Shown one piece after another: positions 1 to 64,000 of a stretch of DNA of 64,000 nt; position 1 is the stretch's first letter, and each line of letters opens with the position of its first letter. The DNA is from an uncultured bacterium (GTDB lineage: Bacteria; Actinomycetota; Acidimicrobiia; Spongiisociales; UBA5794), in the NCBI GenBank assembly GCA_963777645.1, contig CAVZRA010000004.1:288060-352059 (forward strand), written 5' to 3'. Made by a program: the position numbers and the translations under genes. The notes under the pieces are model-generated. The model was not told the origin of the DNA. It saw nothing but the letters and a program-made list of their open reading frames with translations, and did not search any database.

Positions 1-538
1 ACATTCGCGGGCGGCCCAGGTCAACAGGATTGCCCGTCTCCTCCAGCCGGCGGGCCAGGGCCGCCACCAGGGTTTCCATGCCTTCCCCGGTGACCGGGGA
101 TACCCGGACGACAGGCCAATCGGCAAGTGTCGTGCCTTCCACCTTCTCCATGATCTCCAGCTCGGTGAGATCCGCCGTGTCGGCGTCGGCTAGATCGATC
201 CGGGTGAGGGCAACCACTCCGTTGCCGATCCCGAGCAGATCGAGTACCGCAAGGTGTTCTTCGGATTGTGGCTTCCATCCCTCGTCGGCGGCCACGACGA
301 AAAGGGCCACATCGATGGCCCCCATCCCCGCAAGCATGTTCTTGATGAAGCGCTCGTGGCCCGGCACATCAACGAATCCGACGTCGAACCCACCGATCTG
401 TTGCCATGCGAAACCGAGATCGATGGTGAGACCGCGCTCTTTTTCCTCCGCCCAGCGGTCGGGGTCCCGGCCGGTCAGAGCCTCGATGAGTGTCGACTTC
501 CCGTGATCGACATGTCCGGCGGTAGCGATGATCGGCAT
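1..538 (-). CDS. selB: Selenocysteine-specific elongation factor SelB, N-terminal GTPase part; continues beyond the left edge
   Basis: Manual reverse translation from ATG at 538 gives MPIIATAGHVDHGKSTLIEALTGRDPDRWAEEKERGLTIDLGF...VDVPGHERF, with translational GTPase G1-G3 motifs. It starts 1 nt after the selA stop. It is not in the ORF track because it is truncated by the window edge. Confidence 0.85.
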   Translation of the reverse strand, partial: MPIIATAGHVDHGKSTLIEALTGRDPDRWAEEKERGLTIDLGFAWQQIGGFDVGFVDVPGHERFIKNMLAGMGAIDVALFVVAADEGWKPQSEEHLAVLDLLGIGNGVVALTRIDLADADTADLTELEIMEKVEGTTLADWPVVRVSPVTGEGMETLVAALARRLEETGNPVDLGRPRM

Positions 539-539
539 A

Positions 540-1865
540 TCAACCCAGGGTCGTGGCCAGGTGCATGTCGTCCTCGGGATCGACGGTCCGTAGGTCGATG
601 GTCAGGCGGCCGTCATGACGCCGCGCCAGTATCGGCGGTGTCGCCGCGAGCAACCGGGCGAAGAGCACATCGGCATTCCCGTTGAGCACGAGATTGGGGG
701 AGGGGATGGTCTCACCGGGCACCGAGCCCGCCCCGGGAACGGATTCGCCCCGAACGACGGCACCCTTCCCTGCCAGCTTGTCGAGGAGTGTCCGATGTCG
801 CAGCTCCAGCTCGTCGTATCCGAGCGCAACCATCGCCCAGAAGGGGATCTCGGCGCCGCGGTCGTCGGCATAGAGCTCGAGAGTACCGACCAGCGCCGCA
901 TGGGTGGGGCCATCGATGCGCAACGCTCGGGCGAGCGGGTGTTGAGACATCCGATCGATGAGGTCGGCCCTCCCCACCGCGATCCCCGCCTGGGGTCCGC
1001 CCAGCAACTTGTCGCCAGAGAAGAGAACGATATCGGCACCGGCAGCGAGTGTCTGGCGCGCCGCGGGCTCGTCTGCGAGCCAATGTGGCGGGCTCCCGGG
1101 CAGCCAGGGCACCGTGTCGTCCAGTAGTCCGCTACCGATATCGGCGATCAGAGGGACGTGGTTGCGCCGGGTCAGGGCGGCCAGTTCTGCGATGGGTGTC
1201 GATTCCGAGAAGCCTTCGACGCGGTAGTTGGACGGATGCACCTTGAGGATGGCCGCCGCCGATTTGATCTCGCGTTCGTAGTCGGCGAGCCGGGTCCTGT
1301 TGGTCGTGCCCACCTCGACCAGTAGGCAACCTGAGGCGGTCATCAATTCGGGAAGCCGAAAGGACCCGCCGATCTCAATCTCTTCGCCTCGTGAGACAAC
1401 CGCATGGCCATTCCCGGCGACGGCCGCCAGTGCCAGCAGCAGTGCCCCGGCGTTGTTGTTGACGACAAGCGCTGCCTCGGCTCCCGTGAGTGCGCACAGC
1501 AAATGCTTTCCGTAGGAGGCGCGACCTCCCCGCTCACCCGTGCTCACATCGAGCTCGACATTGCCGTAACTGGTTGCGGCGCTTCGTGCGACGTCGGCGG
1601 CCTGGGTGGGGAGGATCGCCCTACCCAGGTTGGTGTGCAGCAGTACACCGGTGGCATTGATGAGCCGCGTTGGCCTGCCTGTCGTGATCTGCGCAGCCGT
1701 TGCCAGTGCCGCGGCGACAACATCCGGCGCCCCGCCGTCACGGATCCCGGCGCGGGCGGTGTCTATCGCCTCCCGGGCGATGCAGATCGCCAGTTGACGG
1801 GGTAGCCCGGTCCCGGCCAATCGCGCAGCCAGGTCATCGACACGGGGAAGATCCTGCAAGTCCAT
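540..1865 (-). CDS. selA: L-seryl-tRNA(Sec) selenium transferase
   Basis: 441-aa ORF with SelA-like sequence (LINATGVLLHTNLGRA ... FSGDKLLGGPQAG, PLP-lysine region). It lies immediately upstream of selB on the same strand. Confidence 0.9.
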   Translation of the reverse strand: MDLQDLPRVDDLAARLAGTGLPRQLAICIAREAIDTARAGIRDGGAPDVVAAALATAAQITTGRPTRLINATGVLLHTNLGRAILPTQAADVARSAATSYGNVELDVSTGERGGRASYGKHLLCALTGAEAALVVNNNAGALLLALAAVAGNGHAVVSRGEEIEIGGSFRLPELMTASGCLLVEVGTTNRTRLADYEREIKSAAAILKVHPSNYRVEGFSESTPIAELAALTRRNHVPLIADIGSGLLDDTVPWLPGSPPHWLADEPAARQTLAAGADIVLFSGDKLLGGPQAGIAVGRADLIDRMSQHPLARALRIDGPTHAALVGTLELYADDRGAEIPFWAMVALGYDELELRHRTLLDKLAGKGAVVRGESVPGAGSVPGETIPSPNLVLNGNADVLFARLLAATPPILARRHDGRLTIDLRTVDPEDDMHLATTLG

Positions 1866-1891
1866 GTGCAGCAGAGCCTACCCACCCCGGT

Positions 1892-2281
1892 ATGCTCGAT
1901 GTAATGCGTCCAGCAACCATGCTCTTTCTTGCCTTTCTCATAGTCCCACCCGTTGAGATCGGGCTATTCATCGTTGTGGGTAGCCGGATCGGGATCTGGC
2001 CAACGGTGGGGATCGTCCTGCTGACTGCCTTCCTCGGCGCCAATATGGTGTCCCGTCAAGGTCGGGGGGTGATGGCCCGGCTCCGAGCTGAGTTTGCCTC
2101 CGGTCAATTCCCCGGGACGACCCTGGCTCACGGTGCCATGATCGTCATCTCAGGAGCCCTGCTTCTCACCCCGGGGTTCCTCACCGATCTCGTCGGCTTC
2201 TCGCTGCTCATCCCGCAGGTGCGCGAGGCCATCCGAAAATGGGCGGTGCGCCGTTGGTCCAATCGAATCACGGTGTTGTGA
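1892..2281 (+). CDS. fxsA: FxsA family membrane protein
   Basis: From the internal ATG at 1892: MLDVMRPATMLFLAFLIVPPVEIGLFIVVGSRIGIWPTVG...LLLTPGFLTDLVGFSLLIPQVR, a typical FxsA signature. The upstream part of the 193-aa ORF overlaps selA and looks non-coding. Confidence 0.75.
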   Translation: MLDVMRPATMLFLAFLIVPPVEIGLFIVVGSRIGIWPTVGIVLLTAFLGANMVSRQGRGVMARLRAEFASGQFPGTTLAHGAMIVISGALLLTPGFLTDLVGFSLLIPQVREAIRKWAVRRWSNRITVL

Positions 2282-3078
2282 GCGTCGCCCCCCGCCCCTC
2301 AGCGACGGTGTGCGTGCTTCATCAACGAGGTCAAGAGATCGAAGTGCTCATGGTGCGCCGCAGCGAGACCGCCAGGTTCATGGCGGGTGCCTGGGTCTTT
2401 CCCGGAGGTGCCGTCGAAGCCAAGGATCACGAGTCCGAGAATCTCCGCCTCATCGGTGACCTTTCCGAGGGGTCGACGATCGGGCCCTGGCTTGCTGCGG
2501 GATTCCGCGAAGTCGTTGAAGAGACCGGAGTGTGGCTCACCGACCCGCCCCGTGTTGAGCATGTTGGCTCCGATGGCGTCTATGCGGTGGCACGTCGAGA
2601 GAGCCGCACCTTCACAGGTGGGCGAGCCGCCTACTTCGCAAACTGGGTGACGCCCACCATGGTGCCGGTGCGCTTCGATGCTCGTTTCTTCATTGTTGCC
2701 ACCGACCGGAGGCTCGTCCCCGAGCCGGATGGGCGTGAGATCGATGCCGCGGAGTTCGTCGCACCGGGTGAAGCCTTGCGTCGAGCCGATTCCGGACAGT
2801 GGCTCGTACCGTTTCCGACGTTGCGTGTCCTGCATCAACTCCAAGAAATCGACAGTGTCGGAGCAGCCATTGCGGATTGGCAGCATCGCACCGTAGCGCG
2901 GATCGAGCCTCGGCTGGCAGTGCGCGAAGATGCAGCACTCGAGGTGGTGATGCCGGGTGAGCCCGGCTATGACGAACTTGTGGATACCGATCCGAATCCG
3001 GAAGCGCTGGCCCGGGTGTCCCGGGCAGCCGCCGGGCTAGGGATCCCGGTTGCGGAGGTAGCCGGTGACAAGGATTGA
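2278..3078 (+). CDS. NUDIX hydrolase
   Basis: Nudix box region FPGGAVE...GFREVVEETGVWL. The in-frame GTG at 2278 overlaps the FxsA stop (GTGA). The start at 2239 is an alternative. Confidence 0.75.
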   Translation: MSVAPRPSATVCVLHQRGQEIEVLMVRRSETARFMAGAWVFPGGAVEAKDHESENLRLIGDLSEGSTIGPWLAAGFREVVEETGVWLTDPPRVEHVGSDGVYAVARRESRTFTGGRAAYFANWVTPTMVPVRFDARFFIVATDRRLVPEPDGREIDAAEFVAPGEALRRADSGQWLVPFPTLRVLHQLQEIDSVGAAIADWQHRTVARIEPRLAVREDAALEVVMPGEPGYDELVDTDPNPEALARVSRAAAGLGIPVAEVAGDKD

Positions 3079-3853
3079 GCGGGTGTTGGCACCGAACCCC
3101 GGGCCGTTTACGGGTCCAGGTACTAACACGTATGTCATCGAATCGGCCGGTCAAGCCCTGATCGTCGACCCGGGCCCGGTTGTGGTCGAGCACCTGAGGG
3201 CTGTCCGGCTCGCACTCAATGGCTTGAGCCCGGTCGCGGTCTTGGTCACCCACACCCACCCGGACCATGCCCCTGCGGCAAACGGGCTCGCAAGAGAGCT
3301 CGACGTCCCGTCGCTCGGCTTTGCCCCGGGCCGTGACTTCGTCCCCAGTCGCAGGCTCGAAGACGGGGCCGAGATTGCCTTCGGGGACGAGCAGCTCATT
3401 GCAGTGCACACTCCGGGTCACACCTCGGATCATCTCTGTTTTCGACTTGGTGATCTGCTGTTCACAGGTGACCACATCATGGGTGGTTCGACGGTCATCA
3501 TCGAAGATGCAGCCGCCTACATGCATTCACTCGAGAAGGTGGCCGCACTGCATCCGGCCTGTCTCTACCCCGGTCACGGCCCCGAGCTTCCCGAGGCACA
3601 ACGGGTGATCACCGAGCTCATCGCACACCGGGTCGAGCGTGAGCAGCAGATTCTCGAGGCGATCGACAACGGGGCAACGACGATCGGTGACATTGTCGCT
3701 GCGGTCTACGTTGGGCTAGATCCGTCGCTCGGCCTAGCCGCAACCATGCAGGTGCATACCCAGCTGATCAAACTAAGGGACGAGGGTCGGGTATCTTTAG
3801 GCGGCGGTGGAGCCCATACGGCGACCGTCGTCAAGCGTGCGGAGAGACAGTGA
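3065..3853 (+). CDS. MBL-fold metallo-hydrolase
   Basis: THTHPDH metal-binding motif plus downstream HTPGHT; 262 aa; overlaps neighbouring genes. Confidence 0.8.
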   Translation: MTRIERVLAPNPGPFTGPGTNTYVIESAGQALIVDPGPVVVEHLRAVRLALNGLSPVAVLVTHTHPDHAPAANGLARELDVPSLGFAPGRDFVPSRRLEDGAEIAFGDEQLIAVHTPGHTSDHLCFRLGDLLFTGDHIMGGSTVIIEDAAAYMHSLEKVAALHPACLYPGHGPELPEAQRVITELIAHRVEREQQILEAIDNGATTIGDIVAAVYVGLDPSLGLAATMQVHTQLIKLRDEGRVSLGGGGAHTATVVKRAERQ

Positions 3854-4998
3854 ACACGATCAGCAAGCCAACACGATGGGCTTCGGCTGCCCGCTATTTG
3901 ACAGCGGCAGCCGTTTTTCTCGTCGCCATCGTACCGGCGTTTGCTGCCTCCGCCCGGCTTCAGATAACCCAGGAAGACATCGATGCGGCTGCGGCGCACC
4001 GACGGCAGGTGAGCACCGACCTGGAAGCTGCCACGATCGAATACGACACCGCCGTCAACCGTCTCTACGAGCTCCAGGACCTGATGGCTGCGCTCGGCAC
4101 GGACCTCTCCAATCTGGAGCGGGAACTCGCCGTCGCCCGTGTTGCCGCCCAGGAAATCGCCACCCAGAGCTACATGTTCGGCGACTCCGGTCAGTCAACG
4201 CTGTTCGACTCCGTGTCCATCGACGACATGAGCCTCCGCACCAGCTACCTCGATCGCCTCAGCCAGGAGGGAAGCGACGTCATCGCGAGGATGTTCGGGC
4301 TCCAGAACAACTACGAGGAACAGCAGCAGAGGTTGGCCAAGACGGTTGCGGAGCAGGAGGCAACCAATACCAAGCTGGAGGCAGCCGCCAACGAAATCAT
4401 GAGCAAACTCGAGGCCGCCGACAAGGAATACAACGACCTGGTCGCGGCCTACGAGAAGCAGGAGGCGGAGCGGCTGGCTCGGGAGGAAGCGGCTCGCAAA
4501 GCCGCTGCAGAAGCAGAGGCGCGCCGGCAGGCGGCGCTGCAGACAACGACCACGTCTCCACCTGCGTCAGGGTCGGTGGCGCCACCTATCACCGACGGGA
4601 TGACCTGTCCTGTCAATGGTGCGGTCACCTTCACCGACACCTGGGGAGCACCCCGTTCCGGCGGCCGTACTCACAAGGGCGTCGACATGATCGCGGCCAA
4701 AGGGACACCGCTCGTCGCCATCGAGTCGGGCAAGATCCGTAAGCTCGGCAACGGTGGGCTCGGGGGTATCACCGTTTGGATCACAGGCAACAGCGGCGAT
4801 CAGTACTACTACGCACACTTGAATGCATGGGCCGATGGGCTCAAGGCCGGGCAGTCGGTGTCGGTGGGCGATCTGGTCGGGTATGTCGGCAACACCGGGA
4901 ATGCCCGGTACACCGTCAGCCATTTGCACTTCGAGTATCACCCGGGCGGTGGCGCCGCAGCCAACCCGACCCCGCTCGTCACCAGCCTCTGTCGCTGA
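3850..4998 (+). CDS. M23 family metallopeptidase with N-terminal signal/TM and coiled-coil region
   Basis: C-terminal HKGVDMIAAKGTPLVA ... HLHFEYH motifs (LytM/M23). The N-terminal half is Ala/Glu-rich and coiled-coil-like. GTGA overlap with the upstream gene. Confidence 0.8.
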   Translation: MNTISKPTRWASAARYLTAAAVFLVAIVPAFAASARLQITQEDIDAAAAHRRQVSTDLEAATIEYDTAVNRLYELQDLMAALGTDLSNLERELAVARVAAQEIATQSYMFGDSGQSTLFDSVSIDDMSLRTSYLDRLSQEGSDVIARMFGLQNNYEEQQQRLAKTVAEQEATNTKLEAAANEIMSKLEAADKEYNDLVAAYEKQEAERLAREEAARKAAAEAEARRQAALQTTTTSPPASGSVAPPITDGMTCPVNGAVTFTDTWGAPRSGGRTHKGVDMIAAKGTPLVAIESGKIRKLGNGGLGGITVWITGNSGDQYYYAHLNAWADGLKAGQSVSVGDLVGYVGNTGNARYTVSHLHFEYHPGGGAAANPTPLVTSLCR

Positions 4999-5006
4999 GC
5001 ACGACC

Positions 5007-5057
5007 CATTTTGGCGTCGCTAACCGGAACATATTCCGTTTTGCGACGCCAAAGATG
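5007..5057. terminator. Long hairpin between convergent genes (probable bidirectional terminator)
   Basis: CATTTTGGCGTCGC (5007-5020) pairs with GCGACGCCAAAGATG (5043-5057). An inner CGGAA/TTCCG stem is also present. It lies between the M23 stop and the Mrp stop. Confidence 0.5.
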
Positions 5058-5062
5058 ATGGG

Positions 5063-6202
5063 TCAGCCCAGTTGGGCGAGTTGTTCGGCGACCAGGTTGA
5101 GGCGGGCTGAACAACTGTCGTCCTGGATCGGAGGCAGTAGCTCGCTGAGGGCTTTGGCGGCAGCGGTGATGGCAACGGCAGATGGCGAGTCCGGCTGGGC
5201 CTCGACCACCGGCTTGCCGGCATCGCCACCCTCGGCTACCCGGGGATCGATCGGCACCTGTCCCAGCAACTCGACGCCGAGGTCGTCTGCCAGCGCCTGA
5301 CCGCCACCTGAGCCAAAGAGCGGGTAGTGCTCACCGTCGGGGGCGGTGAAGCCCGACATGTTCTCGATTACTCCGATAACCGGCATGTGCGACCGCCTGG
5401 CCATGTCGGCGACTCTGGCGGCCACTTTCTGAGCAGCGAGCTGCGGTGTAGTCACCACCACCATTTCTGCCTGGGGTAACAGCCGGGCCAGTGCCATTTG
5501 CACATCACCTGTGCCCGGGGGCATGTCGAGTAGCAAATAGTCGAGGTCCTGGCTCCATGCCACGTCACGGAGGAACTGTTCGACGGCCTTGGAAAGCATC
5601 AAACCGCGCCACATCAGAGCCGTGTCCTCATCGTCGAGTAGCAGGCCTGTCGACACGACCTGGATACCGCGGCGGTCGATCGGGACGATTTTGCGGTCGG
5701 CTCCTGCCTCGAGACGCTGTCCACCCAAGCCAAGGATCCGCGGGATCGAGAATCCCCAGATGTCGGCATCGAGCAGGCCGACGTTGTGACCCTGCCCGGA
5801 CAGAGCGAGTGCCAGGTTGGCACTCAGCGATGATTTGCCGACACCTCCCTTGCCACTCGAGACCGCAACCACCCTGGTGTTGGGATGGACCATGGTCGGT
5901 TCTGCCTCATCTCGGGCTCGCATCCGGGCGCGATCCATCAAAGCGGAGCGTTCCTCCTGGCTCATCGCCCCGACTTCCATCGATACTTCCTGGACTCCCG
6001 GCACTGCCTTCAGTTTGCGCACGACTTCCTTTTCGATCTGGTCGCGCAGTGGACAGGCGGCGATGGTGAGTGCGACCTTCACCGTGACATGACCGCCGTC
6101 GATGCGGACGTCCTTGACCATTCCGAGATCGACGATGTCGGCACCCAACTCGGGGTCCATGACGCGCTGGAGCGCCGCTTCGATTTCCGTCATCTGAACC
6201 AT
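5063..6202 (-). CDS. Mrp/NBP35 (ApbC) family Fe-S cluster carrier ATPase
   Basis: N-terminal DUF59-like MTEIEAALQRVMDPELGADIVDLGMV, deviant Walker A VSSGKGGVGKSS, and DADIWG. I trimmed the 591-aa ORF to the ATG at 6202 or 6193, because the rest overlaps the divergent IscA gene. Confidence 0.85.
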   Translation of the reverse strand: MVQMTEIEAALQRVMDPELGADIVDLGMVKDVRIDGGHVTVKVALTIAACPLRDQIEKEVVRKLKAVPGVQEVSMEVGAMSQEERSALMDRARMRARDEAEPTMVHPNTRVVAVSSGKGGVGKSSLSANLALALSGQGHNVGLLDADIWGFSIPRILGLGGQRLEAGADRKIVPIDRRGIQVVSTGLLLDDEDTALMWRGLMLSKAVEQFLRDVAWSQDLDYLLLDMPPGTGDVQMALARLLPQAEMVVVTTPQLAAQKVAARVADMARRSHMPVIGVIENMSGFTAPDGEHYPLFGSGGGQALADDLGVELLGQVPIDPRVAEGGDAGKPVVEAQPDSPSAVAITAAAKALSELLPPIQDDSCSARLNLVAEQLAQLG

Positions 6203-6302
6203 GAGCAGAAGCGTAGACTGCCCACCGGGCACCAAATGACCTATCGTCGTAGTGTTTACTATGTAATACACTCGCACCTGCCAGCGACCTGTGGAGAGCA
6301 CC

Positions 6303-6659
6303 ATGATCACAAATGACGAGACAACCGCCCTCCAGGGCGTGACCCTCAGCAGCAGCGCTGCCGCCAAGGTCCAGGAGCTGATCCAGGCAGAAGGCGACGC
6401 GTCGCTGTCGCTGCGACTTGCAGTGCGCCCCGGTGGTTGCTCAGGCTTCTCGTACGACATGTACTTCGACTCAGCGATAGACGCCGCCGACATCGTCAAC
6501 GAGACCGACGGCGTGCGGGTAGTGGTCGACCCGGAGAGCGCCACCATGGTCAATGGCGCCACCATCGACTTTCGCGACAGCGGCCTACAGGGCTCCGGTT
6601 TCGCCATCAACAACCCCAACGAGCAGCGTTCTTGCGGCTGCGGCCAGTCTTTCTGTTGA
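6303..6659 (+). CDS. HesB/IscA family iron-sulfur cluster insertion protein
   Basis: GGCSGFSY and C-terminal CGCGQSF motifs. GGAGAG lies 6 nt upstream of the ATG at 6303. Divergent from Mrp. Confidence 0.85.
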   Translation: MITNDETTALQGVTLSSSAAAKVQELIQAEGDASLSLRLAVRPGGCSGFSYDMYFDSAIDAADIVNETDGVRVVVDPESATMVNGATIDFRDSGLQGSGFAINNPNEQRSCGCGQSFC

Positions 6660-6727
6660 TCGGGACCTCGACATCTCGAGTCACATAGGACTGCGGGGGG
6701 AAGCGTCGCACAGTTAGCCTTGCCGCC

Positions 6728-7465
6728 ATGGCGAAACGTGGCGGTTGTCTCAAGGTTGTTCTCGGTCTGATCTTCATACCCATGATCCTGGGTGGGGTCG
6801 CCCTGTTTGCCGCGAATCTGGGTCGGGTGCTCAGCCACGATGAGGTTGAGGGAGTTGTCGTCGACCTCGTCCCCAGTGTCGACTCGGACGGAGACACAAC
6901 ATTCGCACCCGTATACGAGTACGAGGTCGATGGACTCGTATACCGCTACCAGTCCAAGGTCAGCCTGGGCGGGGTGCTCGTTCCGAATCTCGGTGATACG
7001 AGGACCCTTCTCTATAACCCCGAGAACCCGAGCGATGCCAGGGTCAAGAGCACATTCACGCTGCTGGTGCTACCGGGTCTACTTATCGTGATCCCGCTGC
7101 TGATTCTCGTCGGCATCGTGCTGGGAATCACCCGGCGATCGAGCCGGGTGCCGGCAGGAAGCTCAGTGCCTCGAGCCCGGTCCGGCGGTGAGCCGCCGTG
7201 GCAACGGCCGGATGTTCCTGCGACCGAGAGCCGGGAAACCATCACCGCCATGTTCATGGGCACCGAGGCCTCGCCGATGGACGAGAAAGGGCTTATCCGC
7301 TATCGGGCGAGGGCCCGTGCCGAGATCGGTGACACCACCTACCGGTTCCTGAGCGATTGGCTCGACGAGGACCCGACCCTGGAACTGATGCAGCGAGAGA
7401 ACCTGGTCGAAGTGAGATTCGACCCGGGCGACCCCACCAACTACGAGGTCATCATCCCCCATTAG
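6728..7465 (+). CDS. DUF3592-like membrane protein with extra C-terminal domain
   Basis: TM helix, then GVVVDLVPSVDSDGDTTFAPVYEYEVDGLVYRYQS, then a second TM, which is the typical DUF3592 layout. The C-terminal roughly 100 aa are unassigned. Confidence 0.55.
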   Translation: MAKRGGCLKVVLGLIFIPMILGGVALFAANLGRVLSHDEVEGVVVDLVPSVDSDGDTTFAPVYEYEVDGLVYRYQSKVSLGGVLVPNLGDTRTLLYNPENPSDARVKSTFTLLVLPGLLIVIPLLILVGIVLGITRRSSRVPAGSSVPRARSGGEPPWQRPDVPATESRETITAMFMGTEASPMDEKGLIRYRARARAEIGDTTYRFLSDWLDEDPTLELMQRENLVEVRFDPGDPTNYEVIIPH

Positions 7466-7498
7466 CCTGGGCAGCACTAAAGGAACTGGAGGTTCACC

Positions 7499-7879
7499 AT
7501 GCCAAAGAAGATCCTGGCCGCTCCAAATGGTCCCAATCCCGTCGGCCCATACTCGGTGGTCACCGAAGCCAGCGGGCTTGTCTTCATCTCAGGACAAGGT
7601 CCCATGGACCCCGCATCGGGAACCATTGTCACGGGTGGAATCGACGCCGAAACAGAGCAGGTGATGAAGAACATCGGCGCCATCCTCAACGACGTGGGCC
7701 TCGGCTATGACGACATTGTCAAGACCACCATCTTCCTCACCGACATGGGCAATTTCCCGAGGGTCAACGCCGTATACGGCGAGTATGTCGGAGAGGCCAA
7801 ACCGGCTCGATCGACCGTCGAGGTCACCCGTCTCCCGCTCGGCATCAACGTCGAGATCGAGGTCATCGCAGCCCGATAG
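7499..7879 (+). CDS. ridA: RidA/YjgF family reactive-intermediate deaminase
   Basis: 126 aa; GPYSVVTEASGLVFISGQ ... ARSTVEVTRLPLGINVEIE, the typical RidA pattern; SD GGAGG upstream. Confidence 0.85.
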   Translation: MPKKILAAPNGPNPVGPYSVVTEASGLVFISGQGPMDPASGTIVTGGIDAETEQVMKNIGAILNDVGLGYDDIVKTTIFLTDMGNFPRVNAVYGEYVGEAKPARSTVEVTRLPLGINVEIEVIAAR

Positions 7880-7959
7880 TCCTGTCGCCGTGACCCGGGT
7901 CTGCTGTGGGCCACCGCCCTAGTAGCGTTCGGGGTACAGCACTTGGAGGAGGTCTCACC

Positions 7960-9474
7960 GTGAACCGCGACCAGATTCTGCGCTCGCTCGGACTGGACGA
8001 CGTCAACCCCGGCGCCTATGCCGCTGGTTGGATGGACACTGGTGGCGAGCTGCTCACCAGCTACGACCCGACGACCGGCGAGGCAATCGCATCGATCAGA
8101 CAAGCGACCGTCGACGACTACGAGAAGGTGGTCGCCAGCTCGGTGGGGGTGTTCAACGAGTGGCGGATGCTCCCCGCCCCGCAGCGAGGGCAATACGTCC
8201 GTCAACTCGGCAACGCCCTACGCCGGTACAAGGAGCCACTCGGTGCGCTGGTCTCGTACGAAATGGGCAAGATCAAGGCAGAGGGTGAAGGCGAGGTCCA
8301 GGAGATGATCGACATCGCCGACTTCGCCGTCGGTCTTTCCCGGCAGCTCTACGGCCTCACCATGACCTCCGAGCGGTCACGGCATCGCATGTACGAGCAA
8401 TGGCATCCGCTGGGCCCGGTAGGTCTCATCACTTCGTTCAACTTCCCGGTGGCGGTGTGGAGTTGGAACGCCTGCCTTGGTGCCGTCTGTGGTGACGCGA
8501 TGATCTGGAAGCCGTCGAGCTCTACCCCGCTGACAGCACTTGCGGTCACCCGGATTGCTGCGCAGGTCATGGAAGGCTCCGGCTTCGAAGGCGTCTTCAA
8601 CCTCGTTGTCGGCTCCGGTGCCTCCGTGGGCGACAACATGATCAACGACCGTAGGGTGCCGCTCATCTCGGCAACAGGATCATGCGGGATGGGTGAGAAG
8701 GTCGGCACTGCGGTTGCCAAACGGCTCGGGCGATCGCTCCTAGAGCTCGGCGGCAACAACGCCATCACCGTGATGGATGATGCAGATCCCGACCTGGTCA
8801 CCAGGGCCGCACTGTTTGCTGCGGTCGGCACTGCTGGCCAGCGTTGCACCTCCTTGCGCCGGCTGATCATGCAGCGGGGCATCTCGGACCAGGTGAGCAA
8901 GCGTCTGGTGGAGGCGTATTCCCGGGTCCCCATCGGTGACCCGCTCGAAGACGGCATCTTGATGGGACCGCTGATTGACCAGCGTGCCGTCGACAACTTC
9001 GCCGCCGCGGTCGGCATCGCTCAGGAACAGGGCGGTGAGATTCTCTCTGGTGGCAGCGTGCTCGATCGTGACGGCTACTTTGTCGAGCCGACACTGATCA
9101 AGATGCCCGCCGATGCCCAGATTCTCCAGGTCGAAACCTTCGCTCCGATCCTCTACATCATTGAGTTCGACGATCTCGCCGAGGCGATCGCTATCCAGAA
9201 CGGCGTCAAGCAAGGCCTGTCCTCTGCGATTTTCACCGACTCGATGAAGTCGGCCGAGCGGTTCCTTTCGCACGAGGGCTCCGACTGTGGTATTGCCAAC
9301 GTCAATATCGGCACATCCGGTGCCGAAATCGGTGGCGCTTTCGGCGGGGAGAAGGAGACCGGCGGCGGCCGGGAATCTGGCTCCGACGCCTGGAAGGCTT
9401 ACATGCGCCGCCAAACGGTAACCATCAACTGGAGCGACGAGCTGCCATTGGCCCAGGGCATCGAGTTCGGATAA
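7960..9474 (+). CDS. Aldehyde dehydrogenase, ALDH7/piperideine-6-carboxylate dehydrogenase-like
   Basis: ALDH motifs ELGGNNA and catalytic-Cys region GTAGQRCTSLRR. The GTG at 7960 is preceded by GGAGGA. The N-terminus VNRDQILRSLGLDDVNPGAY resembles the ALDH7 type. Confidence 0.8.
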   Translation: MNRDQILRSLGLDDVNPGAYAAGWMDTGGELLTSYDPTTGEAIASIRQATVDDYEKVVASSVGVFNEWRMLPAPQRGQYVRQLGNALRRYKEPLGALVSYEMGKIKAEGEGEVQEMIDIADFAVGLSRQLYGLTMTSERSRHRMYEQWHPLGPVGLITSFNFPVAVWSWNACLGAVCGDAMIWKPSSSTPLTALAVTRIAAQVMEGSGFEGVFNLVVGSGASVGDNMINDRRVPLISATGSCGMGEKVGTAVAKRLGRSLLELGGNNAITVMDDADPDLVTRAALFAAVGTAGQRCTSLRRLIMQRGISDQVSKRLVEAYSRVPIGDPLEDGILMGPLIDQRAVDNFAAAVGIAQEQGGEILSGGSVLDRDGYFVEPTLIKMPADAQILQVETFAPILYIIEFDDLAEAIAIQNGVKQGLSSAIFTDSMKSAERFLSHEGSDCGIANVNIGTSGAEIGGAFGGEKETGGGRESGSDAWKAYMRRQTVTINWSDELPLAQGIEFG

Positions 9475-9491
9475 TGGAGGCCGGGGGGAGG

Positions 9492-10799
9492 ATGAAAGAA
9501 AGCTGGCTCGTCGGGTTGGCTGTCTTGCTTCTAGCAGGATGTGCGAGCTTGGCTCAACCGGCACGAGATTACTCAGTCGAGGAAATCTCCACGATTGATA
9601 CCGAGCCGCGGGATCCAGGCGGCGAGTGCTACCTCGACTATCGCTCGCAACTGCTGGAGCTAGACCCGCGCTCTGGTGACGTACTGTGGACGCTTGATAT
9701 CCCATTTACCGACCGCGGTCTATACGTTGACGACGACTATCTGGTGGTTGCGGCAGGGTTAACCAAGGAGTACCAACCCGGTTTGATAGCCGTGGACCAC
9801 AAAGGACAACCCACGTGGCGCAGTGTCACTCCGCTTGGCTCGGCGACGATCTTTGGCGTTGTCGACGGTGACCTGCTGGTGCGTACCTATGCCGAGGACC
9901 GCGCCGACCTGCTTCGCATCGACATGAGGGGTCAGCTGGTTTGGGAAACCAGTCTCGAAAGGTACCTGTTCTCCGGGCCGCTTCTCGTCGGTCGTACCAT
10001 CGTCACGACAACCCAGGACAATTCCCTGCTCACGCTTGACACCGGCACCGGTGCTGTTGTGCTCGACCGGGAGCTTCCCTACGAGGCGTCGGGGCCGGGT
10101 GCGGTGTTTGGCGACATGGCGGTTCTCGCCGGTTGGGAAGGTCGTATGGTGACCGTCGATACCGCGGGCGACCTGAGGGAGTACGTCGTCGGCGGGCACC
10201 CGTATTGGGTTCACTCGCTCATAGACGGAATCGCCGTCTACTCCGATGAGGAGTCGATCGTGGGTCTTGCCCTGGATGCTGGAGCCGTTGTCTGGCGTGA
10301 CGACGGGGATTGGGGTGACGGAACGGCGATTGATCGGTCACTTGTCGTTCCGGGCATCCCACGAGGGATCCGCTCGCTCGACGCCCTTACCGGTGCTACG
10401 CAGTGGCAATTCTTCGGGCAGAGCGGTGACATGATCGGGGCAGCGCCCGCAAACGGGAAGGTGGCTGTCACCGTCCACCTGGGAACCGAGACTTCGAGTT
10501 CTTTCCTGGTAGCGATGATCGATCCGGAAAGCATGGACCGGCTGCAGTGGGATTCCCCACTGCCGGGGAGGCCGACCACAATCGAGTACGTGGGTCGCCT
10601 GGTCCTTGTTGGCGGCGTGAGCCCGGGCGATACAGTCGACGTCATTGATGATCCTGAGGGGGGATGGCTGCGCGCCTATGAGCCGGCCACCGGCGCACTC
10701 GTGTGGGAGCGGGCCCTCCGCGACGCTCCTGCAGAACTCGTTGATCACGGTGGCGAGACATTTCTCCTCACCGCCGACCCGACCGTCGGCTGCGAATGA
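9492..10799 (+). CDS. Lipoprotein with PQQ-like beta-propeller repeats
   Basis: Lipobox LLLAGC after MKESWLVGLAV. Repeated ...G..VW/LW... blades are present (DVLWTLD, GQLVWETS, GAVVWRDD, GATQWQF, GALVWERA). Confidence 0.6.
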   Translation: MKESWLVGLAVLLLAGCASLAQPARDYSVEEISTIDTEPRDPGGECYLDYRSQLLELDPRSGDVLWTLDIPFTDRGLYVDDDYLVVAAGLTKEYQPGLIAVDHKGQPTWRSVTPLGSATIFGVVDGDLLVRTYAEDRADLLRIDMRGQLVWETSLERYLFSGPLLVGRTIVTTTQDNSLLTLDTGTGAVVLDRELPYEASGPGAVFGDMAVLAGWEGRMVTVDTAGDLREYVVGGHPYWVHSLIDGIAVYSDEESIVGLALDAGAVVWRDDGDWGDGTAIDRSLVVPGIPRGIRSLDALTGATQWQFFGQSGDMIGAAPANGKVAVTVHLGTETSSSFLVAMIDPESMDRLQWDSPLPGRPTTIEYVGRLVLVGGVSPGDTVDVIDDPEGGWLRAYEPATGALVWERALRDAPAELVDHGGETFLLTADPTVGCE

Positions 10800-10880
10800 T
10801 GCACTCCTACCGGTCGAGCGTCTCTGTTGGGTCGGAGTGGTGATTCGAGCCGCCGCGGCTACCCGGGATAGACTTCGTCC

Positions 10881-11900
10881 GTGGATGCCTGGCGACGACG
10901 TGCTTATCCGCTAGCCCTTGTGACGGTGCTGACGACCTGGGTCGTCTACATGGCCATTTCCCGTTCCTGGCACCTCTTCTCCGAAGACTGGCCGGTGACG
11001 ATGACCATGACTCTCGGCTCGTTCATCGCAGGCGCCACCGCTGAGGGTGGTGCCGCCGTCGCGTTTCCCGTGTTCACCAAGGTGCTCCACATCGATCCGA
11101 CGACGGCACGCACTTTCGGGCTGATGATCCAGGCGATCGGGATGTCAATGGCCGCACTCGTGATCATCTCGAGGAGGGTACCGATTCTGCCGCGGGTCAT
11201 CGGGTGGGTCTCACTCGGGGGAATCGCCGGTCAGGTCATCGGCACGTTCTGGGTCGCCATCGGGAGCCCTGCGTCCAAGATTCTCTTCACGTTTGTAGCC
11301 TCCGTTTTCGGAGCCGCGGTGGTCATCTCACGCTGGGGCTACCGCTTGCCGACCATCACGAGGCTGCCAACGTGGCGTCTCAACGATCGGCTGTATTACA
11401 TCGCGGTTGGTATCGCAGGAGGGGTGTTTGCGGCCAACACCGGCTCCGGGATAGATATGCTCACGTTCATCGTGCTCACGCTCGCCATCGGCATCAACGA
11501 GAAAGTGAGCACCCCGACGACCGTGGTCATCATGGCGCTCAACTCCATCGTCGGGTTCGCGCTCCGCGGGCTCACCGGCGACGTGAGTGCCGCGTTCTCG
11601 TACTGGCTTGTCGCCATCCCGGTTGTCGTTTTCGGAGCACCGCTCGGTGCGTATGCCGCATCCAAGGCAACCCGCGACAACATCATCGTCCTGCTCGTGT
11701 CGTTGATCAGCCTCGAGTTTGTCACGACGCTGATCCTGGTGCCGTTCTCCGCAACGGCTTGGGCCGTGGCGGGTGCCGCGGTGGCGGGTAGCGCCGTGTG
11801 GTTCCTCGCCATGTTGGTCTACCGGGTTCGCCACATCATCCCGAGCCTCGCAAGGCTCGAGCAGCAGCGCGACGCCGTGTTACTCGCCGTCGACGAGTAG
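10881..11900 (+). CDS. TauE/SafE (DUF81) family anion exporter-like membrane protein
   Basis: Polytopic membrane protein with an internal duplication and a Gly-rich TauE-like helix 1 (LGSFIAGATAEGGAAVAFPVF). The start codon is uncertain. Confidence 0.55.
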   Translation: MDAWRRRAYPLALVTVLTTWVVYMAISRSWHLFSEDWPVTMTMTLGSFIAGATAEGGAAVAFPVFTKVLHIDPTTARTFGLMIQAIGMSMAALVIISRRVPILPRVIGWVSLGGIAGQVIGTFWVAIGSPASKILFTFVASVFGAAVVISRWGYRLPTITRLPTWRLNDRLYYIAVGIAGGVFAANTGSGIDMLTFIVLTLAIGINEKVSTPTTVVIMALNSIVGFALRGLTGDVSAAFSYWLVAIPVVVFGAPLGAYAASKATRDNIIVLLVSLISLEFVTTLILVPFSATAWAVAGAAVAGSAVWFLAMLVYRVRHIIPSLARLEQQRDAVLLAVDE

Positions 11901-11903
11901 GGC

Positions 11904-12512
11904 TTACTCGCTGAGAGTGAACGGCGGGTACTCGTCCGTGATGCTCATCAACCACGCCGTCGTTCGCATCGCCCACCGAATCGCACCGGTGGCGAAATCG
12001 AAGATGCCACGTGGATACTCGCCGGTGAAGGCGACGATCCAGAAGGCAACCCAACCGGCAATCCCCGCAGCGATCTGGATGAAGTACAGAACGACGATGT
12101 GTGGGAGAAGGAGGATGGCCTTCAGGAATGAGATGATGCCGAGCACCGCATAGCCCCGGCTTCGCTCCAGGGTCGGCTCGGTGATGACCACCCGTGCCGG
12201 GTAGCTCGAGTCCTCCATCGCAAACGCCGGGTACTCATCGGTCCACGATGCCAGCCATGCAGTGATCCGCACCGTCCAGCCGATGTAGTTGTGCACGAAT
12301 CGGGCGATCCCCGGGCTGAGGCTCCCGGTGAACGCAATGATCCAGTAGCCCACCCAGGTAGCGATGGCGGCACCGATTCCGAGGAAGTACAGGACGATGT
12401 AGTGAGGGATGGCAAGTAACGCCTTTATCGGGAACAGAATCCCAAGCACAGCCAACCCCTTGCTGCGCTTCCCATCGCCGTAATCGACGACGACATCCAC
12501 TGGATATGCCAT
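11904..12512 (-). CDS. DUF4389 domain membrane protein (two tandem DUF4389 repeats)
   Basis: Two internally similar halves (KGLAVLGILFPIKALLAIPHYIVLYFL... and RGYAVLGIISFLKAILLLPHIVVLYFI...), each ending in TDEYP. Confidence 0.65.
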   Translation of the reverse strand: MAYPVDVVVDYGDGKRSKGLAVLGILFPIKALLAIPHYIVLYFLGIGAAIATWVGYWIIAFTGSLSPGIARFVHNYIGWTVRITAWLASWTDEYPAFAMEDSSYPARVVITEPTLERSRGYAVLGIISFLKAILLLPHIVVLYFIQIAAGIAGWVAFWIVAFTGEYPRGIFDFATGAIRWAMRTTAWLMSITDEYPPFTLSE

Positions 12513-12571
12513 CTCAACTCCCTGTCATTGGTTCGGGGCAACCATACCCAAACGGAGCGGGCACTGGGTGT

Positions 12572-13222
12572 CTAGGCGAAGCGGTAGCCGACGCTACGAA
12601 CGGTTGTGATCCACGACGCACGCTCTTCGCCGAGCTTGGCGCGCAGGCGCCTGATGTGGACGTCGACGGTTCTCGAGCCTCCGAAGTAGTCGTATCCCCA
12701 TACCCGGTTGAGGATCTGATCCCTGCTCCACACCCGACCCGGGTTCTCCACCAGGAATCTCAGTAGCTCGTATTCCATGAAGGTGAGGTCGCGGGGTTCG
12801 CCGCCAACTGTCGCCTGATAGGTAGCCGTGTTCAGCTCGAGATCCCGGAAGCGAATGATCTCCTCTTCGGTGATCGCTGGGTTGACGGTGTGCAGCCGTC
12901 CCAGCCGCACCCGCAACTCAACACGATCGACAGGAGACAGGATGAAGTCGGTGAACCCGGTCTCTCCGACGATGTCGGAGGTCATCGTCCTGTCGATCAG
13001 CAACAGCACTGGGAGACCGTATTCGTCTGTGATCTTCGCCGCCATGGCGAGGGAACGACCCAGGTCCGAGGTGACCTCCACCACAGCGGCCGTCCAGCCA
13101 CCCTTCGGGATGCGCTCCTCGATGTCGGCGATGCTCTCGATCGGGACCGGCTGGTACCCGGCTTCGAGCAGGCCCGCAATCAGGGGCTGCGTCGGGGTTG
13201 CGGGATAGACGGCCAGGAACAT
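12572..13222 (-). CDS. OmpR/PhoB-type winged-helix regulator with degenerate (pseudo-)receiver domain; GlnR-like by context
   Basis: The C-terminus LTFMEYELLRFLVENPGRVWSRDQILNRVWGYDYFGGSRTVDVHIRRLRAKLG is a clear Trans_reg_C. The N-terminal receiver lacks the acidic pocket and has AVVEV where the phospho-Asp is expected. The ATG at 13222 overlaps the glnA stop. Confidence 0.7.
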   Translation of the reverse strand: MFLAVYPATPTQPLIAGLLEAGYQPVPIESIADIEERIPKGGWTAAVVEVTSDLGRSLAMAAKITDEYGLPVLLLIDRTMTSDIVGETGFTDFILSPVDRVELRVRLGRLHTVNPAITEEEIIRFRDLELNTATYQATVGGEPRDLTFMEYELLRFLVENPGRVWSRDQILNRVWGYDYFGGSRTVDVHIRRLRAKLGEERASWITTVRSVGYRFA

Positions 13223-14505
13223 CACAACACCGGAAGATACTGCTCTAGCTCGAAACGGGAAACATGATGTTCGTAGCGCTGCCATTCGCGACGTTTGTTG
13301 CGAAGGAACCAGTCGAAGACGTGGGTGCCGAGGGCATCTTTGACCAGCGAGGATGACTCCATGGCGTCGAGAGCCTCGGCGAGGCTGGTGGGCAGGCGGT
13401 CTCCATGGCCGTCATCACGTAGCTTGTACTTCTTCTCGATCCCCTCCAGACCGGCTGCGAGGATCACCGACAATGCCAGGTATGGGTTGCAGGCAGGGTC
13501 CGGCGCCCGATACTCGATGCGGGTTGCCCCGGGTCTATCGATACCGGTACTCGGCACCCTGACCACCGCAGCCTGATTGGTGCGGTCCCAGGTCGTGAGC
13601 ACCGGAGCATCGAAGCCGCTCACGAGCCGTTTGTACGAGTTCACCCACTGATTGGTGATCGCCGTGATCTCACGCCCGTGCCGGATCAGACCCGCGACGA
13701 ACCCACGCGCCGCTTCTGACAGGTTGTCCGCCTGGTTGGGGTCGAAGAACGCGTTGTCGTCGCCCCGGAACAGCGATAGATGCAGATGCAATCCCGAGCC
13801 ATCGTGCCCCTCCAGCGGCTTTGGCATGAACGTCGCATAGATGTTGTGCTCCATTGCCACTTCTTTGATGGCGAGCCTCGTTGTCATCAAGTTGTCTGCC
13901 ATTGTCAGCGCATCGGTGTGGCGCAGGTCGATCTCGTGTTGGCTCGGCGATACCTCATGGTGAGAAGACTCGACCGGGATGCCGAGTCGCTCCAGCGCCA
14001 TGATCGTGCTGCGACGGTATTCCTGGGCAACATCTAGGGGAGTCAGGTCGAAGTACCCTCCCCGGTCGAGGATTTTCGGCTCGGTACCGCTGTCGGCAAA
14101 GTAGAAGTACTCGACCTCAGGGCCGACGTAGAAAGTGAATCCGAGATTCCGGGCCCGGTTCAGGTTGCGGCGCAGCACCAATCGCGGGTCACCGGAGAAG
14201 GGCTTCCCGTCGGGTCGAACGATGTCGCAGAACATCCTGGCGACCCCGACATCGCCGTGACGCCATGGCAGGATCTGAAATGTGGTGGCATCAGGCTTGG
14301 CGAGCATGTCGGATTCCTGATCCCGGGAAAACCCGTCGATGGAGGATCCGTCGAATCGCATGCCGTGGGCAAATGCGGACTCGAGTTCCGCAGGTGTGAT
14401 CGCAAACGACTTGAGCAAGCCGAGTATGTCGGTGAACCAGAGCCTGATGAAGCGCACGCCGCGCTCTTCAACAGTCCTCAGTACATAGTCCTCTTGCCTG
14501 GCCAT
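13222..14505 (-). CDS. glnA: Glutamine synthetase, type I family (GlnA2-like size)
   Basis: 427 aa; N-terminal beta-grasp RFIRLWFTDILGLLKSF; catalytic-domain motifs FMPKP, GSGLHLHLSL and NPYL. Confidence 0.85.
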   Translation of the reverse strand: MARQEDYVLRTVEERGVRFIRLWFTDILGLLKSFAITPAELESAFAHGMRFDGSSIDGFSRDQESDMLAKPDATTFQILPWRHGDVGVARMFCDIVRPDGKPFSGDPRLVLRRNLNRARNLGFTFYVGPEVEYFYFADSGTEPKILDRGGYFDLTPLDVAQEYRRSTIMALERLGIPVESSHHEVSPSQHEIDLRHTDALTMADNLMTTRLAIKEVAMEHNIYATFMPKPLEGHDGSGLHLHLSLFRGDDNAFFDPNQADNLSEAARGFVAGLIRHGREITAITNQWVNSYKRLVSGFDAPVLTTWDRTNQAAVVRVPSTGIDRPGATRIEYRAPDPACNPYLALSVILAAGLEGIEKKYKLRDDGHGDRLPTSLAEALDAMESSSLVKDALGTHVFDWFLRNKRREWQRYEHHVSRFELEQYLPVL

Positions 14506-14589
14506 GTGAACCTCCGCGCCAGGATGGTAAGCGAGATCCGCAGGTGTTTACAGCCGAAATCGAACGTGAAACACACTGTTCACATTCCT

Positions 14590-14605
14590 GTTACTCGAAG
14601 GAAAC
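14590..14605. promoter_or_regulatory. GlnR-box-like motif GTTAC-n6-GAAAC in the glnA/glnII divergent intergenic region
   Basis: GTTAC (14590-14594), tcgaag, then GAAAC (14601-14605) matches the published actinomycete GlnR a-site/b-site pattern gTnAc-n6-GaAAc. An inverted repeat GTGAA-n8-TTCAC lies at 14566-14583. Confidence 0.3.
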
Positions 14606-14673
14606 CCACGTCGGGCATACTCTGTGCCGAGCACCGGTCCCCCGGTGCGTTGTCATGATCAAGGAGATCAGCA

Positions 14674-15681
14674 ATGGTTTATAGAGCCGAGTACATCTGG
14701 ATCGACGGGCAGCAGCCAACTGCCAAGCTGCGCTCGAAGACCAAGGTCATCCCCGACGGCGAAGAACCACCTATCTGGGGTTTTGACGGCTCGAGCACTG
14801 AGCAAGCAGTCGGAAGTTCCTCGGATTGTGTGCTGCGTCCGGTGCGCGTTGTCCCGGATCCGATCCGTGGTGGCGACAACAAGCTCGTGATGTGTGAGGT
14901 GCTCAACACCGACATGACTCCGCACGAGTCCAACACCAGGGCCAGGTGCGCCGAGGTTGCCGAGAAGTTCGTATCATTCGAGCCGCTGTTCGGTATCGAG
15001 CAGGAGTACACCTTCTTCAAAGATGGGCGTCCGCACGGCTGGCCGGCAGGTGGGTACCCGGCTCCCCAGGGCGGCTACTACTGCGGTGTCGGCGCCGATG
15101 AGATCTGGGGCCGCGACGTTGTTGAAGCCCATACGGAGGCTTGCATCGCCGCAGGATTGGCCATCTCAGGCACCAATGCCGAGGTCATGATCGGTCAGTG
15201 GGAGTTCCAGATTGGCCCCGTCGACGCTCTCGCCGTCTCGGACGAGATCTGGTTGGCACGCTGGTTGCTGTATCGGATCGCCGAGGACTTCGACATCTCG
15301 GCTCACCTGATGCCCAAGCCGGTGGCAGGTGACTGGAACGGTGCCGGGGCACACACCAACTTCTCCACCAAGCAGATGCGGGCGAGCTACGACCCGATCA
15401 TCGCTGCCTGTGAGGCGCTCGGGAAGAAGGCCGACCACCACATCAAGCAGTACGGTGCGGGTATCGAGACCCGGCTCACCGGTCTCCATGAGACGGCTCC
15501 ATGGACCGAGTACAACTACGGGGTCTCAGACCGGGGCGCCTCGGTGCGCATCCCCTGGCAGGTTGCCCGCGATGGCAAGGGATACATCGAGGATCGTCGC
15601 CCCAACGCAAACATGGATCCCTACGTCGTCACCGCATTGATCACCGAGACGGTGTGCGGTGATGCCGTGGCGAGCGCCTGA
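14674..15681 (+). CDS. glnII: Glutamine synthetase type II (eukaryote-like GSII)
   Basis: 335 aa; starts MVYRAEYIWIDG...; contains GVGADEIWGRDVVEAH and NGAGAHTNFS, typical of GSII; SD AAGGAGA 7 nt upstream. Confidence 0.85.
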   Translation: MVYRAEYIWIDGQQPTAKLRSKTKVIPDGEEPPIWGFDGSSTEQAVGSSSDCVLRPVRVVPDPIRGGDNKLVMCEVLNTDMTPHESNTRARCAEVAEKFVSFEPLFGIEQEYTFFKDGRPHGWPAGGYPAPQGGYYCGVGADEIWGRDVVEAHTEACIAAGLAISGTNAEVMIGQWEFQIGPVDALAVSDEIWLARWLLYRIAEDFDISAHLMPKPVAGDWNGAGAHTNFSTKQMRASYDPIIAACEALGKKADHHIKQYGAGIETRLTGLHETAPWTEYNYGVSDRGASVRIPWQVARDGKGYIEDRRPNANMDPYVVTALITETVCGDAVASA

Positions 15682-15740
15682 GCGAGGACCGAGACAAGCC
15701 AGGACCGAGACAAGCTACGCCGGCTCTCCTCCGGTGAGAT

Positions 15741-15776
15741 GAGAAAGGGCGGAACCGCAAGGTTCCGCCCTTTCTC
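15741..15776. terminator. Bidirectional intrinsic terminator hairpin
   Basis: GAGAAAGGGCGGAACC-gcaa-GGTTCCGCCCTTTCTC is a perfect 16-bp stem between convergent genes. Confidence 0.8.
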
Positions 15777-15794
15777 TACATTCGAACCGGATGG

Positions 15795-16430
15795 TCATTG
15801 GTCTGAACTGGTCGGCGCCATTGCGGCTTCCTTGGCCGCTTCGATCTCCTGGCTGAACGAGTCTGCAGCGATCTTGTAGTCGTCGAGGGCTGCAAGACGC
15901 GCTTCCGATCCGGTGGTGTTGACGAGACCATCAAGCATCGCATCGGCTGCCGCTTTCATTGCCTGTGCCGCCGTGGTGACGTCGGTCCACTTGTCGGTGG
16001 CCGCGGTGGGCACCGAGTCCGACAGGGCAGCCACGCTGTCGTTGAAGTCATTGGTCGAAACGCGAAGCCCGCTGAGCCCCTCCCGGATTGTTGTGTAGTC
16101 CTGGGTATCGGCGTAGTCATCGTTGAGCGACTGTGCCTGGTTGCGTAGCTCTTCCGCCTGACCCGAGAGCGCATCGGCCGTTGCGGCGAACTCCACTACA
16201 TCGGGCGCAAGGCTGGTGGTGGTCGTCGTTTCCTCTTCCGGCGTTGTTGTTGTGGTTCCACCGGCCGCCTCTGTCGTCGTCGTCGGAGTCTCGGCTGCCG
16301 GCAGGTTGTTCACGAACGTATAAGTGAACGCTACGAGGAAGAGAACAACCAGCGGGAGAATCCAGCGGCCGTGTTTGGGATCTTGCTTGCTCACCGGCGC
16401 AAAGATAGTCCTTCCCGGCATCTGTGCCAT
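15795..16430 (-). CDS. Hypothetical membrane-anchored protein with Thr-rich linker
   Basis: From the internal ATG at 16430: one TM (WILPLVVLFLVAFTYTFV), a TTTTEAAGGTTTTTPEEETTTTT linker and a helical C-terminal domain. No family recognised. Confidence 0.5.
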   Translation of the reverse strand: MAQMPGRTIFAPVSKQDPKHGRWILPLVVLFLVAFTYTFVNNLPAAETPTTTTEAAGGTTTTTPEEETTTTTSLAPDVVEFAATADALSGQAEELRNQAQSLNDDYADTQDYTTIREGLSGLRVSTNDFNDSVAALSDSVPTAATDKWTDVTTAAQAMKAAADAMLDGLVNTTGSEARLAALDDYKIAADSFSQEIEAAKEAAMAPTSSDQ

Positions 16431-16461
16431 TTCATGTCCATTTTGCCGGTACCCTGCGGGC

Positions 16462-17193
16462 ATGGATATCAATGGTCGTGTCGCTCTGATCACGGGTGCC
16501 GGGCACCGTTTGGGGCGTGCGCTCGCCCTCGGCCTGGCCGGGGCAGGCGCCGATGTGTTCATCCACTACGGGAGATCGCAAGACGGGGCTCTCGCGGTTC
16601 AACGTGAGATCGAGGCGATGGGTGGTCGGGCCGCGATCGGTTCTGTCGATCTGTCGGATGTGACTCAGCTACCCAGGCTCGCAGCGATGGCTGCCGAAGT
16701 ATTAGGCGAAGTGACGATTCTGGTCAACTCGGCATCGGGCTTCGCCACCGACACGCTCGGCGATGTGACCCCCGACGGCTGGCAGCACAGCCAGAGTGTC
16801 AGCCTCGTTGCACCCGTTTTCCTCACCCAGGCGTTTGCCGCTCTCCTCGGCGGCACGACTCGCGGAGCCGTGCTGAACATCACCGATGCCAGGACCATGT
16901 ATCCCTACCTGAAGCATTTCTCGTATGTGGTTGCCAAGGGAGGCCTCGACGCCTTCACCCGGGCCGCCGCGCTGGCGTTGGCTCCGATGATCCGGGTGAA
17001 TGCGGTTGCCCTGGGAGTGATCCTCCCACCGCCTGGTGAGGACGACGGTTACGCAGCAGCCCTGGCAGAGACTCTCCCGCTCCGACGTGTAGGCGGCACC
17101 GATCCGGTTGTCGAGGCCGGTCTCAGCCTCATCCGCAACGACTTCGTCACCGGCGAGATCGTCCGTGTCGACGGTGGCGCGCATCTCACCTAG
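16462..17193 (+). CDS. SDR family oxidoreductase
   Basis: MDINGRVALITGAGHRLGRA (TGxxxxxG Rossmann motif) from the ATG at 16462. The upstream part of the ORF overlaps the divergent gene. Confidence 0.8.
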   Translation: MDINGRVALITGAGHRLGRALALGLAGAGADVFIHYGRSQDGALAVQREIEAMGGRAAIGSVDLSDVTQLPRLAAMAAEVLGEVTILVNSASGFATDTLGDVTPDGWQHSQSVSLVAPVFLTQAFAALLGGTTRGAVLNITDARTMYPYLKHFSYVVAKGGLDAFTRAAALALAPMIRVNAVALGVILPPPGEDDGYAAALAETLPLRRVGGTDPVVEAGLSLIRNDFVTGEIVRVDGGAHLT

Positions 17194-17210
17194 GTGGATG
17201 CCGCCGGGTC

Positions 17211-18452
17211 TCACTCCAGCAGACGGATGAATAGCCCGCTGCTGATCTTGGGGAGGAACCAGGTTGACTTGGGTGGCATCACAAGGCCCCGGTCGGCAAT
17301 CGCTGCCACCTGATCGATGCTGGTCGGATGCACCAGGAAGAACGCTCCGCCGCCCTCCCTCCCCGCGATGTACTCGAGCGGAACCGTTCCCGGCACGTAT
17401 TCGAGTCGCTCACTGGTGCGTGGGTCACTGATGCCGAGGATCGGGCCGAGGATCAAGTTGTTGAGGATGACCACGTCGAGCGAGTTGTACGGATCGTCGG
17501 ACTCGACGAGCTCGCGGGGTGCAATGAGGCGGTACCACTTGTCTCCGACATGCATCCCGAAAATGCCGGGCCGATCGGGTCTGGCTTCTTCGGGGTCGTC
17601 GATGTGGATGCGCTCTACGTGCATCTGATCGCTGACCCTCTGGACGAACTCGACCTCGGTGAGCCCGTCGAGATCGGAGACAAGGCGGTTGTACTCGACC
17701 AGACGAAGCTGCTGCGATGGATAGATGACACCCATCATGTAGTGGAACGCCTCGGTCCCGGTTGCTTCCGGATGGTCGGCCACGGCTGACCTCGCCAGCG
17801 CCGCCCCGGCGGCCGCCCGGTGGTGACCGTCTGTGATGTAGAGAGCTTCGATGTGGGAGAGACAGCTTTCGAGTTGTGCCAGGTCCTCAGGCAAGTCGAC
17901 CTTCCAGACGGTCTGTTGAACGCCATCTTGACCGGGGAAGTCGAGCATCGGCTCTCTCGTCAGCAGCCTGTCGATGAGCGCATTTATCCCTGCGCTCCGA
18001 TAGGTCAGGCACATTGGATAGGAATTTGCCTGGATTCGTCGCAGCGCTCCGGCCAGTTTCTCCTCGATCTCGGTGCGGGTGTGCTCGTGGCGCTTGATCA
18101 CCCCGCGGTCGTATGCATCTGCCTCAACCTCTCCAACGATCCCCGTTTGGCTGTGGATCCCGTCGGCCACGCGGTACACGTAGTAGGCGGGCTCCTCGTG
18201 GTACTCGTAGATGCCACGCTCGATCATCATGTCGATCCGGTCACGGCCGACCGGGGTTGCCAGATCGGGCTCATCCCCGTCGATGGGGATGATGTCTCGC
18301 ATGGCGAGATCGAACGAGAAGGGATTGGTTGCCTCGAGGGTCCGCCAGTAGCCCACCGGGACCGACCCCTTGGGGACAACCGCCACCCGGGGGGCGTAGT
18401 CCCTGGTCGGCAGGTAGAGCCTGGTGGGTCGGACGAGAGGCCGGTCGGTCAT
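17211..18452 (-). CDS. DUF1015 domain-containing protein
   Basis: 413 aa with the ITDGHHR motif and overall DUF1015-like sequence; ATGA overlap with the serA-like stop. Confidence 0.65.
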   Translation of the reverse strand: MTDRPLVRPTRLYLPTRDYAPRVAVVPKGSVPVGYWRTLEATNPFSFDLAMRDIIPIDGDEPDLATPVGRDRIDMMIERGIYEYHEEPAYYVYRVADGIHSQTGIVGEVEADAYDRGVIKRHEHTRTEIEEKLAGALRRIQANSYPMCLTYRSAGINALIDRLLTREPMLDFPGQDGVQQTVWKVDLPEDLAQLESCLSHIEALYITDGHHRAAAGAALARSAVADHPEATGTEAFHYMMGVIYPSQQLRLVEYNRLVSDLDGLTEVEFVQRVSDQMHVERIHIDDPEEARPDRPGIFGMHVGDKWYRLIAPRELVESDDPYNSLDVVILNNLILGPILGISDPRTSERLEYVPGTVPLEYIAGREGGGAFFLVHPTSIDQVAAIADRGLVMPPKSTWFLPKISSGLFIRLLE

Positions 18453-19654
18453 CGCTCGCCGACCGAAACCGCGATCACGTTTTCAATCGCCTCCAGCTTG
18501 CTCGTTGTCTCAGTAGAAAGGGAACCGGATACGTGGATGAGCGCAGAAGCGGCAGCACCTCCCGACAGGATGAAGTTCTCCATGTTCTCGACGTTGAGGC
18601 CGGCTTCCCGAAGGGTGCTGAGCACGGCGGCAAGCACTCCGACACGATTGAGGTGGCGAACGGTCACAGTCCCAGATTCGCCTGTGCCATCACTCAGGTT
18701 CACACAGTTGAGAAGCTCACCGTGCTCAAAAGCGCGCAACACCTCGACTGTCGCGTCTGCAATCGCGGTCTGTGCCTGATCGGTGGAAGCCCCGATGTGG
18801 TGGGTTCCGTAGACGGCGGGATGTCGGGCGAGTGTCGACTCGAACGGCGCGTCGCCGGAGGCGGGCTCGTCCCGATACACGTCGAGGCCCACCCGGAGGT
18901 GCTTGGCGTCGATGGCATCCAATAATGCTCCCTCGTCGATGATGTTGCCTCGTGATGTGTTGATGATTACCGTCCCCGGTCTCACCTGTTCCAGCAGCGC
19001 CCGGGATACAAGACCCTCGGTCTGTGATGTTGCCGGTACGTGGAAGCTGAGAATGTCGCACGAGGCGGCAAGCGCGTCCAGATCGGGTTCGAAGCGCGCC
19101 TCCATACCGCGCAGTTCATGGGTGATCTCAGGGTCTCGATCCGGCCGGTCAATGACCGCGAGCTCCATGGCGAAGGCATGGGCTCGCCTTGCCACCTCGA
19201 GACCGATGGCGCCCAATCCGACGATTCCGATCGACCTTCCGGAGAGACCGGCGGTCTTGCCGTAACGCTTCTTGTGCCACTCCCCGTTGCGCAGGTCTCG
19301 TACCTGGTCGGGGATGTTGCGATCGATGGCGAGGATCAATCCCATCGCAAGCTCGGCGACGGCCACCGAGTTCTTGCCAGGGGTGTTGCAAACGAAGATG
19401 CCCTTCTCGGCCGCATAACCAGCGGCGATCGTGTTGACGCCGGCTCCGGCGCGCAAGACGAGATTCAGCTTGTCCCCGGCATCGATGGTTGCCTCGGTGA
19501 CCCGGGTTGACCGAACGACCAGCACCTCATATCCGGGGATCGCACCGGGCAGGTCTTCGGCGGACAATGCCGGCTCGAGGGTGACATCGTGGCCGAGCTC
19601 ATTCAGCTTCGCCACATGGGTCTCAGAGAACTTATCTGCAATCAGAACCTTCAC
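18449..19654 (-). CDS. serA: D-3-phosphoglycerate dehydrogenase-like 2-hydroxyacid dehydrogenase with C-terminal ACT domain
   Basis: NAD-binding GIVGLGAIGLEVARR and catalytic HIGAST. The C-terminal VTVRHLNRVGVLAAVLSTLREAGLNVENMEN is ACT-like. Confidence 0.75.
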   Translation of the reverse strand: MKVLIADKFSETHVAKLNELGHDVTLEPALSAEDLPGAIPGYEVLVVRSTRVTEATIDAGDKLNLVLRAGAGVNTIAAGYAAEKGIFVCNTPGKNSVAVAELAMGLILAIDRNIPDQVRDLRNGEWHKKRYGKTAGLSGRSIGIVGLGAIGLEVARRAHAFAMELAVIDRPDRDPEITHELRGMEARFEPDLDALAASCDILSFHVPATSQTEGLVSRALLEQVRPGTVIINTSRGNIIDEGALLDAIDAKHLRVGLDVYRDEPASGDAPFESTLARHPAVYGTHHIGASTDQAQTAIADATVEVLRAFEHGELLNCVNLSDGTGESGTVTVRHLNRVGVLAAVLSTLREAGLNVENMENFILSGGAAASALIHVSGSLSTETTSKLEAIENVIAVSVGER

Positions 19655-19924
19655 GCCAATTCTCCTGTCGAGGTGATGCGCCCGACGGCGCGATCTTCAT
19701 CTTTACACTTCGTTCAAGTGTGGCCAAGTGCGCAGGCGAACATGGAGCAGTCGAGGTGACCAGCATCGAGCTCGCAAACGCCGGGATATGCGACAACATC
19801 GTCGCGGTTGCACAGGATGGGAAACTCTGGGTAGGAGCATCACCAACCAGTTGCTGCCAAAGTATGGTCCATGTCAGAAGCCGTATACTTCTGTCTTACC
19901 TTTTCTGAAAGGGAGAGTGTTTTT

Positions 19925-21211
19925 ATGAAGAGTTTCAATGGCAGAATGTGGGCCGCACTGCTGCTCGCATTCGCACTATTCGTTGCCGCGTGCGGTGGCA
20001 GCGGAAGCGACGAGACAACGACAACCGGCGCGTCGGAAACGACTGCCGCAGGTTCCGAGACAACAGCCGCGGGGGGCACAGAGACCACCGCTGCACCGAG
20101 CGGCGAGCCGCTCGTATTCGGCATGGTGCTGGTCGGCCCCAAAGACGACCACGGTTGGTCGCAGGCCAACTACGACGCCGGTCAGTATCTCGTCGACAAG
20201 CTCGGCGCGGAGATGATCGTGCGCGAGTCCATAAACCCGTCAGACAGCCCGGAGACCACGGTTGACCAGGTCATCAATGACATGGTCGCCCAGGGGGCTC
20301 AGCTGGTATTCGCCACCTCGGACGACATGAAAGATGGCGTGGAGTTGGCGGCAGAGGCGAACCCTGATGTCCCGATGATCTGGACCTCAGGAGACAGCGC
20401 CTGGGCCGACGGCAAGGACTACCGGAGCGATCTGACCAATCTCGGCAACGTCATGGGCAAGATGATTTATGGAAAGATGATTGCCGGATGCGCCGCGGCG
20501 CTCCAGTCCGAGACCGGTGAGATCGGATACCTGGGACCGCTGATCAACGATGAGACCCGCCGGTTGGTTTCCTCGGTATACCTGGGCGCCAAGTACTGCT
20601 GGGGCGAGAAGGGCAACGATCCGGCAAGCCTCCAGTTCTCTGTGAAGTGGATCGGCTTCTGGTTCGAGATCCCGGGCGTGACGCTCAACCCGACCGACGT
20701 AGTCAACGAGTTCTATGACGGTGGCGCTGACGTTGTTATCTCCGGCATCGACACCACCCAGGCCATCGTGCGTGGCGGCCAGCGCGCCGCCGCCGGCGAC
20801 AAGGTCTGGGCAATCCCATACGACTACAAGGGCGGCTGTTCGGAAGCCGAGGACATCTGTCTCGGTGTGCCGTACTTCAATTGGGGCCCGGCGTACCTCG
20901 ACATTGCACAGTCCGTGCTCGACGGTACCTACCAGGCACAGTTCCAGTGGCTCGCACCCGACTGGACCGACATCAACAACCCCGATACGAGCATCGTCGG
21001 TTGGGTGGACGGCAATGGCCTGTCGGCCGCCAATGTTGATAAGCTCAACAGCTTTATCGCCGGGCTCGGTGATGGTTCGATCAACCTCTGGTCCGGTCCG
21101 CTCAACTACCAGGATGGCTCGGCGTTCCTCGCCGACGGAGAGACGGCAACCGATACCCAGATCTGGTATTTGCCTCAATTGCTCGAGGGCATGCAGGGTG
21201 CCAGCGAGTAG
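19925..21211 (+). CDS. BMP family (basic membrane protein) ABC transporter substrate-binding lipoprotein, nucleoside-type
   Basis: MKSFNGRMWAALLLAFALFVAACGG lipobox followed by a Thr-rich linker. The body is BMP/PnrA-like. SD GGGAGAG lies upstream of the ATG at 19925. Confidence 0.8.
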   Translation: MKSFNGRMWAALLLAFALFVAACGGSGSDETTTTGASETTAAGSETTAAGGTETTAAPSGEPLVFGMVLVGPKDDHGWSQANYDAGQYLVDKLGAEMIVRESINPSDSPETTVDQVINDMVAQGAQLVFATSDDMKDGVELAAEANPDVPMIWTSGDSAWADGKDYRSDLTNLGNVMGKMIYGKMIAGCAAALQSETGEIGYLGPLINDETRRLVSSVYLGAKYCWGEKGNDPASLQFSVKWIGFWFEIPGVTLNPTDVVNEFYDGGADVVISGIDTTQAIVRGGQRAAAGDKVWAIPYDYKGGCSEAEDICLGVPYFNWGPAYLDIAQSVLDGTYQAQFQWLAPDWTDINNPDTSIVGWVDGNGLSAANVDKLNSFIAGLGDGSINLWSGPLNYQDGSAFLADGETATDTQIWYLPQLLEGMQGASE

Positions 21212-21227
21212 ACAATCGAAGTGAGCT

Positions 21228-21253
21228 GAGGGGGCGCCGGGAGGCGCCCCCTC
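21228..21253 (+). terminator. GC-rich intra-operon hairpin after the binding-protein gene (attenuator or partial terminator)
   Basis: GAGGGGGCGCC-ggga-GGCGCCCCCTC, an 11-bp stem 17 nt after the stop, with no clear U-tract. Confidence 0.45.
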
Positions 21254-21261
21254 TTCACAAG

Positions 21262-21361
21262 CTAGGAGGGTGGTGATCAATCACGGTGAAGGCTGCCGGT
21301 GCTCCGACAGATCAATGTCGTCGAGCAGCTACCGAGCCTGAACTCGAATTGTTCAGCACAC
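21262..21361 (+). repeat. Conserved intergenic element, copy A (paired with 52739-52855)
   Basis: About 80 of 100 alignable positions are identical to copy B by my manual alignment. It starts CTAGGAGG, has the palindrome GTGATCAATCAC (21273-21284) and ATCAATG, and ends GAACTCGAATTGTTCAGCACAC 22 nt before the ATG at 21383. Confidence 0.6.
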
Positions 21362-21382
21362 TCACACGGGAGAGGGAGATCG

Positions 21383-22849
21383 ATGCTCGAGCTGCTTGAT
21401 ATCCACAAGCACTTCGGCCCGGTGCGTGCCAACGACGGTGTCACCATGCGCGTTGAGGCCGGAACCATCCACGGTCTGCTTGGCGAGAATGGGGCGGGCA
21501 AGTCGACGCTGATGAAGGTGCTTGCCGGCTTCATCTCCGCCGACAGCGGCCAGATCCTCCTCGGCGATCAACCGCTGGAGGTCAGTAATCCGAGAGAGTC
21601 GGTTGCGGCCGGCATCGGGTTGCTTCACCAGGATCCGCTGCTGTGCCTACCGTTCTCGGTGCTGGAGAATTTCATGCTGGGTCGGCCCGAGAAAGTTGTG
21701 CTCGACCCCGATTCCGCCCGCGCCGAGCTCGAGGAGATGGCGAAGAGCTTCGACTTTCAATTCTCTGCTGATGCCACGGCAAGGTCACTCACGGTCGGAG
21801 AGCGTCAGCAGCTCGAGATCATGCGACTCCTGTCGCTGGGGGTGCGGGTCCTGATCCTGGACGAACCGACGACGGCGATCTCGGCGAGTCAACGGGCTCT
21901 GCTGTTCGCAACCCTCCGGAGACTCGCCAAGGACGGTTTGACCGTGATCTTCGTTTCTCACAAGCTCGAGGAGGTCGAGGAGATCTGTGACCGTGCGACC
22001 ATCCTGCGAGCCGGGCAAGTGACCGGCGATGTCGAGCTTCCGGTGCCCGCCGCCCAACTCGTCGAGCTCATGTTCGGGAAGAACATCGTCCCCGAGGAAC
22101 GCTCGGATGTCCCGATTGGAGATCAGGTCCTCGAGGTGAGGAACGTCACCGCTGCCGAGCGTCTCGTCACGTTGCAGGACGTTTCGCTGCAGGTGGGAGC
22201 AGGCGAGGTGATCGGTCTCGCCGGTTTGGCGGGCAGCGGGCAGCGGACCCTGCTACGGGTTTGTGCGGGCCAACGCAAGCCCGATTCCGGATCCGTATTT
22301 CTCGACGGCAACGACGTGACCAACGTCAGCTACAACGGTCACATGGATCTGGGTGTGCATTGGCTGCCTGCGGATCGACTCGGTCAAGGGCTGGTCGAGG
22401 GTCTATCCATCACCGAGCATTTCGCCCTCGCCGGTGACACTCCGCAAGGTATCCTCGTCGATTGGGACGGGGCTGCCGCAGAGGCGAAGGCCAAGATAAC
22501 CAACTTCTCGGTGAAGGGGACGGTGGCATCGACCCCGGAGTCGCTCTCCGGCGGCAACCAGCAGCGTCTTCTGCTGGCGATGATGCCGGACGAGATCAAG
22601 CTGCTGCTGATGGAGCATCCAACCCGCGGTCTCGACATCGAATCGGCCGAATGGGTGTGGCGCCAGATCCTGGCCAGACGCAATGACGGTACCGCCATTG
22701 TCTTCTCCTCGGCTGATCTGGACGAGTTGCTCCGCTATTCGGATCGCATTCTCGTCTTCTTTGCAGGACGGGTGATGAAGGAAGTGGTGGCCGCCAACTC
22801 CGACACCGAGGAACTGGGTTACCTGATCGGCGGAAAGGAGCGCCAGTGA
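21383..22849 (+). CDS. ABC transporter ATP-binding protein (two fused ABC domains)
   Basis: From the ATG at 21383: MLELLDIHKHFG, Walker A GENGAGKST, and signatures LTVGERQQ and LSGGNQQR. Confidence 0.9.
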   Translation: MLELLDIHKHFGPVRANDGVTMRVEAGTIHGLLGENGAGKSTLMKVLAGFISADSGQILLGDQPLEVSNPRESVAAGIGLLHQDPLLCLPFSVLENFMLGRPEKVVLDPDSARAELEEMAKSFDFQFSADATARSLTVGERQQLEIMRLLSLGVRVLILDEPTTAISASQRALLFATLRRLAKDGLTVIFVSHKLEEVEEICDRATILRAGQVTGDVELPVPAAQLVELMFGKNIVPEERSDVPIGDQVLEVRNVTAAERLVTLQDVSLQVGAGEVIGLAGLAGSGQRTLLRVCAGQRKPDSGSVFLDGNDVTNVSYNGHMDLGVHWLPADRLGQGLVEGLSITEHFALAGDTPQGILVDWDGAAAEAKAKITNFSVKGTVASTPESLSGGNQQRLLLAMMPDEIKLLLMEHPTRGLDIESAEWVWRQILARRNDGTAIVFSSADLDELLRYSDRILVFFAGRVMKEVVAANSDTEELGYLIGGKERQ

Positions 22850-23943
22850 GCGTCGACTTCGACACACGCAAGATCGAGCGGAGACGAGCGCTCCAGAGCA
22901 TGACCATCGCAGTACTGGGTGCATTGATCGTCATCTCGCTGCTCCTGATCGCGTTGGGGGCCAGCCCGATCGAGGCGTTCAAGCTGCTCTTCCAGGGATC
23001 GTTTGGGTCTGTGTCCAAACTGTCGGCAACCCTCCTCGTATGGGTACCACTCGTTATCGCATCAGCTTCGCTGGTGATCACCTACTCGGCAGGGCTGTGG
23101 AATATCGGTGTCGAAGGCCAGATCATCATGGGAGCGATATTCGCCACCTGGGCGGCTCGCACCTTGCCCGGTCCCGGATGGTTAGTGATCTTGTTGGCGA
23201 TCGTGTCCGGCATCATCGGCGGGGTCCTGTGGGGCTTGCTGGTTGGCGTGCTCAAGACGTACGGCGGTGTCAATGAGATTTTCGGCGGTCTCGGGCTCGT
23301 ATTCGTCGCCCAGGGGCTCACCACCTATCTGGTCATCGGCCCGTGGGCTCGTGAGGGCGTCGCCTCCACTTCCGGCACAGACTTGTTCAAACGCGATGTC
23401 TGGTTCCCCAGGATCAGTTACCACGGAGCGCCGCTTGAGATCTCCTGGCTGTCGCTGATCCTGGCTGCTGCGTCGATCGTCGGCGTGTACTACCTGATGC
23501 GAGGCACCATGTTCGGGTTGAAGCTCAAGGCCATCGGAAACAGCATGGCCAGCTCGGCCCGTCTCGGGATACCGTCGAATCGGTACATGCTCGGAGCATT
23601 TGCGGTGGCGGGCGGCATTGCAGGCCTCGCAGGCGTTACCCAGGCGCTGGCTTTCCACCACAAGCTGGTCCCTTCCGTCTCCGGCGGATTCGGGTTCCTC
23701 GGAATTCTCGTGGTGCTACTTGCGGCGTACCGGGCCGCACCGGTGGCACCGCTTGCCCTGTTCTTTGCCGCATTGTCGGTTGGTGCTTCGCAGCTCGAGC
23801 TTCGCCTCGAACTCGATTCATCGGTCGGCGGGGTGATCCAGGGCATGTTGGTGTTGTTCGTTCTGCTTGCCACCGGATGGCAGCGAAGGAGGATCCAGGT
23901 GCGAGCGAGCAGAGCAGCTGCTGCGGTGGGAGGTGACGCATGA
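22846..23943 (+). CDS. ABC transporter permease (BMP/nucleoside system)
   Basis: 365-aa polytopic membrane protein; start overlaps the ATPase stop. Confidence 0.85.
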   Translation: MSVDFDTRKIERRRALQSMTIAVLGALIVISLLLIALGASPIEAFKLLFQGSFGSVSKLSATLLVWVPLVIASASLVITYSAGLWNIGVEGQIIMGAIFATWAARTLPGPGWLVILLAIVSGIIGGVLWGLLVGVLKTYGGVNEIFGGLGLVFVAQGLTTYLVIGPWAREGVASTSGTDLFKRDVWFPRISYHGAPLEISWLSLILAAASIVGVYYLMRGTMFGLKLKAIGNSMASSARLGIPSNRYMLGAFAVAGGIAGLAGVTQALAFHHKLVPSVSGGFGFLGILVVLLAAYRAAPVAPLALFFAALSVGASQLELRLELDSSVGGVIQGMLVLFVLLATGWQRRRIQVRASRAAAAVGGDA

Positions 23944-24938
23944 TCTACGTCATTGCCCTCATCCCTGCCGCCGTTCTGGCGTTCATCGGAGGCGATATCG
24001 ATGTCACGCTGGGAACGATCATCGCAGGCGCCGCACCCCTCATCTACGCCACGATCGGTGAGACCATCACGGAGAAAGCGGGTGTGGTGAACCTGTCTCT
24101 GGACGGCAGCCTGCTGCTGTCGGCGATGGCAGGCTTCGCAGGAGCGTATGTCTCCGGCAGTGTCATTGTCGGGTTCCTTCTCGCAGGAGCAGTGTCCGCG
24201 GCGGTAGCTCTGATCATCGCCTATGCCAGTATCGAGCTGAAGCTCAACCAGATTGCGGTCGGCTTCGTCTTGTTCCTGTTGACGACCGAGCTTTCATCTC
24301 TGCTCGGTACACCCTATGTGCGACAGCCGGGGCCTTCCGTTCCGAAGCTGTCGATACCGCTACTGGCCGACATCCCGTTTTTCGGGAAGGCCCTGTTCCA
24401 GCACAACCTGTCTATCTACGGCAGCATTGTGCTGATTGCGGTCACCTACTGGTTCTTCTACAGAACCCGGTGGGGACTCGAGCTCCAGGCGGTTGGAGAG
24501 CGGCCTGAGGCCGCGTTTGCTCGCGGTATCAGCGTTAGGGCGAGCCGGTACTTCTACACCGCGCTCGGCGGGACACTGGTGGGTTTTGGCGGGGCGGCAT
24601 TCTCCCTCGATCAGAAGTTCGGCTGGTCGGAAGGCCATGTCAGGAACATCGGGTGGATCGCACTAGCCATCGTCATCTTTGGTGGCTGGCATCCGATCCG
24701 GGTGGCGCTGGGCGCCTACCTGTTCGGTGCGCTCCAGGTAACGGCGCTGAAGCTGCAGCCGGTGTTCCCCAACCTGTCCCAGGTGCTGCCGATCCTGCCA
24801 TTCCCGACGATGATCCTGACTCTGGTCGTCATCAACCGACCAGGGTTCCGGGCTCTTGGCGACCGGTTTGTATCGCTGCGGAAGTTCCTTGCTTCCGAGG
24901 CTCCCGCATCTCTCAGTACCAACTTCGAGCAGCAATAG
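23940..24938 (+). CDS. ABC transporter permease (second subunit)
   Basis: 332-aa polytopic membrane protein; ATGA overlap with the preceding permease. Confidence 0.85.
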   Translation: MIYVIALIPAAVLAFIGGDIDVTLGTIIAGAAPLIYATIGETITEKAGVVNLSLDGSLLLSAMAGFAGAYVSGSVIVGFLLAGAVSAAVALIIAYASIELKLNQIAVGFVLFLLTTELSSLLGTPYVRQPGPSVPKLSIPLLADIPFFGKALFQHNLSIYGSIVLIAVTYWFFYRTRWGLELQAVGERPEAAFARGISVRASRYFYTALGGTLVGFGGAAFSLDQKFGWSEGHVRNIGWIALAIVIFGGWHPIRVALGAYLFGALQVTALKLQPVFPNLSQVLPILPFPTMILTLVVINRPGFRALGDRFVSLRKFLASEAPASLSTNFEQQ

Positions 24939-24954
24939 CCCTACCAAACCGCTT

Positions 24955-24996
24955 CTGGCGTTGAATCTGGCCATATATGGCCAGATTCAACGCCAG
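24955..24996. terminator. 42-bp perfect palindrome between convergent genes
   Basis: CTGGCGTTGAATCTGGCCATAT/ATATGGCCAGATTCAACGCCAG, with 21-nt perfect arms and partially complementary flanks (24937-25013). Confidence 0.6.
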
Positions 24997-25003
24997 AACG
25001 GGT

Positions 25004-26020
25004 TTAGGGACGGGAAACGGTCACGTAGTCTTCGAGGGCTGTGAGCAGAGCCGTCTTCTCGGCGTCGGGGAGGAACGTGGCCTCGAGCGAATTGCGGGCG
25101 ATGGTTGCCATCTCATCCAGCGACATGTTGAGCGCATCGCGGGTCCTGATGTAGTTGTCGCCGACGTACCCGCCGAAGTAGGCGGGGTCGTCGGAGTTGA
25201 TGGTCACGTTCAGGTCCAGCTCCAACATGTGGGGGAGTGTGTGATCCTCCAATGTGGCGAACCCGCCAAGCTTGATATTGGAGAGCGGACATACCGTGAG
25301 CGGTACACGGTCGCTAACCAGGCGGGCAACGAGCCGGTCGTCCTCGAGAGCACGGACCCCATGGTCGATGCGCTCGACGTTGAGAAGGTCGAGCGCCTCC
25401 CAGATATATGCGGGCGGTCCCTCCTCGCCGGCATGAGCGACGAGGTGCAGCTGCTCTGAGTTGGCCCGTGCGAACACGTCCGCAAACAGCGATGGGGGGA
25501 AGCCGACTTCGGACGAGTCGAGACCGACACCGATGAATTTGTCCCGGAAAGCAAGGCTCGCCTCCAGCGTCTCCATTGCCGCCGCCGCGGGGAGATGTCT
25601 GAGGAAGCACATGATCAGATCCGTTGAGATCCCCAGCTCCCGACGGGCGGTAGCAAGGGCGGCATCCATCCCGTTCATGAATACCTCGAACGGGAGGCCA
25701 CGCTGGGTGTGGGTCTGCGGGTCGAAGAAGATCTCGGCTCGGCGCACCCCGTCGGCGGCTGCTCGTCGCAGATACGCCAGCGTCATGTCGTAGAAGTCCT
25801 GTTCGGTCTGTAAGGCAGCGGCACCCACGTAATAGATGTCGAGGAACTGCTGGAGGTTGCTGAACTCGTAAGCGGCTCGAAGCTCCTCGACAGACCCATG
25901 GCTGGTGGGGACGCCGTTGCGGAGGGCGATTTCGAACATGAGCTCCGGCTCGAGTGTGCCCTCGATGTGCACGTGCAATTCCGCTTTGGGAAGCCCTCGC
26001 AGGAACTCGTCCGACTCCAT
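25004..26020 (-). CDS. add: Adenosine/adenine deaminase family protein
   Basis: LPKAELHVHIEGTLEPEL metal-binding motif, HAGE and SDDP; 338 aa. Confidence 0.85.
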   Translation of the reverse strand: MESDEFLRGLPKAELHVHIEGTLEPELMFEIALRNGVPTSHGSVEELRAAYEFSNLQQFLDIYYVGAAALQTEQDFYDMTLAYLRRAAADGVRRAEIFFDPQTHTQRGLPFEVFMNGMDAALATARRELGISTDLIMCFLRHLPAAAAMETLEASLAFRDKFIGVGLDSSEVGFPPSLFADVFARANSEQLHLVAHAGEEGPPAYIWEALDLLNVERIDHGVRALEDDRLVARLVSDRVPLTVCPLSNIKLGGFATLEDHTLPHMLELDLNVTINSDDPAYFGGYVGDNYIRTRDALNMSLDEMATIARNSLEATFLPDAEKTALLTALEDYVTVSRP

Positions 26021-26110
26021 GCGCTTGTAACTCCTGGACTAGATCAGTCTCCCGATGCTAATCATGTGATCGCGTGTGGAGTCAGATAGGGTGCAATCCG
26101 GGAGGTTGAG

Positions 26111-27034
26111 ATGAGTTCAGGCTTTGGCTTCTTCTTTGGATCGACACAGCGGCGCGATGCCTTTCGCTGGCGGATCGATCGGGACGATACACCTACGGTG
26201 CTGCGTGATCTCTCCTGGGACTTCGCCGAGCCCGACGAGTATCCCGCCCTGGTGGCGCAGCAGAAGCCGGGGTTCACCGCGTCGAAAGCGGAGAAAGCCT
26301 TGCACGACGCGATTGCGACCGGTGATCCCAGCGAGATAGTCCGTGTTGCCGGCCAGAATCCGAAGTATGCGGCTGCAGGGAATGTGATCGCCGGGCTGCT
26401 CTTCCTGGAGACGATGGAGGGCTACGGGATCGAGATCCTTCAGGGGATTGTCGACCGTGGAGACAACATCGAGAAGGATCACTTCGTCCACAAGTACCTC
26501 CCCGAAGCGGGTCTGAGCGTTGTCATCGCCGAGGGATTGATGGTGCGACTCCCGCTGTCCCGTACCGCCGTCATGCTTCTGCTTGCCGAGCTCTACCAGT
26601 CCCGAGATCGGATCGATGACTCGCTGCAAGTCCTGGGGAGCGCAGAGGCAACCACGCACGTCAGGCTCTCCAAGGCCGAGCTCTACCTCCTACAGGGTCG
26701 CTTCGACGAGGTCATCGCCGCCACCGAGGCCGTGGTCAACGACGATGACATAACCGCGCTCCTGTTGGCCTATCGGGGCCGTGCTCTCCATGAACTAGGC
26801 AGGAACGATGAGGCACTGTCCACGTTCGCGAGAGTGCTGGAGTACCCAAATCGTGCGGCTGCGGTCAAAGCACTCGCACTGATCGGGCGCGGCACTGTTC
26901 ACCAATCACGTGGTGAGCTCATCCTCGCCGAGAACGACTTCACTCAGGCGCTCGTCGAGATTCCGGGGAACCCGGAGGCTCGCCTCCGTATCGAGCAACT
27001 GATCCGAAGCCCCGGTGAGGAAGGCGGAACCTGA
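26111..27034 (+). CDS. Tetratricopeptide-repeat protein
   Basis: The C-terminal half has TPR-like repeats (AELYLLQGRFDEVIAATEAVV; RGRALHELGRNDEALSTFARVLE; GTVHQSRGELILAENDFTQALV). Confidence 0.55.
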   Translation: MSSGFGFFFGSTQRRDAFRWRIDRDDTPTVLRDLSWDFAEPDEYPALVAQQKPGFTASKAEKALHDAIATGDPSEIVRVAGQNPKYAAAGNVIAGLLFLETMEGYGIEILQGIVDRGDNIEKDHFVHKYLPEAGLSVVIAEGLMVRLPLSRTAVMLLLAELYQSRDRIDDSLQVLGSAEATTHVRLSKAELYLLQGRFDEVIAATEAVVNDDDITALLLAYRGRALHELGRNDEALSTFARVLEYPNRAAAVKALALIGRGTVHQSRGELILAENDFTQALVEIPGNPEARLRIEQLIRSPGEEGGT

Positions 27035-27089
27035 TCTCTGCGCTTGATCGGGTAGCCTGCACCAACCCGGGACCTCAGGAGAATGCGCG

Positions 27090-28760
27090 GTGCAAGAACA
27101 TCCGATCTACAAGCTGAGCAGCGACATCGTTGACGAATTGGCCTCGTCGTTTCCCGACGTCGCCACCGAGTTGGGCATCAGCGGGCACGATGACAGCTGG
27201 ACCGATCTGAGCCCCGAAGGCGCCGATGAGATCATGCGCAGACTGCGTGTGTTGCGCCGCCGCGTCGACGCAGTGCCTGAGCCGGGGGACGACTGGGATC
27301 GGATCGCCATCGATCTGGCCAAGGAGACTCTCGACGAGGAAGCCTCCTTCTTCGAGCACGACGATCATCTTCGCAACCTCAATCCGATCTCGTCCGCTCT
27401 CCAGACGCTGCGCGAGATCTGGGATCACATGAGCACCGACACGGAGGACGACTGGACCAACATCGTCTACCGCCTCGAACGGCTGCCTGCAGCAATCGAG
27501 GGGTACCGCACCAGCCTCGATGAAGGACGGCGTAAGGGCCTTGCCGTTGCCGAGCGGCAGGTACGTGCCGGCGTCGAGCAATGCCGGGTGAGTGCGTCAG
27601 GCAACTCACGGCTCACCAAGCTTCTCGATGCCTACGAGCGACACAATGGCGGGAGGTCACTGCAGATTCGACTCGAGAATGCCGTTACGGATGCCCGGGT
27701 CGCCTTCGGAGAGCTGGGTGACTATCTCGCACAGACATACGCCACCGACGCCGCCGAGAGAGATGCCGTTGGCTCGGAGCGATATGTCAGGGCCGCCTAT
27801 GAGTTCCTCGGGACCGAGATCGACCCTGTGGCCACCTATCACTGGGGTTGGGACCAGGTTGCCGAGTTGTCCGCTCGGATGGAAAAGGTAGCCGCCGAGA
27901 TCATGCCGGGTGGCTCGATGGCGGAGGTCAATACGCTGTTGCGCACCGACCCGACCCGAACGGTCCCTGATTCCGATGCGCTGGTGACCTTTATCCAGGA
28001 TCGCCTCGATGACGCGCTCGATCGGCTTGCCGGCACTCACTTCGAGGTCCCCAAGCCGATTCGGGAGCTCACCGTCAACATCGCTCCCCCCGGTGGATCA
28101 CTTGGCGCCTACTACGTGGGGCCTTCAGAGGACTTCGCCCGACCGGGGAGTGTCTGGTGGTCCTTGACCCCGCGTGGTCCATACCCGGTGTTCGATGAGG
28201 TCTCGACTGCGTACCACGAAGGTTTCCCCGGCCATCATCTTCAGATCGGCGTGCAGGTGTCGCTGGCAGACAAGTTGTCCCGGTTACACCGCTTGTGGGT
28301 ATGGAAGCCGGGTGCAGGTGAAGGATGGGCCTTGTACGCCGAGCGGTTCATGAACGAGCTCGGCTTCTTCGAGAAGCCCGACTACGTGCTCGGCTGGCTA
28401 ACCGGGCAGATGCTGCGGGCGTGTCGGGTGGTCATCGACATCGGGTCCCATCTCGAGTTGCTGATCCCGGTGGGCCAGCCTTTCCACCCCGGTGAGCCGT
28501 GGACATTTGAAACCGCGGTAGCGATGCTGGTCGAGTATGCGGCCGTCGCCAGGCCGTACGCCGAGTCCGAGGTGACCCGCTATCTGGGCTGGCCCGGCCA
28601 GGCGATCGCATACAAGGTCGGGGAGAAAGCCATCCTCGAGATGCGGCAGGATGCCAGACGACGTCTTGGGGCGGCGTTCGACACCAAGGAGTTCCACGCC
28701 CGGCTACTCGAGATCGGCCCGGTTGGTCTCGACCTGCTCCGCAAGGAAGTCGCCCTGTAG
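27090..28760 (+). CDS. DUF885 domain-containing protein
   Basis: 556 aa with YHEGFPGHHLQ and overall DUF885-like sequence; GTG start with AGGAGAA upstream. Confidence 0.75.
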   Translation: MQEHPIYKLSSDIVDELASSFPDVATELGISGHDDSWTDLSPEGADEIMRRLRVLRRRVDAVPEPGDDWDRIAIDLAKETLDEEASFFEHDDHLRNLNPISSALQTLREIWDHMSTDTEDDWTNIVYRLERLPAAIEGYRTSLDEGRRKGLAVAERQVRAGVEQCRVSASGNSRLTKLLDAYERHNGGRSLQIRLENAVTDARVAFGELGDYLAQTYATDAAERDAVGSERYVRAAYEFLGTEIDPVATYHWGWDQVAELSARMEKVAAEIMPGGSMAEVNTLLRTDPTRTVPDSDALVTFIQDRLDDALDRLAGTHFEVPKPIRELTVNIAPPGGSLGAYYVGPSEDFARPGSVWWSLTPRGPYPVFDEVSTAYHEGFPGHHLQIGVQVSLADKLSRLHRLWVWKPGAGEGWALYAERFMNELGFFEKPDYVLGWLTGQMLRACRVVIDIGSHLELLIPVGQPFHPGEPWTFETAVAMLVEYAAVARPYAESEVTRYLGWPGQAIAYKVGEKAILEMRQDARRRLGAAFDTKEFHARLLEIGPVGLDLLRKEVAL

Positions 28761-28830
28761 GCGCCCGCGGCTGCAACGCAATCGCCAATTCCGGGGTTGT
28801 ATCGGGTATGTACGGAACTTGGGATCATCC

Positions 28831-29382
28831 ATGAGCACCACGACACTGAACCGGCTTCTCACTGCCGATCTCGACGGAGCGTTTCCCGGTTTCGTAGCCG
28901 AGATGCAGGGCGCCGTCTTCAATGGGGCGCGACGCTGGCTGCCAACCCGGCAGGACGCCGAGGATGTCACCCAGGAGGTATTCGTCCGTGCCTATCGGGC
29001 GCTCCAGGGGTACTCGTCGGAGCGAATCACGGCACTACGGCTCCGGCCATGGCTATTTGCCATAACGCTCAATCTGTGTCGGAACCAGGCCCGCACCAGG
29101 AGCCGTCGTCCGGTGCAGGTTGCCCTGGGCGGTGCCGACGGTCTGGCTGGAGAGAAGACCGAGCAGCGTGCTCTCGATGGGCTGGCCATTGACGAATGGC
29201 GTGACCGTCTCGCCAAACTCAGCCCGCGCCAGCGTGATGCCATCGTGCTCAGGCATGTCGTCGAGATGAGTTACGACGAGATCGGAGAAGTTCTCGATAG
29301 GCCGGCAGGAACGATCAAGTCGGATGTCCATCGCGGCCTGGAACGGCTCCGCGCCATGATCGATACGGAGGCTTTGCTATGA
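28831..29382 (+). CDS. ECF-type RNA polymerase sigma factor
   Basis: Region 2 AEDVTQEVFVRAYRAL...RPWLFAITLNLCRN and region 4 LSPRQRDAIVLRHVVEMSYDEIGEVLDRPAGTIKSDVHRGLERLR, from the ATG at 28831. Confidence 0.85.
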   Translation: MSTTTLNRLLTADLDGAFPGFVAEMQGAVFNGARRWLPTRQDAEDVTQEVFVRAYRALQGYSSERITALRLRPWLFAITLNLCRNQARTRSRRPVQVALGGADGLAGEKTEQRALDGLAIDEWRDRLAKLSPRQRDAIVLRHVVEMSYDEIGEVLDRPAGTIKSDVHRGLERLRAMIDTEALL

Positions 29383-30125
29383 CTACTTCAGACCAGGTCG
29401 CTCGCTTGCTCGGTGCCCGGGAGCAACCGCCCGAATCGATCACCCGTGAGGTGCTGGTGCGGACGGCCCTTGCCGATCTCTACACCATCGTCGACGGTCC
29501 GGTCGGCCCGGTGCATGTCAGTTTCACGCCCCTCGGGGTGTCTTCGATCGTGCCCACCGAAGACGAAGAGAGATTCCTGGTCGATCATGAGCGCCGCGTT
29601 GGGCGCGATGCCTACCCGGGAGATCTACCCGGCAAGCTTGCTGACCGTCTCAATCGGGTATTCGACACCGGCCGTCTCGGCAATCTGCCGGTCGATTTGC
29701 GGCAGTTGACCGAATTCCAGCGGCAGGTGCTCGACACGACTGCATCGATCCCCCCCGGTGAGGTCCGTCCTTACGGATGGGTCGCCAGAGAAATGGGCAA
29801 TGACAGAGCAGTCCGCGCGGTGGGGTCGGCGCTTGCGAGGAACCCGGTCCCAATCGCCATCCCGTGCCATCGGGTGGTGAGAAGCGATGGTGAGCTCGGC
29901 AACTACGCCTTTGGCACACCACTGAAACGCACCTTGCTCGAGCACGAGGGCATGACGGAGTTTGCGAAGAAGGCATACACCGGCTGCACCACCACCGGCA
30001 TCTTCTGCTTTGTCACGTGCCGTCACGCCCGCAGGGTCGCTCAGAAGAACAGGGTCGAATTCGCCAATCCGCAGCGAGCACGAGCGGCGGGGTTCCGGGC
30101 CTGCAAGGTGTGCCGGCCCGGGTAG
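29379..30125 (+). CDS. MGMT/Ogt-family DNA-binding domain protein fused to a C-terminal Ada-type zinc-binding domain
   Basis: Active-site motif IPCHRVV. The C-terminus CFVTCRHARRV...RVEFANPQRARAAGFRACKVCRP resembles Ada_Zn_binding. ATGA overlap with the sigma factor stop. Confidence 0.7.
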   Translation: MTTSDQVARLLGAREQPPESITREVLVRTALADLYTIVDGPVGPVHVSFTPLGVSSIVPTEDEERFLVDHERRVGRDAYPGDLPGKLADRLNRVFDTGRLGNLPVDLRQLTEFQRQVLDTTASIPPGEVRPYGWVAREMGNDRAVRAVGSALARNPVPIAIPCHRVVRSDGELGNYAFGTPLKRTLLEHEGMTEFAKKAYTGCTTTGIFCFVTCRHARRVAQKNRVEFANPQRARAAGFRACKVCRPG

Positions 30126-30128
30126 TCG

Positions 30129-30299
30129 TCAGCTTCGCCGCTGCCAGATGAGCCCGAAGAGAACTCCGATCCCCGCTCCGATACCTATCCAAGCGGGATT
30201 GTCGGATCCCGCAAACAGGGCAGTGCCGACACCGGCGCCGATGGCGATCGCTGCGCCGAGCGCCATGCTTGCCGCAGGGTGATCTTCGTTGTCATTCAT
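30129..30299 (-). CDS. Small glycine-zipper membrane protein (56 aa), hypothetical
   Basis: Manual translation gives MNDNEDHPAASMALGAAIAIGAGVGTALFAGSDNPAWIGIGAGIGVLFGLIWQRRS. It is below the ORF-track length cut-off, and no SD was checked. Confidence 0.4.
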   Translation of the reverse strand: MNDNEDHPAASMALGAAIAIGAGVGTALFAGSDNPAWIGIGAGIGVLFGLIWQRRS

Positions 30300-30349
30300 G
30301 GCTAGGAGAGTACCCGGTTGTAGCAGGCCATTGGGATTAGATTTGGCAC

Positions 30350-32062
30350 ATGAACTCAGAGCAGCTCATTGAAACGATCCGGGACTCGGTCATCGGAAGG
30401 GACGAGGTTGTCGATGGGCCATTTGGCCCGCGCAAGGTCACATACGCTGATTACACGGCGTCGGGGCGGTCGCTGACCTTCATCGAGGACTACATCAGGG
30501 AAGCGGTGATGCCGCTCTATGCCAACACGCATACCGAGTCGTCGGGCACAGGGCTGCAGACCTCGCGGTTCCGGGAGGAGGCGCGCAAACTGATTCGGCG
30601 CTGTGTGGGTGCCACCGAGCAGCACACGGTCCTCTTCTGTGGTTCTGGAATGACCGGAGCGATCGACCGGATGATTGGTGTGCTCGGGATACGTATCCCC
30701 GGCAACCTCGACGATCGATATCGACTCACCGAGCAAATCCCACTCGAAGAGCGGCCGGTCGTCTTCATCGGACCATACGAGCACCATTCCAATGAGCTGC
30801 CGTGGCGTGAGTCGATAGCAGATGTAGTGACCATCCCCGAGGACGCCGACGGTCTCATCGATCTGGCACGCCTGGAGGAGGAGTTGCAACGATATTCCGA
30901 TCGGAGTCTGAAGATCGGGTCGTTCTCGGCAGCATCGAACGTGACCGGGATCATCTCCGATGTCCGGTCGATTTCGGTGCTGCTGCACCGGTATGGGGCG
31001 CTCTCATTCTGGGATTTTGCCGCGGCCGGTCCGTACGTTGATGTCGATATGACCCCACCGGCTGTCGGTCCTGACGCCCACCTTGCGTATAAGGATGCGA
31101 TATTCCTCTCTCCGCACAAGTTCATCGGCGGCCCCGGGACTCCCGGGTTGCTGGTTGCCCGTAAGGAGCTCTTCACCAACCGGGTTCCTGTGGTGCCTGG
31201 TGGTGGAACCGTTGCATACGTCAACCCCGTTGACCATCGCTACCTGAGCGATATCGAGCATCGCGAAGAAGGAGGGACACCAGCAATCATCGAATCGATT
31301 CGCGCCGGCATGGTGTTTCAGCTGAAACGAGCGGTGGGCACCGACACGATCAAGGACCGTGAGGAGGATATGACCGGCCGGGCGATTGCGTCGTGGTCGG
31401 TGAATTCCAATATTGAGATCCTGGGCAACCCCAAGGCAAACAGACTCTCGATCGTCTCTTTTGTGGTCCGATACGGCGACCGCTACCTGCACCACAACTT
31501 TGTTGTTGCTCTACTCAACGATCTCTTTGGTATCCAGTCCAGAGGTGGTTGCTCCTGCGCAGGGCCTTACGGACACCGGTTGCTCGGTATCGACCTCGAC
31601 AAATCGCATGAGTTCGAGCGGGAGATCGCCAGAGGTTGTGAGGGAATCAAGCCGGGCTGGGTCCGGGTCAACTTCAACTATTTCATCTCCGACCAGGTGC
31701 GCGATTTCATCCTCGATGCAGTGCACTTCGTTGCCGATGAAGGGTGGCGGTTCCTGCCGTACTACCGCTTTGATCCCGAAACGGCGCTGTGGCGCCACCG
31801 CAAGCCGCTGGCGGAGCCGCCGCTCAGTCTGCATGACATCGACTACACATCGGGCGAGATGGCATTCCGGCGCCGACCGAAGTATCACTCCGATGAGGAT
31901 CTTGTCGGTTATCTCGAGGAAGCCCGCAAGATCGCCACGGAGCTGGAAGAGGCGGAGCCACCGGAGCCGTTGGGACCGCCGGAGGTGACCGCGGACTTCG
32001 AGCATCTACGCTGGTTCCCACTTCCCGATGAGCTGCGTGGCGTTGTGAGGTTGTCAGAGTGA
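30350..32062 (+). CDS. Aminotransferase class V-fold PLP-dependent enzyme (cysteine desulfurase/selenocysteine lyase-like fold, long 570-aa form)
   Basis: YANTHTESSGTG, FSAASNVTGI and LSPHKFIGGPGTPGLLV (PLP-Lys region). Confidence 0.7.
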   Translation: MNSEQLIETIRDSVIGRDEVVDGPFGPRKVTYADYTASGRSLTFIEDYIREAVMPLYANTHTESSGTGLQTSRFREEARKLIRRCVGATEQHTVLFCGSGMTGAIDRMIGVLGIRIPGNLDDRYRLTEQIPLEERPVVFIGPYEHHSNELPWRESIADVVTIPEDADGLIDLARLEEELQRYSDRSLKIGSFSAASNVTGIISDVRSISVLLHRYGALSFWDFAAAGPYVDVDMTPPAVGPDAHLAYKDAIFLSPHKFIGGPGTPGLLVARKELFTNRVPVVPGGGTVAYVNPVDHRYLSDIEHREEGGTPAIIESIRAGMVFQLKRAVGTDTIKDREEDMTGRAIASWSVNSNIEILGNPKANRLSIVSFVVRYGDRYLHHNFVVALLNDLFGIQSRGGCSCAGPYGHRLLGIDLDKSHEFEREIARGCEGIKPGWVRVNFNYFISDQVRDFILDAVHFVADEGWRFLPYYRFDPETALWRHRKPLAEPPLSLHDIDYTSGEMAFRRRPKYHSDEDLVGYLEEARKIATELEEAEPPEPLGPPEVTADFEHLRWFPLPDELRGVVRLSE

Positions 32063-32958
32063 GCGACGACAAGATCCCAGAATGGTTCTACCGGGCGATG
32101 GCAACGCCGTACGACGACCAGTGGGTCGACGTCGACGGAATTCCGATTCACTACCTCGAGTGGGGGAACACGAAAGACCCTGGCCTGGTTCTGGTACATG
32201 GTGGGGCGGCTCATGCACACTGGTGGACTCATCTTGCGCCGATGTTCGCTGAGAACTGGCACGTCGTTGCACCCGACCTGTCGGGGCATGGGGACAGCGG
32301 GCGTCGCGACGGCTACTCGCACGAGAAGTGGGCTCACGAAGTCATGACAGTTGCCGACGCCGCAGGCTTCCCCGGGCCACCGGTGATGGTCGGCCACAGT
32401 CTCGGCGGGATGGTCACCATTCAGACGGCCGCGGACTACGGGGATCGGCTGTGCGGGGCAGTCATCGTCGATACCCCGGTGCGACGACCCGCTCCCGAAT
32501 CAGAAGAGGGTGCCAGAGGGCGCTCTTTCGTCACACCAGGGACCTACCCGGACATGGAGACGGCGCTCCAGCACTTTCGACTGATCCCGCCGCAGCCATG
32601 TGAGAACGACTTCATTGTCGATCACATTGCCCGCCATTCGCTACGCAAGACCGGGGAAGGCTGGATCTGGAAATTCGACTCGAAGCTGTTCGAGCACACC
32701 CTCATCCCTCTGAGGGATCAACTCGCCAGCGTGAAGTGCCGGGTGGCATTGTTCCGTGGCCAGCATTCGGTGACCGTCCCCGAAGACACCGCCGAGTACA
32801 TGTATGAGCTGATGGACCGCAACGCACCGGTGGTGACGATCCCCGAGGCACACCACCACTTGATCCTCGACCAACCGCTTGCCTTTGTCGCAGCGCTGCG
32901 AACACTGCTCGCCGACTGGGAGCATTCGATTCCCCGAAAGTCTCTGACCGCGGGCTGA
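32059..32958 (+). CDS. Alpha/beta hydrolase
   Basis: HGGAAHAHWW oxyanion region and nucleophile elbow GHSLGG; GTGA overlap with the upstream PLP enzyme gene. Confidence 0.8.
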   Translation: MSDDKIPEWFYRAMATPYDDQWVDVDGIPIHYLEWGNTKDPGLVLVHGGAAHAHWWTHLAPMFAENWHVVAPDLSGHGDSGRRDGYSHEKWAHEVMTVADAAGFPGPPVMVGHSLGGMVTIQTAADYGDRLCGAVIVDTPVRRPAPESEEGARGRSFVTPGTYPDMETALQHFRLIPPQPCENDFIVDHIARHSLRKTGEGWIWKFDSKLFEHTLIPLRDQLASVKCRVALFRGQHSVTVPEDTAEYMYELMDRNAPVVTIPEAHHHLILDQPLAFVAALRTLLADWEHSIPRKSLTAG

Positions 32959-33004
32959 GTCCGACACAACTCGAAGACCCGCCCAAGCGGGCCTCCTGGC
33001 GGTG

Positions 33005-34218
33005 TCAGAACTCCTGCAATCCGGCCGGTGGTGGGGTGGGTGGATTGGGATCCAGCGGGATCCAGAACGTGAACGTGGTGCCACCTGCATCCCGGGAGGC
33101 GACCCGTGCCCGTCCGCCATGGGCGGCGGCAACGTCCTGGACGATGGCGAGCCCGAGACCGAGGTGAGAGTCATCCCCCGTCGCCGCCGCGCCACGCTGG
33201 TAGCGCTCGAAGACACGGTCGGCCAGCTCGGGGTCGATCCCCGGCCCTTCGTCCGAGACTCCGAGCCACGCCCAACGGTTTCGCCTGCCGGCGCCCACTC
33301 TCACGGTGGCCTGTGCCGGGGAGAGACGGATCGCATTGTCGACGAGGTTGCTCAAAGCCCGTTTCGCGCGGTTCTGTCCCCATTCAGTGTCACCGGGTCT
33401 CCCGAGATGGCCGTGATCGAGACCGACCCCGCGACGGCGGCTGCCGTCATCTCCGACACAACCTCGGCGACCAACTCGTCGAAATCGACGAGTTGCCGGG
33501 CTACGACCCGCTGCCGTTGCCGTGCCGTCGCCAGCAGATCGTCAACAAGGCCCGACATACGGCCCGCAGTACGCGAGATGATCTCACCGGTGTGACGCCA
33601 ATCAGATGTGGTTGCCTCCGAATCCTGGAGTGCGACCTCGACGTTGGTCTGGATGACTGCAAGCGGGTTGCGTAGATCGTGGGACACGTCGGCGATGAAC
33701 TCTCGTTGCCGCTCGAACCCCTGATCGAGCCTGTCCAGCATCTGGTCGAATGTGTCGGCGAGGCTTCGCAACTCGTCGGGGGGACCGCTGAGACCGATAC
33801 GGCGCGACAGGTCGGTCGCCTGGATATCGCGAGCGACGTCGGTGATCTGATGGATCGGGCGCAGAGTCCTGCCTGCGACGAACCATCCGATCAACAGGCT
33901 GATACAGAACAAGACGATGAGTGCGATAAAGGAGTATGCCGAAAGTCGAGCAAGTGTCTGCTCGTTGACCAACCGCTCCAGACTCTCTACCTCGGTCATC
34001 TGCAATTGTGCCAGCGTGACTATCTGTCCGTTGCGGATGGTATAGGTGGGAGAGACGAGCAGCTGGTTGAACACCGGTTGGCGCTCCAGTGCGATGCGCA
34101 GCCCGAAGTAGATGGCGCCGACCACGAGGGCGCTGGCTCCGAACAGCAGACCCGAATATAGAAGCGACAACCGGAACCGGATTGACTGCATCCATTGTGG
34201 GCGGTGCAGACGAATCAC
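33005..34218 (-). pseudogene. Sensor histidine kinase (TM-HAMP-HisKA-HATPase_c) interrupted by an apparent 1-nt frameshift near 33375
   Basis: ORF 33352-34218 carries HisKA (FIADVSHDLRNPL). ORF 33005-33355, in another frame, carries HATPase_c (SNLVDNAIR...DEGPGI...GLGLAIV). Restoring one C in GAC(C)AG gives GDQNRAKRALSNLVDNAIR. Confidence 0.75.
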
Positions 34219-34970
34219 GGTCGCTCCTGCAGCCGGTATCCGATCCCGGCCACGGTATCAACCGGCTGCCCTGCGCCCGAGGCACTCAGCTTCCTGCGGA
34301 GGTTGGCGATGGTCACCCGGACTGTGTTGGTGAACGGATCGGCGAACTCGTCCCAAACGTGTTCGAGCAGGGTCTCCTGAGACAGAACCTCGCCGGGATG
34401 GGTCATGAAGAAACGCAGCAGCGCAAACTCCTTTGGCGTCAAACCAAGGTCGGCTCCGGCGTACCGGGCCTCGTGTTTTGCGTCGTCGAGAGTCAGCCGA
34501 CCCACCTGGAGTGATGCTGCTCCCGCCGACGTGTCGCGGCGTAGCAGCGCCCTCACCCGGGCAGCCAGCTCTCCGAACGCGAAGGGCTTGACGAGGTAGT
34601 CGTCGGCCCCGGCATCGAGTCCAGAGATTCGGTCCGCGATGCCGTCGCGGGCGGTCAGCATCAGCACCCGGGGCGGTGGTGCGGTCTTGGCAGCGACCTC
34701 GCCGCGCCGGATCATCCCGCATATTGACCAACCGTCGATGTCGGGAAGGTTCCAGTCGAGGCAGACCAGGTCGTAGTCATTGCCGCAGAGCCGATCGATG
34801 GCAGACCGGCCGCTGTAGACGACGTCGACGGCATACCGGGCACGTCGCAAACCCCTGGCAATGGCGTCGGCCAGGTCAGCTTCATCCTCAACGACCAACA
34901 ACCGCACGTTTCTCAAGTTAGCGCGCTCTTCAGGCTTCTCCTGGCGTTCGACAAGATCCCGGGGGATCAC
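34215..34970 (-). CDS. OmpR-family response regulator
   Basis: VRLLVVEDEADLADAI..., YDLVCLDWNLPDIDG, and winged helix LTPKEFALLRFFMTHPGEVLSQETLLEHVWD. The stop overlaps the kinase start (GTGA). The GTG at 34907 is an alternative start. Confidence 0.85.
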   Translation of the reverse strand: MIPRDLVERQEKPEERANLRNVRLLVVEDEADLADAIARGLRRARYAVDVVYSGRSAIDRLCGNDYDLVCLDWNLPDIDGWSICGMIRRGEVAAKTAPPPRVLMLTARDGIADRISGLDAGADDYLVKPFAFGELAARVRALLRRDTSAGAASLQVGRLTLDDAKHEARYAGADLGLTPKEFALLRFFMTHPGEVLSQETLLEHVWDEFADPFTNTVRVTIANLRRKLSASGAGQPVDTVAGIGYRLQERP

Positions 34971-34996
34971 TCAGTCGTGCCCGTCGCCGAACAGAT

Positions 34997-35995
34997 CTAC
35001 GCCCGGATCTCCTGCTTCATGAACAGCACGTAGGCGACCGCAAAACTGGCGATGGTGAGGGCAACCAACCCGACGATCTGTGGCCAGACCAGTAGCAGGC
35101 TCTGCTCGAGCGAGAGGTCGGTGATGATTGCCCGGTCGAGTTGCTGGACGGTGACGACACCTACTGCCCTGACCTCAGGGTCGAGCAGTGCACTGGTGGC
35201 ATCGTCGTAGAGGGTGATCGGCGACAGGCGCGACAGGTTCTGTTCCACCTGGGCGTTGTGGAGCAGTTCTGGCCCGGTTGCGTCGGCAGCAGCAGGAGCG
35301 ATGATGTCGGCCAGGAGGTGCACCAGCAGGGCGGCGAACAGTGCCAGGACGAGCCAGGTGGCGATCGCAACCATCGCCGAGGACGAAGCCCGGCGCATCG
35401 CTACGGAGCAAAGCATCGCAAAGCCAAGCCAGAAGCCCACGTAGAGGATCGCTACCGCCAACCAGATGAGGAGCCTGACGACCTCGCTGAAGGTGGGAAC
35501 GATGCCGAGCCGGAACATGCCGAGACCGGAGACGATGAGCACCAGAGTCGTCAACATGACCCCGATGACGATCAATCCGCCGACGAACTTGCCGTTGATC
35601 ACGTCGTCACGATGGATCGGTTGAGCGACCAACCGTGGCAGTGTGCCTTGAGCCCGTTCCCCGTTTATGGCATCGAACCCGAATGCGATGCCAAGGATGG
35701 GGGCCAGGAACCCGATCATGGCGAAGAAGGAGAACGGCATTGGATCGGCCGAGATGGTGAACAAGCGCAGGAACAGCGAAGGCGTGCCCGAAGCTTGTGG
35801 TGCCACGTCACGGATCCCGGAGGCCGCCGAGTAGACGGCCCCGGCGGCGGCGAGCGAGAGGATGATCAGCAGCACGATGAACCGGGCCGATAGCAGATGA
35901 TCTGACAGCTCCTTGCGGGCCACCACCTTCCATCCGCGGGACCGTTGTCTCGTGACCACCGCGGTTGGGTATTCAGTGGCTGCTGACATGGGCAC
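34997..35995 (-). CDS. ABC-2 type transporter permease
   Basis: 332-aa multi-TM protein directly downstream of, and overlapping, the ABC ATPase gene. Confidence 0.7.
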   Translation of the reverse strand: MPMSAATEYPTAVVTRQRSRGWKVVARKELSDHLLSARFIVLLIILSLAAAGAVYSAASGIRDVAPQASGTPSLFLRLFTISADPMPFSFFAMIGFLAPILGIAFGFDAINGERAQGTLPRLVAQPIHRDDVINGKFVGGLIVIGVMLTTLVLIVSGLGMFRLGIVPTFSEVVRLLIWLAVAILYVGFWLGFAMLCSVAMRRASSSAMVAIATWLVLALFAALLVHLLADIIAPAAADATGPELLHNAQVEQNLSRLSPITLYDDATSALLDPEVRAVGVVTVQQLDRAIITDLSLEQSLLLVWPQIVGLVALTIASFAVAYVLFMKQEIRA

Positions 35996-36935
35996 TCTCC
36001 TGTTCGAAGAAGTGGTGGTAGATGTCGGTGAGATCGGCGTCTCGTCTACGCACCTGCCAGATGTCGATACCTCGCCCGGTGAGGGTGCGGACGATGGTCG
36101 GGATATCTGAGGCCGGTGCCGCCACCCGCCACAGCCCGTGGCCGTTGCCGTTGGGTGCGACCACCTGGGTGACCCCTGGTGCCCCCGCTAGCGCGGCGCG
36201 CACCTCTTCGGCAGGACCGTCGGCACCGATCTCGACCGTCGCCGGGCCTTCGTTACCTGCCAGGTCCTCGGGGCGGCCGCAGGCGATGAGCTCACCGCGG
36301 ACGAAGATGCCGACCCGGTCGCAGACATCCTGGACCTGGTTGAGCAGGTGGCTGGAGAGCAGAATGGTGACATCGCGCTCGTCCGCGAGGCTACGGATGA
36401 GTTGCAGGATCTCGATGACGCCTTCCGGGTCGATGGCCATTGTCGGCTCATCCAGGATGAGGATCTCAGGGTCCTTGACCAGGGCATCGGCCAGGCCGAG
36501 TCGTTGCAGCATGCCTCGTGAGTAGGTTCCTGCGGGTGTGTCCGCCGAATCCTCCAGCCCAACAAGCGCCAGCAACTCGGCGAGGCGGGGCTCGACCATT
36601 TCCCGTGTCAATCCGTTGAGCCTTGCTGTGTATCGCAGGTTCTCGCGACCGGTCATGGATTCGTAGAAGCCGACAGAGTCGGGTAGGTAGCCGACCACCC
36701 GTTTGACGTCCAGCGGATGTCGCACCGGATCAAGACCGGCGACGCGTACCTTGCCCGCCGACGGCTCGGCGAGCCCGAGCAGCATCAGGATTGTTGTAGT
36801 CTTGCCCGCTCCGTTTGGCCCGAGGAGTCCGAATACCTCGCCACGCTCGATCTCGAGATCGAGATGGTCAACGGCGGTCAGATCTCCATAGTTCTTGGTG
36901 AGGGCTGTGGCGGTTATGGCGTGGTTGCTTGCCAC
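35973..36935 (-). CDS. ABC transporter ATP-binding protein
   Basis: Walker A GPNGAGKTT, signature YSRGMLQRLG and Walker B ILILDEP. The GTG at 36935 lies 4 nt after the upstream stop. Confidence 0.85.
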   Translation of the reverse strand: MASNHAITATALTKNYGDLTAVDHLDLEIERGEVFGLLGPNGAGKTTTILMLLGLAEPSAGKVRVAGLDPVRHPLDVKRVVGYLPDSVGFYESMTGRENLRYTARLNGLTREMVEPRLAELLALVGLEDSADTPAGTYSRGMLQRLGLADALVKDPEILILDEPTMAIDPEGVIEILQLIRSLADERDVTILLSSHLLNQVQDVCDRVGIFVRGELIACGRPEDLAGNEGPATVEIGADGPAEEVRAALAGAPGVTQVVAPNGNGHGLWRVAAPASDIPTIVRTLTGRGIDIWQVRRRDADLTDIYHHFFEQESAHVSSH

Positions 36936-36939
36936 GGTG

Positions 36940-38106
36940 TCACCTGCGCCCAAACCGCTGGAAGACAACACCGAGACCGGCAACGACCACAACGATGAGG
37001 CCAAGGCTCACACCACCCCACAGCATTGACGTCTTGACCGTGGTCCTGAGGTCGAGGCTCGCCTGGACCTCAGGTGTCGACGACTGAATGGTGACTATGT
37101 AGTCGCCGGTGACGGCGTCCTGCGCCGGGGTGATGATGGCATTGACCTGCGCCGAGTTGCCGGGGGCGACAGCGGCAACACCGGCGGGATCAAATGTGAC
37201 GTCCCACCCCGACGGGGCGGTGGCGGTGAGTTGTACATTTTCGAGCGGCGCCGTTCCGCTGTTCACCAGCACGAGTGGTACCACGGTGTCGGTTCCGGCA
37301 ACGACGTCTGCATTGAGCCGCTGGTCCGGGGTGGAGAGGACTGCCGAATAGCTGCCGGTGATCTCAACGCTGAGATCGGCACTGACGGTGGTGGTTGAGC
37401 TGACCGCATTGACCGTAATCGGATACTCGCCAGCGGGTGCGTCGGTGCGGGGAGTGACGTCGACCTTCATCTGGCCTGATTGGCCCGCCGCAACAGTGAG
37501 GGTTGCCGCCTGTGACTCACCGGTTGGCTTGACGTCGATGGTCCATCCCGCCGGCCCGTCTGCGCTGAGCGAGAACTCCGCATCCTTTGGTGTCTGGTTG
37601 TCCAACGTGAGGTCAAACGAGAACTTGGCGTCCGAGGCACCACGCAGCGCCGGGAAGTCGGTGCCCAGGGTCATGCTGCCACCAACGGCCTCGGCGACAC
37701 GGAGATCGAGGTTCAACGTTGACCTCCCGGCCGAAGAGTCGGCTACAGCCGTGATCTTGTAGTCGCCCGCCGTCGCATCATCAGGCACCTTGGCCTCGAG
37801 GTTGAGATGTGGCGAATTGGCCGAGTTGGCGATGACTTCGTCGACGACAAATCCACCGCCGCTGATGCTGACCGGCCATCCGTCCGGCGCCTCGGTGATC
37901 GAGAAGGAGATTCGATCGCCCTCGGGGGCGGTGACGGTGAGAGGAAAAGACGCCGTCTCACCCGGCTCAACGGCGACACCGGCATAAGGCGTGGACAGGG
38001 TGACGCCGGTAGTGGCTTCCTGAGCGCCTGCCGGCATTACCGGGAGTGCGAGCATGGCCGCTACCCCGAGGGCGAACAACGCGGCACGATTCAACAACTT
38101 GAACAC
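36940..38106 (-). CDS. Secreted NEW3/CARDB-like repeat protein with C-terminal TM anchor
   Basis: Signal peptide from the GTG at 38106 (SD GAGGAGGA). It has repeated ...DA.AG(D/E)Y.ITV... units (ATAGDYKITAV, APAGEYPITVN, AVTGDYIVTIQ) and a C-terminal TM. It is the first gene of the ABC operon. Confidence 0.6.
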   Translation of the reverse strand: MFKLLNRAALFALGVAAMLALPVMPAGAQEATTGVTLSTPYAGVAVEPGETASFPLTVTAPEGDRISFSITEAPDGWPVSISGGGFVVDEVIANSANSPHLNLEAKVPDDATAGDYKITAVADSSAGRSTLNLDLRVAEAVGGSMTLGTDFPALRGASDAKFSFDLTLDNQTPKDAEFSLSADGPAGWTIDVKPTGESQAATLTVAAGQSGQMKVDVTPRTDAPAGEYPITVNAVSSTTTVSADLSVEITGSYSAVLSTPDQRLNADVVAGTDTVVPLVLVNSGTAPLENVQLTATAPSGWDVTFDPAGVAAVAPGNSAQVNAIITPAQDAVTGDYIVTIQSSTPEVQASLDLRTTVKTSMLWGGVSLGLIVVVVAGLGVVFQRFGRR

Positions 38107-38201
38107 TTGGTCCTCCTCGGCGGCGCACCCGGGTGGGTGCACGCTGGTTGGGTTCTCGGTAGATACCTCTACCCAACCGGGCATAAAGCCGGTGTAAAGG
38201 C

Positions 38202-38397
38202 GTGGCCCGATGCGTTGGATCGGGTCACGTTGGAGTTGTGGGAAGCACAACTCCCGCTGACGGTCTGGCATCATTGCCTTCGGGATCGTGGCCCGATGCG
38301 TTGGATCGGGTCACGTTGGAGTTGTGGGAAGCACAACTCCCGCTGACGGTCTGGCATCATTGCCTTCGGGATCGTGGCCCGATGCGTTGGATCGGAC
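38202..38397. repeat. 86-bp tandem direct repeat, about 2.3 identical copies
   Basis: Units at 38202-38287 and 38288-38373 are identical by eye; a third partial copy of 22 nt starts at 38374. Each unit holds two hairpins: CCCGAT-n7-ATCGGG and GAGTTGTG-ggaag-CACAACTC. Confidence 0.9.
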
Positions 38398-38458
38398 CAC
38401 GGCTCAACTAGTTCTCTGTACCATCCGATAACCTGGACGAAGGCTCTGAGGAAATCAA

Positions 38459-39182
38459 TGGATCGATATCGCATACCAACCGTCAGCCTCGCTGAGGCAT
38501 ATCACGTTGCTCAGCGCTGGCTGACCTTTTTGGGCGCGGTACCAGAGCAGATCACAGAGCCCGCAGACGGGATCATCGAATTGCGTAGCCCCGGTTTGGT
38601 GACCCGGATCAAGTTTGATCGCACCGCGGTGACCCCTCGGCGATCCTGGCAATGTTGAAAGCCACCGAGGGTGAACCGGTGCGGCGGCTGCTCTTCTCGG
38701 TCACCGGATTCACTGAGGGCGCCATGTCGCTTGGCGAGGGTCGCGGGTTCGGGTTGTTCGACATTGATGCCATCGGCGATGTCCACCCGCACACCACATA
38801 TGCCAGGAGCCTCGTACCGAGCGAGCCGCTCGAGCCGGCGTTTCTGCACTCGCCGACACCGGAGGAGGAAAAGAAGGCGGTAGCGGTCAATCCGTTCGGG
38901 CCTGTCGAGGAGAACGCCAAGGAGTGGATTGATTGCCCTCGATGTGGAGTCACTCAGCACCATTCAGTCGAGGTGTGCGTCTCTTGCGGCGCCGATGTCT
39001 CGGCAAGAGGCAGGGTGGCTTCGGGACAAGCGAATGCCGCAGGCGGGGCTCCCGCCCGGCAGAGCCCTCTGCTCACACAATCCCCCGCGCCTGCTACGGT
39101 GCCACGCGCTCCTGCCGGGGGGCCACAGCTGCGTTGCCGCACCTGCGGCAGCTACGACATCGAGATTCATCACGGGCGCTGA
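38459..39182 (+). pseudogene. Mrr-like restriction endonuclease-fold protein with C-terminal zinc-ribbon motifs, apparent 1-nt frameshift near 38630
   Basis: ORF 38374-38658 (from MDRYRIPTV at 38459) and ORF 38652-39182 are in different frames. Restoring one G (GTG GAC) gives ...IKFDRTAVDPSAILAMLKATEGEPVRRLLFSVTGFTEGA. CPRCG...CVSCG and CRTCGS motifs lie downstream. Confidence 0.5.
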
Positions 39183-39972
39183 CGGCTGGACGTTTGGTTG
39201 GGACCCGGAGGTCTACTCCCGTTTTGATGGACTTCGCTCGAGACCCGCGCTCGATCTGCTCGGGCAGATTCACCATGAGAGCCCGCGCCTGATCTACGAC
39301 GTGGGAACCGGCCGGGGGCACATGGCCATGCTGTTGGCGGACCACTGGCCCGACGCTGAAGTGATCGGCACAGACACGTCGACAACGATGCTTGACGATG
39401 CCCACGCCAACCCGGGACGGGTGCGCTGGGTTGAGGGGGACGTCCGCATGTGGGATCCACCCGACCCACCCGACATCATCTACTCGAACGCGGTGCTGCA
39501 CTGGGTGCCCGACCACGACGAACTGCTGTTGCGGTTGCTTCGTTCGCTGCGACCCGGGGGCATACTGGCTGTGCAGATGCCACTGAGCTGGCATGAACCG
39601 TCACACCGTCTCATGCGGACGGTGCTGGCAGAGGGCGGTGGCCGGGGGCCTATCGGGCAGGATGAGCTAAGAGAGCGGATCGGCAGGCAACCGGTGGCTT
39701 CGCCAGGGCATTATCACCAGCTCCTCAGCGGCGATGCTACGCGGCTCAACGTGTGGCAAACGACCTACTACCAGCAGCTTCAGGGCGAGGACGCGGTCCT
39801 GGAGTGGGTGAAGGGCTCGGCACTGCGTCCAATTACCGAAGGTTTGGATGGCGGCGACGTCGCACGATTCCTGGACCTCTACACATCCACGCTCGCCGAC
39901 GCATACCCTCCGGGACCGGATGGATCGACGCTATATCCCTTTCCCAGGGTGTTCTTTGTTGCCACCAGGTGA
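39181..39972 (+). CDS. tam: Trans-aconitate 2-methyltransferase-like SAM-dependent methyltransferase; 5' end unresolved
   Basis: WDPEVYSRFDGLRSRPALDLL, DVGTGRGHMAMLL and NAVLHWVPDH...LAVQMP resemble Tam. No ATG, GTG or TTG is in frame near the expected N-terminus. Confidence 0.65.
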   Translation, partial: DGWTFGWDPEVYSRFDGLRSRPALDLLGQIHHESPRLIYDVGTGRGHMAMLLADHWPDAEVIGTDTSTTMLDDAHANPGRVRWVEGDVRMWDPPDPPDIIYSNAVLHWVPDHDELLLRLLRSLRPGGILAVQMPLSWHEPSHRLMRTVLAEGGGRGPIGQDELRERIGRQPVASPGHYHQLLSGDATRLNVWQTTYYQQLQGEDAVLEWVKGSALRPITEGLDGGDVARFLDLYTSTLADAYPPGPDGSTLYPFPRVFFVATR

Positions 39973-39978
39973 CCTGCT

Positions 39979-40000
39979 CGACCCCTGCAAAAGGGGGTCG
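39979..40000 (+). terminator. Hairpin after the tam-like gene
   Basis: CGACCCC-tgcaaaag-GGGGTCG, followed by GGTCTTGT. Confidence 0.4.
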
Positions 40001-40055
40001 GGTCTTGTAGCTTTGAGGTAGCGATGGTCGATACCGGTTCGCGCCGGTAGAAGGA

Positions 40056-41703
40056 GTGGCAATGGCTCTTGCTCACGAAGCAGGCCCGACACATGTTCCG
40101 TTGATTCATCAGACCATCGGGGACAACCTGCTTGCGGTTGCGACCCGCTACCCGGACGAGGAAGCACTGGTAGTTCCGTACCAGGGAGTCAGGCTGACAT
40201 ATGCCGAGTTCGTTGCCGAGGTCGATCGAGTTGCTCGCGGCTTGCTCGCACTCGGGCTGGACAAAGGTGATCGCATCGGGATATGGAGCCCCAACAACCG
40301 CGGAGTGGGTCCTCGTCCAATACGCAACGGCTCGTATCGGAGCGATCCTGGTCAACATCAACCCTGCCTACCGGACCAGCGAGCTGGAGTACGCCCTGAA
40401 TCAATCCGGGTGTCGTTTCCTGATCTCGGCGCCCGAGTTCCTGACCAGCGACTATCGCAAGATGGTTGCCGAGGTGGCTCCTGCGGTGCATTCCCTGGAG
40501 CGGACCATCTTCCTCGATTCGGATGACTGGGAACAGCTGCTCGCAGGCGCCGCGACCGTCGCCGCAGCGCGGCTCGAAGAGGTGGCGGCGAATCTGGATC
40601 CCGACGATGCGATCAACATCCAATACACTTCGGGCACGACCGGGTTCCCCAAGGGCGCAACGCTGAGCCACGTCAACATACTCAACAACGGCTTCTTCAC
40701 CGGGGAAATGTGCCGCTACACCAGTGCCGACAGGGTTTGCATCCCTGTTCCCTTCTATCACTGTTTCGGCATGGTGCTCGGCAATCTAGCCTGCACCAGC
40801 CACGGGGCAACCATTGTCGTCCCCGGCCCCAGATTCCAGGCAGACGCCGTGCTCCAGACCGTCAGCGATGAACGCTGCACCTCCCTGTACGGTGTGCCGA
40901 CGATGTTCATTGCCGTGCTGGGACATCCCGACATCGCCGACTACGACCTCTCAACGCTACGCACCGGGATCATGGCGGGTTCGCCGTGCCCGGTTGAGGT
41001 GATGAAGCGGGTGATCTCCAACCTCAACATGTCCGAGGTCACGATTGCATATGGCATGACCGAGACGTCGCCCGTGTCGACACAGACCGCACCGGATGAT
41101 GATCTCGAGCGCCGGGTCACGACGGTCGGACGCATCCACCCCAACGTCGAGGTGAAGATTGTCGATCCGGAGAGCGGTATCACCGTCGAGCGTGGCGAAT
41201 CGGGAGAGCTGTGTACGCGGGGGTATTCGGTGATGATTGGTTATTGGAACGATGCGGAGCGGACCGCTGAGGCCGTCGATGAGGAAGGGTGGATGCACAC
41301 CGGCGACCTGGCAACCATGGATAGCGGCGGTTACGTCAACATCGTGGGGCGGATCAAGGACATGATCATCCGTGGTGGCGAGAATGTCTATCCGCGCGAG
41401 ATCGAAGAGTTCCTATACACCCATCCCGACGTCATCGACGCCCAGGTCATCGGGATTCCGGACATCAAGTTCGGGGAAGAGATAATGGCGTGGGTCCAGC
41501 TGCGTGAGGGCTCGACCCTCACCGAGGATGAGCTCACGGAGCACTGCAGGGGCAAGATCGCCCATTTCAAGATCCCTCGCTACATCCGGTTCGTTCCTGA
41601 ATTCCCGATGACGGTTACCGGCAAGGTTCAGAAGTTCAAGATGCGCGAGATGGCAATCAGCGACCTCGGGCTTCAGGACGCCGCCGCGATCGAGAGCGCC
41701 TGA
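40056..41703 (+). pseudogene. AMP-binding acyl-CoA synthetase (FadD-like) with an apparent 1-nt insertion at about 40299
   Basis: ORF 40056-40526 ends out of frame after ...[10 protein letters not shown], and ORF 40201-41703 continues ...[25 protein letters not shown]. Removing one C restores SPNNAEWV. An AMP motif [11 protein letters not shown] is present. Confidence 0.8.
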
Positions 41704-41806
41704 CCTTGACCGGAATCGGCCTTCGGTCGGGTTCGAGATCGAGCGAAACCGTGGCCCAGATCTGTTTACCAAACTCGGCGGGCCGGGTGACCTGTAGGGC
41801 CGAGCC

Positions 41807-42484
41807 TCAGAGATTGACCCGGTCGTCCGGGTCTTCGTCGTAGTAGTCGAGGCGGTCGATCGGTGCCACCAACGACGTGAGTAGGTTCATCACGTGCGCT
41901 GTGATCCGCTTGAGGAAGCGGAAGTAGAGAGTCCTGGCAACCGCATCCGATGCGGGCCCATCCGAGTGGAACGCTGCCTTGACGTTGTCGTCGAAGGCCG
42001 TGAAGTACTCGTCGGCCTTTGCGATCAGCTCGCGCGCCGCGTCGGCGTTATGCGTCTCGAAGACCTCGATGGCGTCGCCTATGAGGTCGCCGATGCAGTC
42101 CCGATACCTGGCCAGGTACTCGTAGTCTGCTGCTGCTGAGAAGTCCGCACCGAACTTGGCGAGGTCGTATAGGTTCTTCGCATAGTCGCCAACTCGCTCA
42201 ACGTCTTTGACCACGCTCATGTAGGCCAGCGTTTCCGCGAGGTCGAGGTTCGGGCTGACCGATGCGTGCATCATCAGGTCGCGGCGCACTTTCTGCTGGG
42301 CGAGGTTGATCTCTCGATCGGTCTTCTTCAGCCCTTTCTTGGTTGATTTCGACTTGCCGCCTCCAAAGACGGCATCCATTGCGTCCTCGTAGTTCCGGAG
42401 TGCGTTCTGCATCATTTCGACGAGTGTCTTCTCGACCTCGTCGATCGTCGACCGTCCGCCTCCTCTGAAGAAATCGAAGACCAT
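41807..42484 (-). CDS. PhoU/DUF47-like regulatory protein
   Basis: 225 aa from the ATG at 42484 (SD GGGGAGG). All-helical, with VERVGDYAKN and ITAHVMN motifs. It lies downstream of the Na/Pi transporter gene. The annotated 416-aa ORF is an over-extension. Confidence 0.65.
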   Translation of the reverse strand: MVFDFFRGGGRSTIDEVEKTLVEMMQNALRNYEDAMDAVFGGGKSKSTKKGLKKTDREINLAQQKVRRDLMMHASVSPNLDLAETLAYMSVVKDVERVGDYAKNLYDLAKFGADFSAAADYEYLARYRDCIGDLIGDAIEVFETHNADAARELIAKADEYFTAFDDNVKAAFHSDGPASDAVARTLYFRFLKRITAHVMNLLTSLVAPIDRLDYYDEDPDDRVNL

Positions 42485-42495
42485 GTGGACCTCCC

Positions 42496-43638
42496 CTATC
42501 TGAGAATCAAGATACCAACGAGAGGTATCACGATGAACACGGCAATGGTGTAGCCGAGAGCTATTGACTTTCGCCGCTGCGCGGTGTCGGCAAGCTTCTC
42601 GGCGATAACGACCGGCAGGTACCGGATCGGCTTCCAGGGATAGATGAGCAGGATTCCCAAGAGATTGAACACGGTGTGCGTGACTGCGATGGTCAACCCA
42701 TCGATCTCGCCTGTGCCGAGTGCCGCCAGCAAGGCTGTCACGGTGGTGCCCATGTTGGCACCAAGGGTTATCGGATACGCGTTCCGTACGAGCAGTATGC
42801 CTGAGGCGACCAGCGGGATCAGGATCGATGTCGTGATGCTCGACGATTGCACGGCGACGGTCACCAGCATGCCGACGATGATGCCAACCATGCCGCTCTT
42901 GGATAGGGCGGCGTTGAGGGACCTCTCGATGCGGGCCGCAACCAGCACACGCATGTTCTTGGTGATGAAGGCGAGAGTGATGAAGATCAGTGCGATTCCG
43001 ACGACGATGATCATCACTGACGCAACCTTCTCGTTGCCGATCCAGCTGAGGAGCCACTCGACCTGTTTCCCGCCCCAGGTCACGGCACCCTTGATCGGGC
43101 TATCAAAACTGCCGCCGACGCCACCGCCTGCGATTGCCTTGGTGATCGCACGAGCGAGCCCGGAGACGGCGTGTGTCGTCACTTCGACAGGAAGCAGCAC
43201 GGTGACGGCGATGATGTTGAAGAAGTCGTGCATCGTTGCTGCGGTGAATGCCCGCCTGAATTCCTCGGATCGACGCATGTGAGCGAGTGCGACGATCGTG
43301 TTGGTGACCGTGGTGCCAATGTTGGCACCCATGATCATCGGGACAGCGTGCTCAACTGAGATGAGCCCGGTGCCAACCAGCCCGACGATGGTCGACGTGG
43401 TCACCGATGAGGATTGGACGAGGACGGTCGCCAGGATTCCGACGAAGAGGCTCGCCAGCGGGTTCGATACACCACGGAACAGCTCGTCGGTGAAACTCGA
43501 GCCGAGGCCCTCGATACCGTTCTCGAGTAGCTTCACGCCAACGAGGAATAGGTAGAGGAGCCCAACTACGAGCGTGACCCGGACCCAGCCGGGCAACTCA
43601 CGACTGCGTGCGCTGACAGCCGGTGCCTGAGACCCCAC
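42496..43638 (-). CDS. Na/Pi cotransporter family protein
   Basis: Duplicated motifs TVLVQSSSVTTSTIVGLV and VTVAVQSSSITTSILIPLV, plus GANIGTT and GANMGTT. Confidence 0.8.
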   Translation of the reverse strand: MGSQAPAVSARSRELPGWVRVTLVVGLLYLFLVGVKLLENGIEGLGSSFTDELFRGVSNPLASLFVGILATVLVQSSSVTTSTIVGLVGTGLISVEHAVPMIMGANIGTTVTNTIVALAHMRRSEEFRRAFTAATMHDFFNIIAVTVLLPVEVTTHAVSGLARAITKAIAGGGVGGSFDSPIKGAVTWGGKQVEWLLSWIGNEKVASVMIIVVGIALIFITLAFITKNMRVLVAARIERSLNAALSKSGMVGIIVGMLVTVAVQSSSITTSILIPLVASGILLVRNAYPITLGANMGTTVTALLAALGTGEIDGLTIAVTHTVFNLLGILLIYPWKPIRYLPVVIAEKLADTAQRRKSIALGYTIAVFIVIPLVGILILR

Positions 43639-43772
43639 TACTGCTCCTCCAGTAGCCGGCCGGTGCTAGTCGAACGGCCGCTGCGGGGATACTGGTTGGA
43701 CGACGTGCTCGATGCAAGTCGACCCGGGAGCCTTTGTGGCAGACTCTGCGCTAGCCAGCCCCGAGGAGCCCC

Positions 43773-45149
43773 ATGCCGCACCGCACCATCATCGAGCCGT
43801 TCCGCATCAAGAGCATCCAGGCCATCGACCTGCCTTCGGCACAGCAGCGGGAAAGGGCGCTGCAAAGAGCGGGGTACAACCTGTTCGGGCTACACGCCGA
43901 CGAAGTGATCATCGACCTTCTAACCGACAGCGGCACCGGCGCCATGTCGGCACAACAGTGGGCCGGGATGATGCTCGGCGACGAGTCCTATGCGGGTGGC
44001 CGATCGTTCTACAAGTTCGAGAAGGCGGTCAAGGACATCACCGGGTTCGAGAATGTCATCCCCACTCACCAGGGGCGGGCCGCGGAGCGGATCCTGTTCT
44101 CGGTTGCTGTGAAGGAGGGAGATGTAGTCCCCTCCAACACACACTTCGACACGACAAGAGCGAACGTCGAGTACCAGGGGGCGGAGGCTCGGGATCTGGT
44201 CGTCGCCGAGGGCAGGGACCCGTCGTTGGTGCTCCCGTTCAAGGGAAACGTCGACATCGATGCACTGCAAGCAACCATCGCCGAGGTCGGGGCCGACCGG
44301 GTCCCCATGGTGATGGTCACCGTGACCAACAACTCGGGTGGTGGACAGCCGGTGTCCTTGGCCAACCTGCGCGAGGTTCGGCATGTCTGTGACGAACACG
44401 GGCTTCCCCTGATTCTGGATGCGTGCCGGTTCGCCGAGAACGCCTGGTTCATCAAACTGCGCGAGGACGGATACACCGACAAGACTCCTAGGGAGATAGC
44501 ACGGGAGATGTTCTCGCTCGCAGACGGTTGCACGATGTCGGCGAAGAAGGATGGGTTGGCCAACATCGGCGGCTTCCTGGCACTCAACGATGGTGACCTT
44601 GCAGCCGAGTGCCGCAATATGCTCATCCTCACCGAGGGGTTCCCTACCTACGGTGGTCTTGCCGGGTACGACCTCGAGGCGATCGCCGTCGGGCTCAACG
44701 AGGTTCTCGATGAGAACTACCTCCGCTACCGCATCCGATCCACCGAGTATCTGGCGGAGAAGGTGTTTGCAGCAGGGGTTCCCATCGTGCGACCGGCTGG
44801 AGGGCATGCGGTTTATCTCGATGCCAAGGCGCTGCTCCCACATGTGCCCCCGAACCAGTACCCGGCGCAGGCCCTTGCAGTCGAGTTGTACCGAAACGGC
44901 GGTGTGCGCGGTGTCGAGATCGGGTCGGTCATGTTCGGCAAACCACAGACAGATGGCACCGAGACGCCTGCCCCGATGGAGCTGGTGCGATTGGCGATTC
45001 CGCGTCGCACCTATACGCAGAGCCACATCGACTTCGTTGCCGAGGTGGTCATCGAGGTCGCCATGGGAGGCGGAGACATAGGCGGCTACCGCATCGTCGA
45101 ACAGGCTCCCTGGCTGCGCCACTTCACGGCGCGTTTCGAACCGATCTGA
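43773..45149 (+). CDS. tnaA: Tryptophanase (beta-eliminating lyase family)
   Basis: EPFRIKS, DLLTDSGTGAMS, SAKKDGLANIGG (PLP-Lys), EGFPTYGGLAG, LLPHVPPNQYPAQALAVELY and TYTQSHIDF. By recollection these sit closer to TnaA than to tyrosine phenol-lyase. Confidence 0.75.
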   Translation: MPHRTIIEPFRIKSIQAIDLPSAQQRERALQRAGYNLFGLHADEVIIDLLTDSGTGAMSAQQWAGMMLGDESYAGGRSFYKFEKAVKDITGFENVIPTHQGRAAERILFSVAVKEGDVVPSNTHFDTTRANVEYQGAEARDLVVAEGRDPSLVLPFKGNVDIDALQATIAEVGADRVPMVMVTVTNNSGGGQPVSLANLREVRHVCDEHGLPLILDACRFAENAWFIKLREDGYTDKTPREIAREMFSLADGCTMSAKKDGLANIGGFLALNDGDLAAECRNMLILTEGFPTYGGLAGYDLEAIAVGLNEVLDENYLRYRIRSTEYLAEKVFAAGVPIVRPAGGHAVYLDAKALLPHVPPNQYPAQALAVELYRNGGVRGVEIGSVMFGKPQTDGTETPAPMELVRLAIPRRTYTQSHIDFVAEVVIEVAMGGGDIGGYRIVEQAPWLRHFTARFEPI

Positions 45150-45213
45150 TCCCGCGTACCTTGGCGTTTGCTGTAGTGCCACCCAGCGGGAGCTTGGCTC
45201 CGCCAAACTCAAA

Positions 45214-45238
45214 CGTACCTTGGCGTAGCCAAGGTACG
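45214..45238 (+). terminator. Hairpin downstream of tnaA
   Basis: CGTACCTTGGC-gta-GCCAAGGTACG. The left-arm sequence also occurs as a direct repeat at 45155-45167. Confidence 0.4.
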
Positions 45239-45293
45239 CCTCAAGAACACCGTGAAATCAACCGATCTCCTGGTTTGACCCAGGAAGGTTCGG

Positions 45294-48257
45294 TTGCAGG
45301 CTCCACGTACCGTAGTGACGCTGGCGCTGGCGTTATCGCTGGCGCTTGCTGCCTGTGCCGAGGGAGAGTCGTCCACCGCGGCTGTGGATGACTACGTGTA
45401 TCCCGCCAGCCTGGTGGCCGCAGGCGAAGCGTTGGCGATGGCACCTGCGTCTACCCCGACAACTGCTCCCCCGATGAGCGCACCGGAAGATCCGGAAACA
45501 CCTCCATTGACCTGGGCCGCACAACAGGCTTTGAGCTCCGTCGATCCGCTGCCGCTTCCGACATCCGAGTTGCTCCCGGGTGCACCAACGTCAGAACCGT
45601 TCGTCGTCACCCAGGACGGCGAGCGCCGACTGCTACGCGAGGTGTCGGTAACCGTGTCGTATGACCCGCACGAGGGATTAACGGTGGACCCCGCCGGGTG
45701 GTGGGTGGTCAACTATCCGCTCGACAGGATTCGGGGTCTCGACCTCTACCGGACCGACGAGATCGCCAGGCTGCTCACCGGGCACGATGCTGAGGATCTG
45801 ACCAACTACTACTTCTACACTGCTCCGGCAGGTGGTGTATCGGTTGCCCCGCCGGCGAAGAAAGGCCCGGCTCCGATCTCAGTTACTCCCGGTCCCGACC
45901 TCGTCGTCAACAACAGGGACCCGGAAGCCTCCGATGACAACGACGGTTCCGCCGCCCATCCCCTCCTCACCATCTCGGCTGCCGTGGAGCGAGCGGTACC
46001 CGGCACGGTCATCCACGTCTACCCGGGCATCTACCGGGAGAGGGTTGTCGTCGATACCGATGGGACCCCCGAAGCCCCGATCTCGATCGAGGGGATTCGC
46101 GGGGCAGCAGGGTCGATGCCGGTCATCACGGGGAACGATCCCTTTCCTGTCGGCGCCTGGCAAGAGGTCGAAGGGTCATCGGGTGTCTGGGAAGCCTCTG
46201 CTTTCACCGATCTGTCGGGATCGCTGACCGCCAGCGGCGAATCGCTGGTCGAGCGTGACGCACCGTGGAATCTGCAGCCGGGGGAGTATGCCGTGAGCGG
46301 TGGCGGCGATGCATACACCGATCCGCGTTTTGATGGCGATTCCAACGCGCGGGAGGGAGCGATCTACGACTTCGGGTCGAGTCAGTACATCTGGGAGCGC
46401 ACGGAAACAGACAGTGGCGGGTTTGTCGATCTCGGGTCCGAGTTCGGGGATGGCTTTGGTGGAGGCGTCTATTGGGGGTCATCCTGGGTGTATGTGCGGA
46501 AGCCCTCCGAGGCGTCCAATTACGACTGGTACCACGACGAATCCCGGTTCGACGTGCAGGTATCCGGCCCCTTTCGCTCCGCTGGTGTCTCCGGGGAGGC
46601 CGTCTCTGCCCAGCCGTACCGATACCGCGTGTGGCTCGATGGAATCCTGCTCGACTCGAACGTGTTTGCCACAGCCGACAACGGCGAGGCAGACCTGGCC
46701 CATCCCGATATCGGGATCGGTGACTACGGCGAGACGTGGCAAGGCGTTGTGATGGAGCAGGGATGGCACCACTTCGTTTTCCAGTGGGACACAACCACCG
46801 CCCCCGGTGCCACCGAGCAGGTCCCGGTCTTCCGGTTCGGGGTTCCCGAGATCATCGGCAACACGATCAGCTCGGCGGAGAAGCCGCGCTCGAGCCGCTA
46901 CGGTCCATCAGGCGAGGGAGTGAGTTACGTCTCTGAGTACCTGGTTCTCGGGCCGGTGCCATCCACCTTCGACCCGACTGTGTTCGTCCGGTTGCCCGAC
47001 GGTGCCGATCCCAACGACGTCGGTGCCGACATCGCCGCCCGCTCCGGACCGGTCGTCTCGATCCTGGGTGACTTTGTCGAGCTACACGGCTTTGAGGTGG
47101 GAGGCGGCGCCCAGCATGAAGGCGAAGCGCTGATCGAGGTGGGTCACCACAGCGACGACGGCGTTGACGATGCCTACGTCCAGGGTGCCGTTGTCGAAGG
47201 AAACTACGTAACGGGTAGCCAGCACACCGGGATCGGTGCGGCCGTCTCGGGTGACATGGGCGTCGCCCCGATCGAGATCAGCAACAACTGGGTGGTTGAT
47301 TCGGGCGCAGTCGGCATCTCGGTGACTGGATTGAGCGAGCGACTCACGGAGAAGACGCTGAATGACTGGGCGCCCGGACGAACCATGGTGACAGTCGACT
47401 TCAACACCGTGGTCAACAGCGGATGGGCAGGATATGACCGGATCACCGATGTCTCCGGCATCGAATTCGAGAGAATGACGGCAAGCACCATTGCCTACAA
47501 CACGATCATCCACGGTGGGCCGGGGATCACACTGCGAGGCGAGAACTACGCGGTTCGTGTCGACGGCAACACCATCAGCGACCCGTACGCATGGGGCATC
47601 GGGATCGAAGCCAATCCAGGCCCCAATTTGATCGCCAACAACCTGATCACGGGCCTGCGGACCGGCCCGGCCTGGATGAAGGCCGGGATCCTCACCTGGG
47701 ACTCGGATCAAACCTGGATAGTCAACAACACGATCGACGGGCTGTGGAGCATCGAAACCGGTTGGTATGGCGACGTGGGCACCTGGGGGGCCGGTGGTCC
47801 TGAGAACTTCGAGCGGATGGACTACCCGACCTGGGATTTTCATTCTTTCCGTCGCAGTTATCTCAACAACCTGGTGCTCGGCAACTACCTGGGTGGCATC
47901 GAGGACTACCTCGGTAACTGGGGCGAGCTAGACACCTTCAGCGCCAACTACCGGGAGGTACCGCAGCCCGACCCGTTTGACTATCTCGCCGACGGAGCCG
48001 AGGCGGCTGATGTTCGCCGTGACTTTGTCGATCGGGAGGGTGGTGATTACCGACTCGTTGAGTCCTCGGAGCTCAACAGCCAGGGTGTTGTAAACGTGAC
48101 GTCCCGATTGGCTCCGCTGGATCTGCTTGGCCTGCCCCGGCTCTCCGGCGAGACGACCTCGGTGGGTGCCTATCGCGAAACCCCCGACATCGCCGCCGGG
48201 ACCACGGTTGTCGAGGTCCTCTTCGTCGACGGGATCGCGGCCCGGCTCGTCGACTGA
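45294..48257 (+). CDS. Large lipoprotein with right-handed parallel beta-helix repeats (987 aa)
   Basis: Lipobox LALAAC. The DUF1565-like region is DDNDGSAAHPLLTISAAVERAVPGTVIHVYPGIYRE. The C-terminal half has repeated NN.I..... beta-helix-like segments. TTG start with GGAAGG upstream. Confidence 0.6.
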   Translation: MQAPRTVVTLALALSLALAACAEGESSTAAVDDYVYPASLVAAGEALAMAPASTPTTAPPMSAPEDPETPPLTWAAQQALSSVDPLPLPTSELLPGAPTSEPFVVTQDGERRLLREVSVTVSYDPHEGLTVDPAGWWVVNYPLDRIRGLDLYRTDEIARLLTGHDAEDLTNYYFYTAPAGGVSVAPPAKKGPAPISVTPGPDLVVNNRDPEASDDNDGSAAHPLLTISAAVERAVPGTVIHVYPGIYRERVVVDTDGTPEAPISIEGIRGAAGSMPVITGNDPFPVGAWQEVEGSSGVWEASAFTDLSGSLTASGESLVERDAPWNLQPGEYAVSGGGDAYTDPRFDGDSNAREGAIYDFGSSQYIWERTETDSGGFVDLGSEFGDGFGGGVYWGSSWVYVRKPSEASNYDWYHDESRFDVQVSGPFRSAGVSGEAVSAQPYRYRVWLDGILLDSNVFATADNGEADLAHPDIGIGDYGETWQGVVMEQGWHHFVFQWDTTTAPGATEQVPVFRFGVPEIIGNTISSAEKPRSSRYGPSGEGVSYVSEYLVLGPVPSTFDPTVFVRLPDGADPNDVGADIAARSGPVVSILGDFVELHGFEVGGGAQHEGEALIEVGHHSDDGVDDAYVQGAVVEGNYVTGSQHTGIGAAVSGDMGVAPIEISNNWVVDSGAVGISVTGLSERLTEKTLNDWAPGRTMVTVDFNTVVNSGWAGYDRITDVSGIEFERMTASTIAYNTIIHGGPGITLRGENYAVRVDGNTISDPYAWGIGIEANPGPNLIANNLITGLRTGPAWMKAGILTWDSDQTWIVNNTIDGLWSIETGWYGDVGTWGAGGPENFERMDYPTWDFHSFRRSYLNNLVLGNYLGGIEDYLGNWGELDTFSANYREVPQPDPFDYLADGAEAADVRRDFVDREGGDYRLVESSELNSQGVVNVTSRLAPLDLLGLPRLSGETTSVGAYRETPDIAAGTTVVEVLFVDGIAARLVD

Positions 48258-48272
48258 GCACATCGGTGAGCC

Positions 48273-49100
48273 TCAGCTCAAGCCGCGGCTGTCCTGTTTG
48301 AGGGCGGTGTCGACCGACAATGCCGAGGCGATGACCATCGAGCGCAACGGCTCATCGAGGGTGCGGTGGATCTGGAGCACGTAGTTGTCTGCGGTGGTGA
48401 ACATGGTCTTGGCAAGGCCTTCCCATGTCTTGGTGATCCTGGCGACTTCGGAACCGGAACTGTCCTGGATGCTGAAGTTCCAGGCACGCCAGTTCTCGGC
48501 CTTGATCTCGCCGATCTCGGATTTGTTCACCTCGAGCCCGAAGTTGATCTTGCCGAACACGTTCTTCTGGACGATTGACCCGATCAGTCTCCCTGCCCCG
48601 TCTGTGATGTCGAGGCGCGACTTGACGAACTTTGCCGGGCGAGTGATGGCGAGATGCACAACGCCCTTCATGTCCACGATCTGGAACTTGTGGGTGAGGA
48701 ACTTGTCGACATCACTGACAAATCGCAGTGCCTTCTTGAAGCCACTCTGCCCCACCTCGCGGATCGCGCCGATCTGATTGCCGAGCTGGTCGTAGATGGC
48801 GTACTCGCTGTTGACCTCGATCAGCTTCGCACGCTGATTCACCACCAGGATCGGCTCGGTGAATATCGTCCCACCTCCCGATGGGGCGATGGGCAATCCG
48901 GCTTGCACTTCCACCTGGCGCTGCACTGTGGCGGACGATTGCTGACCGGCGGGGACATCGGCGCCGGTGCCGGCACCGGTGTCTTCGGTCTCGGCGGAGC
49001 CATTCATCACCCGGGCGGTCCATCTCGTTCCGTCCCAATAGCGCTTCTCATACTTGCCGGAGGGGTCGGGATACCAATTCGGGGGCGGTAGATCACTCAT
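48273..49100 (-). CDS. DUF2510 N-terminal domain fused to a scramblase/LOR-like (tubby-fold) domain
   Basis: The N-terminus PPNWYPDPSGKYEKRYWDGTRWT matches the DUF2510 motif. The C-terminal roughly 200 aa resemble the phospholipid scramblase family pattern. Confidence 0.55.
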   Translation of the reverse strand: MSDLPPPNWYPDPSGKYEKRYWDGTRWTARVMNGSAETEDTGAGTGADVPAGQQSSATVQRQVEVQAGLPIAPSGGGTIFTEPILVVNQRAKLIEVNSEYAIYDQLGNQIGAIREVGQSGFKKALRFVSDVDKFLTHKFQIVDMKGVVHLAITRPAKFVKSRLDITDGAGRLIGSIVQKNVFGKINFGLEVNKSEIGEIKAENWRAWNFSIQDSSGSEVARITKTWEGLAKTMFTTADNYVLQIHRTLDEPLRSMVIASALSVDTALKQDSRGLS

Positions 49101-49203
49101 GAATCAGAGGCTACACGCCCACAGGCCGCTCCCGACGGCATCGTGTCGGTGCGCGGCCTGCGGGCCGGGTAGTAGCGATCTGATCCACAGTCACGATCGA
49201 GGC

Positions 49204-49272
49204 TCAGGGCAAGGAATCTGTCACCGGGAGCTCCAAATCGGTCCTGCGAGTGTGAACATGATCATCTTGCAT
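49204..49272 (-). CDS. Candidate mini-ORF b (22 codons; an alternative 14-codon frame runs 49221-49265)
   Basis: GGGGAAAGGAGAG lies immediately upstream. The peptide is MQDDHVHTRRTDLELPVTDSLP, or MIMFTLAGPIWSSR from the second ATG, which has better SD spacing. Confidence 0.2.
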   Translation of the reverse strand: MQDDHVHTRRTDLELPVTDSLP

Positions 49273-49324
49273 CTCTCCTTTCCCCTCGATCCCCTGAAGG
49301 GGGTGTCGTACTGGCGGCATCCGG

Positions 49325-49471
49325 TCATCTCACCCGGATTGCGGCGACAGCTTCATTCATGCGTGCGATCTGGCGAGCGCTGGCGTCTTCGACCCAGCGC
49401 GGCTTGCGACCGGGATCGATGCTGTGACGCACGATCGCGTTGCTGATGCGGTTGTTTGGTGCTTTCACCAT
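49325..49471 (-). CDS. Candidate small protein a (48 aa)
   Basis: GAAAGGAGGGGG precedes ATG-GTG. The peptide is MVKAPNNRISNAIVRHSIDPGRKPRWVEDASARQIARMNEAVAAIRVR. No family recognised. Confidence 0.4.
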   Translation of the reverse strand: MVKAPNNRISNAIVRHSIDPGRKPRWVEDASARQIARMNEAVAAIRVR

Positions 49472-49574
49472 CCCCCTCCTTTCTTGCTTTCTGTGACGGA
49501 AGCTGCCGGGAACTGCGGGCTGCGATGGGCCGTGTATGTGTGCAGGGCCACAGGTCCCGGCGGCTTTGCCGTCG

Positions 49575-49643
49575 TGGAGCGGGAAGGAGTCGAACCTTCA
49601 GGAACCCCCGCGGGGTCCGCCCCGGTGTATGAGCGGGGCGGAC
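49575..49643 (-). ncRNA. tRNA/tmRNA-like 3' module: long hairpin, short GC hairpin, T-arm and acceptor 3' strand
   Basis: The minus strand reads GUCCGCCCCG-CUCAUACAC-CGGGGCGGAC, CCCGCGGG, GAAGG-UUCGACU-CCUUC, CCGCUCC-A. The T-loop is canonical, and U at the position-70 equivalent with discriminator A matches the tRNA-Ala/tmRNA pattern. There is no D-arm and no 7-nt anticodon loop. Confidence 0.35.
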
Positions 49644-49652
49644 AAAGAAGAA

Positions 49653-49670
49653 AGCCGCCCCCGGGCGGCT
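49653..49670 (-). terminator. Intrinsic terminator after mini-ORF c
   Basis: The minus strand reads AGCCGCCC-gg-GGGCGGCU followed by UUCUUCUUUG, about 30 nt after the ORF c stop. Confidence 0.6.
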
Positions 49671-49702
49671 CCTCGTGAACGATATGTGCGGGTTGACGAG
49701 CC

Positions 49703-49831
49703 CTAGTTGGTCGTCACCCCGGTGTTCCGAGGAGCAGTGCTGATGAGCCAGGCACCAACCGTGCCGGAGCCGCGCAGACGCGGAGACACGAGCCGGTAGC
49801 TGGAATCAGCAGTGAAGGTGTGAGCGATCAT
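49703..49831 (-). CDS. Candidate small protein c (42 aa)
   Basis: GAGGAGAAAGGAGA, then 7 nt, then ATG. The peptide is MIAHTFTADSSYRLVSPRLRGSGTVGAWLISTAPRNTGVTTN. A TTGACA -35-like box lies upstream (49934-49939) and a terminator downstream. This call competes with a tmRNA-like reading of the same RNA. Confidence 0.35.
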   Translation of the reverse strand: MIAHTFTADSSYRLVSPRLRGSGTVGAWLISTAPRNTGVTTN

Positions 49832-50007
49832 CTCGTGTCTCCTTTCTCCTCGAAGTCCTGAAACTGAAACGCCGCAACGCCCCAAGAGAGGGGTGTCACG
49901 GCCTGGCCATAATCTTGCATAGATGTATCAAAGTGTCAAGGTCTTTCTCGATCTCACACCAATCGGGGCGGTCAATCGTGACGGCACACGAGGGGTAGGC
50001 TCGGGTC

Positions 50008-50778
50008 ATGCTCCCGTTTGACTCGTACCTTGCCCACTTCGACGCCGACGCCCATCTGCTTGCTGCTGCGGCGGCCAGGGGCTATGAGGCGGAGGTGCCC
50101 TGTTGTCCCGGCTGGACCGTGCGTGACCTCGTCATCCATATCGCCGAGGTGCACAGTCACAAGGCAGACCTCATTGCCGGTAGCTGGGTCGAATCTTCAC
50201 CTCCACGGCCGAGCATCCCCGAAGGCGTTGACCCGTTGCAGTGGTATCGACGAGAGGCGGACCGGTTGTACCAGGCGCTGTCGGTTGCCGAGCCAAAGGC
50301 GCCTGCGAACACGTTTGGCCGTGACCGGACGATGGGGTTCTGGTTCCGAAGAATGGCACACGAGACGGTGATACACCGGGTCGACGCAGAGCAGGCGCAC
50401 GGATACGAGAGCGCCGTCGATCCCGGGCTCGCCCTCGATGGTGCCGCCGAGGTGTTCGATGTGTTTATCACCGGCTGTCCGTCGTGGGCGCACTTTCAGC
50501 CTTCGGCAGATGTCGTCCGGGTCGAAGTCGGTGACGAGTCCTGGACCGTTCGGCTCGGCAAGTACGTTGGGTCCAGAAGGGGCATCGACTACGCAGTCAG
50601 AACCACGATGTTGGTGGACGACGCACCGGATGCTGTGATCACAGGGGACCCGGATCGTGTGTTCCTGTGGATGTGGGGCCGCGCTCCGATCGGGGATGTC
50701 GCCGTCACCGGAAGGAGCGAGGTCGCAGACAAGTTCCGGGCGACCTGTGCCCGCCGGCAGGTCCAGGGGAGCCCCTGA
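50008..50778 (+). CDS. Mycothiol-dependent maleylpyruvate isomerase N-terminal (DinB_2) family protein
   Basis: CPGWTVRDLVIHIAEVH ... MAHETVIHRVDAE matches the typical TIGR03083-type pattern. Confidence 0.7.
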   Translation: MLPFDSYLAHFDADAHLLAAAAARGYEAEVPCCPGWTVRDLVIHIAEVHSHKADLIAGSWVESSPPRPSIPEGVDPLQWYRREADRLYQALSVAEPKAPANTFGRDRTMGFWFRRMAHETVIHRVDAEQAHGYESAVDPGLALDGAAEVFDVFITGCPSWAHFQPSADVVRVEVGDESWTVRLGKYVGSRRGIDYAVRTTMLVDDAPDAVITGDPDRVFLWMWGRAPIGDVAVTGRSEVADKFRATCARRQVQGSP

Positions 50779-50849
50779 TCGTGGTCCGTTCACAATCTGG
50801 GCAGTTGCTCGACGTTGATGGGTGATTTCGACGAGTGGCGTGCCGGGAG

Positions 50850-51023
50850 CTACTGATCTGACCTCTTCGCATCGATCAGCCTCCGGAGCCGTTCGCTCTC
50901 TTCGCGTCTGCGGCGGAGTCGCTCCTCGAACTGATCCGACGACTTGTCATGGAGCTGGCGCCTCATTCGCTGATCATGGGTGCTGTTGTGATCACCGCGC
51001 CGGAATCCGCTGTCGTGGCTCAT
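50850..51023 (-). CDS. Small highly charged hypothetical protein (57 aa)
   Basis: GAGGAAAGG lies 7 nt upstream of the ATG at 51023. The peptide is MSHDSGFRRGDHNSTHDQRMRRQLHDKSSDQFEERLRRRREESERLRRLIDAKRSDQ. Confidence 0.4.
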   Translation of the reverse strand: MSHDSGFRRGDHNSTHDQRMRRQLHDKSSDQFEERLRRRREESERLRRLIDAKRSDQ

Positions 51024-51327
51024 AGAGTCGCCTTTCCTCGGCTTCTCTTCATGATGGACCATGTGCACCTTCTTGTGAAGGGTGAACGGGAAGGGTAGGC
51101 CGACCCCGTCGGCCGTCATTCGAGTGACCCGACTTCCCCTGGGTGGCACTCAGGGTTGAATCAGGGGCACACCCGATAGAGGCGCCTGCGCCGGTCACAG
51201 ATAATCACTACATGGAGCCCTTCGTCCACCTCATCGAGTCGAGCGGCGTCGCCGGGATGGTCTCTGCGCCATGCTCGTTGGCGGACTACCGCTCACCTGC
51301 ATCCTGGCGCCCGATCCGGGTCGCCAC

Positions 51328-51618
51328 ATGCTCGCCTGGTACGAAGAGCTCGGGTGGCGGTTCGACCCTCCCGCGGTGGAGGCCGGTGCCGGTGCGATAC
51401 CTATCCGCGAAGGGAATCTGATGTTGTTTCTGTTGTGGCTGATACTGGCCGTTGTCGCGTGGCCGCTCGCCCTGCTGGCACTGGTCTTGTACCCGCTGGT
51501 CTGGGTGTTGAGCATCCCGTTCCGGCTCGTCGGCATCTCGCTGCGAGGGGCATTCTCGCTGCTCGAGGCGATTGTCCGGCTCCCTGCCAGGGTGCTGAGC
51601 GGGCCCCGCACCGTCTGA
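51328..51618 (+). CDS. Small hypothetical membrane protein
   Basis: Two hydrophobic helices (MLFLLWLILAVVAWPLALLALVLYPLVWVLSIPF). The start is uncertain (51271, 51328 or 51421). Confidence 0.4.
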   Translation: MLAWYEELGWRFDPPAVEAGAGAIPIREGNLMLFLLWLILAVVAWPLALLALVLYPLVWVLSIPFRLVGISLRGAFSLLEAIVRLPARVLSGPRTV

Positions 51619-51660
51619 ATTCCCGTCACCGTCGTCCGGTCTCCGGGGTAGGCTGCCCGG

Positions 51661-52269
51661 GTGCGAGTCCATCTGATCCGTCACTCAATCACGCCCGAGA
51701 CCGGCAAACGACTCTCGAGCCTCGACCCCGACATCTCGCTGTCGTCAGAAGGGAAGCGGCTCGCAGAAGAGTTGGGTCGGTCGCTCGATAAGATCACATT
51801 GGCGGCGGTCTACACGAGCCCTCATCGGCGATGTGTCGAGACCGCCTCCGCCGTCGCCAGAGGGCGGCGAATCAGGCCCCGTGTTGATCGTGCCTTCGTC
51901 GAGGCCGACTACGGCAAGTGGCTCGGCAGGCCGCTGAAGTCGTTGTACCGGCTCAAAGCGTGGCAGGACCTCATGGCCTCGCCTTCACGATTTCGCTTCC
52001 CCGACGGAGAGACACTTCAGGAAGTGCAGGTCCGTGCGGTTGCAGGCATCGAGAACCTGGCCGACAGGCACGCCGATGATTCGATAGCAGTTGCCAGCCA
52101 CGGTGATGTCATCAAGGTGATCGTTGCCCACTATCTGGGGATGCCCCTCGACCTCTCGAACAGAATCGACCCGATCCCGGCCAGTGTGTCGGTGCTCGAT
52201 ATTCCCAGGAAGGGGTCACCGCGGGTTTCCATCATGAACTACACCGCAGACACCGGGAGATGGCGATGA
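51661..52269 (+). CDS. Histidine phosphatase family protein (MSMEG_4193-type putative phosphomutase)
   Basis: LIRHS...SPHRRC...ASHGDVIK motifs. It is the first gene of the conserved actinobacterial trio. Confidence 0.75.
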   Translation: MRVHLIRHSITPETGKRLSSLDPDISLSSEGKRLAEELGRSLDKITLAAVYTSPHRRCVETASAVARGRRIRPRVDRAFVEADYGKWLGRPLKSLYRLKAWQDLMASPSRFRFPDGETLQEVQVRAVAGIENLADRHADDSIAVASHGDVIKVIVAHYLGMPLDLSNRIDPIPASVSVLDIPRKGSPRVSIMNYTADTGRWR

Positions 52270-52742
52270 GCAGAGTCGATCGATTCGCGGCAGGGGCTCT
52301 CGGTGAGCCGGGGGACCGGCTGTTCCTCCTCGAGGTCGAGGAAGGCGGGAGCGCAACCTCGTACGTGATCGAGAAGCTGCAGGTGGCCGCTCTCGCCGAT
52401 GAGGCGAAGCTGCTGCTGCGGGAGCGTGGCATGATCGGGACCGGTCTCGGCATCGACCCGGGGGTCGTGCATGAGGAGACGTCGGTGGCGTTCCGGGTGG
52501 GCGGGATCCAGCTGGTCCTCGGGGACGATCAAGACCTTGCCGAATTGGTGCTGTTCTCTGTTGAAGAGGATCCGCCGGCTCAATACGAGTTGACACTTCC
52601 ACAGCTCGATGCTTTCGCCAGAGAAGCGGTCGTTGTTGTCGCAGCCGGGAGAGCCGCCTGTCCCCACTGCGGCCTGCCGATGGACCCGGAAGGTCACAAC
52701 TGTCCCCGCGGCAACGGGGATCTACGCGGGCATCGTCCCTAG
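52266..52742 (+). CDS. DUF3090 domain-containing protein
   Basis: FAAGALGEPGDRLFLLEV ... CPHCGLPMDPEGHNCPRGNG. The ATG at 52266 overlaps the upstream stop (ATGA). Confidence 0.75.
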   Translation: MSRVDRFAAGALGEPGDRLFLLEVEEGGSATSYVIEKLQVAALADEAKLLLRERGMIGTGLGIDPGVVHEETSVAFRVGGIQLVLGDDQDLAELVLFSVEEDPPAQYELTLPQLDAFAREAVVVVAAGRAACPHCGLPMDPEGHNCPRGNGDLRGHRP

Positions 52743-52855
52743 GAGGATGGTGATTGATCACGGTGATGGCTCGCAGTGCCACGAGAAATCAATGCTGTCG
52801 AGCAACTGTCGGGGCCTCAACCACGTTGAGGGTGAACTCGAATTGTCCAGCACAC
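52739..52855 (+). repeat. Conserved intergenic element, copy B (paired with 21262-21361)
   Basis: Same architecture as copy A: CTAGGAGG, the palindrome GTGATTGATCAC (52750-52761), ATCAATG, and GAACTCGAATTGTCCAGCACAC. It has an extra hairpin CCTCAAC-cac-GTTGAGG (52815-52831). It ends 14 nt before the ATG at 52869. Confidence 0.6.
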
Positions 52856-52868
52856 GCCTAGTGCGCGT

Positions 52869-53546
52869 ATGAGCTGGTCGCCTGTCATTACCGAGGTGAT
52901 CGGACGGTTCGTCAACGCTTCCAATGCCACTCTCCTTGCCGGTACCGCCGATGGCCATCGGGTCGTCTACAAACCGACTGCGGGAGAGCAACCGCTGTGG
53001 GACTTTGCGGTCGAGACGCTGGCCTCCCGAGAGGTTCTCACCTATGAGGTGTCCGTCGCACTTGGCTTCGACATCGTTCCCGAGACCATCCTTGGTGATG
53101 GCCCGTACGGGCCGGGCGCCATCCAGCGGTTCATCGACATCGATTCCCACTTCAACCCGTTGGATCTGGTCGAGGTGTCCAGCCCGGAGCTGTGGCCGAT
53201 CGCATTGCTCGATGTGGTGACCAATAATGCCGACCGGAAGCTCGGTCATGTCATCACAGATGGCGAAAGGCTCCTCGGCATCGACCACGGGCTCACATTT
53301 CATCCTGATGACAAGCTGCGCACTGTGTTGTGGGTGTTCGCCGGTATGCCATTCCCCGCGCCCGAAGTCAATGCGCTAACCCGGCTCAGGACCGCAATCG
53401 AAGGTGGGTTGGGGGAGCGGGTTGCCGGGCTGCTCGGCGATCAGGAGCTCAGTGCCCTCGTCCAAAGAGTCGAAGCCCTGCTTGCCGCACCGATTCATCC
53501 GGAGCCGCCGAGCGATCGGCCGGCAATACCGTGGCCACCCTACTGA
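52869..53546 (+). CDS. SCO1664 family protein (PI3/4-kinase-like fold)
   Basis: ATLLAGTADGHRVVYKPTAGEQPLWDF...NNADRKLGHV...GIDHGLTFH, the typical third member of the trio. Confidence 0.75.
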   Translation: MSWSPVITEVIGRFVNASNATLLAGTADGHRVVYKPTAGEQPLWDFAVETLASREVLTYEVSVALGFDIVPETILGDGPYGPGAIQRFIDIDSHFNPLDLVEVSSPELWPIALLDVVTNNADRKLGHVITDGERLLGIDHGLTFHPDDKLRTVLWVFAGMPFPAPEVNALTRLRTAIEGGLGERVAGLLGDQELSALVQRVEALLAAPIHPEPPSDRPAIPWPPY

Positions 53547-53567
53547 GAGGGCGCCCGATACAGATCG

Positions 53568-55370
53568 TCAGTCGGCCGCGGCCAGTGTGATCACCGTGTC
53601 TCCCGGTCCAATGTCACGCACCGGGTCACGATTGCTGCCTGTCATCACGTTCACCCGCCCATTTGCCTTGACCACGAACAAGATCGCCAGAGTCTCGGGA
53701 GATGCCAGTTGCTCACGGGCGATGCCGGGCTCACTGCCGATCTTGATCCGGCGCACCTCACCGCCTGCTTCGAGCAGGTCATAGAGCGACTGGTAGTTCC
53801 AAGCGTCACCGAACAGTTGGCGACCCCCGAGCTCGCTTGCCGGGTGCGACTCGATGCCGGCCGCGGTGCGCCGCGGCGGCAGCTGGTAAGTCTCGGCACC
53901 CCCGAAGGTGTTGGCAAACCTGTTGGTGGCCAGTGTGTTCACGTCATCATTCGGGGTGAGCGCGAGCAGACGCCCGATCCCGGCCAGATCCAGGTCGAGA
54001 TCAACATCGCGGGCGAGCACGTTCCCGTAGTAGGCGCGCCGACCGGCCATCCGGGCCTCGTAATGATCTTGCCGGTTCGTTGTGGCAAGCACAACAGCAA
54101 CCCCGGAGTCGGCGAGGGCGTCCGCCAGTGACCGCTCCACCCGGCCGGCACCGAGAACCAGCGCACCCTCTTGATGCTTCTCGGCGAGACCCAGCTTGCG
54201 GGCAAGTGGCCCCATCCCGATCCCATAGATGAGCACGGTTCCGACGATGACGGCAAATACCAAGGGAGTGAGCGCCTCGGCTCCGGGGACGCCCTCGTGC
54301 TCGAGCTCTAGAGCGAAGACCGAGGCTACCGATGCAGCGACGATCCCCCGGGGTGCCACCCCGGCGAGCAGGACGCGTTCCCGCCACGTCAGGCGTGACT
54401 TCAGGGTTGAGAGCGCCACCGCAGCGGGTCGGGCGATGAGCACCAGTGCCAGGATCAGCACAATCGCAGCGGGCAGGTCGACGCGCAGTTGGTCCGCGCT
54501 GAGCCGGGCGCTGAGCACGATGAACAGGACACCGATGAGCAACACCCTGATCACCTCGGAGAAGTGGATGATTTGCTCGGTCCTGAGCTGTCTCTGGTTG
54601 GTGAGGATGAAACCGAGCGTCGTGGTGGCGAGCAGCCCCGATTCGGCAGCGAGAGTGTCGGCAACCATGAACGCTAGCAACGCAAGGCTCAATCCAAACA
54701 GGGGCAGGAGATGCTCTGTGACCAGGTGACGCTGGAGGGCGATGCTGGCCCCGTACGCGATCACAGCACCGACCAGCACTCCGGAGACGGTGAATTGCAT
54801 CATGTTGCCGAGAAGACCGCCGGGGGTGGTGTCGCCGGCACCGCCCAACAGGATCACCTCGAACGTGATGACCGCGAGTAATGCACCGATCGGGTCGATG
54901 ACGATGCTCTCCCACTTTAGAATCGACGCGACCGATCGACGCGGTCTGACAACAGCCAGGAGCGGGCCGATCACAGTAGGCCCAGAGACCACCAGGATGG
55001 AGCCGGTGAGTATCACCATTTCCCTGGTCAGGTCCGTGGTCAGCGCTGCGGCTACCGCACCGACCACCCAGGTGATGAGCACACCGACCGTCACCAACAG
55101 CCACAGCACGCGCTGTTGACCCTCCATCTCCCGCAACCTGAGGCTGAGGCCTCCCTCGAAGAGGATCAGGCCGACAGCAATGGAGACGGTCGGTGCCAGC
55201 AGATCGCCGAGAAGCTCATCCGGGTTGATCCACCCCAGCACCGGCCCGATGAGGAAGCCGGTGATGAGGAGTGGGAGGATGATCGGCACGCGCATGCGTT
55301 CGCCGAGCCAGGTTACGGCGAAGGCGATAACGACTATTCCGGAGAGTTGAATGATCGAGTCGTTGAGCAT
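53568..55370 (-). CDS. Cation:proton antiporter (CPA1/CPA2) with C-terminal RCK/TrkA domains
   Basis: The N-terminal roughly 400 aa are multi-TM and Na+/H+ exchanger-like. The C-terminus ALVLGAGRVERSLADALADSGVAVVLATTN has a Rossmann-type RCK motif. Confidence 0.8.
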   Translation of the reverse strand: MLNDSIIQLSGIVVIAFAVTWLGERMRVPIILPLLITGFLIGPVLGWINPDELLGDLLAPTVSIAVGLILFEGGLSLRLREMEGQQRVLWLLVTVGVLITWVVGAVAAALTTDLTREMVILTGSILVVSGPTVIGPLLAVVRPRRSVASILKWESIVIDPIGALLAVITFEVILLGGAGDTTPGGLLGNMMQFTVSGVLVGAVIAYGASIALQRHLVTEHLLPLFGLSLALLAFMVADTLAAESGLLATTTLGFILTNQRQLRTEQIIHFSEVIRVLLIGVLFIVLSARLSADQLRVDLPAAIVLILALVLIARPAAVALSTLKSRLTWRERVLLAGVAPRGIVAASVASVFALELEHEGVPGAEALTPLVFAVIVGTVLIYGIGMGPLARKLGLAEKHQEGALVLGAGRVERSLADALADSGVAVVLATTNRQDHYEARMAGRRAYYGNVLARDVDLDLDLAGIGRLLALTPNDDVNTLATNRFANTFGGAETYQLPPRRTAAGIESHPASELGGRQLFGDAWNYQSLYDLLEAGGEVRRIKIGSEPGIAREQLASPETLAILFVVKANGRVNVMTGSNRDPVRDIGPGDTVITLAAAD

Positions 55371-55429
55371 TGTTCCTCAGCGAGCTTTGGGCGGGATTGT
55401 AGGGTGTGGCCGGTGCTTGCTCCCGACGC

Positions 55430-56245
55430 TCACCGGTTTAGTTCGGAGCGGAGCGAACGGGCCATCATCCGCTCGTATACCGAGGGAGCGATTGCATTCA
55501 GGTACCGGGTGACTCTCCCGACGTTGCCGATGACGATGTTCTGTCGCCGCCGTTCCACTGCCCATACGATGCGCTCGGCGACATCGTCGGGGCTGGCCAT
55601 CTTGCCGACCCGGGACTGGGGATGGGCGGTGATCTCACCGTCCCCGCCGATGGTGTGGTGCCGCAGATTGGTGTCGATGAACGACGGTGCCGCGATGAGA
55701 ACATCGACATAATCCGGGGAGACCTCAGTGCGCAGCGTCCCGAAGAACCCGTGCAACGCGTGCTTCGATGCGGCGTACCCGGTACGGCCCAGCAGCGGGG
55801 CATACCCGGCGGTTGAGCTGATGACAACGATGGTGCCACGCTGTTCGAGCAGCGTCGGGAGCGCCGCCTTGGTGCAGTTGACCGAACCCCAGAAGTTGAT
55901 GTCCATGACGCGATGGATCACGGTGAGGTCGGTCTCGACGAAGGCGCTGCGGTGTGACAGCCCGGCATTGTTGACGAGGATATCCACCGGACCGATTCGT
56001 ACGGCGGCGGTGGCGAGTGCGGTGGCACAGCTTTCGAAGTCGGTGACGTCGCATTCGACGGCTGTGGCCTCGCCGTGCTCGACCCGATCTGCGGCGAGCA
56101 CAGCAGCTTCATAGTCGATGTCGAGCAGGGCGACATTGCATCCGGCAAGACCGAACTCGCGACCCAACGCTGCCCCCAATCCGCCCCCGCCACCGGTGAC
56201 GACGACGTTCTTTCCGGTCAGATCCCGTTTGGTGCCTCTAGCCAT
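55430..56245 (-). CDS. SDR family oxidoreductase
   Basis: VVVTGGGGGLGAALG, NNAG and YAASKHAL catalytic motifs. Confidence 0.85.
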   Translation of the reverse strand: MARGTKRDLTGKNVVVTGGGGGLGAALGREFGLAGCNVALLDIDYEAAVLAADRVEHGEATAVECDVTDFESCATALATAAVRIGPVDILVNNAGLSHRSAFVETDLTVIHRVMDINFWGSVNCTKAALPTLLEQRGTIVVISSTAGYAPLLGRTGYAASKHALHGFFGTLRTEVSPDYVDVLIAAPSFIDTNLRHHTIGGDGEITAHPQSRVGKMASPDDVAERIVWAVERRRQNIVIGNVGRVTRYLNAIAPSVYERMMARSLRSELNR

Positions 56246-57188
56246 CCCGGCCCTTTACAAACATGGTGAAAGCCTCCACAGTCGTCTTCCGGGGTGTGTA
56301 ACCGAATTGCTCTTGCAGCCTCGTGTTGTCGAGCACAGGACGGTAGCGCAGGAAGTCGACCTGCTCCGGCCCGTATTGGGTGAGGCGAAGCCGCCGCAGC
56401 AGCCACAGCACACCACGAACCAGCGATGCAGGCAACACGACGTAGCGTTTGCCGAGTCTCCCGGCAATCTCGGCCATGGTCATGACACCATCGCCGCACA
56501 CGTTGTAGATACCGGTGAGGTCCGTTGCGATGCCACGCCGCAAAATGGCAACCATGTCCTGGTCCCAGATGAACACGAAAGGGGTTGCGGAGCCACGAAG
56601 TCCGAGGATCAGCGGCCGGTCGAATAGGTCGGTGATCTGGTTGTGGGTGGTCTCGCCGAGGATCGTGCCGGGTCGGAAGATCAGCTGTTGCAGTTCCGGG
56701 TGGTCCTGACGCCACCGGGCCAGCATTTCTTCGACCTGTCGCTTGTGATCGGAGTATGCGAATTCGACGTTGCCACGGAGGCTGTCATCCTCGACGAGCG
56801 GGACCGGATTATCGGCGTGATAGCCGTAGGCGGCACCGCTCGAGCTGACGATCACCTTGGTAACGCCGGCCCCGAGTGAGGCTTCGAGCACATTGCGGGT
56901 CCCGCCGACATCGATCGAGTGCTCCAGTTCGCGATCGGGGTTCTTGCCCGCGGTGACGACCGCAGCAAGGTGAACCACCGTGTCGACCTCGTGTCTCTCC
57001 AGAACCGAGGCGAGTGATTGGTCTCGAATATCGAAAGCCTCGTATTTGATACCGGTGAGCGGATGTTCGGGCAATCGCAAGTCTGCGGCGACGATCGTTG
57101 CCGACTCGCCGGGGTCGGCCGCCAGCGAGGCCACCAACTGCCGACCCAGATAGCCCCCGGCACCTGTGATCAATACCGACCGGCTCAT
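56238..57188 (-). CDS. NAD-dependent epimerase/dehydratase family protein
   Basis: MSRSVLITGAGGYLGRQL from the ATG at 57188, with YSDHK catalytic residues. ATGA overlap with the upstream transporter stop. Confidence 0.8.
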   Translation of the reverse strand: MSRSVLITGAGGYLGRQLVASLAADPGESATIVAADLRLPEHPLTGIKYEAFDIRDQSLASVLERHEVDTVVHLAAVVTAGKNPDRELEHSIDVGGTRNVLEASLGAGVTKVIVSSSGAAYGYHADNPVPLVEDDSLRGNVEFAYSDHKRQVEEMLARWRQDHPELQQLIFRPGTILGETTHNQITDLFDRPLILGLRGSATPFVFIWDQDMVAILRRGIATDLTGIYNVCGDGVMTMAEIAGRLGKRYVVLPASLVRGVLWLLRRLRLTQYGPEQVDFLRYRPVLDNTRLQEQFGYTPRKTTVEAFTMFVKGRDG

Positions 57189-58108
57189 GCCGTTGCGACT
57201 TCGAGTGGTCTGCGTGACCAGATCCCGGCGACGATGAGGCCGGCAATGATGTGCCAGATGCCCCACCAGGCGGCGATGATCGCCATGCCGCCGAGCCCGT
57301 CGAAGAAGTTGAACACCAGGATGAGCGCCAGCGCCGAGTTCTGTAGCCCGACCTCGATGGTGACGGCACGCACATCGCGCGGCTCCAGCCGGGCGAGACG
57401 ACCAGCCACGTTGCCGATCAGGAAGGCAGTCGCATTGTGGAGTAGGACCACGAAGACGACCAGTCCGATGTAGTCGACAAAGTACTTCCAGTTGTTCGCA
57501 AGCGCCACCGCGACGAAGGCCATGAAGACCACCACCGAGAAGGTCTTGAACGGACCACGTATCCTCTCGGCAATCCCGGGGTAACGGCGGGCGATGAGCA
57601 TGCCGACAACCAGGGGGATACCGAGGATCACGAAGATCGTCGTGAACAGGTCAAGCGGGCTGAGTGAGACCGAACGCAGGATCGGTTCCGTGTTCTTGTT
57701 GAGCGAGCCCCAGATGGACAGGTTGAGTGGCGTCATCACGATCGCCGCCGCCGTCGACACTGCGGTCATCCCCACCGAGAGCGGTGCGTTCCCGCCCGCC
57801 AGATAAGTCATCACATTGGACAGATTCCCGCCCGGGCACGAAGCCACCAGGATCATGCCGAGTGCGATCGAGGGGCGGATGTTGAGCACGAGGGTGAGCA
57901 CGAACGTGAGTGCAGGTAGGAAGATGAACTGGGCGATGAGCCCGATCGCCGGTGGCTTGGGTTTGCGCAGCAAACGGCGGAAGTCCTCGACGTCTAGGTC
58001 GAGCGCCATGCCGAGCATCATCAACCCGATGAGGATGTTGAGGATCAGTAGGCTGCCCTGGTTGAAGTTGAGCCTGGCGCTGTCGATGTTCTGTGCCAGC
58101 AGGATCAT
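57185..58108 (-). CDS. Bile acid:sodium symporter (BASS) family transporter
   Basis: From the ATG at 58108: GMALDLDVEDFRRLLRKPKP...ASCPGGNLSNVMTYLAGGN, typical BASS motifs. ATGA overlap with the TPP-enzyme stop. Confidence 0.8.
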   Translation of the reverse strand: MILLAQNIDSARLNFNQGSLLILNILIGLMMLGMALDLDVEDFRRLLRKPKPPAIGLIAQFIFLPALTFVLTLVLNIRPSIALGMILVASCPGGNLSNVMTYLAGGNAPLSVGMTAVSTAAAIVMTPLNLSIWGSLNKNTEPILRSVSLSPLDLFTTIFVILGIPLVVGMLIARRYPGIAERIRGPFKTFSVVVFMAFVAVALANNWKYFVDYIGLVVFVVLLHNATAFLIGNVAGRLARLEPRDVRAVTIEVGLQNSALALILVFNFFDGLGGMAIIAAWWGIWHIIAGLIVAGIWSRRPLEVATA

Positions 58109-59847
58109 GCGCCCGGCTCCTGATGCATCTTCTTGAAGTGGAGCAGACCCGGCGCCCACATGTGTTTGGTTGGGTCGACGTCCACGTGGATCACCGAGCA
58201 AGTGCCGCTGGCCAGGCTGCGCTCGATGGCGCCGCGTAGCTCTTCGGGGGCTGACACTCGTTCCCCGTGGGCTCCCATGGATCGTGCCAGATGGTCGTAG
58301 CCGATCTCGCCGAGATCGGAGTTGACCGTAGATCCCGGTGGCAACGACTTCCTGATGAGCATCTTCAGCGGAGCCTTGGCGATCGACTGGGTCATCTTGA
58401 CCATGCCCCATTGCCGGTCGCTGACGACGAGGTAGACGACCCGATTTCCGTTACGAACCGCGGTCTCGACCTCCTGAGGGTGCATGCCGAAGGCACCGTC
58501 GCCGATGATGCAGTACACCTGGCGGTCGGGGAAGGCTTCTGCGGCCCCGAGCGCCTGGCCGACACCTGCGCCGAGCATGCCGAAGTGTGGCGTGGCCAGC
58601 ATGGTGTTAGGTACCTTGATGGTGTGGAAGAAGTTCGCCCACACCGCCGTGTTGCCGCCGTCTGCAACGACGATTGCGTCGTCCTCGAACATCTCCTCAC
58701 AGACCACAGGCACGTGGGCGGTGATCATCGGAGCCGAGGTGTCTTCGAGCTTCTCGAGGTTCTTGGCGGCGTCCTTCTTGCGGCTCTCGATGAGACGCCT
58801 CACATGATCGCGACGCGACTGCGGTGCGTCGATGGCGGCGCTTTCGAGATGCTTGGCCAGTTGTTGGAGGAACACGCCGACGTCGCCGACGATGGCGAGG
58901 TCGACCGGTTTGTTGCGGCCGATGCTGGCTTCATCGATGTCGACCTGGATGACTTTCTGGTTTGCGGGGTCACGCCAGTTGGGCTGTCTGCCCCACCAAT
59001 CCGTCTCCCCGAGGCGAGAGCCAAGCACGAGAACGACATCAGCCGCCTGCCGGACTCCGTTGGTCGGCTCGATGGCGGTGATCGGCCACACCAACTCGGA
59101 CGTCTCAGTCATGGCGCCGCGCCCCGACCACGACGTGGTTACGGGTACGTGCAGTCGCTCGGCGACTTGTTGCAGGGCCTCGTAGGCCCTGGCGTGGATG
59201 ACGCCACCGCCGGCATGGATGATCGGCAGTGTGGCTGTGGTCAGCATGGTCACAGCTTGATCCACAAGGGCGGGATCGGGTGCGATCGGGATGATGCGGC
59301 GGGTGCGGCCGGGAGGAATCACGGCAGGCGCCCTGGTCTTGCCGTTTATGACGCTCTCGGGCACGTCGAGATGCACCACGCCGGGGCGGCCCCGATAGCA
59401 AGCACGGAGCGCACCTCGCAGCAATTCGGGGAGGCGGTCAACGGAGGGCACACTCTCGGACCATTTCGAGATTGGCCTGATGGCGGCTACCTGATCGAAG
59501 TATTGGTAGGTGCCGCCCCGGTCCGGGTAGGTGATCCCCACCCGGCGGGAGCTGGTGATGACCAGCACCCGGTTGCCCTCGGCGTTCTCGACGGTGATCC
59601 CGGGCAGGGCGTTTGCGACGCCGGGCCCGTTGGAAGCGATCGCTACACCGAGTTTCCCGGTGAGCCTTGCGTAGGCGCCTGCCATGTGCAGAGCGGTGGT
59701 CTCGTGCCGGGGGGTCACCACCGGGATGTTTCTTGCCACCAGTGCGTTCAGCAATCCGAGATAGGTTCCGTCCGGTATCCCGAATACTTTGCCGACCCCC
59801 TCTGCCGCCAGAACGTCGGCGATGACCTTGCCACCATTGTCAGCCAC
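58105..59847 (-). CDS. Thiamine pyrophosphate-dependent enzyme (acetolactate synthase/sulfoacetaldehyde acetyltransferase superfamily)
   Basis: 580 aa; the N-terminal Pyr domain has HETTALHMAGAYARLTG, and the C-terminal TPP-binding motif is GDGAFGMHPQEVETAVRNG. Confidence 0.8.
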   Translation of the reverse strand: MADNGGKVIADVLAAEGVGKVFGIPDGTYLGLLNALVARNIPVVTPRHETTALHMAGAYARLTGKLGVAIASNGPGVANALPGITVENAEGNRVLVITSSRRVGITYPDRGGTYQYFDQVAAIRPISKWSESVPSVDRLPELLRGALRACYRGRPGVVHLDVPESVINGKTRAPAVIPPGRTRRIIPIAPDPALVDQAVTMLTTATLPIIHAGGGVIHARAYEALQQVAERLHVPVTTSWSGRGAMTETSELVWPITAIEPTNGVRQAADVVLVLGSRLGETDWWGRQPNWRDPANQKVIQVDIDEASIGRNKPVDLAIVGDVGVFLQQLAKHLESAAIDAPQSRRDHVRRLIESRKKDAAKNLEKLEDTSAPMITAHVPVVCEEMFEDDAIVVADGGNTAVWANFFHTIKVPNTMLATPHFGMLGAGVGQALGAAEAFPDRQVYCIIGDGAFGMHPQEVETAVRNGNRVVYLVVSDRQWGMVKMTQSIAKAPLKMLIRKSLPPGSTVNSDLGEIGYDHLARSMGAHGERVSAPEELRGAIERSLASGTCSVIHVDVDPTKHMWAPGLLHFKKMHQEPGA

Positions 59848-60027
59848 AGGACCTCCTCTCCCGGCAAGGACTGTAATGCGAAGGGCGCTCCCGTGTCCTG
59901 GTCGGTAGAGTTGCCCGGGGCGAACCAGATCGATGGTCTTCTCATCTCTCCAGCTGAAGCCGCTGCCCTTCTCGGTGATGCCGCTACCTCAGACCTGTCC
60001 ACGGCCGGCTGTCGCGCGGCTGTCTTG

Positions 60028-60213
60028 ATGGGGAGAGGGACGCCCACGGTGTTTGCGAAGTACTCCCACTATGACCGGGTCGAGTTCGAGCCGTGCGCCG
60101 AGCATGCGGCCAAGACGGCGCTGGCATACTCCCACCGCGGCGGCGCCTGGGAGGAAGTCACCTACCCGTGCCAGAGCCAGGCTTGGATCAAGCCCGTTCC
60201 TCGAGTCCGCTGA
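60028..60213 (+). CDS. Possible small hypothetical protein (61 aa)
   Basis: The tail of a long shadow ORF lies in true intergenic space and has GC-rich third positions: MGRGTPTVFAKYSHYDRVEFEPCAEHAAKTALAYSHRGGAWEEVTYPCQSQAWIKPVPRVR. An upstream TTG at 59911 is an alternative start. Confidence 0.25.
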   Translation: MGRGTPTVFAKYSHYDRVEFEPCAEHAAKTALAYSHRGGAWEEVTYPCQSQAWIKPVPRVR

Positions 60214-60223
60214 CGAGCCCCAA

Positions 60224-60768
60224 ATGCGGCAAACGCTCTTGCTCGGTCTTGTGTGGGGCCTCTTCTGCGGGGTCGCGAACTCGTGGCCGGTCGGATCGAA
60301 ACTGGCGCAGATGGCGGTTCCATGGATCTGGGTCGCAGTGTTCGTCGGCTGCCGATTTGCATGCTCCGTCCGCAATGGTGCTCGTCTGGGTGCAGTTGCC
60401 CTGGCGATGGCAAACCTCGGCTACTTCACAGTCGGCGTTGTCAGCAGGGCCCTGCAGGGTATGGCTCCCTCGGAGGGTTCCGGTTCTTTTTGCTGTGGAC
60501 GGGCGTCGGCCTTGTGGCTGGCCCGATGTTCAGCATGGCCGGACGTTGGCTCGGTGGAGACAGGGCTGTCGCCGCAATCGCTGTTGTTGTCGTCGTCACC
60601 CTGGCTGAACCTGTGGCGCTCTGGGCCCAAATCCGGAACAAGGATTCAGGCCCTCTGAGTGAGGACGGGTCGGCGCAGGGCACGCCTACCGGAGATCCAC
60701 CGGATAGATCGGGTTGTCCAGCTGTCTCTTCCGATGGGTCGCCGCCAACCAGCCGGCTGCACCCGTGA
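60224..60768 (+). pseudogene. Hypothetical multi-TM membrane protein with an apparent 1-nt frameshift near 60475; 3' end uncertain
   Basis: The frame from the ATG at 60224 (MRQTLLLGLVWGLFCGV...GMAPSE) loses its hydrophobic character, while another frame continues with GFRFFLLWTGVGLVAGPMFSMAGRWLGG...AIAVVVVVTLAEPVALW. Confidence 0.4.
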
Positions 60769-61189
60769 GGACTGCTGGAATCAGCACCAGCGGGCCCTGT
60801 GGTGACAACATGCCGATTACGACCGCGACGTATGAGAACACCACCATCAGCAGGACACCGGTTGCGAGGAAGAACAGAATCCCGAGGGTGATTCCCCGCT
60901 TGATGGCTCGTTGGTTGCCGATCGGTGCTCTCCAGCCGTACCGCCGACGATGCACGAGCCACGCCGCCACGGGCGCCACCAGAGCCGCAACTGCGCCGAT
61001 CATGGGCCAGTCGCCGAAGACACGAACAGGTGTGAGAAACACTGTCAAGATAGCGGCCAGCGTGAGCTGGGTGAGGAAGTAGCTTCGAACGAAGTCGCTC
61101 CCGAACCTGCGCCACCACCGGAATACCCGAAGGGTGGCTCGGTCGAGCAGCGACGCATCGGTTCCGAGGGTCCAGTTGTCTGTAGTCAT
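60686..61189 (-). CDS. Hypothetical membrane protein (four predicted TM segments)
   Basis: 167 aa; ATGA overlap with the upstream anti-sigma-like gene; no family recognised. Confidence 0.5.
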   Translation of the reverse strand: MTTDNWTLGTDASLLDRATLRVFRWWRRFGSDFVRSYFLTQLTLAAILTVFLTPVRVFGDWPMIGAVAALVAPVAAWLVHRRRYGWRAPIGNQRAIKRGITLGILFFLATGVLLMVVFSYVAVVIGMLSPQGPLVLIPAVLTGAAGWLAATHRKRQLDNPIYPVDLR

Positions 61190-61785
61190 GGGCTGACGAG
61201 CCTTTCAATGGTGACGAAGCCGGTGAAGCCGTCGTCGCTGTTCAATTCGCCACCCTCGTCGAGGATGGATTGTGGGATCGGTAGGACAAAGACCTCGATC
61301 ACCGCACCGAATGGGTCGGCGGCAGGATCGAGGGGAATCCACATTGCGGTGCTGGTGCGTTCGCTGCGGATTCCGATCGATGGGACAGAGATCGGCTGTT
61401 GGTTCATGGTCGATCCCTGGCGGATCTCGCGGATTTCGATGTCGGTCTCGGGTCCAGGGCTACCGGTGTCGACAAAGAGCAGACGAGCTGCGCTCTCGGT
61501 CGGTGAGATAGCGACCTCGGTGACTGTCACCTGAATCGATCCGATGAGTGTTGTTCCCGTCGCGGGAAGGAACTCGACCGCCGTATCGCTCACGATTCCC
61601 GGCGTTTGCGCGTCTACCTGCCGACTGGTTGCTAGGGCGACAAAGGTCAGCCCGGCCACGACGATTGTGATGACGGTGATGACGGTGAGAGCCCGGTATC
61701 GGAACAGCCGCAGAGACGCGAGCAGGGCGTCGCGGGGCGGTGACTCGAGAGGCAATCCCTCCAACGCGTCAATTGGGTCAGTCAT
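61186..61785 (-). CDS. Single-pass membrane protein in the anti-sigma factor position
   Basis: A short cytoplasmic N-terminus, one TM (ALTVITVITIVVAGLTFVALA) and an extracytoplasmic domain; ATGA overlap with the ECF sigma stop. Confidence 0.5.
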   Translation of the reverse strand: MTDPIDALEGLPLESPPRDALLASLRLFRYRALTVITVITIVVAGLTFVALATSRQVDAQTPGIVSDTAVEFLPATGTTLIGSIQVTVTEVAISPTESAARLLFVDTGSPGPETDIEIREIRQGSTMNQQPISVPSIGIRSERTSTAMWIPLDPAADPFGAVIEVFVLPIPQSILDEGGELNSDDGFTGFVTIERLVSP

Positions 61786-62248
61786 CTTTCACCCCACAGC
61801 TCTCTAGATGCTGCCGCCGCTCTCGAGACCCGTTGCCGGGTCGCCGCATCACTGATGCCGAGCAGGGTCGCAATGTCTTTGGTCGGTAAGCCTTCGACGT
61901 GATGGAGCACGAGCAGTTCTCGCTCGTCCAACGGCATCCGACGCAACGCATCGGCGACGGCGGCTGTGTCGTCGTTGTCATCGCGGTGGATCCCGTCCAG
62001 ATCAGCTCCGAGCTCGGGTGCCCGGTACGACGTCCGCAGCCACTCGCGATGGATGTTGCGGGCGATGCCAAGCAGCCATGTCCGATAGCTGGATTCGAAC
62101 CGGAATCGGTCGGCGCCGACGAGCGCACGTACAAAGGTGTCTTGGGTGAGATCGGCGGCGTCCGCCGGCTGTCTTCCCATTCGTCTGAAATAGGTGAACA
62201 CAGCCGTCTCGTGCTGCCGTAGCTCTCTTGTGAGTTGGTCTTCCCCAT
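61782..62248 (-). pseudogene. ECF sigma factor; the N-terminus apparently needs a 1-nt frame correction near 62225
   Basis: Regions 2 and 4 are clear (DLTQDTFVRAL...WLLGIARN...LDERELLVLHHVEGLPTKDIATLLGISDAATRQRVSRA). Region 2.1 (ELRQHETAVFTYFRR) has no in-frame ATG, GTG or TTG start. The ATG at 62248 is one frame off. The intact-ORF alternative starts at the GTG at 62201. Confidence 0.6.
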
Positions 62249-62329
62249 CAGCTGTTTAGTGGCGCGCCGAAAGCGAGTTGTGACAGAGATTTTCCGACTG
62301 CAGTTTTGAACGATCGACGGTAAATGGAC

Positions 62330-63217
62330 TCAGTCCCTCGTGACCTCCAGGCCCGCCATCTCTTCGAGGGCTTTGACCAGGGCGTGGTTGCCTTCGCCGC
62401 CGAGACCGCGGCGCTGCAGCGCCCGGTACATCTGAAAGACCAGGCTGGTTGCGGGTAGTGGCACCGCCAGTTCGTCGGCCGACTCGAGGACGAGACGGAG
62501 ATCCTTCTGCTGGAGGTCGATGGTGAACCCGGGCCGCCAGTCCCGGTCGACGATCTGTGGTCCCCGGTTGGCCAGCATCCACGACCCTGCGCCACCGCCT
62601 TTGACCGCTTCGATGGTTGCGTCGAGGTCGAGCCCGCCGGCCTTGGCCAGCAACAACGCCTCGGAGACGGCGAGACCGTTGATCACGACCAGCACCTGGT
62701 TGACCTGTTTGACCATCTGCCCGGCACCGACCGGTCCGACGTGGGTGATGCTGGTCCCGTATGCCTCCATGAAGGGCCTGGCCCGCTCGACATCGGTGGG
62801 ATCACCCCCGACCATGATTGCCAGTGTTCCGCGCTCGGCACCCTCGCTGCCGCCGCTCACCGGTGCGTCCACCCAGGAGGCGCCCACCTCACGAACCGCC
62901 TCCGCCAACCGTCTTGTTGCAGAGGCGCTGATCGTCGAATGGTCGACCACCAGTTTCCCGGCGCCGAGACCTTCCAGCAGCCCCCCGTCGGCGAAGGTCA
63001 CCTCCTCGACGTCCGGGGTGTCGGAGACACAGAGCATGATGATGTCGCATGAGGCGGCAAGCTCGGCCGGAGTGGCCGCGACGGCGGCTCCGGCGGCGGC
63101 GAGAGGTTCAGTGCGCTCCGGGGTGCGGTTCCAGACTGTTACGTCGAAGCCCGCCTCGAGCAGGTTGGCTGCCATTCCTCGACCCATGATGCCCATGCCG
63201 GCATACCCGATCTTCAT
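62330..63217 (-). CDS. NAD(P)-dependent 3-hydroxyisobutyrate/beta-hydroxyacid dehydrogenase family oxidoreductase
   Basis: MKIGYAGMGIMGRGMAANL Rossmann motif from the ATG at 63217 (SD GAGGTG), plus GAGQMVKQVNQ. Confidence 0.85.
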   Translation of the reverse strand: MKIGYAGMGIMGRGMAANLLEAGFDVTVWNRTPERTEPLAAAGAAVAATPAELAASCDIIMLCVSDTPDVEEVTFADGGLLEGLGAGKLVVDHSTISASATRRLAEAVREVGASWVDAPVSGGSEGAERGTLAIMVGGDPTDVERARPFMEAYGTSITHVGPVGAGQMVKQVNQVLVVINGLAVSEALLLAKAGGLDLDATIEAVKGGGAGSWMLANRGPQIVDRDWRPGFTIDLQQKDLRLVLESADELAVPLPATSLVFQMYRALQRRGLGGEGNHALVKALEEMAGLEVTRD

Positions 63218-63259
63218 TTTGCACCTCATTCGCTCGTTGCCGGCAAACTAGCGCGTTGC

Positions 63260-63916
63260 CTACGCCCCGAGGTAGCGGAGCACTGCCAACACGCGGCGGT
63301 TGTCACTCTCCGAAACCGGCAGATCCAGCTTCATGAAGATGCTGGCGATGTGCTTTTCGATCGTTCCCCCGCCGATGTCGAGCAGAGCCGCGATTGCGGA
63401 GTTCGACCGACCTTCGGCGATCAACTCGAGCACATCGTTCTCTCTTGCGGTCAGGCTGGTGGCGATACTCTCGATGCGACGGCTGGCACCGAGCAGCTGT
63501 GCTACCACCTCGGGGTCGAGTGCGGTCCCGCCGGCGGCAACCCGTGTGAGCGCGTCCATGAACTCGCCGACGTCTGCGACGCGATCCTTGAGGAGGTAGC
63601 CGACACCGGCCGGGGTGTCGGCGAGCAGCTCCCTGGCATGGGTGGTCTCGATGTACTGAGAGAACAGCAGCACCGCAGTGTCGGGATGAGTCCGGCGCAG
63701 GGTGAGCGCGGCTCGAAGTCCGTCGTCGGTGAAGGTGGGGCCCATCCTGATGTCGACGATGGCGACGTCGGGCCGGTGGGCTGCAACCGCCTCCAAAAGG
63801 CCGGGGGCATCCTCAACCGCGGCCGGTACTTCGTGCCCCCGCTCCTCCAGCAGGGCTACTAACCCGTTCCGCATGATGGCCGTGTCTTCGGCGATGACGA
63901 TACGCATCGTGCTCAC
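63260..63916 (-). CDS. NarL/LuxR-family response regulator
   Basis: MRIVIAEDTAIMR, PDVAIVDIRM, and a C-terminal HTH LTARENDVLELIAEGRSNSAIAALL. Start at the GTG at 63916 or the ATG at 63907. Confidence 0.85.
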   Translation of the reverse strand: MSTMRIVIAEDTAIMRNGLVALLEERGHEVPAAVEDAPGLLEAVAAHRPDVAIVDIRMGPTFTDDGLRAALTLRRTHPDTAVLLFSQYIETTHARELLADTPAGVGYLLKDRVADVGEFMDALTRVAAGGTALDPEVVAQLLGASRRIESIATSLTARENDVLELIAEGRSNSAIAALLDIGGGTIEKHIASIFMKLDLPVSESDNRRVLAVLRYLGA

Positions 63917-64000
63917 GCCTCCCTGGGGAGATCTACGGTCACGACGGTGGGGCCGTTCCGCGGGCTGGCGACGTTGAGGCTTCCGTCGACTGCAGCCACC
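63913..64000 (-). CDS. Sensor histidine kinase C-terminus (partial; continues beyond the right edge)
   Basis: Manual translation gives ...VAAVDGSLNVASPRNGPTVVTVDLPREA*, a typical HATPase_c end of NarL-partner kinases. The stop overlaps the regulator start (GTGA). Confidence 0.6.
   Translation of the reverse strand, partial: VAAVDGSLNVASPRNGPTVVTVDLPREA

Follow-up and report, generated by a model that had tools for sequence, protein, structure and literature searches.

Structures that resemble tRNAs, lie within longer transcripts and are cut by RNase P and RNase Z are well established; examples are the mascRNA of MALAT1, MEN-beta, the t-elements of plant mitochondria and bacterial operon mRNAs (PMC4919922). 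The locus described here shares with these systems, and with operon RNase P sites, an acceptor/T-arm minihelix set in a longer RNA between functional segments (PMC4919922); the module boundaries fall exactly at the 5′ and 3′ ends of the element, which is non-decoding. Unlike mascRNA and the t-elements, it is bacterial, lies between two small ORFs and has no D arm at all; it would be a cleavage site, and a competing 10-bp hairpin is found in the clade of the window (the whole 64 kb stretch of DNA that was analysed). The tRNA-like domain of tmRNA and the Y RNA YrlA are also close, in that a T arm and an acceptor without a normal D stem form a structured, non-decoding mimic; here, too, the acceptor ends in GCUCC-A, with a G3.U70 pair in the window's clade. 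Unlike tmRNA, however, the element has no tag reading frame and no pseudoknots; unlike YrlA, it has no Ro/Rsr gene among the called genes of related loci; and unlike either, it has no Rfam match and its G3.U70 pair is not conserved across lineages.

Upstream of this element, the locus resembles the trp, his, pyrBI and ermC attenuators: a short SD-led ORF (ORF a), with an unconstrained peptide sequence, precedes an intrinsic-terminator-like element, its SD would be sequestered after synthesis, favouring a single co-transcriptional round of translation, and its end overlaps a candidate regulatory hairpin. A second upstream ORF and hairpin stand before a scramblase-family gene. The same segment is also reminiscent of dual-function sRNAs and type I toxin mRNAs, as it is a predicted promoter-to-terminator unit, about 260 nt long, in which a conserved helix sequesters the SD of a small ORF; in contrast to those RNAs, the ORF a peptide is neither hydrophobic nor conserved, and the tRNA-like element and a further small ORF (ORF b) always come after the unit.

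The locus and its relatives

Between a scramblase-like gene (ATG at 49100, minus strand) and a divergent DinB gene (50008) lies 0.9 kb of DNA with no large ORF. The sequence-only reading of this stretch had described an ordered minus-strand layout of SD-led small ORFs, a terminator and structured RNA, and all of the features it listed were recovered at or near their positions. It had also considered the AAGGAG-type SDs unlikely to have arisen by chance, and the counts agree: three of the eight AAGGAG copies on the minus strand of the window fall inside 570 nt here, where about 0.16 would be expected by chance.

Relatives were collected in two ways, via ORF b and via a DNA pattern. The region from 49940 to 49100 (minus strand) is collinear across about 12 distinct lineages of Acidimicrobiia, which fall into two cassette types (type-1 and type-2 lineages). 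Its non-coding blocks are 80–91% identical across lineages, compared with 52% identity at the third codon positions of the scramblase-family gene and 0.49–0.51 in spacers. The locus, whose layout is non-random and functional, is a conserved, hitherto undescribed cassette of uncultured Acidimicrobiia. The stretch consists of two minus-strand units, Unit 1 (49940–49325) and Unit 2 (49324–49101). In distant lineages the cassette adjoins unrelated convergent genes; Unit 1 is thus an autonomous, RNA-rich cassette, specific to Acidimicrobiia. A comparison with Rfam, suggested by the sequence-only reading, assigned it to no family: Rfam 15 gave 0 matches at the gathering threshold for the window and nine related loci, and only chance-level matches in E-value mode. 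The features, in 5′ to 3′ order along the minus strand, are as follows:

49911–49939, minus strand: putative sigma-A-type promoter, read from the sequence; −35 box, spacing and TGnnAnnnT kept in all lineages
49871–49902, minus strand: 5′-terminal hairpin, GCCGUGAC-CCCC-loop-GGGG-GUUGCGGC (RNAalifold; in 12/12 lineages)
49782–49850, minus strand: SD region (GAGGAGAAAGGAG) and SD-sequestering helix (two compensatory pairs in L011–13)
49703–49831, minus strand: leader ORF a, 42 codons (MIAHTFTADSSYRLVSPRLRGSGTVGAWLISTAPRNTGVTTN), open in 12/12 lineages
49668–49735, minus strand: long hairpin M2; basal stem covaries (C-G to U-A), block 91% identical
49644–49669, minus strand: intrinsic-terminator-like element, stem GCCGCC(C)/(G)GGCGGC followed by UUUCUUCUUU (terminator scan; conserved)
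49615–49643, minus strand: 10-bp hairpin, GUCCGCCCCG-CUCAUACAC-CGGGGCGGAC, in the window's clade; C-to-U changes in the 5′ arm give G.U pairs
49575–49623, minus strand: tRNA-like element without a D arm (covariation; 97.1% of cells paired)
49495–49573, minus strand: hairpin M4 (per-sequence folds; loop identical in 12 lineages)
49325–49480, minus strand: SD AGGAGGGGG (49480–49472) and ORF b (pN/pS 0.29; 57 homologues)
49221–49307, minus strand: hairpin GACACCCC-loop-GGGG, SD and ORF c; the SD-led ORF is kept in all scramblase-linked lineages
49110–49176, minus strand: long hairpin M6 (RNAalifold; six pairs with compensatory changes)

The leader ORF and the terminator

The putative promoter is composed of a −35 box, TTGACA (49939–49934), a 17-nt spacer and an extended −10 made up of TGc (49919–49917) and AAGATT (49916–49911). 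Both the AT-rich patch (GC 0.54 at 49800–49999, vs about 0.62–0.65 nearby) and the TTGACA box pointed out earlier are real, but a consensus promoter scan made no call at 49911–49939, because the −10 matches at only three of six positions. The promoter is probably active, with a transcription start predicted near 49904, and the 5′-terminal hairpin, whose GCCGUG motif is invariant, begins about 2 nt from the predicted 5′ end. Further along, the ORF a SD (GGAG at 49842–49839, 7 nt ahead of the ATG) is contained in GGAGACACGAG (49842–49832), which pairs with CUCGUGUCUCC (49792–49782, within ORF a), so that the start codon is enclosed by the helix; in other clades the equivalent SD helix is built from different sequences.

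ORF a was found exactly as first described, at 49831–49703. Its SD and ATG are kept, its length ranges from 37 to 50 codons across the 12 lineages, and the +1 frame is open in only one of them; these features suggest that ORF a is translated. Its pN/pS is 0.85, and the fractions of variable columns by codon position (0.50/0.55/0.55) show no periodicity. In the last 11 codons pS falls to 0.04, the conserved C-terminus being invariant even at synonymous sites. From these substitution patterns we conclude that ORF a is without protein-level selection and that the constraint sits on the RNA; the peptide-operon reading first offered for this ORF was abandoned. A small-peptide operon with three functional products (signalling peptides, RiPP precursors or toxins), in which the RNA structures would be secondary, could explain why three SD-led ORFs are kept in presence and approximate length, and why an APRNTGATT motif is conserved at the C-terminus of ORF a in type-1 lineages. 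We nevertheless regard it as very unlikely, given the pattern of change in ORF a just described: its C-terminal changes (N to I in L025, AT to KS in L026) are non-conservative and are accompanied by compensatory changes in the RNA, its peptides are unrelated between type-1 and type-2 lineages, no modification enzymes are conserved nearby, and the peptides are not hydrophobic. The earlier idea of small proteins or leader peptides survives in another form, with ORF b a real gene and ORFs a and c of leader type. Caution is needed in annotation, as gene callers label the 42-codon ORF a protein in several assemblies, yet it is the RNA structure that is constrained.

The RNA that the end of ORF a contributes to is hairpin M2. 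Its 5′ strand is made of the final 10 codons of ORF a, its 3′ strand runs up to the terminator, and the ORF a stop codon (49705–49703), near the apex, lies within M2 in 12/12 lineages. In the M2 block 78% of the columns are invariant, and the unpaired nucleotides GGAACACC and CACAUAUCG are strongly conserved; the internal-loop sequences differ between the two cassette types. Thus, as in a leader-attenuator, an SD-led and presumably translated ORF lies upstream of a terminator and is structurally tied to it. The clean intrinsic terminator of the sequence-only reading was found independently by a terminator scan (49672–49651, plus the T tract CTTCTTTGTC). A GC hairpin with a U-rich tract, the sequence form of an intrinsic terminator, occurs in all 12 lineages, and 49644–49669 probably acts as one. 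Unlike in the trp, his, pyrBI and ermC leaders, no run of regulatory codons occurs in ORF a, its stop codon falls short of the terminator stem by 33 nt, and a search for an antiterminator that could compete before the U tract is transcribed yielded no convincing candidate.

Pairing between the U tract and the SD of ORF c (AGGAGAAAG) had been put forward as a possible riboregulatory switch. This proposal failed: in 12/12 lineages the duplex is no stabler than with shuffled tails and, since shuffled tails pair as well, the complementarity reflects purine-rich against pyrimidine-rich composition. The 10-bp hairpin noted earlier was located at 49643–49615, with the short GC hairpin after it. This hairpin and the acceptor stem of the tRNA-like element are mutually exclusive, and in the predicted fold of the unprocessed RNA of the window's clade the 10-bp hairpin is preferred (−52.3 vs −43.5 kcal/mol for the tRNA-like fold). 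A chain of mutually exclusive helices can be traced from the terminator arm to the 10-bp hairpin and on to the acceptor, with A-U compensation in L005 and L025; because it is downstream of the U tract, this chain alone cannot prevent termination.

The tRNA-like element

A T arm and an acceptor strand had been recognized in the sequence-only reading. Both are real and under structural selection; the 5′ partner of the acceptor has to be corrected to GGGGCGG (49623–49617), which doubles as the 3′ arm of the 10-bp hairpin. The element has a 7-bp acceptor (GGGGCGG/CCGCUCC) stacked on a 5-bp T stem (GAAGG-UUCGACU-CCUUC), a 7-nt T loop of the form UUCRANY (consensus across lineages, UUCRAYY) and a discriminator base (A49575), together with a central hairpin (CCCC-GCG-GGGG) and a 5-nt linker. 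The acceptor and T stems covary; five pairs show double changes, and the observed score was reached by 0 of 500 shuffles. A covariance model found one copy per cassette. The 7-mer directly 5′ of the central hairpin pairs at 7/7 positions in every lineage except L029 (6/7), with compensatory changes. Two other acceptor partners were rejected. One is a strand suggested by RNAalifold, GGAGC; the other is the 3′ arm of the terminator (the register of the Rfam tRNA-Sec model), for which L005 and L025 have an A-C mismatch and pairing is poor in distant clades.

The element is not a canonical tRNA: it has no D stem, its central hairpin is of 4 bp with a 3-nt loop, and it lacks the elbow-forming GG of tRNAs. 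ARAGORN found 0 tRNA genes in the window and 15 loci, and the best Rfam match of the element, to tRNA-Sec, is weak (20.8 bits vs a gathering score of 47). At only 49 nt it is not a tmRNA either, and neither ARAGORN nor Rfam detected one. An alanine identity via G3.U70 was considered and dropped, as this pair, present in the window's clade, is A-U or G-C in other lineages.

Integrases duplicate the part of a tRNA made up of the T arm and the acceptor strand. The element could accordingly be a decayed 3′ fragment of a tRNA or tmRNA, left as the attachment-site scar of an integrated element, a remnant of which had been among the possibilities first listed; the T arm, an acceptor strand ending in GCUCCA as in tmRNA and tRNA-Ala, and the G3.U70 pair of the window's clade would all fit. 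This explanation is already contradicted and we hold it to be extremely unlikely: the element sits inside the conserved cassette in every genomic context, its stems covary and its T-loop consensus is kept, G3.U70 varies as described, and there are no integrase or mobile genes. Moreover, the region had no blastn match in phage or plasmid collections, and an exact-pattern scan of viral contigs with a 24-mer gave 0 hits. Four viral matches to a 16-mer, all without the tRNA-like element, were taken as chance, as was a second GGTTCGAATCC (62091–62101), within a long ORF (61778–62248, minus strand).

What the element does have is the form of a processing signal, an acceptor/T-arm mimic inside a longer, predicted transcript. 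In the L031/L032 lineage it has been lost and everything else kept; the element is thus dispensable there.

The small protein, the scramblase leader and a model of the cassette

Hairpin M4 begins 1–2 nt past the discriminator (2 nt in the window), and lineage-specific insertions are found exactly at this junction; both would fit cleavage there. The long imperfect hairpin previously placed at about 49503–49563 is real and spans 49573–49495. Its apical loop carries the 12-nt CACAUACACGGC (49540–49529), invariant in 12/12 lineages, and 70% of the columns in the block are invariant, whereas the stems differ completely between clades. A single consensus structure for M4 failed, as the stem registers differ between clades, and folds were computed per sequence in its place.

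Conserved unpaired nucleotides in M2 and in the M4 loop, and a terminator directly 3′ of M2, would be expected if the invariant nucleotides of M2 or M4 formed the aptamer of a ligand-sensing riboswitch controlling the terminator or the ribosome-binding site of ORF b. The M2 internal loops differ between cassette types, however, M4 is no multi-helix junction but a simple, long hairpin that has a single large loop, Rfam offers no match, and the regulated gene hints at no metabolite; a riboswitch seems to us distinctly improbable.

ORF b runs from a GTG at 49468 to a stop at 49325 and encodes 47 aa (VKAPNNRISNAIVRHSIDPGRKPRWVEDASARQIARMNEAVAAIRVR). The 48-codon ORF with a strong SD of the sequence-only reading is a genuine small-protein gene, but its start has to be moved: the conserved start is the GTG, the ATG at 49471 being specific to this window. 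The pN/pS of ORF b is 0.29 in frame vs 1.5–1.8 out of frame, and the fractions of variable columns by codon position (0.38/0.28/0.72) show third-position periodicity, from which we conclude that ORF b is a true protein gene. The family comprises 57 proteins, nearly all of 47–48 aa. An AlphaFold2 model (pLDDT 78.5) portrays the product as a basic helix-loop-helix protein. No match was found for the peptides in Pfam, NCBIfam, PHROGs or PADLOC, or for ORF b in the PDB (sequence profile) or by Foldseek with the AlphaFold2 model.

Unit 2 (49324–49101) is a separate leader, for the scramblase-like gene. It contains a hairpin at 49307–49291, an SD (AAGGAG, 49280–49275) and the 14-codon upstream ORF c (MIMFTLAGPIWSSR, 49265–49221), which is conserved in presence, SD and length (12–17 codons), its peptide sequence not being conserved; ORF c, too, is probably translated. 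The third SD had been assigned to a 14- or a 22-codon ORF, of which the former is conserved; the 22-codon frame, like a 38-codon frame after ORF b, is not. Hairpin M6 ends 9 nt ahead of the scramblase-family ATG (49100), a start without an SD, and an equivalent hairpin is present in L026/L027.

For Unit 1 we propose a translation-coupled leader and terminator, followed by RNase P/Z-type cleavage at the tRNA-like element that releases a hairpin-capped ORF b mRNA, a reading that we judge to have an even chance of being correct. A single promoter would give an RNA that opens with the terminal hairpin. The ORF a SD would be locked in a helix with codons 14–17, so that translation would occur mainly while the RNA is made, and the end of ORF a, M2 and the terminator would act as a translation-coupled attenuator, or form the 3′-terminal part of a structured RNA about 260 nt long. 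Read-through transcripts would carry the compact tRNA-like element, with its acceptor stem, one central hairpin and T arm, which is most likely a cleavage signal, for RNase P on the 5′ side and RNase Z on the 3′ side. Cleavage would produce an mRNA with its 5′-terminal nucleotides in the base of M4. The invariant 12-nt loop of M4 is probably a recognition site for a protein or an RNA, and is followed by a perfect SD and the gene for the 47-residue, basic, predicted helical protein. Several facts stand against this proposal: no antiterminator and no regulatory codons were found, the unprocessed RNA is predicted to favour the 10-bp hairpin, and the tRNA-like element is lost in L031/L032 and has no D arm or elbow GG.

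The same features may instead belong to two RNAs, a stand-alone sRNA of about 260 nt, possibly dual-function, and a ribonucleoprotein or autoregulatory unit formed by the tRNA-like element, M4 and ORF b. ORF a would then be incidental or rarely translated, and the basic protein would bind the loop or the tRNA mimic and control its own translation, as is the case in many ribosomal-protein leaders. The first unit does have its own putative promoter and terminator and an ORF a without protein-level selection, and the 12-nt loop is invariant though the hairpin stems vary; ORF b is basic, predicted helical and preceded by a perfect SD, and the leader motif GCCGUG is complementary to a loop motif, CACGGC, both being invariant. 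Against this, no promoter-like conserved element occurs from the terminator to ORF b, the gap between the terminator and the tRNA-like element is only about 30 nt in the window, and ORF a is open, with SD and ATG, in 12/12 lineages. On balance we find two RNAs possible but somewhat doubtful.

A more speculative reading, which we consider unlikely, would make Unit 1 a self-contained translation-sensing device. Whatever state the leader ORF and the terminator are in would be relayed from the terminator arm to the 10-bp hairpin, to the acceptor and possibly to the ORF b SD; the helix chain would thereby gate the tRNA mimic, deciding whether it forms and is excised, and the 47-residue protein would bind the CACAUACACGGC loop or the released tRNA-like RNA, making a new small ribonucleoprotein of Acidimicrobiia.

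With the cassette come several candidate structured RNA motifs and one new family of small proteins, none of which is present in Rfam, Pfam, NCBIfam or the PDB; their source is a poorly studied, mostly uncultured actinobacterial class. Processing of the tRNA-punctuation type is known from organelles, eukaryotic long non-coding RNAs and bacterial operon mRNAs. If the proposal made here is true, a D-arm-less tRNA mimic between two mRNA ORFs would extend this type of processing to the regulation of bacterial protein genes.

Layout, relatives and conservation

Between the MDMPI/DinB-family and scramblase/DUF2510 genes, every feature named in the sequence-only reading is present, in the following order:

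Features of the locus in the window
50008-50778, plus strand: MDMPI/DinB-family gene, upstream flank
49939-49934, minus strand: TTGACA, then a 17-nt spacer (read from the sequence)
49919-49911, minus strand: TGc-AAGATT, after the 17-nt spacer (read from the sequence)
49902-49871, minus strand: 5' hairpin
49831-49703, minus strand: strong SD and 42-codon ORF (ORF a)
49672-49651, minus strand: GC hairpin and T tract, called independently by a terminator scan
49643-49615, minus strand: 10-bp hairpin
3' of the 10-bp hairpin, minus strand: short GC hairpin
Minus strand: T arm GAAGG-UUCGACU-CCUUC, then CCGCUCC-A
49573-49495, minus strand: long imperfect hairpin (M4)
Minus strand: second SD and 47/48-codon ORF (ORF b)
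Minus strand: third SD and short ORF
49176-49110, minus strand: further long hairpin (M6), ending 9 nt short of the scramblase-family ATG
49100-48273, minus strand: scramblase/DUF2510 gene, downstream flank

The clustering of AAGGAG-type SDs also holds: the minus strand of the 64 kb has eight AAGGAG hexamers, and three fall within 570 nt at this locus. The layout observation itself is confirmed, and the interpretation given with it is supported in part: the riboregulatory pairing proposed between the U tract and a downstream SD is a composition effect. Over the whole window, Rfam gave no match at the gathering threshold and ARAGORN reported nothing; in E-value mode, the sole noteworthy Rfam match was tRNA-Sec (20.8 bits, 49576-49661).

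Searches with the 48-aa ORF b peptide returned homologues with 70-79% identity; the contigs that carry them are collinear with the window, having a 42-aa ORF roughly 235 nt upstream and a scramblase-family gene roughly 210 nt downstream. A profile built from the peptide family recovered 57 proteins, nearly all of 47-48 aa; where these carry an organism-level name it is always Acidimicrobiia, and the remaining names read only 'bacterium'. When one genome per species was scanned, three MAGs matched, one of them named Acidimicrobiia. An invariant 24-mer was found in only four contigs of a metagenome scan and in none of the viral contigs scanned, and blastn against phages and plasmids gave no match.

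Conservation was measured as mean pairwise identity over 10 sequences, with the third codon positions of the scramblase-family gene as the neutral baseline.

Mean pairwise identity by region
Scramblase-family gene, third codon positions: 0.52 (invariant columns 7%)
Two spacers: 0.49-0.51
5' UTR: 0.83
ORF a, last 11 codons: 0.91 (invariant columns 78%)
Stop codon to terminator: 0.80
tRNA-like region: 0.82
Long hairpin M4: 0.88 (invariant columns 70%)

The non-coding blocks of the cassette are at least as conserved as the first and second codon positions of the neighbouring gene (0.76 and 0.82).

Boundaries of the cassette and neighbouring genes

Lineages with an ORF b of only 33-40% identity have the same arrangement (promoter, 5' hairpin, SD, ORF a, hairpin M2, terminator, tRNA-like element, M4, SD, ORF b), and the gene that comes next there is convergent and encodes an acyltransferase or pirin, in place of the scramblase-family gene. 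Judged from this synteny, the cassette is autonomous and ORF c, the short frame after the third SD, therefore belongs with M6 to the scramblase-family gene. In one lineage (loci L031 and L032) the tRNA-like element is missing and everything else is kept; it appears to have been removed by an internal deletion. Upstream, extra genes separate the MDMPI gene from the cassette promoter in three related loci (L001:4704-5483, L003:2338-3117 and L005:1488-4004), encoding either a short-chain dehydrogenase or an aldo-keto reductase and a DUF234 ATPase; synteny is lost directly 5' of the -35 box, and this point marks the upstream edge of the cassette.

Of the candidate frames for ORF c, the one of 14 codons (49265-49221) alone is conserved; all scramblase-linked lineages keep an ORF of 12-17 codons that follows an SD and shows a loose G-x-I-R motif. 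M6 shows six compensatory pairs. The scramblase/DUF2510 gene itself lacks an SD (49100-49120 region, minus strand), its ATG lying 9 nt past the 67-nt covarying hairpin; coupling, hairpin melting and a leaderless-like mode are candidates for its translation.

DinB-superfamily genes, MDMPI or MST/DinB_2, adjoin the cassette in several different contexts (50008-50778 in the window; upstream in L025 and L026; downstream at L023:3618-4085 and L028:1680-2150). Both families are tied to mycothiol-dependent enzymes. The adjacency may be a coincidence, because several DinB-family genes occurred in these few loci.

Coding status of ORF a and ORF b

ORF b starts at a conserved GTG (49468) and encodes 47 aa in all close relatives. 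Its pN/pS is 0.29 in frame as against 1.5-1.8 out of frame, and its variable columns are distributed 0.38/0.28/0.72 over the codon positions; on this substitution pattern, ORF b is a real protein gene. An AlphaFold2 model (pLDDT 78.5) has a helix at 7-15, a loop with a conserved PRW motif and a helix at 25-47; no relative was found in the PDB by sequence or by fold. In a MAG labelled MFD (L009:3001-3260) the N-terminus of ORF b is shifted and ORF c cut to 12 codons by single-base indels; as the RNA blocks around them are intact, the indels probably arose in assembly and are not real frameshifts. The ORF b SD (AAGGAGGGGG, 49480-49472) is complementary to the 3' strands of the T stem and acceptor (CUCCUUCCCGCUCC, 49590-49576, both minus strand), and MFE folding of the window, L001 and L005 as single sequences pairs the two. 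This pairing may act as an SD-sequestering link or may be an effect of composition; in type-2 cassettes its place is taken by a local GCGCUCC element 5' of the SD.

ORF a is open in 12/12 lineages (37-50 codons; chance of staying open 0.2-0.45 per lineage), as against 1/12 for the +1 and 6/12 for the +2 frame. Its pN/pS is 0.85, without periodicity (0.50/0.55/0.55), and pS falls to 0.04 in the last 11 codons. The peptides of type-1 and type-2 cassettes are unrelated, and non-conservative changes in type 1 (N to I in L025, AT to KS in L026) accompany compensatory RNA changes. ORF a therefore behaves as a leader ORF, of which the presence and end position matter and the peptide does not.

In all lineages the 5' hairpin (GCCGUGAC…GUUGCGGC) is 2 nt away from the predicted 5' end. 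The SD is sequestered by a helix in which GGAGACACG pairs with CGUGUCUCC within ORF a, with two compensatory pairs in L011-13; other clades keep the arrangement with unrelated sequences. In M2 (49735-49668), which adjoins the terminator hairpin, the ORF a stop codon is near the apex in 12/12 lineages, and a C-G pair of the basal stem is exchanged for U-A from one cassette type to the other. The type-1 internal loop of M2 (49690-49682, minus strand; CACAUAUCG or CACAUACCG), absent from type 2, resembles the M4 loop CACAUACACGG (49540-49529) and could be a second copy of one candidate recognition motif.

The tRNA-like element, M4 and a proposed mechanism

Fourteen sequences from all clades were compared for the tRNA-like element. 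The acceptor 3' strand (CCGCUCC, CCGUUCC, CCGUCCC, CUGCUCC or GUGCUCC) has its partner in the 7-mer immediately 5' of the central hairpin (GGGGCGG, GGAACGG, GGAGCAG or GGAGCAA); the T stems are GAAGG/CCUUC, GGAGG/CCUCC, GGGU/ACCC, GGGC/GCCC and GAGGU/ACUUC, with a UUCRAYY loop. In these stems 97.1% of cells are paired, compared with 89.8% in shuffles (0/500 reach the observed value) and 54-73% when the partners are slid, and double changes occur at five pairs. A D arm is lacking, and only the window's clade has G3.U70. Searched with a covariance model, each cassette gives exactly one copy and the rest of the window gives none; a second GGTTCGAATCC (62091-62101, minus strand) was rejected as an RNA element, being a chance T-loop-like string within a long ORF (61778-62248, minus strand).

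M4 begins 1-2 nt past the discriminator. Its stems are entirely different from clade to clade, but CACAUACACGGC is always present in its apical loop. The 3' half of this loop, CACGGC (49534-49529), is perfectly complementary to the invariant leader motif GCCGUG (49902-49897, both minus strand), both motifs being unchanged in 12/12 lineages, and a long-range or intermolecular contact is possible. In L011, about 150 nt are inserted between M4 and the SD of ORF b, with TTGGCGGCCCGTCAGTCG present twice in the insert. L025 carries two copies (2221-2264 and 2322-2365) of a 44-nt double-hairpin repeat (GGGAACGCC..GGCGUUCC, then GGGAGUUGC..GCAACUCC), one in the loop of a hairpin upstream of the tRNA-like element and the other directly 3' of it, that looks like a miniature repeat element.

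Alongside the RNA structures, their conservation and the coding status, which the comparisons demonstrate, we infer the following steps. A sigma-A-type promoter would drive transcription, and the sequestered SD would limit ORF a to co-transcriptional translation. A ribosome nearing the ORF a stop codon would unwind M2, next to the terminator; read-through RNA would fold into the tRNA mimic and be cut by RNase P and RNase Z, leaving an ORF b mRNA with M4 as its cap. Other systems provide precedents for cutting by these enzymes at tRNA mimics (PMC4919922). Lineage-specific insertions of 28-36 nt exactly between the discriminator and the base of M4 (L006:1683-1710, L008:1061-1088, L010:2873-2900 and L009:2837-2872) are consistent with this step, as is the presence of a hairpin at the start of each proposed RNA segment. 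The insertions in L006, L008 and L010 hold a UUCG- or UGCG-capped hairpin.

This scheme has weak points. An antiterminator able to act before the U tract was looked for and none was found. In unprocessed RNA of the window's clade the 10-bp hairpin is predicted to be preferred over the tRNA-like fold (-52.3 vs -43.5 kcal/mol). The terminator arm, 10-bp hairpin and acceptor form a chain of mutually exclusive helices; in L005 and L025 the 3' arm of the terminator shows A-U compensation with the 10-bp hairpin's 5' arm, which suggests a switch.

Known families gave no match to the cassette, and full-text literature searches returned nothing on this combination of parts. The leader ORF, intrinsic terminator, tRNA mimic and small protein gene are each of a known kind, and their combination appears to be undescribed.
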